Made by a program: the position numbers and the translations under genes. DNA of 64,000 nucleotides from Chrysemys picta bellii. Taxonomy: Eukaryota. The stretch covers positions 23,374,001 to 23,438,000 of the forward strand of contig NC_088804.1 of NCBI RefSeq assembly GCF_011386835.1, given 5' to 3'. The notes beneath the pieces are model-generated. The model searched no databases. It saw only the letters and a program-made list of their open reading frames with translations, and was not told where the DNA came from. Of this stretch, positions 1 to 64,000 are shown in pieces. Each line of letters begins with the position of its first letter. The first letter of the stretch is position 1.

Positions 1-2
1 AG

Positions 3-290
3 CAATGCCCCTCTGCCATGTACATTGGCCAAACCGGACGGTCTCTATGCAAAAGAATTAATGGACACAAATCTGACATCAGGAATCATAATACTCAAAA
101 ACCAGTGGGAGAACACTTTAACCTGTCTGGTCATTCAATGACAGACCTGCGGGTGGCTATTTCACAACAGAAAAACTTCAAAAACAGACTCCAATGAGAG
201 ACTGCTGAGCTGGAATTGCTATGCAAACTAGATACAATCAATTTAGGATTGAATAAGGACTGGGAATGGCTGAGCCATTACAAACATTGA
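3..290 (+). pseudogene. GIY-YIG endonuclease C-terminal fragment of Penelope ORF
   Basis: YIGQT motif; in-frame TGA at 195-197 (probable CGA>TGA CpG decay); natural stop TGA at 288-290. Confidence 0.85.
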
Positions 291-483
291 ATCTATCTCC
301 CCTTGTAAATATAATCACACTTCTTATCAAACTGTCTGTACTGGGCTATCTTGATTATCACTTCAAAAGTTTTTTTTCACTTACTTAATTGGCCTCTCAG
401 AGTTGGTAAGACAACTCCCACCTGTTCATGCTCTCTGTATGTGTGTGTATATATATCTCCTCAATATATGTTCCATTCTATAT

Positions 484-523
484 GCATCCGAAGAAGTGGG
501 CTGTAGCCCACGAAAGCTTATGC
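484..523 (+). ncRNA. Minimal type-I hammerhead ribozyme motif (Penelope pLTR)
   Basis: gcat-CCGAAGAA-gtgggc(tgta)gcccac-GAAA-gctta-tgc: stem I gcat/atgc, core C-C-G-A-N-G-A, 6-bp stem II, GAAA, palindromic AAGCTT stem III. Confidence 0.75.
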
Positions 524-609
524 TCCAATAAATTTGTTAGTCTCTAAGGTGCCACAAGTACTCCTGTTCTTTTTGCGGATACAGACTAACACGGCTGCTA
601 CTCTGAAAC

Positions 610-700
610 TTGTGTGACCTCGGGCAGTTATTTAACAATTCTTTTCTCTCATTATTTGTCTGTTCTATTTAGATTGTAACTCTTCTGCAGTGTATTTTGT
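610..700 (+). mobile_element. MIR/CORE-type SINE 3' fragment, abutting the Penelope end
   Basis: tgtgtgacctcgggcagttatttaac (CORE-like) followed by atttgtctgttctatttagattgtaactct tail. Confidence 0.55.
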
Positions 701-2599
701 GATTTAAAAAAATATTTTACTTTTTTCTTTATTCACCCCTCTCCATCTTCTTATGCTTGTAGGCTACTATTAAAGGTACATATATGCCCAAAGAAGCCAC
801 AGAATTATGCATGCAGTTTGAATGTGTGCATTTTAATTGGGTAGTAGCTATCTGTTTTGTATACATAGATATAAATTTTGCTACTTGCATATGAAAGTGA
901 TTGTGTGTGTAAAGCTACAAATATATGTAGGCAAGTTGAGACCACTTTGACAATTCACCCTTTCTCCTTGTCCCTTTGTGTTTTAATAGTCTGAATTATG
1001 AATTATTCTTTCATTTACAAAAAAAAATTGTGCTTAAATTTTCCTGTCTCCATGTTCAAAAGCTGTAAGACTGTACAAGCTAATATCATATGGGGACAGT
1101 GTGATCTTTAAAACTAATCCAGGTTGGAACTGATTTGAATTCTGGTTGCCACAAAATCCAGAAGAAACTGTATTGATATAACATCTCTATCCCATAGAAT
1201 TGCTCTGCACTCATTAAAAAACCTGTAGAAGGGTGGAACTTTGAATCTCCTAACTCCAAGTAGTTGGAAAGGTTCATTACCCCAGCCACATAGGAAGAAA
1301 GACAAGATGCTAGGGATGTGGTTTAATTAGGCTGCAATTAATTCCCTCCCTAATGTTAACCAAAAGTGCATCTGCTGCCAGGTCAGAGAGGTGTATACCA
1401 TCATCCCTGAATAACTCAGGTGTCCATTACTGTATTTTCTGATGAGTAATTACTGACACTCCTCATTCACATGCAGATTTAGCCACTTCTTGATTCATGC
1501 ACCTATGTGTTGTCAACCCACGGCAGCTTGGCAGCTCCCCACCATGCCCTCTTCTGAGTGAAAGGGGACTCTATACGGTGCAAACAGAATATAAATACCC
1601 TCCCTTCCTCAGGTGCCTATGGATTTATGGCCTAGCTGAGCCACTTCATGTCAACCCCTGGCTCAGGTGATGCTCCTGTCCCTCTCTTCTTAATCCAATT
1701 GGGCGAGGACCTTTAAAGGAGCCATGACCCCCTTTTGTTCCACTTGGCCAGACAAAGCCCCTCCTCACTCCTGCCCACATTCAAAGTTGTGGGGAGCACA
1801 TTTCCTTTTGCTCTTTGTACAATGGCAAGGACCACATGAGGTGCCATGTTGTTTGGCAGTAAGACATTTATCATCTGCTGAGACAGAAATCCTATCTGGT
1901 GTAATTACTGTATATTAAAATAGATGAAATTTTGATATGGAAGTATAGAATACTGTACATTGCATTAGTCAGAGAACAGGATATTCATCTTCAATTTGTA
2001 GACTTCATAACTTTGTTTGCATTCACTACAAGATAACTACTGTACATTCCTGAAAAATGACATCTTGTATGAAAAGACTAATGAAAGTCATAGTGCTCAT
2101 AATTTTCCTGTGGATCAGGAAGGACAGATTTTTGTGTGGTTATGACACGGACCAAACCTTGCCTTTATAATTTTCAACAAGATGTAAAAGTTTGAAAGCC
2201 ATACATTAAAGTAAGTTTCTGTTGATCAAATATTTTAGTTAGTTGAGTGAAATTTTGGTTTATTCTCCAAAAGGAAAAAAAATTATGGCAAATAGTCCAT
2301 TTAGGATATTTAATTGATAGGAAAAATGCAGTTCTAGTGAAACATTTTGGAAATCTGCTTCTCTGTGTGTCATTTATGAAGTATTAGTTTGTTAGCTGTT
2401 TGTTGTGCAGGATTGCAACCTAGGAATTGTATTGGATCCAGATACTACTGGCTGAGTGGGCAGGTAGGTTTTTTGAGTGCTTTTTATCGTATGTATTAGA
2501 CAAGAAGGTTGCAGCCATTTTTTTTGGATGGCGCTATCTCCATCTGAGATTTTAGAAGCTGTCTACACAGGATTACACTCTAAAATCTATAGGAAATTG

Positions 2600-3066
2600 A
2601 ACCTATTTTATATAATTTTTATGAGATTACAGGTTTGGTTGATAAAGATAATAGTATTGATGTAATATACTTCTGTAATACATTTGACTTGGTACTTTAT
2701 GACATTTGATTAAGAAACTAGAACAATACAAAATCAATACAGCACACATTAAATTGATAAAAAAATAGCTAACTGATAGGTCTGAAAATGTAATCATAAA
2801 TGGGTAATCACCATCAAGTGCGTGTATTTTTAGTGGGATCCAGCAGGGCTCCATTCTTGATTTTATGCTATTTAACATTTAATTCAATGATCTGGAAGGA
2901 AACATAAAATGATTAGTGATAAAGTTTGCAGATAACGTATATATTGGGGGAGTTGTAAACAGTAATAAATACAAGTCACTGATACAGAGCAATCTGGATC
3001 ACCTGGTACACGGCACAAAAAACGGTATGTGCCTTGATATGGCCAAATGTAAATTAATACATCTAA
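2600..3066 (+). mobile_element. CR1 LINE, RT region, segment 1 of 3
   Basis: Degenerate RT motifs: DVIY..AFDLV, gggatccagcagggctcc (GVPQGS), tttaacatt..atcaatgatctgg (FNIFINDL), aagtttgcagat (KFAD). Confidence 0.85.
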
Positions 3067-3452
3067 GGCCTGGTCTACACTATGACTTTAATTCGGATTT
3101 AGCAGCGTTAAATCGAATTAACCCTGCACCCGTCCACACAATGAAGCCATTTATTTCGAAATAAAGGTCTCTTTAAATTGATTTCTGTACTCCACCCCGA
3201 CAAGCGGAGTAGCACCAAAATCGATATTGTCATTTCGAATTAGGGTTAGCGTGGCCGCAATTCGATGATATTGGCCTCCTGGAGCTGTCCCACAGTGCAC
3301 CATTGTGACCGCTCTGGACAGCAATCTGAACTCGGATGCACTGGCCAGGTAGACAGGAAAAGCCCCGCGAACATTTGAATTTCATTTCCTGTTTGCCCAG
3401 CGTGGAGAGCACAGGTGACCACAGATAGCTGAGCTCATCAGCACAGGTAACC

Positions 3453-3990
3453 ATGCAGGCCGATAATCGAAAAAGAGCACCAGCATGGACCGTACGGGAG
3501 GTACTGGATCTGATCGCTATATGGGGAGAGGATTCAGTGCTAGCAGAACTTCGTTCGAAAAGACGAAATGCCAAAACTTTTGAAAAAATCTCCAAGGGCA
3601 TGATGGAGAGAGGCCATAATAGGGACTCAGATCAGGGCCGCGTGAAAGTCAAGGAGTTCAGACAAGCCTATCAAAAAACAAAGGAGGCAAATTCTCGCTC
3701 CGGGTCAGAGCCGCGGACATTCTGCTTCTACGCCGAGCTGCATGCAATTCTAGGGGGGGCCGCCACCACTACCCCACCTCTGACCGTGGATTCCGAGGTG
3801 GGGATAATCTCATCAGCTACACCTGAGGATTCTGCGGACGGGGAAGAGGAGGAGGAGGACGAGCTTGCGGAGAGCACCCAGCACTCCGTTCTCCCCAACA
3901 GCCAGGATCTTTTTCTCAGCCTGACTGAAGTACCCTCCCAACCCTCCCAAGCCAATATCCAAGACCATGACCCCATGGAAGGGACCTCAG
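3453..3990 (+). CDS. Harbinger Myb/SANT-like (trihelix-type) DNA-binding protein, exon 1 (copy 1)
   Basis: MQADNRKRAPAWTVREVLDLIAIWGE...FEKISKGM...YQKTKEAN...FYAELHAILG fits the Myb/SANT-like pattern of the NAIF1/MSANTD type; acidic tract follows; strong donor CAG|GTGAGT at 3990/3991, phase 1. Confidence 0.9.
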
Positions 3991-4090
3991 GTGAGTTTAC
4001 CTTTTAAAATATAAAACTTGCTTTTAAAACAAGCGTTTTTTAATGATTACTTTGCCCTGAGGACTTGGGATGCATTCACGGCCAGTACAG

Positions 4091-4952
4091 CTACTGGAAA
4101 AGTCTGTTAATGTGTCTGGGGATGGAGCGGAAATCCTCCAGGGACATCTCATGAAGCTCTCCTGGAGTACTCCAAAAGCCTTGCTTCAAGGTTTCTGGTC
4201 AGTGCAGCCTTATTCCGTCCTCCATGGTAGGACACTTGACCACGCCATGCTTGCAGCAAGTAATCTGGTATCATTGCATTACAAAGTCTGGCAGCGTATG
4301 GTCCCGGTGTTTGCTGGCATTCAAGCAACATTCGTTCTTTATCTCGCTGTGTAATCCTCAGGAAAGTGATATCGCTCATGGTAACCTGGTTGAAATACGG
4401 GAATTTAATTAAGGGGACAGAGGTGGCCATTCCTACTGGGCTGTTTGCCTGTGGCTGAAAAGAAATCCTTCCCTGCAGTTAGCCAAGCGCGGGGGGGGGG
4501 GGGGGGGCGGGGGGAATTGGCCCTGAGCTTTTCGCGTTTGGCTAGCAGAGATCTTCCCTGTTACCAGCCACGCGGTGGGGGGAGGGGTACAGCGATCATC
4601 CCAGATAATTCATGGCGGGAGGGGGTGGGGTGGGGGGGTTAGTTTGGTTTCTGCAGGGATCTTCCCTGATACCAGCCACGCGGTGGGGGGAGGGGTACAG
4701 CGATCATCCCAGATAATTCATGGCGGGAGGGGGCGGGGAGGGGGGGTTAGTTTGGTTTCTGCCGGGATCTTCCCTGATACCAGCCACGCGGTGGGGGGAG
4801 GGATAAAGCGATCATCCCAGAGAATTGGATGTGGGGGGGCGTTAGTTTGTTTTCTGCTGCTGAAGGTTAACAGGAAAACCGCAGCAGTCAACGGGCTTTG
4901 CTTGGTATGTAGGAAAGGAGGGCGCAGAAGCCGAAAGACAATGGCTTACCAT
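4091..4952 (-). pseudogene. Nested third Harbinger gene (BEN-domain-like), copy 1, frameshifted; join(4952-4950,4448-4091)
   Basis: Homologous to the intact ORF in copy 2; donor, branch point and acceptor conserved; exon 2 is 358 nt versus 360 nt because of two 1-nt deletions near 4150-4170. Confidence 0.7.
4550..4860. repeat. G-rich tandem repeat, about 3 x 108 bp, inside Harbinger copy 1
   Basis: gatcttccctg..taccagccacgcggtggggggagggg recurs at 4550, 4658 and 4766. Confidence 0.9.
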
Positions 4953-5176
4953 GGCCGCATGCAAGCTGAATTCTGTTGCCCGGACCTGCATCTGTGATCT
5001 CTAACACCAAAACCACAGGCACTCAATATTAAGATGGAAAATGCGACCTTGTACTGAAATCACATGTGCTATGTAATGTGAATAGTGTTGTTCACTATGA
5101 AAGAGTATAAGCATTGTTCTGTAAAATGTATCATTTAAAAAACTCCTCTCCTTTTTTTCAACCCTCCCTCCAGCAG

Positions 5177-5637
5177 CTGCAAATTTTTCAGGCCTCCCTC
5201 CTCCATCCCGAAGGCTATCTCAGATAAGGCGGCGGAGGAAGAGGACGCGAGATGAGATGTTCACGGAAATAATGGAATGCACCCGCAATGAAAGAGCTCA
5301 TTTGAATGAGTGGAAGGACACGGTATCTAAATTTAGGAAAGATGCCAGTGAACGTGAGGTCATGAGGGATGCTCAAGATGAGAGGTGGCAGGCTGCAATG
5401 CTGGGGCTGCTGCGTGAGCAAACAGACATGCTCCGGCATCTGGTGGAGCTTCAGGAACGGCAGCAGGATAACATACTGCCGCTGCAGCCGCTGTATAACC
5501 TCCCTCCCCCATCACCATGTTCCATATCCTCCTCACCCAGACGTGTAAGAACACCGGGGGGGGGGGGGGAGAGGCTCTGTGCATCCTCCCACTCCACCCC
5601 AGTGGACAGCCCAACCAAAAGGCTGTCATTATATTGA
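5177..5637 (+). CDS. Harbinger Myb/SANT protein, exon 2 (copy 1); join(3453-3990,5177-5637) = 332 aa
   Basis: Pyrimidine tract plus CAGCAG acceptor (5171-5176); phase matches exon 1; basic NLS-like RRRRKRTRD, coiled-coil-like segment, Pro-rich tail; no stops; AATAAA at 5731. Confidence 0.85.
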
Positions 5638-5730
5638 ATTTTTTCACTGGCCTTTTACTTCCCTCCTATCCTCCTCCCAAACCTCACCCAGATTACCTTG
5701 TCGGTTCTCTCCCTATGTTTATAATCAATT

Positions 5731-5770
5731 AATAAAGAATACATGATTTTTAAATGATAGTGACTTTATT
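5731..5770. terminator. Convergent polyadenylation signals (Myb gene +, transposase -), copy 1
   Basis: AATAAA at 5731-5736 (+) and TTTATT at 5765-5770 (AATAAA on -), between the two stop codons. Confidence 0.6.
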
Positions 5771-5871
5771 TCCTTTGAAAGCAAGCTGGGGGAAGGGGGA
5801 GGGTGGGTTCCTTACAGAGAATGAGTCAATAAAGGGGGCGGGTTTTCATGAAGGAAAAACAAACAGAAATT

Positions 5872-7161
5872 TCACACTGTAACCTGGCCAGTCATGAAAC
5901 TGGTTTTCAAAGCTTCTCTGATGCACGGAGCTTCCTGGTGTGCTCTTCTAATCGCCCTGGTGTCTGGCTGCGCGTAATCAGCAGCCAGGCGATTTGCCTC
6001 AGCCTCCCACCCCGCCATAAAGGTCTCCCCCTTACTTTCACAGAGATTGTGGAGCACACAGCAAGCAGAAATAACAATGGGGATATTGGTTTGGCTGAGG
6101 TCTGAGCGAGTCAATAACGATCACCAGCGACCTTTTAAACGGCCAAATGCACATTCTACCACCATTCTGCACTTGCTCAGCCTGTAGTTGAACATCTCTT
6201 GACTCCTGTCCAGGCTGCCTGTGTATGGCTTCATGAGCCATGACATTAAGGGGTAGGCTGGGTCCCCAAGAATAACTATTGGCATTTCAACATCCCCAAC
6301 GGTCATTTTCTGGTCCGGGAAGTAAGTCCCTTGCTGCAGCCGTTTAAACAGATTAGTGTTCCTGAAGACGCGAGCATCATGAACCCTTCCCGACCAGCCC
6401 ATGTTGATGTTGGTGAAACGTCCCTTGTGATCCACAAGTGCTTGCAGCACCATTGAAAAGTACCCCTTGCGGTTTATGTACTGGGTACCCTGGTGCTTCG
6501 GTGCCAAGATAGGGATATGGGTTCCATCTATCGCCCCACCACAGTTAGGGAATCCCATTGCAGCAAAGCCATCCACTATGACCTGCACGTTTCCCAGAGT
6601 CACTACCTTTCGTAGCAGCACCTCAGTGATTGCTTTGGCTACTTGCATCACAGCAGCCCCCACAGTAGATTTGCCCACTCCAAATTGATTCCCGACTGAC
6701 CGGTAGCTGTCGGGCGTTGCAAGCTTTCACAGGGCTATCGCCACTCGCTTCTCAACTGTGAGGGCTGCTCTCATCTTGGTATTCTGGCGCTTCAGGGCAG
6801 AGGAAAGCAAGTCACAAAGTTCCATGAAAGTGCCCTTATGCATGAGAAAGTTTTGCAGCCACTGGGAATCATCCCGCACCTGCAACACTATGTGGTCCCA
6901 CCAATCTGTGCTTGTTTCCCGGGCCCAGAATCGGCGTTCCACGGCTATAACCTGCCCCATTAACAGCATGATCTCCAAAGCACCGGGTCCCACGGTTTGA
7001 TAGAATTCCATGCCCATATCCTCATCAATCTCGCTGCCGTGCTGCTGTAGCCTACTCCTCGCAGCCTGGTTTTGCATGTTGTGGTTCAGCATAAACTGCA
7101 CAATAACGCGCGAGGTGTTTACAATGTTCATGACTGCTGTCTTGAGCTGAGCAGGCTCCAT
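5872..7161 (-). pseudogene. Harbinger DDE transposase (HARBI1-like), copy 1, two nonsense codons
   Basis: Three ORF pieces in one frame; TGA at 6729-6727 (TGG in copy 2) and 6123-6121 (Arg codon in copy 2); motifs GAIDGTHIPI, GDPAYPL and VVECAFGRLKGRW present. Confidence 0.95.
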
Positions 7162-7529
7162 GCTTGCCGTGGTATGGCATCTGCACTATTCACCCAGGAA
7201 AAAGGCGTGAAATGGTTGTCTGCCATTGCTTCCCTGGAGAGAGGGGAGGATATACCCAGAACCACCCGGGACAATGTTTTTGGCCCCATCAGGCATTGGG
7301 ATCTCAACCCAGAATTCCAATGGGTGGAGGAGACTGCGGGAACTATGGGATAGCTATGGGATAGCTCCCCACAGTGCAGTGCTCCAGAAATCGACGCTAG
7401 CCCCGGTACATGGACGCACACCACCAAATTAATGTGCTTTGTGTGGCCGCATACATTCGACTTTATACAATCTGTTTTCAAAATTCGAATAATATAAATT
7501 CGGATTAATCCCGTAGTGTGGACATACCC

Positions 7530-7589
7530 TTTGAATAAATAATGTAGGACATTTTTATAGATGGGGGAAATCTGTTCTGAGAAGCAGTG
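7530..7589 (+). mobile_element. CR1 LINE, segment 2 of 3
   Basis: gaataaataatgtagg...atggggga...gaagcagtg continues the RT sequence broken at 3066. Confidence 0.75.
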
Positions 7590-8279
7590 TGTAGCGGCGT
7601 GGACACCCGCTCCTGCCTGAAAGGACCTGAATCAGCCCTGGAAGAAGTCTGGGTCAGGGAAGGCTGAGCTGATTTGGGGGAAGTGGCTGCAGCTGGGGCC
7701 ACACCCCAAACAGACTCAGCTGGCCCTATAAAGGCAGGGAGCCAGGAGCTCAGACAGAGTCTCTCTCTGCCTTCAGAGAGAAAAGGGCCTGGCTGCAGGG
7801 AGCTAACATAGAGTACCTGGGTGGAGCAGGGCTGGGGAAAGGCTGAGGAGCTGGGGAGCTCCAGCCTGGAAAGCCCCAGGCTGCGGCCTAGGAGAAGGCC
7901 AAGGGGTACTGGGGGTTGCAGAGGGCAGCCCACGGCTAGACTGAGGTAGCAGGTCCAAACCCACCCTTGCCTGTGATGAGTGGCCTATACTGCAGTCTGC
8001 CCCAGGGAGTGGGGACTAATTGGTGACTGGCAGTGGCCTTATCCTGAGGTGGGGTTAGTGGGTGGAGGTTCCCCTGGGAGGGGAGAACCAGTGTGTGTGG
8101 GTACTGCCAGGGGGCAGCACCCAGAGCAAGGGGCACTGGGGTCCTGGGAGGGACATGGTGGGGCCAGAAGTAGGGACAAGGTGGATCACCGGCCTGCAGA
8201 GGGCGCACCAGGTGCTGGATGAGCTGATTCCCTGAAGCAACCAGTAGGGGCGGCGCAGAGGTGAGTCTGTACCCTTACA
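7590..8279 (+). mobile_element. Solo LTR (690 bp), family unresolved, Gypsy-like
   Basis: TGTAGCGG...CCCTTACA termini (TG..CA, short inverted ends); 5-bp TSD cagtg/caatg; TATAAA at 7727; removing it restores the CR1 sequence gaagcagtg-actctgaaaaag. Confidence 0.8.
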
Positions 8280-9003
8280 CAATGACTCTGAAAAAGATCT
8301 GGGGGTGGTCATGATAGATAATCATCTGAACATGAGTACCCATGTGCAAAATGCTGAGGCTAACAGGCCTGATGCTAGGCTTGGATGTCAAAAATAGTGT
8401 ACTATAGAGTAGAAGAAGGGAGTTTCTATTATGTCTGTATTTGGCACTGGTGCGACTGCTGCTGGAATACTATATCCGGTTTTGTTCACACTTGAAGAAA
8501 GATGTTGATCATTTGGAGAGGGTTTAGTGAAGACCCACAGGAATGATTAAAGGATTAGGAAGTCATGCCTTATAGTGAGAGACTCAAGGAGCTCTATCAA
8601 AGAGATGGTTTAGACTGTAGGTACTTACAGACTGGTCACAGTCTGTAAGTACCTACATGGGAAACAGAAATTTGCTAACAGATGATTCTTCAATCCATCA
8701 GAGAAAGGTATAACAAAATCCAGTGGCTGAAAGTTGAAGCTAGACAAATTCAGACTACAAATAAGGCATGAATTTATGATAATGAGTAATTAACCATTGG
8801 AATAACTTACCAATGGTGGTGATAGATTCTCTGTCGTTGACATTTTGAAATTAAGCCTGGATGTTTCTCTAAAAGATATGATGTAGTTCAACCACAGCTA
8901 CTGAACTTCAAACAGGATTAATCCTATGGCCTGTGTCTTACAGGAGGTCAGTCTAAATTATCACACTGGTCCTTTCTGGCCTTAAATTCCATGAATCTAT
9001 GAT
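8280..9003 (+). mobile_element. CR1 LINE, segment 3 of 3 (RT C-terminus and 3' UTR)
   Basis: actctgaaaaagatctgggg, ctggtgcgactgctgctggaatac, ttggagagggtt; ends with the CR1 tail ...tggtcctttctggccttaaattccatgaatctatga. Confidence 0.9.
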
Positions 9004-9399
9004 TGCTGGGTGTTCTAAGTGAAAGGTCCTGAAAAGTATTCCCCCTTTTTTCTGCCAAAGCCTTGGTGTTATGACCTTTCATGGCACGCTGCAAAGGTCA
9101 TCTGTTTTCCTGGGCTTTTAGTGGATGTGAGGAGGGTGTTGAGTAGGGGTGGGTGTTAGGTAAGGTTTGGCCTCACATCTGCCATGGTAGGTCCATTATA
9201 TTGTCTTTTTTTTTTTCCAGCTTTTGTACCTGCACTTTGACTTCTGATTAGAATATGAAAGCTTAATAAGTAGAAAGTAAATCAGATTTTTTTTTTAATT
9301 AAACATTCCCCAGCCCTTTTAGTTACCCAAAGGCTACAGCCTTGTGCCAGTGCATTCATTGTGGTCTAATAGGCAGAGCAGATGCCTGCAGATTAAGAG

Positions 9400-9512
9400 G
9401 CCTGACTTGCTGTGTGACATTGGGCAAGTCACTTAACATCTTTGTGTTTCACTTATTCTATCTACGGAAGGGTAATGATAATATTGCCATCTTTTGTAAT
9501 GTGCTTTGAGAT
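9400..9512 (+). mobile_element. MIR/CORE-type SINE fragment
   Basis: tgtgtgacattgggcaagtcacttaac CORE motif and gtgctttgagatcc tail. Confidence 0.65.
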
Positions 9513-9952
9513 CCCCAAAGGAAAGGCCTAATTCTGTGGGGCAATGAGCACTCTCAAATAACACTGACAAAGCTAAGAGACCAAATACCTGACCCAATGT
9601 TTCGGGGCATCATTTCAGAAAAAATCTGGAGGAGGCAAAGATGTCAGCATCATATCAGATAATATAATCGTAATATGTGATTATATTTATATCCTGCAAA
9701 ATCTGGGATTAAAATATGGAGTATACATGCCTATGAAAATGCTGGTGGGGGTTACCTTTCCCCATAGCAAATGATGCCCCTACCAAAGTTCATAGTGCTA
9801 ATAGCAGTGGTATGAACCAGAAAATAAAACTAACTATAAAAAGACCAACCTGTTTTCACTGTTGCAGCAGAGTGAATTTGAAAAATTAGTTCAGCTTTTA
9901 AAATTATTTCAGCTTTAATTATTAGGGGATTGTATGGATTTTATTTAATAAA

Positions 9953-9954
<2 letters not shown>

Positions 9955-9988
<34 letters not shown>
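9955..9988. repeat. (AT)n microsatellite
   Basis: About 17 AT units read directly. Confidence 0.95.
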
Positions 9989-9992
<4 letters not shown>

Positions 9993-12053
9993 TAACTTAG
10001 TAGTGTCCCTTTAAAATCTGCTAAAGGATGAAATTTGTCTCTCCTTGGTGTGATTTCCTGACCCCTTTGCACTAAAATTATTTGATTATATATAAACATA
10101 AAACTATAAAAAGTAAAACTAAATTTACACTAATTTAACTCCTAATTGACTTCAGTGGTTGCTGCTGTATGCTTAGCACTTTTGAAAATTGGAGCATGCA
10201 TTTAGGAGCGTACCTTTAGGCGCTCATTTTCCAATATCAGGTATGTTTTCTTCTGTCTCTCAAAAATTATTGAGCCATATTTTCAGGCCATTAATGCGCA
10301 CAAGAGCATGTGCAAAATGTGCAGGCAATTGCTTGTTTAATTTTCATAACAGTGTATGCCGATTATAGAATTGCACACACAGATATGCCATATTTATATG
10401 ATGTGGGTTTTGCACTTTAGAAAAAGTAATGGTGATTTAATTTAAATGCATGTTTTTTCTCCATGAAATTCCTTATTTTAAATATTTGAAAGTATGTGTA
10501 TATTTTTAAAATCAAATAGACTTGCTCTTAAGCATGTCATTAGCATTAATTTATGATGCTCTGCTCAATGAGCCACAAACTCAAAATATTTCAACAAAGG
10601 AGAGAAAAAAACAATCTTTGTCTCATGCTATAGTAGTTCAAAAGAACAATTTCAGGACTACCAGGGAAAATGAAGATCAATAATCAGATGGGGCCATTAC
10701 CCTGTAGTAGATGGTGCAAAGTGTAAACTCTCTCATTAATAAGGCAGATTTTTTTTAATTTTTGCTGATGATTTTTTTTTCTTCCCTGGCACATATGGTA
10801 CTTAAGATTTCATACAAACCCCTGTTAAAAAAAAAAAAAAAAGGTGAGTCAAAAACCGAGTATTGACTAGATACAGGTATGTAGTCTTAACTGTGAATTT
10901 CTTTGCTTTGGTAGTGTAGGTCAAAGTCAAATTCTTAGTGTTAACTAAACATAGAATATGTTTTGTGTTTTTCCTGCAATTGATTTTTAACATGTTCTAA
11001 ACTTGACTGCTATAAAATTAATAATTGTCTTGAGGGTTTTTTAAAAATTTCCATTTGTGCCTTTGATTCAGCAAAAGCCATTGTTTGGCATTTTATTCTT
11101 GGGTAGTGACTTTGATCTGTGTTTGGCTCAAACACAGATACCCTGCACCAAAACATTTCAGTTCCAACAAATCATAACTGGTTTGGAAATGAATAGATTT
11201 GGAAGGTCAGTTGTCAGAGGTCAAGTTTGCAATTACATTGCAATTTTAAGGTGCAATTGCTTTAGGCGTTACCGGACTCCAAAAAGAACTATGCAGTAAC
11301 TACAGGTTTGAAAAACTCATCCATAGGATCTTGACCTACAGGTGGAAAGGGATAACTGCAATGCAACTGAGAAGTCTGCAGATTGAGAGAATTATGTTGA
11401 CACTATTAGTTTTAGACATTTGGCATTTAATCCTAATCATTAGACAAAAGAAGCTTTAATACAAGCAAATTACTAAAAACACTGTGAATGACATTTCTGA
11501 ACCATGTGTGTATTGTCCCCTGCTCTTCCTTGCCTCCTTCAATATAACAAACATCTTTCCTCTAGCCCTGGAAGGAAAACAAGTGTCTTTGCAATTGGTG
11601 CAAGTGCCATTCCTTGGCTGGCTCACAGCAGGATACCCTCTCCTCAGGGTAGTGGAGTCCCTTCACCCACAGTAACAGATTTCCGTGACTAGAAATGAAC
11701 AACATATGTGAACTCTGCTGGCCAAGTGAATGGGGACAGTATAGCATATCTCATTCTAAACTCCTGGGTTTCCAACCAAACCACGGAGGAATACATTTTA
11801 AGAGAGATTAACAGATTCCATAAAACAATCTCAGCACAAAGACAAATCAAATTGTTTCTAAAAGTCTGTATTTTACTGCAGCATGGGAGTAGACTCTCTT
11901 TGCATGAAAATGGTATCTTGTTGAATGCTTGGGGGGGTCAAGGAAGAGGAAGCCAGCAAACAAACTTGCTAACTCACCCTATGTTCACTACCTCCCTGCA
12001 CTCTCTCCTTGTTCATAGTGCCCTTAGAGTTAGTTAGTTAGAGGAATTGTTAC

Positions 12054-12238
12054 TGGAGATGGGTGAGAACTAAAGCCTTGCATCTGAACACTCACAAAAT
12101 TTCAGAGGTCAGAGTGTTCAGAGTCTGATAGACTCTTCCTCTAGAAGGAGCCAAATCAAAACGCTGGATCCAAACACCCCAGAATTTGGGGGAGATGGAA
12201 AATCCAAATCAGAATGTTGCAGCTCAGTATCACCTCGA
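12054..12238. mobile_element. Probable hAT-type MITE (TAGAGATGGG-like ends), degenerate
   Basis: tggagatgggtgagaac start and cagctcagtatcacctcga end form imperfect inverted termini; no TSD found. Confidence 0.4.
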
Positions 12239-13193
12239 GTTCTCATGCTGGAAAGTGTCCACACCAATTTCCATGCTCCTTTGGGAAGACTGTGCTCTGA
12301 TGTTGCAATGAAGCAGTGCCGCAAAGGGAGCTGGCATACGTTAGTGCCAGGTACAAAAAATGCTGCTCTCATTTGGCAGAAACCTCCCCAGCAACATTAA
12401 TAATCAAAACCTGATTAACAAACTGGTCAGTTTAAAATGAAAATAATGATCTTCCTTTGCCTTCCTGCTCCCATCCGGATGATTGCGAAAGATGATCTGT
12501 TTTAATAAATCAATTAGACTCAACAAGCTGGCTTATTTACCAAGCAAGGACAATCCAACCATGCAGTTTTCACCTCTGATTTGGCCCCAGTTCCTGGGGC
12601 CAGGTGCCCCTCCTTGAAGCCAATCTCGATTTCTTTCTTCAGCGGGGACTAGGCTTGATGGTGATTACTGTAGTGCTGTGTTTGTTGCACCAGTCTGAGG
12701 CAACTAGATAAATTCAATCATCATGGAAGACGGAGGTGAACTGGGCATGCACCTAACAGCAGAATCATTGTAACGTATGAGCTTGGTGGAAACTCGACAT
12801 TGTCCAAATTCTAATGAAAGTTTAATTTTTATTAATTAAGGATTTGATTTTTTGTCATCCAGCAGAAGCAGGACAATGCTGTTCTCAGCACTGCATAATC
12901 CTGTATTTTTGGTACATACTGAATATAGGCTAGTGCTACTGCCTTTGCAGTACTGGGGTGCCTTCCTTCCCAGTCTAGTGGAGACCAAGTGTTTTACTAA
13001 CTTGTGTTTGGTTCTCAGAGGTAGCATGTTAGCTGCATCGCTCCTGGAACATCCCCGCTAGCCTGTCATGGACCAACCTTGAGTGCGGTCTGCAATTTCC
13101 ACCTTTCCAACTAGAAATAAAAGTTCCCTTTGTGGCTGAAAACTAATGGGGAGAGATCAGCTGCTGCTATGCTGGCCAATTGCTCTACAGTGT

Positions 13194-13425
13194 GGCCTTG
13201 TCTACACTACCGGGGTAAGTTGACTAAGTTACGCTACTCCAGATATGTGAATTATGTAGCTGGAGTCGACGTAGCTTAGGTTGACCGACCGCAGTGTATT
13301 CACTGTCCTGTGTCGACAGGAGACGCTCTCTGGTCAACTTACCTTACTCTTCTCGGGGAGCTGGAGTACTGGAATCAACCAGAGAGCACACTGACGATGA
13401 TTTAGCAGGTCGATCTCCAAGTCTA
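13194..13425. mobile_element. Non-autonomous Harbinger-type element, partial
   Basis: Starts GGCCTTGTCTACACTA, matching the autonomous copies' TIR; internal gtcgac-type palindromes; right TIR not clear. Confidence 0.7.
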
Positions 13426-15622
13426 TCTTGATGTGGAGTTGAGAAAAATGAAGAGATGGATATTATCTCACTTACATTCACCTTGACCACCTGCCACTCT
13501 AAACACCAAAAATTATTATTCTCCTATGGTTCGGTGGAGGTGGAAATTCTGAAATAAAAGCCAATGAAAAACAGGAATATTCCCTTCTTTAAAGAGTCTT
13601 GTTTTAAATCTATAATTTGAGGAAAACTGTACAAATGGAACCAGCTTTGTTTGTATGTACAATTTTACATACAGTTCTCTTTACTTTTTTTGTGCAAGGG
13701 CCAGGTCACTGCTTTTGAACCTCTCTCTCAAGAGCTGACACTTAAAGTGCAAATGAAGCTAATGACAAGAGACAATATTTTAATGTTAATTAGATATTTC
13801 ATGTGTCTTAGTTCATCAGAGCAATGTTGCTCTTTTATGTATTACATGAAAGAGCTTTAGCTTGGAGGAAAACAGGGAACACAGTCAGTTACAGAAAAAG
13901 TATTCTCAGTTTTGTAATTATTAAAATTATTGTTACATTTAGGAAACCCAGGAAACTGTGAAAGGAGGATGTTTAATAATAATAACACAGCTACTGCACT
14001 ATAGGAGGCCCCAGCAAAGCCTTTACATCTTTTTTGCCTGCCTACAAGAGCTGGAATTATAAAATCTGTAGTCTCCAATGATATTGCTAAGCACAGGAGA
14101 CTTGGTTTTCATACAGTTTAAATCAATATGATGCAGGAAGGGTGTCTTTCACCTGGCTAGATTCCCCCCACCCCTAAATTTCATCATTTTAAGAGTTTTG
14201 TTAAACCGGTGACATTATTTCTAGCCAATGTGTACCACAGCAAAATATCCCAGTAATGCTGCTCACCACAGCTAGGCACTTAACGAACATTTTCTGTGGA
14301 TGCGGTCACTTTTAATGAGTTTACTGTGGCCCTTTTTGTGCCCCTTTTTCATCCTTCCCCTGAATGTTCAAAGAATAATTTTTCATTGGTGGAAATATTT
14401 GCAGGAAGCAAATTTCAGAGTTGCACATGTATTTGAAGAAAATGAAAAACAAGGCCCTGTTCTTGCAACAAGCTCCTTGTAGACAGATCCTTTCCGTGGT
14501 TCATGCACGTGCATCTGACCAAGGAGGAGTTTATTGAAGGGCTAGGGCCTTACCTCCCATACACAAGAATTTTTATCTGCAGTGCAAGTACACTTATCCA
14601 GTCAGGGAACCTTTAAAAAATGTGAATGATCTGACTGGCTGTAACTAAACCACATACCTGAATTTCAAGTATCCACAATTAATCTATACAGCAAAAATAA
14701 ATAAATAAAAAGGGTATTTGTTGAATAAATTGGAATGACAGAAAAAAATCCAGGAAATCACGATCTGGTCATGGATATTCCAGAACCAGAAATGGGATTG
14801 TACTATATAGGAATTAGGTAGTATCTCTTTAACTACTTTGGGAACCTCTGGTGGGGCTCTCTGTTTTCTATTATAGAAGCCAACAGAACCTAACGGAGCA
14901 ACTCTGAACTGTTTGTGTGCGTGTGTATAAAACTGGGCCTTGTATGTTTATATATAATTAGTAAACATGGTTATTTTGAATTTAACTGTGTGTCATTTCA
15001 CCATCTTCTTAATGTAGAGAGCAAAGACACAATAGAGACTAAATGTGTCGAATAAATTATTTGTTGCAAATTTTTCACTCAGCTGAGATCATCATTGCTT
15101 TCATTTTCACAGTATTACACAGCATAATACATCATCGAGGGGAATCATTTTTAACTACAAAAGTTTAGTGTAAAATATTGGAGTTGAAATGGAAGGTTTC
15201 TTAATTATGCAAACTCAAAAATAATATTTAATATTAGCAGAGAATATTTCATATAAATTAGAGGGCAAAAGATTAAACGAGAAGTTCAGGGCCACAAAGG
15301 CTGCTTATGCTGTACTGAATTCAAAAGAGGTTCAATTTCTGTCACCACTCCTCTGATTGGGAAGCTCAGTTGGTAGGCTCCCCACTGGCTGAGGTTTGAA
15401 GTGAGTCTGACACTTCAAGTAAAGAAAAGCTGGTAAGTGAGAAAGATCTTGCAGCGTGTAATCAGTCCATCCACATTGCAGAATCAATGGGTAGCACTGG
15501 CATTATCTCCAGAATGCCCTGTGTTTCATTTTCCATCCCTAGAAATATATTACCATCAGAGATGAAACACGACAGTGATGCCAAGATGAGGGTTTTTTTA
15601 AAATAAAAATGAAACAACATTT

Positions 15623-15631
<9 letters not shown>

Positions 15632-15666
<35 letters not shown>
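15632..15666. repeat. (CA)n microsatellite
   Basis: Read directly; preceded by a short (CT)n. Confidence 0.95.
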
Positions 15667-15668
<2 letters not shown>

Positions 15669-17649
15669 TGTTCTACAGTTTGTTTGTTTACATTTAGGAA
15701 TGAAACTCAGGTGTGTGGTTCAGTAATAATTGCAAATGTTCTGCCTGATAAAAAGCTATTTGCTTTTCTACTGCTTGCTTTTTGCCTTTAAATCCATGGT
15801 TTCTGCCCTTTTGGGACATGCAGTGGACAAATCAAATGAACTGCTAGAAGGGTATAAGTACTTTAAGTTATATTTAACTAAAATAAACAGGCAGATCCAG
15901 GCACTTCTGCTCTGCTATAAAAAGGCTGCATATGCTCAATGCAGGTTTTCTTAAGGTAAGGGACAGAGCTTAGGAAGCTCTAAGGCAGCTAGATTTGCCC
16001 ATATGGGAAGGCGGTCTTTCACTGATGATTTTGCAGACAGAAATTGCCCATCTGCACTGTTTGCAGGTGTTTTGAATGATTATATTATTAGCTCTGTCTG
16101 TTCAACTTTGCTTTTTTATAGTGGCTTTAGTATTGCAGTAAATAAAAAAAGGAAATATATAAGCAGCCATCTGGTTTCCAATTTTTGACTAGCGCTTTTT
16201 GTCAAGAAAGAGAAAAGAATTCTCAGATATTATTTCCTAGTTCTAAAACACTAACAAATGAGTAGAACAAATCTCCAAATTCTGACCTGCATATAAAATA
16301 GGTGCAGAAATTTTCATCTCATTTATTTTTTGTGTGATTTAACTTGCTCTGATTAATCCATGTAAATACACTCTGCTGGGTTCTGCTCTCATACATACTG
16401 GTATGAGACCAAAGGAGTTGTTCTGTACTTACATCAGTGTATCTGAGAGCAGAATCTGCTCCAGTTTAAATTAGAGTGAAACAAATTAAAGTGAAAGTAA
16501 TCATTGCTAAGCCATTTTGTATGTTTCTAAATGTGCAGTGACAGCTGGAAAGTTGTCCTTTCCTGCAGGATCTTGCAGGGATGATTTGCAGTTCCCGTGG
16601 AAATCTTTTGAAATGCAATGGTGATGAAATTTTGCAAAATCTGTAGGAATGGGGAGTAATTTGTTAGCCATCTCAGCAGTAAGTCCTTGAGTTTTTGGAT
16701 TGCGGTTGGGTTTTACTCAGTATAATATTTGATTGTTAGTGATACATTTTCAGTTAAATGTTTCATTATAGAGGACAAAGGCTTCTTGACACTGCTGTCT
16801 GGCAATTGTAAGTGTTATGGAAACAGCATACTTGTAGATCTGCATGCACTCATATTTATGCAGGGCTGATGAGACCAGTGAGGAGAGGAGGGACCATTGT
16901 ACTGGGGCTCCAACTCAGGGCCCCCCAAAAACATCTGTAACTTCTATGTAAATAACATGCAATGGGAAGGGAGGCAGCAAATACAATGTACCACAGGCCT
17001 AACTTCTCTCAACGGGTCAGTATTTAGCCAGTGTCCGAATATCTTTTTCTACAGATTCTTTCAAAGTGTAATTTTTGGGTCATGTGACCCTTTAATGCTA
17101 TTTATCTTTTCATGGAATCAGTTATATGTAGCAAGAGACAGATTCATTTGGATACCTGAAAACACCAGTAGAGCTTCTTTGTGGAGATGGGAACTAAACC
17201 TCACAATTCTGTTCCCAATCCAAATGTACCTAATGTTCAAAGGTGTTGGGACCTGTTCTTTCACTTTTACCCATCTTTCGGTCTTTATTGAAGGTATCAT
17301 AGAAAGAAAACAGAGCCCTGTTGATTTCAATGAAGCTCTATAGGGGCATAAGGAGCCTCAGACACAGATCCAATTGCAAGACTGACATTGTTATGTGTGC
17401 AAAGTTTGGTCGAATGTTCTGCCGTCGTTACTCATGTTGGGAGCTACCTTACCCCACACGTAATTCCACTGAAATGAGTGGGACTATTTGCACAGTAAGT
17501 TAATACCTAATGGGTAGCGGAATGGGTAGCAGCAATAGTAATAGGAGAGTATGGTCATTTGCATTGAACTAGATTCTGTCACCCATAGACTCCTTTGAAT
17601 ATCTTATATTGTTATTGATGTTGTTTATTATTTGTATTACTGTAGATCC

Positions 17650-18036
17650 TAGGTGCAATTTTTCAGCTAAACTTTTTGTGGTGAAGAATGCAGATTTGGC
17701 AACACCAAATTTTTTATTTAAAAACAAATTCTGAAAAGCTCAATGTTTCTTTTTGACATTTTCTAAATGAAGTGCTTCCATTTTTTTTATTTGAAACTGA
17801 CTTTCATTTAGAAACTTCATTCCATTTCATTTTTAAAATGCAAAAACGTTTCAGAAAGCTTGAAATAAAAATGAAACATTTTGTCTTTGGTCGAATGAAA
17901 CAAAATGTATATTGATTGTTCAATTTGCCCAAAAAATTGAAAACATTTGTTTTCAGTTTAACCCCAAATGATTTTTTTCCAATCTTTTGGACTTGCCAAT
18001 GAATCAAAAAGTCTATTATTTGATTGGCTCACCCTA
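17650..18036. mobile_element. AT-rich non-autonomous DNA element (hAT-like end), degenerate
   Basis: Repeated tttt/gaaa motifs and a right end ...gctcacccta resembling TAGGG/TAGAG hAT termini. Confidence 0.4.
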
Positions 18037-18039
18037 GTC

Positions 18040-18400
18040 ATGGAGCAGGGCCTCAGTGTGCAAGGTGCTATACAAATACTGAACAAAAAGACGTCCCTTG
18101 CCCCAGAGAACTTACAATCGAGACTATGGTAAGATACAATGCATGGATACAGACATAGGAGTACAAGGAAACAATGATCCTAGCTGTTGATGGGGGGTAT
18201 TTTTTGTAAGTATCACGGAAAATATAGAGATTTGAAGGATGTTTACAGGAAGATTCTCCCAGCCACGAGAGGCAGCCGGGGAGAAAGTATAAGGTGCTTC
18301 TTTGAAAATGTAACAAGTGCACAATGGAGACTGGCATCATGGGCCAGTCAGAGGCAGGAGTTTACTTCTCGATAGTGGTGACAGGCCATGGAGAGCCCAG
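18040..18400 (-). mobile_element. L2-type LINE/SINE 3' fragment
   Basis: gtgctatacaaatactgaacaaaaagacgtcccttgccccagagaacttacaatc is the reverse complement of the common L2-derived 3' tail. Confidence 0.55.
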
Positions 18401-20009
18401 AATGCTATGAATAGTGGGACTACTCACAGAGTAAATATGAGCAGGAGTGGCAGAATCTAGTCCAAAGTGAGTGTCATGTTTACAGGGCTAGTAGCATGTT
18501 TGACTCCTTTCTGCTCTCTTTGAGTGAGCCCCTTAAGGTCTTAAGCCTTGAGCTTTTACCTCCTTGGGGTGGAATCCCCAGATTTTTGTTAGTCATTCAA
18601 ATCATTTGGGAACTATGCAGTGAAAAACAATGGTCTATGGCTCTTGGTCCAAAGATGACAGTCTTTTGACATATGAAATCTGCCTCTTGGATCCTGAGAT
18701 CCTTTTTGCCTTAGTTGCAAACTGTCTCTGTCTCCATAGCCTAGTTGATCAGTATAAAATGACTAAAACCTGAAATATGGATTTATTTTTAACTAATGCA
18801 AATAATAATGTGGCTTATAATTGTTATTACTGCTCCTTTGGGAATCAGTTGTTACAAGCTCTCAACCCTTTTGTCTCTCCTTTGGGTCTCCAGGCTACGT
18901 GGCAATTTATAACAATACCAGACCTTGGGCTAAATCAATGTCCTTAGGGTTATGAGAAGTTGCTAAATATCAAAACAAACTCCCAGTGTTCCAGTTCTTT
19001 AATTTCACTATGTTTAATTAGCCATTCCAATTAACCTTCCCTTTTGTGTTCCCTCATGTTTAAAGGGTTATATTAAAAGTACTGTAGAATTAAAATCATT
19101 TAAAAATGTGCTGAGTGTATTTCAAGGAAATCAGAAAGCATCTTACATGGAGCTGTCCTCATTTCAGTTTCACTGGTGACTAGACATTACGGGCAAATTT
19201 TCAGAGCTCTGCACCTAAGTTGCAGCAACAAAAACTTTATATAGTCATATGCAGCCAGACAACCATGGGTGCAAATGGGCAATAATTTTTGCATAGATTT
19301 TATGTGCTTTGTATATGCAAATACATATCTTGCACATCCAGGTTTGCAAGCTAAATCTAGGTGAAAATGTGTGAATACTTCCCCAGTAGTTATTGGGCAA
19401 GCCAGGTCCAGTTTGGCCCCCTGACTGGCCAAGTAAAAAAAAAAAAATCCCCTAAAAAACAGAAGGCCAAATACTTGAATGATGTGCAATGTGCCCTCAC
19501 ACCCAGAGGTTGAGTTGGTGCCCCCAGAAGCTGGCATCAGGGCAACCTTCCTGATCTCCATCCCTTCCTTGCCCCCCAGGCCTGCCCTGTAGGGATGTAG
19601 ACAATATTTAGTTATCTAGTTAGTTATTCAGTTTATCATGGTGCTAATTAAAAAGTGAACACCAATCAAAGATCACTGTGCTTTATAAGATTCTGTAGTA
19701 TTTCCCTAAACAAACTTCGAATCAGAAATAACTGTGATATGACAGATGTGTGGCAACAGTTTGTAAATGTTCGCTTTTTAGTGGTGGCTGCTATGTGTGG
19801 CATGCTTGACAAGTTTCTGTAAATGTCTAAATGGAAAAGATTTAAAATCCCATACAACAGTAATAAGCCACTACAATATATTTGTACACCTACATCTCAC
19901 ACCAGAGGTAGATAATGTAAGGATGTGTCCTGAATGAAATGGTTTATGGGTGCTGTCTACCTATTTATACGGCTCTATCAATGCAGTATCTGAACACCTT
20001 CCACATATT

Positions 20010-20165
20010 TGTGGGTCTATCCCAATAACACCCCTGTGAGGCAGGAAAGTACTATTATGCTCATTTTAGAGATGGGGAACTCAGACACAGTAAGGCTAAG
20101 TGACTTGACTAAGATTACACAGGGCCAGGAATTGAAGTTAGTCTGTTTACTTAACCACAAACCAT
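20010..20165 (-). mobile_element. MIR-type SINE
   Basis: acccctgtgaggcagg..attatgctcattttagagatggggaactcagacacag..taagtgacttg is the minus-strand CORE. Confidence 0.75.
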
Positions 20166-23100
20166 CATTTCTTCCCCTTCCTCCATGTGATCTTTTATCC
20201 TATCCCCATGTCAAAAGAGCCATTTTTACAGTTTTATTTTACAGTTTTTACTCATTCAATGATCTGTATATTTCAGGATTGAAATAGGATGACATGAGCA
20301 TGTCTGTGTCACTCTTTCTTAATTTGGCATGAGCAGGTATCTTTTTAATGCTGTCCTGTGCTGTTGTTTTAGGTAAATTTGGTCCATCAGGGAGTTTGTC
20401 TTTTTTAGCCTTTTCTTTGTTCTTTGGGGTATAAAGGAAAAACAAAAGGGATGTTTATTTTAGTTGAAGCTGTGATATGAGAGGCTTTTACTTAGGAAAT
20501 CTGTTGGAGTCTGTCTTTGTTTTCTAAGATAATGCCAGTTAAAAATATATTATGTTTTGTGTTAAACTGTTTGATGGCATAAATTCAACAAAGACATTGT
20601 CTAGTGTGCTCACTGTATGAGTTTTATAAGATTAAAAAAAAACCTCCCTAAGAAAAGCAAAAATCCTTTTCCTCCTCCCCCTCCTCTGCTTTTCATTGGT
20701 AACAGGAAAGTTCAGTTCCAAGGCATGTGATTGTAATATAATCAAATAACCTGCTGGTGTCTCATAAAGAAGTACTGGTTGTTTAAATGACTATTCATAA
20801 CAGACTTAGATGTTTCATAGCTGGCGATGGTTTAAGAATCAGATAACATCAAATCAGTGAGAGTAAGAGCTTAAGCCCCTTTGAAAATGTACAAAGAACA
20901 AAGATGACAGCATTACTGATGACTGACTAGTTGGGAAGAGACAAAAACAATGACTATATTTAGGATTTTCATCAAGCTTAAAGACAAATCTGTAGAGGGG
21001 AGCAGTAGTACAGGCATGTGATAGACACCATAGACATTACAACTCTTCAGAGATGAATGAGATATAGGCCATTTTGTATTTCTATCTTAATTTTTATACC
21101 ACCTAATCTCCAGTAATGGAGAATCCACACTAAGAGAAATGTTCAAATATATATTATTCTCTGAGCATCTCATGATGCTTTCAGGCATAAGAATATGCCT
21201 AGAAGGTGAGAAATATCTATTAAGCACATGGTCATTTTATTCTTTACATCAACCTTATTGTCACCTGCTTATTGATATTCAAGTTTCATCACAAGAAGAA
21301 AAGTGGAAATCCAAAGAGACTAAACAATCAATTTCAGTGAGTGAACAGAAAGGAAAAGACAAGTAGAGGATAAGAGGCTATAAACCTAATGAAGAACAAA
21401 AGGAGCAAGTAGAATTTAGGATAGAGATTAAAAGGACTGAGACTGTTTTAAAGAACATTTTCTTAGATTTGGACCAGAACACCAAACAACTTTCTGAAGG
21501 AAAGAATACATGAGGTCTTGAGCTTTGAAATAACAAAGATAGAGCACAGTGCTCTCCTTGCACTGCATGTTAATGTGAGTTATTAACAAAATGATAGAGT
21601 GCATTTTGTAAAAGTGAAGATATAGTTTAACCTATTTTTAGTTTTGGCTGTTGGTTAACACTGCAAAATTTTCACCTCAAAATCTGAGACCAGAAGAATG
21701 ATGGTAGGTGGGAAACTGAGATTAACAACCAGCCAGATGATGTAGACAAATGAAAGACGAGGGGTCTGATTCATCTCTGCATTACTCCAGGTTTATGCTG
21801 ATGTAATTTCACTTTCAATGGAATTATACCATCATAAACCTGGAGTAAGACAGTGGTGAATCAGATTCCAGGTCCCAATGCGTCTCTGAGTGGATTTTCC
21901 TAAAATGTTGGTGTTTTTCATTAGAAATGTTTCCCTTTCCTGTGGCAGGTTTATAAAGAGATTTTATTTTTAATATAATATTATCCTGAGTGATGTGAAG
22001 ACAGCTTTGAATGTCTTACTGAATATTCAATGTAACATTTTTATCAATTTCCCTCCTGTCTTCTAGATTTAGGATCCAATTCTGCTGCCATTGAAGTCAC
22101 TATGAGCTTTCAGTTACTCCAATCAGTGAGAATCCGTAGTATTTATAGTCGGTGAGGCTATTGGGATGACCTTTCATCTTATGAACCACACACAGTTATG
22201 AGAACATTCCACTGATCCTCTCTTGGTGGTGCCAAGAAGGCTTTTGGTTGTGTTGAGTGGCTTTGAATCAAACTCTGTCAACTTGTTCAAGATCTTGTAT
22301 GATTCACCCCTTTGTTAGATGCAGATAGAAGGAATTATATTGTCTCCTTCTGAGTTAAGAAGAGGAGCCAAGCAGAAAAGTGACAGGCTGCAATTATTCT
22401 TCAACATAGTTGTCAACATTTTCTAAAATTTAATATTAATATTAGATTTTTTTTCATCAAAATTACCAATTTTTACAAACAATGGATAAAAAATGAAACA
22501 TCCCCAATTTTGTTCTCTTATTTTTCAATCAGCTCTACTCCTCAATTTCTTTCTAAAACTTCCTGCTTGTGTCTATCAAATTCTTCTAGGAAAAAAAAAG
22601 CATGGACACAAATACATACACACAGTGTCAGATCTAATAGATTAGCCCTGTACAATGAATAAAATATGAGCAATGACTCTCCAAATATGGTGGTACTGCA
22701 CCAAGCTGATAAAGGAAGTGCCATTTTGTACCTTTACACAACCCTTTCTTGCTGGAATTCCCACTCCCCACAAGAGATGCTAATGCTTTAACTGATTCCA
22801 AGGAGTAATCCCAGAAAGCAATACTTCTGGGAATAACATAACAGCACTGCAGGACAGTCTGCATTATGGAGTAAAATACATGCACATCTCTGGCTATGAT
22901 AATTTTTCATTATAAAGTAATATTTTAAAGACCCATTTAGTAGCCACTACATTTGCTAAACTCCCATTAAGCTAACTCTAAGTTCCATATGTGGAGTGGC
23001 TAAGAATCAGTTCTTTAAATGACAGTATCTGACATTTGTATGTGACACTAATCTTTGAAGATCCATCATTAGCTCTTATCAGCAAAGGTGTATTCTGAAA

Positions 23101-23868
23101 TCAGACCTTTGTCACTGAGAGTGTGACATAAAGCAAACTAAAGATTCCTTTGCTCCAGGCTTCTGGATGCATTGGATTAAGTTCATTGCTAATTAGACAC
23201 AATTGTGAAGCACAATTATTTATGACCCTTCAATGGGCTGAATTCATGAGAGGGATAACGAGTATATATTTTTCTTTTGTGGAATTTTAATGAAGAAATG
23301 GCATTACTATTCATTATTTATCCATTTTTAAATTGTAATAATTCTACTGGCAAATACCAAATTTATATATTTTTAGAGAAAGGCAGCACATGTGTAGATA
23401 ATAGCATAGTTCAGAATGTATGAAGTGCTGTTTTTCTATAAGTATAGAAATTTGGTAATTCTCAATAGGACTTTTCAGTAAAATTTGAAATTAGTACATA
23501 ATAAATAAGAATGTCATTTAATTCATTAAAATCCTAGTTTCATAAATTTGGTTCAATGGTCCTCCCAAATAAAATGGGTTTTGCGATGCTTTTATTTTAC
23601 CTTTTGACACTGCTTCTCCTTACATGCAGCTTTTATCCCAAACATATTTTAAATCACATTAATCTGAGTTACACTTTTAGAAACATTTTCACTAATTTGA
23701 GATGCCATAATAAGATGTATATAGCACTCACACAGTGGGCCTTATTCTCACTGATACTAAAGCCCCTTTTTACTGCTCTGACCTTGAATATCTGGACCTT
23801 AAAGTGGGCACAAGTTGTGCTTACACTCACTTTAAGGCCTCTTTACAATATCAGTGGCACAACAGGGC

Positions 23869-24961
23869 TAGGGTGACCAGACGTCCCGATTTTATCGGGA
23901 CCGTCCCGATATTTCCTTGTTTGTCCCGCGTCCCGACCGACATGCGGTCGGGACAACCGGACAAACAAGGAAATGCCCCGAGCCTCGAGCCCGGAAGTGC
24001 TCGCGCCCCCCCCCCTGCCCCGACTCCGCCCCCTCCTCCCCCGATTGGCTCCCTCCCCGAATCCCCGCCTCTTCCCCGGGCTCACCATTCCCCCTCCCTC
24101 CACAAGCGCTGGAGGGAGGCCCGGGAGACGCAGGGGAAGCGCGGGGCCGGGGTGAGTAACAGTCCGGCCTGGCGCAGTGCAGGCAGGACTCGGGTGGTTG
24201 GGAGAGGAGGGGGGCGACCCGCGGGGCCAGGCGACGGGGGAGGAAGCGGCCATGGCGCTCGGCGGCTCTGGCGCCCCCGAACCCCCCGAGCCGGGGCCTG
24301 CAGCAGCGCGTACGCTGGGCCCAGCCCCTGGCTAGGCACGTCTGGGCTGCCCAGCTGGTGCTATCCCGCGGCGGCCCCGGGGTGGAGGCATCGGCCGCCC
24401 AGCCCCGTTCGTTCCCCTGCGGGACGGGGGGGCTGGGGCCTGCTGCCCCCACTCCGGGGCCGCCGCGGGATAGCACCAGCTGGGCAGCAGCCCAGACGCG
24501 ACTGGCCAGGGGCTGGGCTGGGCGCAGCGTACGCGCTGCTGGGTCCCCGCAGCAGGCCCCGGCTCGGGGGGTTCGGGGGCGCCAGAGCCGCAGCCGCGGA
24601 GCGCCATGGCCGCTTCCTCCCCCGCGGCAGTGGGAGCTGCAGCAGCGGCTGCTCCCGAGTCCCGCTGCCCGGGGGGGAGAACAACCGCCGCCTGGCCCCG
24701 CGGGCCGCCCCCCTCCTTTCCTTACCACCCGACTGAGTCCTGCCTGCTCGGGACCAGGCCGGACTCTTACTCACCCCGGCCCCGCGCTTCCCCTGAGTCT
24801 CCCGGGCCTCCCTCCAGCACTTGCGGAGGAAGTTTTTTTTTTTTTTGGCCCCGCCCCCTGCCACGCCCCCCCCACGTCACCCCCCCCCGCGACGCCCCCC
24901 CCCCCACGTCACCCCCCCCCCCCGCGTCCCGATATTTTTCTTTGGTGATCTGGTCACCCTA
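23869..24961. mobile_element. Non-autonomous hAT (Tip100-like) element, GC/CpG-rich, foldback structure
   Basis: Perfect TIRs TAGGGTGACCAGA / TCTGGTCACCCTA; perfect 8-bp TSD aacagggc at 23861-23868 and 24962-24969; subterminal GTCCCG repeats. Confidence 0.95.
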
Positions 24962-26794
24962 AACAGGGCCCTAGTGTAGATCAGAATTGTGACCATGAAG
25001 ACAAAAGTACAAATGCAGGGCTAAGCTGTGCAATCCTTATACTGAACACTCACCCCCAGGAATAGCTCTAAGTGAAGTCAGGGCATAAGTGATGCACAGC
25101 AAGCTATCCCTTGAGGAGTAAGGTGCACTTAACATATGTAAGGGTGGCAAAATCAAGCCAATGAAAGTGCTCAACATGAATTAGGGTTGTACATTTTATC
25201 CGTGACAGGTTTTAACCTGCACACAAAAAATATAAGTAACACAATAGTCAACCGAAACTCATAAATAATACATGAAAAAAATGAAAGCCAATAGTAAAAT
25301 AAAGGAAAGTATAAGTTGAGAGTGAGTCTGGTGCATCTTTACACAGAATAGTGATAACTGTGGTAACTATACAGTTATACAATAGATCGAGTCCTCCCAC
25401 CCTAACTCACACTTTCAAGTTTGCCCATTGATGTCCGTTAAGTGACTTGTCTTATACGAAAGGACTACTTAAACGAGTAATGGTCACTGGATTGGATCCA
25501 CTATCCTCAGTACTGTGTGGATTTCAGGTTAATTTTGAGTCAGTCTTCATATGAGCCAAGAAATTTAATGTAAGCTATTATACTCTAATAATTCATGTTG
25601 CATTTTATGAATTAATCTTCAAAAAGATGCAGTTTCAACTATGGTTAAGGACTGCAGTTGCATTTCTACAGCATCTTTGAACTTGTTAGAACTGTGACTT
25701 TTGGCACTTTTTGAACCCTGATAGAATAGAGGATATTAAAGTCCCACAGAATGACTAATTGTGCATTTTGGGGTAAGTAGAAATTCCAGAACATGTAAAT
25801 AATATTTTATATTTTGACCCAGGACAATGAAACCTTGAGGCATGACCAGAATGAGTCAAGCTCACCTCAGAATGTTGTTGTTATTGCTGCAGTACAACAA
25901 CAGATCTGTTATCAAAACTTTATCGCCTAGTGATATATGTGATCATTAGATAGGAATACTTGCTCACATTATAACCAAGAATCAGAGACCCTGATAAATC
26001 TCACAGAGTTTAAGATTAATACAGAGGAAATTTAATTTGTTAGTCATGACTTGTTTTATTAGTACCCTGCAGTTTGACTGAGACTGGGAAATGGAGAGAG
26101 AGAATACACAGTTTGCCAATAGACAGAGGGAAAAAATACCTGGTTTTAGTACCTTAGAACAATTGTTTTATGGGAAATTTCTGTGAAGATACATCAAAAT
26201 CAGAGAAAAGGTTGAATGAATTGCAAACAGAGCACATTCTATCAGCATGAGTATGAATTCTATAGCTTTTGCACAACTCTCAATAAGGTCTTCTTCAGAA
26301 GACAAATCTGCCAGGTTTCTTTCAATAGCCTTAATTGCAATTGAAAGTCTCTGGAGAAATGAGATGACTTACAGCCATCCCATGATGAGTTGTTGAATAA
26401 CCCAATGTGATTTGACATTTGAAATGGGGTTGATTACCAATAAGATATGGCAACTTTTACTTCTATTCAAGGGTAATTAAAGATGGTGAATATCTTTACA
26501 TCCTCAAACATTTATACTACTTGCTCCTTCTTCTAATGTCACGCTTGCAAATCACAATGTAGTTTACCAATGTAGTTTGTTATTGTAAAATCTGTTACAA
26601 TTACATGTTAAACATGTGGCCTGAAACCTAAGATTTTTTTTCTTCAAAAATATTTATTGAGATTTAGCCACATTTTGCTAATGTGCCAGAGAACCACAAT
26701 TATTTTAATGACAAAGTCATGCCCTATTGTAGCCATCCTTGTCGGTAGCTAAGATTGCCCTTTGTGCTCTGCTTTGTCTTAAATGTAATGTCTC

Positions 26795-26918
26795 AGTGCT
26801 GCAAAGCTATATGTGCATGCTTAACTTTATGAAATGTGAGTACTTCCATTGACTTAGTGAGACGATTTACAAGGCATAAAGTTAAGCATGTGCCTAAAGC
26901 TTTACAGAATCGGGGCCT
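26795..26918. mobile_element. Palindromic MITE
   Basis: Arms gcatgcttaactttatg / cataaagttaagcatgt around ccattgactt; ends agaatcggggcc. Confidence 0.6.
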
Positions 26919-27386
26919 AATCTAGTCTATTTAGAGGGTTCCATGTCATATGCTGTCATATGCTGGGCATATGTCATATGCTGTCATATGACAATAGATA
27001 GCTGAAGCAAAGCATCTGAGGAAGGTAATGGGTTGGCTGGAGCCAGTTAATTTTTTATTACACCTATGGAGCCAAATTTATTCTGAATGGAGCCCTAATT
27101 TATTTCAACAAAATTTGTAAGGAAGAAATATATTATAAAAGGGGATACAATAAATAGAATGTTACTTTTTGTAACTTTCATTAGGATAAAATTTAGCACT
27201 GTGCTCCTTTGCAGGATTAAGAAGTAGTGCTATGCACCAATATTTTAAATTGCTCTCTATCTCTAAAAAATATAGAGGCCAGAGTAGATCATCTGATTGT
27301 CCCTTATGTCCATAAACTCTATGGATCAATAACATGGAAATCTGCATGGGAACTGAAATATATAGATTCTTGCTTTAAAACTAATG

Positions 27387-27605
27387 GGCCAGATTCTCAA
27401 CTGGTGTAACTCCACTATGCCTATTGTGCAGAGACATAGTCCTTTTAAAGACCCAACACTAGTGGCTGAATTTAGAGCAGCCCTGAAGCTGCTCTATATA
27501 TTTCCAAGGCTAGTACAGATGAAAGACGACTCTGAGAATTAAGGGAAGTATAAACAGCTCCTGGTGCCCCTCCCCTTCTCTTGCTCTGAGCAGAGAGAAT
27601 CTGGC
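27387..27605. mobile_element. MITE with GGCCAGATTCTC...GAGAATCTGGCC termini
   Basis: Perfect 12-bp terminal inverted repeat. Confidence 0.7.
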
Positions 27606-28914
27606 CGACTAAATTCAGTATGTGCTTAAAAGTGTAGAAAGCTTATCTAGTTCCAATTTGAAGTTTACTCACCTTATTGGCATAGTTGCTCTACAGTCCT
27701 ACACCTACCGTGGTGGATCAAGTACAGTACATTGTTATGGCTTACTGTACATGTGCATATTGGCACTCCATCTGAAAAGCTAGCCTAGCAAACTGCAGAA
27801 ATTGACAGAGCTCTGTGAAATAGTGTACTTGGACAACGATTGAAGAATTACCTAAATAGTTTATCATTTGTTGACAATAATTATTTAATAGTCATACTGC
27901 TCCTTTGCAACACAAAGTTGAAAACTGGCAGACCTTTCTGCAGTGCTCTATGCTGCACTTGATGGTTCTAGGATACAGTGAGCCACAATATACTGTAGCG
28001 GCCTTTACAGTAATGCCCTTTTGCACTTCTGGCAATGTAAAGATGCCTTATATTGGCTGGAAAGCACTCCCACTTTAAGTCCCCTTTATATTTTACATAC
28101 AGAATGTCTTGTAATCAGCATGACGTTGCAGTTATTTAATCAGATCACATCCCCCAGTCCTCCTCTTTCTGAGATCATCATTGCATAAGCTCTCACTGCA
28201 CTTAAATCAATTTAAAAACATCCTTTTAGTTTTGGTATTTTTAACATCTCTGGAGTAAGCTGATTTCAGCACTTCCCCAAGTTTGCTTTCCTGTATGTAA
28301 CATTTCACACGTGGGCTAAAAACCAATTTTACACTTAATAAAGTTTAACTATTCAATATTTTTCATTTCAAAACTAAATAACAGGCATTTAAGAGAATAT
28401 TTCTTTTTTAATGACACACATGATACTATTTTAAAAAGCTGAATGACAGCCGCAGTGGCTTTTTAGTTCTTTCACTCCATCAGTGAAGTTTGCTCATATT
28501 TACAAGATTTTTGTTCAGATGTTTTACTGTTATCAGTAGAACTAACATCTGCTTCTCCAGGGATTCTCCCATTTACAACAATTGGAATTGCTGCTTTTGA
28601 AAACGATTTGAATTAAACTCATTCTTCTCAGATGTGGTTCCACAGTCGCTCTATGTGTGCATATGCAGTTTTCCCTGGTGCTGTTTGGCAGAATTGTGAG
28701 GAAAAAAAATTGCTTTCAGCTATTAATCCCTCTTGAAGCTGATGCACGATATGATATCCTAGGATTGTTAGCAATACAGGGACATATACATGTAAAATAA
28801 TGTTCAGTGAAATCAGATCTGATTATAGGAATATGTTTAATACAAAATCATTAGAACTTCAGTATTTTCATCCAGAGATTTCAGAAATATCACTCGTCCA
28901 ACATTACAGCTGAC

Positions 28915-29035
28915 CTGTAATTTCAAAAATTAAGGCATACAGAGGTTGAGTAAGTTGCCCAAGGTCACACGGAGAGTAAACAGCAGAGTTGGGAAAGGCA
29001 TACAGGTCTCCAGACTTATAGACCTTTCTTCTGGA
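28915..29035 (-). mobile_element. MIR-type SINE fragment
   Basis: aaattaaggcatacagaggttgagtaagttgcccaaggtcacac is the minus-strand CORE. Confidence 0.65.
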
Positions 29036-30744
29036 GAGGAAAACCCACTGATGTTCATGGCTTGACTTGTTAGCTGTACAAATACTGCTGGACTTGCTCT
29101 ATGAAAAACTAAACAGAGCTATTTTCTGTAAAGGATTGAGAAAGCTCAGTGCTATAAAAGGGAAAACTTTTGAACTGTGTGGAATGTTTTTAGAAAGGGG
29201 CTGCCCTGTAACTTCTAGGTGAAATTAGTCAAAAGACCCACATCGGGGCTCTACAGAGGAAAAGTAGATGCAGCAGTCATAGAAGGGTGCTTTTATACCT
29301 TCTTCATGCTGCAGAAATGTTCTCTGCAGCAGCCCTGTGTATCCCAGTATGAAAAAGCACGATAGAGTGGGCCAGAGGAAGGCTAGTGAGTCCATATCTG
29401 CATGGATTCAGTGACCCCAGTGTTCTGTACAACTGGTGTAGTGGAGCAGCAGCTGCTATTCCAGCCAAACTTGCTCAAAAGCTTCATGTGGGAAGGTTGC
29501 ATTTTGCCTCCTCATCCTATCCAGACAGAGCCCAGTTACTCAGTAGTCATTCAGGAGGGGTCAATTTCACCCTATGTGAATGCATTTTTTAAATATTCCA
29601 GAAGTACGTTTGGCAAGAGCTACCCCTGACCCTGCTATTTCCTGGATCACACACCCGTTTTTGTAAGACGTCTGGTATCATGTGGAATATTCCAGGTCCT
29701 AAAAGCACTTTCAGCAGCCAATGACACTTCATCATATTGTCTCATTATGTTAGATGGTATTTCAATACAAGGCTACAATGCTGTGATGTATCCGTAGCTT
29801 ACATCACAGTTTTGAAACATTATCATCAGGACTGTGCCTGTGTGTCACAGAGATACAAGGGTGGGATGCTGTGAGTAGAATAATTTACCCTGTTGGGCAA
29901 AGTCTAACAAGTTAGCAACCTGTTTGTTGAATCAGGTTGTTTCTAAAAACTTAAATACATGATTGCTTTTAGAAATAAATACCTGCAGTTTGAGCTTATG
30001 GAAATCTCGACTCAGAAAACCAATATGTCCTACTTCCTGATTAGTCACTGGCTTAAAAAAATGAAGAGGGTGGGGACAGGAACATGGCAGACCCCCAGGT
30101 AGAGTTAAGGCAGCCTGAGGAGAGCTCTAACTTGCATGACGCTATGACCACCACTGTCATTCGAGCTAATTACTCTTTATTTCTGTGGCCCAAGGCTAGC
30201 TCCCTCTTTGCTGTGCTTAATCAACAAGCTTCTGGAAGCAGCAGCCTATTTTCCTTCATCATTTGGCCACAGGAAATGTTGCCAGCCCTTCTATTTTCCT
30301 CTTCCATAGAACAAAGATAACGGTAGTAATTGTGAAAAGAAAGACATTGTCACCAAGTGGTTCTCAATTATCACATCAACAGCCTTACTCTTCTGTGTAA
30401 ATTGTCTTTTTAAAAAACACCTCAAGTGCAAGAATTCTCTTTGGGATTGTTACAGATGAAATCTTTTATTTTCTCTAAAGAATGATGGTCCTTAGGGAAT
30501 AGAATTGCCAATAGTTGGAAGAAAAGCAAGGTGTTGCAATGTAATGTACATTATGATTTAAACATGTTATAGTACTTAAGAGAAATGATATCCAGACACT
30601 TTATGTGCTGCATCTTATTCTGAACAATTTTAAGAATTAAGCCACAAGACAAATATCCAGAAGGGAGAAGTGATATTTGTACATTACAGTGATATCCCTG
30701 GACATCATAAATTCAGTTGCAAATATAATTCATTGAAGTGTTTA

Positions 30745-30766
30745 TGTGTGTGTGTGTGTGTGTGTG
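30745..30766. repeat. (TG)n microsatellite
   Basis: Read directly. Confidence 0.9.
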
Positions 30767-31064
30767 TTTTCAATTGTTCTGAAGTATCTAGGTCAAAATA
30801 TCAAATGAAATCTTCCCGTAAATCCTATCCGTTCTGTTCAAGATGAATTATCTGTGCCAAATGCAAAAACCAAAATTGTACATTTTGTTCATATTCATAA
30901 AGTTGATTTAGAGTTGTACAAAATAAGTCATCTATTGACAATAAGAAACATCTTTTTGATGCTAGAAAGATGTATTGAATGTTGAAGGGGTAATGCCTTC
31001 TATAGTTTGTCTGAAAGGCCCCTCGTAGGATAGTAAAGCCAATTCCTTTTATCTTATACACTAT

Positions 31065-31970
31065 GGGTAAGTCTAAATTGCAATGTAAGCACAGGGTTAG
31101 TGGTAGTTGAGTCCATGGACCCTGGGTTTTCAAGCCCAAGGTTTGAGCGTCCACACTGCAAATTGACCCTGTGTTTAGGATTTATGGACTCAGGCTCCAA
31201 ACATGGGGTGCCAGCATCCACACTGCAGTAGGCATACCTGAGGCAAACCACCCTATCCCAGTCTTTCTAGTACCTTCCCCAGCTGTGGCTGCTATCGCTC
31301 TGGTTCATGGTGCAGTGTCAAAAAATTTGACTGTCCACCCTACATGTTTCAGAAACACAGCCAGCAGCATGCTTGGTAAAGGACTTTGTCTTGTCAGTGG
31401 CCATTACAAATGCAGAAGAAGGTTCACTCTGCTTGCAGCACGATGGTCAGAACAAAATGGAAGGGTTAAATGCTAAGCAGCTGTACTTCAACCAGGGAGA
31501 TTGCTTCCATTTCCTGGGAGCCAATTGGACAGTTTTGGAATGGAAAAGCCAGAGGCTGCACTCTCCCATGGAATTGTGGGATAGTGTTGGCAGACTCTCA
31601 GAACCCAATAGCTCAGTGGTTTGAGCATTGGTCTGCTCAACCCAGGGTTGTGAGTTCAATCATTGAGGGGGCCACTTAGGGATCTGGGGCAAAATCAGTA
31701 CTTGGTCCTGCTAATGAAGGCAGGGGGCTGGACTCGATGATCTTTCAGGGTCCGTTCCAGCACTATGAGAGAGGTATATCTCCATATATTAAGTCTGTGT
31801 GGTCTGGGCCTGAGCTGCATCCACACTGCAAAATGATGGATTGTGAACCCTCCATGCCTGCAGGGATTTGGGGCATGGGCCCAAGTTAGACAGAACAGTG
31901 TGTAGATGGAGGGGTGTTTGGGCTTAAGCCAGAGTCTGAGCTGGGCTTACACTGCAGTGTAAGCATACCC
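31065..31970. mobile_element. Non-autonomous Harbinger-type element(s), interrupted by a SINE
   Basis: Left gggtaagtctaaattgca and right tgcagtgtaagcataccc resemble GGGTATGTCTACACT; repeated ccacactgca motifs inside; may be two adjacent elements. Confidence 0.55.
31608..31790 (+). mobile_element. Tortoise Pol III SINE (tRNA-derived head, CR1-derived tail)
   Basis: A box tagctcagtgg, B box gttcaatc, then ggggctggactcgatgatctttcagggtccgttccag, a CR1-like 3' tail. Confidence 0.9.
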
Positions 31971-32529
31971 ATTATCCCTTGTGCTCTTCCTCTGAATGCG
32001 TGATATGATCTGTCGTTGAATACTCGACTGACCTATCTTGCAATTGTTGTTTAATTGTACTTGCAATTAGAAAGCTTTCTCATATTCTCCCATCTAAACT
32101 CATTCTCTTTAATACAGCTACACTTCAATTTTATGAACTCTGATTTCATTAACCTCCTCTTATCTGATTTGCCACTGTGTTCCCAGCTTCATAGAAGGCT
32201 ATTTATTATTTTTTACTTGCTTTTATAAAGTTTGGGGTGTTACAAGACATCTATAAAGTCAAAGCGTATACGTAAATCCTAATCCAAGTATTTTTTCTTT
32301 AATCCTTGCTTGGTGTCCTATATCATTGGAGTGGTCTCAAAAAACAAATATTGGAGACCACATATTGGCATTGTGCAAGGAAAGTGCTGACAGAAAATTT
32401 TTATTCATATCTGCCCCCCAACATCCTCCGTGATCAGTCACCCTCTTCCCCTTCTCTAATCAACAAGGCACAGTCCAAAAGGGTCAGTTGTACAGTCTCC
32501 CTTTCCACCAACTCCCAAAGGAAGCAGCA

Positions 32530-32990
32530 CACTTTTCCATTCCCTGCTTCTTTTCCTTCCTACATCATTTAGCTCTTCTGACACCATCAACCTACCCATC
32601 ATTCCCATCAGCCTGGTTGTCTTCTTTTAACTCTTCTTTATTTTTCCATTTCTTTCTTCCTTTCATCTCCCCTTCTCATGTTTCTTTTTTTTGCCTCTTG
32701 TTTTCCTTGCCCTTTTATTACATTCTGTCCACTTCCCCTGTATCTCTCCACTATTGCACTCCCCCTCCTTATCCTATCTTGACCCCACTTCCATTTGCTG
32801 CTTTCCCTGCCCCTTGGTGCTCTATCCTCCATCCCTCTTTCCTCTATTTTCTAATCTCTCTCTACTCCCCTCTCCCCCGTCCTCCAGTGTCATACTCCCT
32901 TTTATCCCCACTCCCATCGCTGCCTTGGTCTTTTCTTTCCCTGATCACCCCATCTTGTCCTTTGCCACCAATTTCTGTACTCTGACTTCA
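32530..32990. repeat. Pyrimidine-rich low-complexity tract
   Basis: C/T-dominated plus strand over about 460 bp; the overlapping ORFs are composition artefacts. Confidence 0.75.
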
Positions 32991-34857
32991 TTCTGTGCTC
33001 ACTCAGGTCAGAGATCTCTGCAGGGCACACTGGCCCCTTCCTGCACTACCAAGGATAGCATAGAAATCTAAGCTCAATTCAAATAGGTCCCCTCACACTG
33101 GCCAGTGCATTCCCCCACCCTCTACACATGAACTTCCAGAAGAACAGGGATTTCCTCCCATTGCCCATCTCTTCTATTGTAGTTGGAACCCAGCTGCCTA
33201 CTTCGGGATCCACGCAGAGAAGCGTTGCTGGTAAAGCTGTCCTGAGGCTTCTCTGCTGAACTGCCTTACACCCCTGTGGCTCATAGCACCACTGACACTC
33301 TGCCATTTGGCTCCCTAGCAGTGGAAGATGGCATCACAACCCCTGTGTTCCCTGTTATTTTTCCCACCACTGATTCATTCCCAGTGTGTCACACAAGAGT
33401 CCTCAATACAATTAAGAAACAACAAATGTTTGTCTCATTATTATTTTCTTTCTACTTGCTTTTGTTATCTTTTTTTTTTTCTCTTAATTTTCTTCGGTCT
33501 CTTATAATGGTAATAAATGTTGATGGGAAAATTGAACTTGATCCAACAACTCTGTTGGATGCAGGTGCTGGTGGGCTGTGATATACAGGAGGTGAGATGA
33601 TCTGCTGGCCCCTTCTGCCCTTATTCTTTATGACTCTAACTCTAGATGAATGTGCTGTTGTTATCATGGCAAATACCTTCTTTGTACTTTGGTGGGCAAC
33701 AACTTGGGCAGGTAACCAGTTATCCCTGGGTACTTCTGAAACCCCCAAAAGCAACGTTTTTAGTTCATCATTTTAAGGCCTTGTGTGTTAAATTCTTCAT
33801 TATGTTCATTGCCTAGAAGAGTAAAGTCCCTCTCCCCCAAACACACACATACCACACACTTGCTCAAATGAGTCTGGGCATGGGATAAATATTGTATCTT
33901 ACAGAAATCATTTTTGTAGTAATTTTCTGCAGGCGTTAGCAGTTTCTCCATCCTGTTACTACTAATGGCCACATAAGGCCTTATACTCCAATTTTAGCTT
34001 TCAGTTTAACCTGTCAAATTCACTGAGAGCAAAGAATTTGGCCCTATAGCTTAAGATGAAGAAGTAAAGTGGGATGCCATCCATATTTGTGTACAGTGGG
34101 GACACGAGTTAATTTGTAGGTTGGTGAGAGAGAGCTTGTGACACTGCACTCCATTTCACATCAAGAGACGTTAACTTGAAATTACTGTTTCCAAGGGAAA
34201 CACTTATGACTCAAAGCATTAATTTGCATTAGCCCATGATAAGGCTATCCTGTAAACTTGAATTATTATTGAAAATAACTCACGTCCACAGTGCCAAGGA
34301 AGAATTTAACTAGAAATAGATTTTCTTCTGCACAGCCAACATTTTGCATATGACTGGGGCTTTTAGAGGGTCTATACAAGTTGATTTTTTTTTAAATGCA
34401 AAGGAAGGAAAAAAGATAAATAGTTGATCTGTGCAAAATTCAGCTAGTGTGGTTCATGAAGGAACCTAGTGTTCAACCAGTATTGGGAGGTGAAGGATTC
34501 ATTTTGGATAGATTTTTTTACTCCTTGATTTTCCCACTTTTTGTGGTTCACTTGAAATAAAATCTGCGTTCTTGATTTAAGATCAAAACCACATGGTTTC
34601 TGATGCACTATAAATCACCACCTTGCATCTTTGGGGGAAGACTCAGTGCAGGTTAATTTGATGTTCTGCCTAAGCTTGCCAGAAGTGTTTATGACTCAGG
34701 TTTGAAACTAAGCCTGGACTCAGGCAAATTTCACTCTGGTTTTGTGCTTCCTTGTGAAAGTTTAGCAGATCTCTGGCAAACATGTTCTTTGCCATGTGAA
34801 TGGTCACTTGATAATGATCTAGTATTTGTGTGATTTGTACTATGAGCTGGATTAGCC

Positions 34858-35121
34858 CCTAAGATCTACACTAGGGCAGTTTTTGCAACTCGTTTCTAAC
34901 ATCCATTCCATCCCACTTGTATTTAGTGCATATGTGCCATCAACATTTTAAACACTTGGTGATCCAACAGTGCTCTGAGCAGGTCTAATCAACATGGCAC
35001 TTAAAAAAACTGGAAGCAACTGATGGCCTATCCCTGCTTGGGCTTCTAACATTGCTCACGCTTGTAAAGCTGACCCACTAATGGAAAATACTAGCAAAAT
35101 TTCCCTGGTGTAGAAAAGGCT
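34858..35121. mobile_element. Harbinger-type MITE
   Basis: Inverted ends tctacactagggcagtttttgc / gcaaaatttccctggtgtagaaaaggc. Confidence 0.6.
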
Positions 35122-60704: not shown

Positions 60705-62006
60705 ATGGAGCCCGCTGAGGTCAAGACAGCACTCATGAATATTGCAAACACCTCGCGCGTTCTCGTGGAGTTTATGCTCAGCCAGGACCAGAAAAACGAG
60801 GAGAGGAGGCAGCGGCGGCGGCAGCGCAGCGACAAGCATGATGAGGACATGGACACGGACACGGACACAGAATTCAGTGAAACCACAGGCCCCGGTGCTT
60901 TGGAGATCATGTTGTTAATGGGGCAGATTCTATCCATGGAACGCCGATTCTGGGCAAGGGAAACAAGCACAGACTGGTGGGACCGCATAGTGTTGCAGGT
61001 CTGGGACGATTCCCAGTGGCTGCGGAACTTTCGCATGCGTAAGGGCACTTTCATGGAACTTTGTGACTTGCTGTCCCCTGCCCTGAAACGCCAGAATACC
61101 AAGATGAGAGCAGCCCTCACAGTTGAGAAGCGCGTGGCGATAGCCCTGTGGAAGCTTGCAACGCCAGACAGCTACCGGTCAGTCGGGAATCAATTTGGAG
61201 TGGGCAAATCTACTGTGGGGGCTGCTGTGATGCAAGTAGCCAAAGCAATCACTCAGGTGCTGCTACGAAAGTTAGTGACTCTGGGAAATGTGCAGGCGAT
61301 AGTGGATGGTTTTGCTGCAATGGGATTCCCTAACTGTGGTGGGGCAATAGATGGAACCCATATCCCTATCTTGGCACCGGAGCACCAAGCCACCGAGTAC
61401 ATAAACCGCAAGGGGTACTTTTCAATGGTGCTGCAAGCACTTGTGGATCACAAGGGACGTTTCACCAACATCAACGCGGGCTGGGCGGGAAGGGTTCATG
61501 ACGCTCGCGTCTTCAGGAACACTACTCTGTTTAAAGGGCTGCAGCAAGGGACTTACTTTCCGGACCAGAAAATAACCGTTGGGGATGTTGAAATGCCCAT
61601 AGTTATTCTTGGGGACCCAGCCTACCCCTTAATGCCATGGCTTATGAAGCCATACACAGGCAGCCTGGACAGGAGTCAGGAGCTGTTTAACTACAGGCTA
61701 AGCAAGTGCAGAATGGTGGTAGAATGTGCATTTGGCCGTTTAAAAGGTCGCTGGCGTTCATTATTGACTCGCTCTGACCTCAGCCAAAGAAATCTCCCCA
61801 TTGTTATTTCTGCTTGCTGTGTGCTCCACAATCTCTGTGAAAGTAAGGGGGAGACCTTTATGGCGGGGTGGGAGGCTGAGGCAAATCGCCTGGCTGCTGA
61901 TTACGCACAGCCAGACACCAGGGCGATTAGAAGATCACACCATGAAGCGCTGTGCATCAGAGAAGCTTTGAAAACCAGTTTCATGGCTGGCCAGGCTACC
62001 GTGTGA
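60705..62006 (+). CDS. Harbinger DDE transposase (HARBI1-like), uninterrupted, 433 aa
   Basis: MEPAEVK start is homologous to copy 1's MEPAQLK; HTH region FRMRKGTFMELC..YRSVGNQFGVGKSTV; catalytic D216 (IDGTH), D304 (GDPAY) and E340 (VVECAF). Confidence 0.93.
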   Translation: MEPAEVKTALMNIANTSRVLVEFMLSQDQKNEERRQRRRQRSDKHDEDMDTDTDTEFSETTGPGALEIMLLMGQILSMERRFWARETSTDWWDRIVLQVWDDSQWLRNFRMRKGTFMELCDLLSPALKRQNTKMRAALTVEKRVAIALWKLATPDSYRSVGNQFGVGKSTVGAAVMQVAKAITQVLLRKLVTLGNVQAIVDGFAAMGFPNCGGAIDGTHIPILAPEHQATEYINRKGYFSMVLQALVDHKGRFTNINAGWAGRVHDARVFRNTTLFKGLQQGTYFPDQKITVGDVEMPIVILGDPAYPLMPWLMKPYTGSLDRSQELFNYRLSKCRMVVECAFGRLKGRWRSLLTRSDLSQRNLPIVISACCVLHNLCESKGETFMAGWEAEANRLAADYAQPDTRAIRRSHHEALCIREALKTSFMAGQATV

Positions 62007-62107
62007 AATATCTGTTTGTTTCTCCTTCATGAAAACCCTCCCCCTTTACTGACTGATTTTCTGTAAGGAACCCACCCTGCCCCTTCCCCCAGCTTTCTTT
62101 CAAACCA

Positions 62108-62147
62108 AATAAAGTCACTATCATTTAAAAATCATTTATTCTTTATT
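62108..62147. terminator. Convergent polyadenylation signals, copy 2
   Basis: AATAAA at 62108-62113 (+); TTTATT at 62135-62140 and 62142-62147 (AATAAA on -). Confidence 0.6.
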
Positions 62148-62229
62148 AATAGATTAGAAAAAGAGGGAGGGAACCCGGGTGGTATTTGGGAGGAGGATTG
62201 CTGGGAAGGAAAAAGCCACAAAGAAAAGG

Positions 62230-62720
62230 TTAAAAAAATGACAGCCTTTTGCTTGGGCTGTCTACTGGGGTGGAATGGGAAGGTGTACGGAGCCTCCCCC
62301 CCCGCGTTCTTACACGTCTGGGTGAGGAGGATACGGAACATGGGGAGGGGGGAGGGTGGAACAGGGGCTGAAGCGGCAGTCTGTTTTCCAGCAGCCGTTC
62401 CTGAACCTCCACCAGACGCCGGAGCAGCCCCAGCGTTGCATCCTTCATCCTCTGGTCTTCCTGCCGCCATCTCTCATCTCGATCGTCTCTCCTCTCCTCA
62501 CGTTGGTCCCTCCTCTCCTCACGTTGGTCCCTCCTGTCCTCACGATCACTGACTTCTTTCCTATACTTTGAAACTGTTTCCTTCCACTCATTCAGATGAG
62601 CTCTGTCACTCCTGCTGGATTGCATAATTTCAGAAAACATGTCCTCCCGCGTCTTCTTCTTACGACGCCTTATCTGTGATAACCTTCGGGATGGAGGAGG
62701 GAGGCTTGAGGAATTTGCAG
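62230..62720 (-). CDS. Harbinger Myb/SANT protein, exon 2 (copy 2); exon 1 is outside the window
   Basis: Acceptor ttttcccctccctaCAGCAG; open frame ..RRLSQIRRRKKKTREDMFSEIMQ..SKRLSFF*, homologous to copy 1 exon 2. Confidence 0.85.
62489..62545. repeat. 21-bp in-frame tandem repeat (RRDQREE) in Myb exon 2
   Basis: ctcctctcctcacgttggtcc at 62489 and 62510, with a partial third unit at 62531. Confidence 0.9.
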
Positions 62721-62934
62721 CTGCTGTAGGGAGGGGAAAAAAGAGAGAATTGTTTTAAAAGCTACATTTTGCAGAACAATGCTTATACTCTTTCACGGTG
62801 ACCAACACTGTTCACATTACATAGCACATGTGATTTCTGTGCAAGGTCGCATTTTGCCTCTTAATGCTGAGTGCCTGTGGCTTTGCTGCTAGAGATCACA
62901 GGTCTGGGCAACAGAATTCGGCTTGCATGCGGCC

Positions 62935-63899
62935 ATGGTAAGCCATTGTTTTACAGCTTCTGCACCCTCCTTTCCCACATACCAAGCATAGCTTGTAGAG
63001 TGCTGCAGAAGCCTGGCCAATCTCAGCCAGTTTGGGGGGGGGGCAGTGTGGTGGGGCTTGTCTGGGCCCCTTCAGGCAAGTAGAGTGCTGCGGTTTTTCT
63101 GTTAACATTCAGCAGCACCAGAAAACAAACTAACCCCCCCCCCCCCCGCCATGAATTCTCTGGGATGATCACGGTACCCCCCCCCCCCCCACCGCGTGGC
63201 TGGTATCAGGGAAGATCCCTGCAGGCACCAAACTACCCCCCCCCCCCCGCCGCTGACCCCCCCCCCCCTCGCCATGAATTCTCTGGGATGATCACGGTAC
63301 CCTCCCCCCACCGCGTGGCTGGTAACAGGGAAGATCCCTGCAGGCACCAAACTACCCCCCCCCCCCCGCCACCGACCCCCCCCCCCTCGCCATGAATTCT
63401 CTGGGATGATCACGGTACCCTCCCCCCACCGCGTGGCTGGTAACAGGGAAGATCCCTGCTAGCCAAACGCGAAAAACTCAGGGCCAATTTCCCATCTGCG
63501 CTTGGCTAACTGCAGGGAAGGATTTATTTTCCGCCACAGGCAAACAGCCCAGTAGGAACGGCCACCTCTGTCCCCTTAATTAAGTTCCCGTATTTCAACC
63601 AGGTTACCAGGAGTGATATCACTCTCCTGAGGATTACACAACAAGATAAAGAACGGATGTTGCTTGAATGCCAGCAAACACCGGGACCATACGCTGCCAG
63701 GCTTTGTCAGGCAATGATACCAGATTACTTGCTGCAAGCATGGCGTGGTCAAGTGTCCTACCATGGAGGAGGGAATAAGGATGCACTGCCCAGAAACCTT
63801 CTGGCAAGGCTTTCGGAGTACCTCCAGGAGAGCTTCATGGAGATGTCCCTGGAGGATTTCCGCTCCATCCCCATACACGTTAACAGACTTTTCCAGTAG
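62935..63899 (+). CDS. Nested third Harbinger gene, 120-aa BEN-domain-like protein; join(62935-62937,63540-63899)
   Basis: gcggccATG|GTAAGC donor; CTAAC branch point at 63506-63510; atttattttccgccaCAG acceptor at 63539; phase 0 join gives MANSPVG...NRLFQ*; ATTAAA at 63957. All signals are conserved in copy 1. Confidence 0.7.
63110..63460. repeat. C-rich (G-rich on minus) tandem repeat, about 3 x 118 bp, inside Harbinger copy 2
   Basis: cagggaagatc recurs at 63207, 63326 and 63444. Confidence 0.9.
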
Positions 63900-64000
63900 C
63901 TACAGACTTTTCCAGTACCTGAACTGACCGCGAATGCAAAGTCAGACAAAGTAATCATTAAAAACCGTTTGCTTTTAAAACAAGTTTTATATTTTAAAAG

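What the first reader, a model, noticed from the sequence alone, without database searches (positions are those of the whole stretch)
62935..63962. Hidden third gene in a turtle Harbinger: spliced BEN-domain-like ORF nested antisense in the Myb-gene intron
SEEN: on the transposase strand, inside the Myb gene's intron, there is a complete gene model. It runs gcggccATG (62935-37), GTAAGC donor, 602-nt intron, CTAAC branch point (63506), pyrimidine tract and CAG acceptor (63539), 360-nt exon ending TAG (63899), then ATTAAA (63957). Splicing creates the Kozak context gccATGG and gives MANSPVGTATSVPLIKFPYFNQVTRSDITLLRITQQDKERMLLECQQTPGPYAARLCQAMIPDYLLQAWRGQVSYHGGGNKDALPRNLLARLSEYLQESFMEMSLEDFRSIPIHVNRLFQ (120 aa). 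Every signal recurs in the divergent copy 1. The ATG sits alone at the end of the upstream exon, so ORF finders see only an 80-aa fragment. KNOWN: the standard PIF/Harbinger model has two proteins, a DDE transposase and a Myb/SANT partner (domesticated as HARBI1 and NAIF1). BEN domains (BANP, BEND proteins, Insensitive) are helical DNA/chromatin-binding repressor or insulator modules. INFERENCE: the C-terminal ~75 aa follow the BEN pattern by eye (YAxRLxxxM.P..L, then G..K.AL, then L..YL...F, then F..I...VN), though the basic tail of the last helix looks short. This would make a three-gene Harbinger carrying its own chromatin regulator or anti-silencing factor. I know of no description of this, but I cannot search the literature.
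Basis: partly seen in the sequence, partly recalled or inferred. Interest (0 to 1): 0.92.

Follow-up and report, generated by a model that had tools for sequence, protein, structure and literature searches.

The report
Third, BEN-fold gene in turtle Harbinger
Turtle Harbinger transposons, long described as two-gene elements, carry a conserved third small gene hidden inside an intron of their Myb gene; it encodes a BEN-fold protein whose nearest named relative is the frog germ-plasm protein Xpat.

Summary
The gene is real by comparative evidence. The same layout, transposase (+), Myb exon 2 (-), small ORF (+), Myb exon 1 (-), recurs in turtle Harbinger subfamilies whose transposases are only 57-70% identical. 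The ORF co-diverges with the other two genes (42-54% aa), with pN below pS in 28 of 28 pairs.

The oddest feature is a start codon standing alone at the end of exon 1 (ATG|GTRAGT). It recurs in frame in three further subfamilies, 117-131 nt upstream of a 'ttttccacag' acceptor.

With a 28-sequence alignment AlphaFold gives pLDDT 94.7. All top PDB matches are BEN domains (Z 12.0 to BEND3 BEN4; unrelated chains 2.9 or less). The best Swiss-Prot match is Xenopus Protein Pat (TM 0.91).

Caveats:
- Pfam BEN is not reached.
- Copy 1 has two frameshifts.
- Three RNA-seq runs show the Myb intron spliced (189 and 110 reads) but list no 62937>63540 junction.
- Function is inferred. The domain is near neutral and ends before the base-reading segment of BEND3, so a protein-binding accessory role is likelier than DNA binding.

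Four unchecked notes of this scan make the same call elsewhere in this genome.

The parts
60311..64000 (+). Harbinger copy 2. Its left end lies near 60311 and it runs off the window end; Myb exon 1 and the right end lie beyond 64000.
   Evidence: Self-BLAST to copy 1; sequence.
60552..62006 (+). Intact DDE transposase ORF (484 aa; the probable start is the ATG at 60705).
   Evidence: ORF list; Pfam DDE_Tnp_4 E 6.9e-36.
62230..62723 (-). Myb-like gene, exon 2 (C-terminal, charged coiled-coil-like part), with acceptor ctacag|CAGCTGC.
   Evidence: ORF. RNA reads leave the window at 62726 and continue into the Myb exon 1 sequence (189 and 110 reads).
62724..64000 (-). Myb-gene intron, which continues to the window end. 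It contains the whole third gene on the opposite strand.
   Evidence: Spliced reads at 62726. Copy 1 shows the donor CAG|GTGAGT just beyond the equivalent of 64000.
62935..62937 (+). Start codon of the third gene, the last three bases of its exon 1. The TSS is unmapped; about 208 nt separate it from the Myb exon 2 boundary.
   Evidence: The in-frame upstream stretch has a stop 14 codons back and no ATG. Homologous ATG|GTGAGT occurs in L001, L005 and L007.
62938..63539 (+). Intron of the third gene (602 nt): donor GTAAGC, branch CTAAC 63506-63510, acceptor ttttccgccacag.
   Evidence: Homologous introns are 131, 117 and 117 nt in L001, L005 and L007. No junction read is listed.
63133..63459 (.). 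C-rich 118-bp tandem repeat (2.7 copies) that inflates the intron in this subfamily.
   Evidence: TRF; self-BLAST.
63540..63899 (+). Terminal coding exon (119 codons plus TAG). Residues from 63603 on form the BEN-fold domain.
   Evidence: AF2 pLDDT 94.7. BEN matches. RNA depth is about 75-107 over 63648-63895 against 6-18 over 63400-63523.
63600..63603 (+). Second in-frame acceptor (caaccag|GTTACC). Public turtle gene models use it to join host or transposase exons to this exon.
   Evidence: P0001-P0007 and P0070 all begin the shared part at (Q)VT(M)SDITLL.
63609..63611 (+). AGG here, ATG in copy 1 and in about 60% of RNA reads (63610 G>T). This is an internal Met of this subfamily only.
63957..63962 (+). 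ATTAAA polyadenylation signal of the third gene, about 40 nt before the Myb donor on the other strand.
   Evidence: conserved in copy 1. AATAAA lies at the same relative place in L001.
4091..4448 (-). Copy 1: homologous terminal exon, frameshifted by two 1-nt deletions. ATG|GTAAGC lies at 4952-4945 and ATTAAA at 4044-4039.
3453..3992 (+). Copy 1: Myb-like gene exon 1 (Myb/SANT-like domain), on the strand opposite to that copy's transposase.
   Evidence: Pfam Myb_DNA-bind_4 E 5.3e-16; sequence.

Best explanation
Turtle Harbinger elements carry a genuine third protein-coding gene.

Structure and position. The gene lies wholly inside the intron of the Myb-like gene, on the transposase strand. It has two exons. 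Exon 1 contributes only the ATG. The terminal exon encodes about 100-120 aa that fold as a single BEN domain and end at a conserved stop, followed by the gene's own poly(A) signal.

Shown:
- the sequence signals;
- conserved synteny, reading frame and split start codon across deeply diverged subfamilies;
- purifying selection;
- a confident BEN fold.

Inferred function. The protein is an accessory or regulatory subunit that works through protein contacts, like BEND3 BD1, rather than as a sequence-reading DNA binder. Its partner could be the element's own Myb/transposase complex or a host BEN or chromatin factor. The reasons are that the turtle versions are near neutral in charge and stop just before the segment that reads bases in BEND3 BD4.

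Side effect. The strong acceptor plus poly(A) signal also lets copies sitting in host introns act as alternative last exons of host genes.
For: - Signals at the stated coordinates.
- Same gene order in L001, L005, L007 and L008. Transposase is 57-70% aa identical to the window copy, the ORF 42-54% and Myb exon 1 45-64%, while non-coding DNA is no longer alignable.
- pN is below pS in 28 of 28 pairs, with dN/dS 0.15-0.5 where not saturated. This is comparable to Myb exon 1.
- ATG|GTRAGT plus a 'ttttccacag' acceptor recurs in frame in L001, L005 and L007, and is the only or nearly only ATGGTRAG in those loci. L008 keeps the donor with CTG.
- The stop position is conserved at the domain's end.
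- AF2 gives pLDDT 94.7 and pTM 0.86 with 28 sequences.
- The 12 best PDB entries are all BEN domains, Z 12.0 down to 6.9, and the next chain scores 2.9. AFDB clusters are 'BEN domain-containing' at probability 1.0. ESM features point to BEN clusters at 0.94.
- Turtle sequences form one clade, support 96/97.
- Net charge is -5 to +3. The model ends at BEND3 residue 807-810, before the base contacts R810/R814/K815 (PMC8887127).
- NCBI isoforms of PFKFB4, CDK6, RAB3C and TEDC1 end in this exon.
Against: - In three RNA-seq runs where the Myb intron junction has 189 and 110 reads, no 62937>63540 or 62937>63603 joint is among the 15 listed, some of which have only 3 reads. Twenty joints were not shown and the tissues are unknown.
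- The higher read depth on the exon could partly reflect mappability.
- Pfam BEN is not reached by any turtle sequence.
- Copy 1 versus copy 2 looks nearly neutral in this exon: 6 synonymous changes, 14 non-synonymous changes and 2 frameshifts.
- The sequences came from protein databases, which favour open frames.
- An out-of-frame ATG lies 8 nt upstream of the start.
- Function is untested, and the complex prediction gave no answer.
Confidence: 0.72

Rival explanations
1. The exon is an alternative 3' exon of the transposase transcript. A donor inside the transposase ORF (..WWDRIVLQ|, CAG|GTCTGG near 61000) is spliced to 63603, giving a truncated transposase N-terminus fused to the BEN domain. 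This would be a regulator in the style of the P-element repressor. It could coexist with the stand-alone gene.
For: NCBI models P0003 and P0070 (Malaclemys LOC128825970 X1/X2) have exactly this junction. The BGI models P0004 and P0018 also put transposase N-terminal sequence before the domain. Both units lie on the same strand.
Against: The donors differ between models (after ..IVLQ, after ..DIMV, after ..DNDID), as expected from gene-finder joins. P0004 also fuses Myb sequence from the opposite strand. No 61000>63603 joint is listed in RNA. It does not explain the conserved ATG|GTRAGT mini-exon.
Confidence: 0.1
2. The ORF is translated without splicing from an ATG inside the exon (63609-63611 in the subfamily consensus), from a promoter just upstream. 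This would give a protein of about 96 aa.
For: Copy 1 and about 60% of RNA reads have ATG at 63609-63611. The context is A at -3. Read depth rises near 63555-63650, and a few molecules begin at 63469 and 63555.
Against: No equivalent in-exon ATG exists in L001, L004, L005 or L007; the 'M' of the Logan ORFs there is a GTG or TTG read under the bacterial code. In those subfamilies the exon opens directly at an acceptor.
Confidence: 0.08
3. The exon is a captured piece of a host gene (the last exon of an Xpat-like BEN gene). It serves no purpose for the element and persists as a passenger or merely as a splice-acceptor/poly(A) trap.
For: Squamates have a conserved, host-like gene ending in the same domain with the same exon boundary. 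Xenopus Pat shares the fold at TM 0.91. Many host isoforms end in the exon.
Against: A passenger would not stay open and co-diverge with transposase and Myb over divergence that erased all non-coding similarity. Nor would it keep pN below pS in all pairs and its own start codon, donor and stop.
Confidence: 0.07
4. There is no gene: a chance open frame with chance splice-like signals.
For: ATGGTRAG is not enriched in the window. No Pfam hit. No junction reads listed.
Against: 56 database relatives; a confident fold that emerges only from the family alignment (versus 36); recurrence of every signal in other subfamilies.
Confidence: 0.02

Closest known systems
BEND3 BEN domains (BD4, PDB 7w27/7v9i; BD3, 7v9h; BD1 with PICH)
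   Same: Same fold: Z 12.0 and 11.9, rmsd 2.1-2.3 A over 87-90 residues. BD1 shows that a BEN scaffold can serve protein binding instead of DNA reading (PMC8887127).
   Different: 15-18% identity. This is a single-domain protein of about 100-120 aa. It ends at about residue 807-810 of BD4, so it lacks the alpha5-loop-alpha6 base-reading residues. It is near neutral rather than basic. It is encoded by a transposon.
Xenopus laevis Protein Pat (Xpat/pgat, O73622)
   Same: Best named structural match: TM 0.91, rmsd 1.3 A over 97 residues, 27% identity, E 3.3e-7, to the C-terminal residues 186-281. In both, the domain sits at the very C-terminus.
   Different: Xpat is a 293-aa host protein of germ-plasm particles (PMC3827131) with a long N-terminal region. 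It is not known to be transposon-borne. Sequence-level homology was not tested here because its sequence could not be fetched.
Canonical PIF/Harbinger (Harbinger3_DR; domesticated HARBI1 and NAIF1/MSANTD)
   Same: DDE_Tnp_4 transposase plus a Myb/SANT-like partner in the usual tail-to-tail layout.
   Different: The literature in the held library describes two ORFs (PMC9392472, PMC2836001). Here a third conserved gene is nested antisense in the Myb intron.
Drosophila BEN-solo factors (Insensitive, Elba1/2)
   Same: Small proteins whose only recognisable domain is one C-terminal BEN domain (PMC4281564). Insv BEN matches at Z 7.1.
   Different: Those are basic, sequence-specific DNA-binding repressors or insulators encoded by host genes. 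The turtle protein is shorter and near neutral.
Exon-trapping domestication such as SETMAR (from general knowledge)
   Same: Host exons are spliced onto a transposon-borne coding exon that brings its own acceptor and poly(A) site (PFKFB4, CDK6, RAB3C and TEDC1 isoforms).
   Different: These are predicted isoforms of unknown function. The trapped exon is an accessory gene, not the transposase.

Membership tests
BEN domain (Pfam PF10523) | Match to the Pfam BEN model at or above its gathering score (23.2 bits) | tested here: not met
   No hit for the window protein even at E<=10. One of 56 relatives (fish P0033) reaches E 4.7e-4. Fish P0059 scores 13.7 bits.
BEN domain (Pfam PF10523) | The BEN fold, compared with solved BEN structures | tested here: met
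   AF2 pLDDT 94.7. The 12 top PDB entries are all BEN (Z 12.0 to 6.9) and the next chain scores 2.9. Foldseek's top 11 are all BEN, but with weak E-values of 0.05-1. AFDB clusters agree.
BEN domain (Pfam PF10523) | Basic C-terminal segment or long alpha5 that contacts DNA bases | tested here: not met
   The alignment to BEND3 BD4 ends at residues 807-810 and the protein then stops. Base contacts in BD4 are E807, R810, R814 and K815 (PMC8887127). Net charge is -5 to +3.
BEN domain (Pfam PF10523) | DNA or chromatin binding | not testable with these tools
   Needs EMSA, SELEX or ChIP.
PIF/Harbinger transposon | DDE_Tnp_4 (PIF-type) transposase | tested here: met
   PF13359 E 6.9e-36, PF04827 E 5.4e-11.
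PIF/Harbinger transposon | Second gene with a Myb/SANT-like DNA-binding domain | tested here: met
   Copy 1 exon 1: PF13837 E 5.3e-16. The intron is spliced in RNA. For copy 2, exon 1 lies outside the window.
PIF/Harbinger transposon | Terminal inverted repeats and a 3-bp TWA target duplication | tested here: inconclusive
   By eye the ends read GGGTATGTCTACACTA (copy 2 left) and GGCCTGGTCTACACTA (copy 1 right, reverse complement), with TTA beside the copy 1 end. Not tested formally, and the copy 2 right end is outside the window.
Xpat/pgat-like proteins | Homology of the C-terminal domain | tested here: met
   Structure only: TM 0.91, rmsd 1.3 A, 27% identity, E 3.3e-7. No sequence-profile test was possible.
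Xpat/pgat-like proteins | Germ-plasm expression or localisation | not testable with these tools
   Tissue of the RNA runs is unknown.
Expressed spliced protein-coding gene | Purifying selection on the reading frame | tested here: met
   The within-subfamily pair copy 1 versus copy 2 is uninformative.
Expressed spliced protein-coding gene | Reads across the proposed exon junction | tested here: inconclusive
   None among the 15 joints listed, while the Myb junction has 189 and 110 reads. Twenty joints and 879 loose ends were not shown, and only one call was allowed.

The most novel reading that the evidence does not exclude
The Harbinger BEN gene, the frog germ-plasm gene Xpat/pgat and the conserved squamate genes ending in the same domain could be one family linked by transposon-host exchange. 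One route is that host exons trapped the element's ready-made terminal exon and produced a germ-plasm protein. The other is that the element acquired a germ-plasm or chromatin-targeting module and uses it to confine or promote its activity in the germ line. This would give Xpat, so far described without relatives, an origin and a testable biochemical role.
Probability: 0.15. Interest if true: 0.9.

Novelty: new variant of a known kind. Interest (0 to 1): 0.74.

Why it matters
PIF/Harbinger is the textbook two-protein DNA transposon, and its two genes have been domesticated repeatedly (HARBI1, NAIF1/MSANTD, plant ALP and HDP).

- A third gene kept under selection in a vertebrate lineage means the model is incomplete there. 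It gives a concrete candidate for how an element regulates itself or deals with host chromatin.
- The gene is invisible to ORF finders because its start codon is split from the body by an intron. The same trick may hide genes in other elements.
- The exon's acceptor and poly(A) site make it a natural gene trap that already appears in predicted isoforms of turtle PFKFB4, CDK6, RAB3C and TEDC1.
- The structural link to Xenopus Xpat opens a route to the origin and function of a germ-plasm protein.

I found no description of any of this in the held literature. I could not check Repbase entries.

Tried and rejected
- Pfam on the 119-aa exon product: no BEN hit.
- Profile search of PDB sequences with the 28-sequence alignment: only chance hits with E of 0.6 or more.
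- AF2 with the 4-sequence alignment: pLDDT 56, unusable.
- Complex prediction with transposase, Myb exon 1, Myb exon 2 and BEN as partner: no answer, score 0.00. This is evidence neither for nor against binding.
- The look-up of encoding contigs for P0003: not on record.
- Fish locus L003: no Harbinger transposase or Myb within 8 kb, so the fish relatives are not shown to be Harbinger-borne.
- Alignment of the roughly 250 nt upstream of the ATG across subfamilies: no clear shared promoter motif.
- Copy 1 versus copy 2 dN/dS: too few changes to be informative.
- Two protein searches aimed at reaching Xpat by sequence found only fish and squamate relatives.
- Literature searches for Harbinger plus BEN, a third ORF or turtle: nothing relevant.
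- The transposase-BEN fusion reading and the internal-ATG reading were weighed and ranked below the split-ATG model (see rivals).

Full report
**1. The observation**

The window holds two Harbinger copies. Copy 2 starts near 60311 and runs off the window end. Copy 1 lies on the minus strand at about 3068-7530 and is about 84% identical.

- ATG at 62935-62937, followed directly by GTAAGC;
- a 602-nt interval;
- CTAAC at 63506-63510;
- a pyrimidine tract and CAG ending at 63539;
- 360 nt of open frame to the TAG at 63897-63899;
- ATTAAA at 63957-63962.

The frame is open over 63510-63899. A mechanical ORF list shows only the 80-aa piece that begins at the first internal ATG.

The Myb-like gene is on the other strand, and its intron is real. 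RNA reads match up to 62726 and then continue with the sequence that ends Myb exon 1 in copy 1 (189 and 110 reads in two runs). The small ORF therefore does lie inside the Myb intron, antisense to it and in the same direction as the transposase.

Copy 1 keeps the ATG|GTAAGC, branch site, acceptor, stop and ATTAAA. It has two single-base deletions in the exon, so it is frameshifted.

**2. Is it a gene?**

A profile of the domain finds 56 proteins at E of 1e-3 or better among 1.8 billion representatives. They come from turtles (Chelonia, Chrysemys, Malaclemys, Mauremys, Trachemys, Caretta), geckos, a fish and unnamed assemblies.

I fetched the DNA for several diverged turtle members. In L001 and L005 (Chelonia), L008 (Mauremys) and L007 the order is the same:
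- transposase on the plus strand;
- Myb exon 2 on the minus strand;
- the small ORF on the plus strand;
- Myb exon 1 on the minus strand.

| Locus | Transposase, aa identity to window copy | Small ORF | Myb exon 1 |
|---|---|---|---|
| L001 | 57% | 42% | 45% |
| L005 | 58% | 45% | 46% |
| L008 | 70% | 54% | 64% |

Outside the transposase core the DNA of L001 no longer aligns with the window copy.

Codon comparisons give pN below pS in all 28 pairs, with dN/dS of 0.15-0.5 where synonymous sites are not saturated. These values are close to those of Myb exon 1 against the same loci.

The stop codon falls at the same place, right after the last helix, in all turtle subfamilies and in squamates. 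The turtle sequences form one clade apart from squamate and fish sequences (support 96/97). This points to one origin in the turtle Harbinger lineage followed by co-divergence.

The copy 1 versus copy 2 comparison alone is nearly neutral (6 synonymous and 14 non-synonymous changes plus two frameshifts). That is expected for decay after insertion.

**3. The gene model**

| Locus | Start codon and donor | Intron | Acceptor and first codons |
|---|---|---|---|
| L001 | ATG|GTGAGT at 6001 | 131 nt | ttttccacag|GAG TTG GTC (BGI protein P0017 begins MELVLEDISLL) |
| L005 | ATG|GTGAGT at 11433 | 117 nt | ttttccacag|ACG GTG |
| L007 | ATG|GTGAGT at 435 | 117 nt | ttttccacag|GTA GGG |
| L008 | CTG|GTAAGCC, start codon changed | not measured | donor retained at the same place |

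All three ATG models are in frame. ATGGTRAG is the only match on either strand in all of L001 and L005. The background rate is about 5 per 64 kb on both strands, so three further hits at the homologous spot are far beyond chance.

The window copy's acceptor at 63539 (ttttccgccacag) is the counterpart of that conserved acceptor. Its intron is five times longer because of a 118-bp C-rich tandem repeat at 63133-63459.

This subfamily also has a second in-frame acceptor at 63602/63603. Every public gene model of this subfamily begins the shared sequence there.

Upstream of the ATG the frame has a stop 14 codons back and no in-frame ATG, but an out-of-frame ATG lies 8 nt before it.

**4. RNA**

I laid three raw RNA-seq runs and one RNA contig set on 60300-64000 at 90% likeness.
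- The element family is expressed. Depth is about 90-250 over the transposase core (60920-62035).
- Depth is 130-340 over Myb exon 2.
- Depth over 63648-63895 is 73-107 in the two paired runs, against 6-18 over 63400-63523 and 10-16 over 63028-63151.
- No joint 62937>63540, 62937>63603 or 61000>63603 is among the 15 joints listed, although joints with three reads are listed.

The test is not clean, however. Twenty joints and 879 loose ends were withheld, the tissues are unknown, only one call was allowed, and part of the depth contrast may come from indels that hinder mapping.

Indirect support that the acceptor and poly(A) site work comes from NCBI isoforms that end in this exon:
- PFKFB4 in Trachemys and Chrysemys;
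- CDK6 in Malaclemys;
- RAB3C and TEDC1 in Chrysemys;
- a GlyT1-like model in Mauremys.

I could not inspect their read support.

**5. What the protein is**

Pfam gives nothing for the turtle protein. A 4-sequence alignment folds poorly (pLDDT 56). With 28 family members AlphaFold gives pLDDT 94.7 and pTM 0.86: five helices with a short hairpin.

- Foldseek's top 11 PDB hits are all BEN domains, though with weak E-values.
- Structural re-alignment gives the scores below.

| Structure | Z |
|---|---|
| BEND3 BEN4 | 12.0 and 11.9 |
| BEND3 BEN3 | 10.6 |
| BANP | 9.0 |
| BEND6 | 7.5 |
| Insensitive | 7.1 |
| NACC1 | 6.9 |
| Best unrelated chain | 2.9 |

- AlphaFold DB clusters give dozens of 'BEN domain-containing' proteins at probability 1.0.
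- Language-model features point to BEN clusters at 0.94.
- Fish relatives are named BEN by UniRef and touch Pfam BEN below threshold.

The fold call is therefore sound, but membership by the Pfam model is not met.

The best named match is the C-terminal domain of Xenopus Protein Pat (TM 0.91, rmsd 1.3 A, 27% identity, E 3.3e-7). Pat is a protein of germ-plasm particles (PMC3827131).

Squamates have a gene of 200-300 aa ending in the same domain. It is 80-94% identical between gecko and snake. Its last exon opens at an acceptor five codons before the 'DI' motif, as in the turtle elements. That gene looks like a host gene.

**6. How it most likely works**

This section is inference. BEND3 BD4 reads bases with E807, R810, R814 and K815 in a basic alpha5-loop-alpha6 segment. 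BD1 of the same protein lacks these residues and binds the protein PICH instead (PMC8887127).

The turtle protein aligns to BD4 only up to residue 807-810 and then stops. Its net charge is -5 to +3 in all turtle subfamilies, against +16 or +17 in squamates and +6 in fish.

I therefore favour a protein-contact role: a small BEN-only subunit that joins or modulates the Myb/transposase complex, or that engages (perhaps blocks) a host BEN or chromatin factor. DNA binding at the element's ends or promoters remains possible.

Roughly: protein adaptor or decoy 45%, DNA-binding regulator 30%, other 25%. A four-chain complex prediction gave no answer.

**7. Known or new**

In the held library Harbingers are described as two-ORF elements (PMC9392472, PMC2836001, PMC9179366). 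Searches for Harbinger with BEN, a third ORF or turtle found nothing relevant. I could not consult Repbase.

Four earlier first-reader notes of this scan make the same call on other pieces of this genome, none followed up. Another note flags the intact transposase of this copy.

**Verdict.** This is a new variant of a known kind of element. Two caveats remain open: direct transcript evidence and function.

Noticed in passing
P0036, P0071-P0074, P0005, P0006, P0007, P0010 (public proteins): Predicted host isoforms end in the Harbinger BEN exon: PFKFB4 in both Trachemys and Chrysemys, plus CDK6, RAB3C, TEDC1 and a GlyT1-like model. Intronic copies seem to act as alternative last exons that truncate host proteins.
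   Followed up: partly
P0025, P0075, P0076; L002:226-532: Squamates (Gekko, Sphaerodactylus, Pseudonaja) have a 200-300 aa gene ending in the same domain. It is 80-94% identical across gecko and snake and strongly basic (pI about 11.5), so it looks like a host gene, possibly an Xpat counterpart. Gekko japonicus P0057 fuses it to KDM4B-like in a prediction.
   Followed up: partly
L003:8001-9014; P0033, P0059-P0068: Larimichthys crocea has a multi-copy family (16 sequences in one 90% cluster, plus fusions to an L1-type endonuclease and to DLG1). Its members have a coiled-coil N-terminus and this BEN-like domain. There is no Harbinger gene within 8 kb, and a Tc1-like transposase lies next door. 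This is possibly another mobile carrier of the domain.
   Followed up: partly
window 63900-63921: Copy 2 has a private duplication of about 20 bp just after the stop codon (the motif 'cagacttttccagta' occurs twice). RNA reads of the family diverge here (78-96 loose ends at 63901).
   Followed up: partly
window 61125-61571: RNA reads and one RNA contig skip 445 nt inside the transposase ORF, with ends AG..AA, which is not an intron. The likely cause is transcribed internally deleted, non-autonomous copies.
   Followed up: no
window 60311-64000 versus 4001-7530: Identity between the two copies is uneven: 93-97% in the transposase core and 92-95% in the BEN exon, but 67-87% in Myb exon 2 and 72-88% in the transposase N-terminus. 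The copies seem to descend from different master lineages rather than differing only by decay.
   Followed up: partly
window 60552-62006: The transposase ORF of copy 2 is intact (484 aa), as are Myb exon 2 and the BEN gene. This copy could be recent or still competent. Its right end and Myb exon 1 lie outside the window.
   Followed up: partly
rows 2-4 (M7BJY4, A0A6P8QK44, A0A5J5CAQ2): More distant vertebrate proteins share the domain at TM 0.89-0.94 and 19-27% identity. One is a second Chelonia protein, and two are long proteins of 643 and 1167 aa.
   Followed up: no
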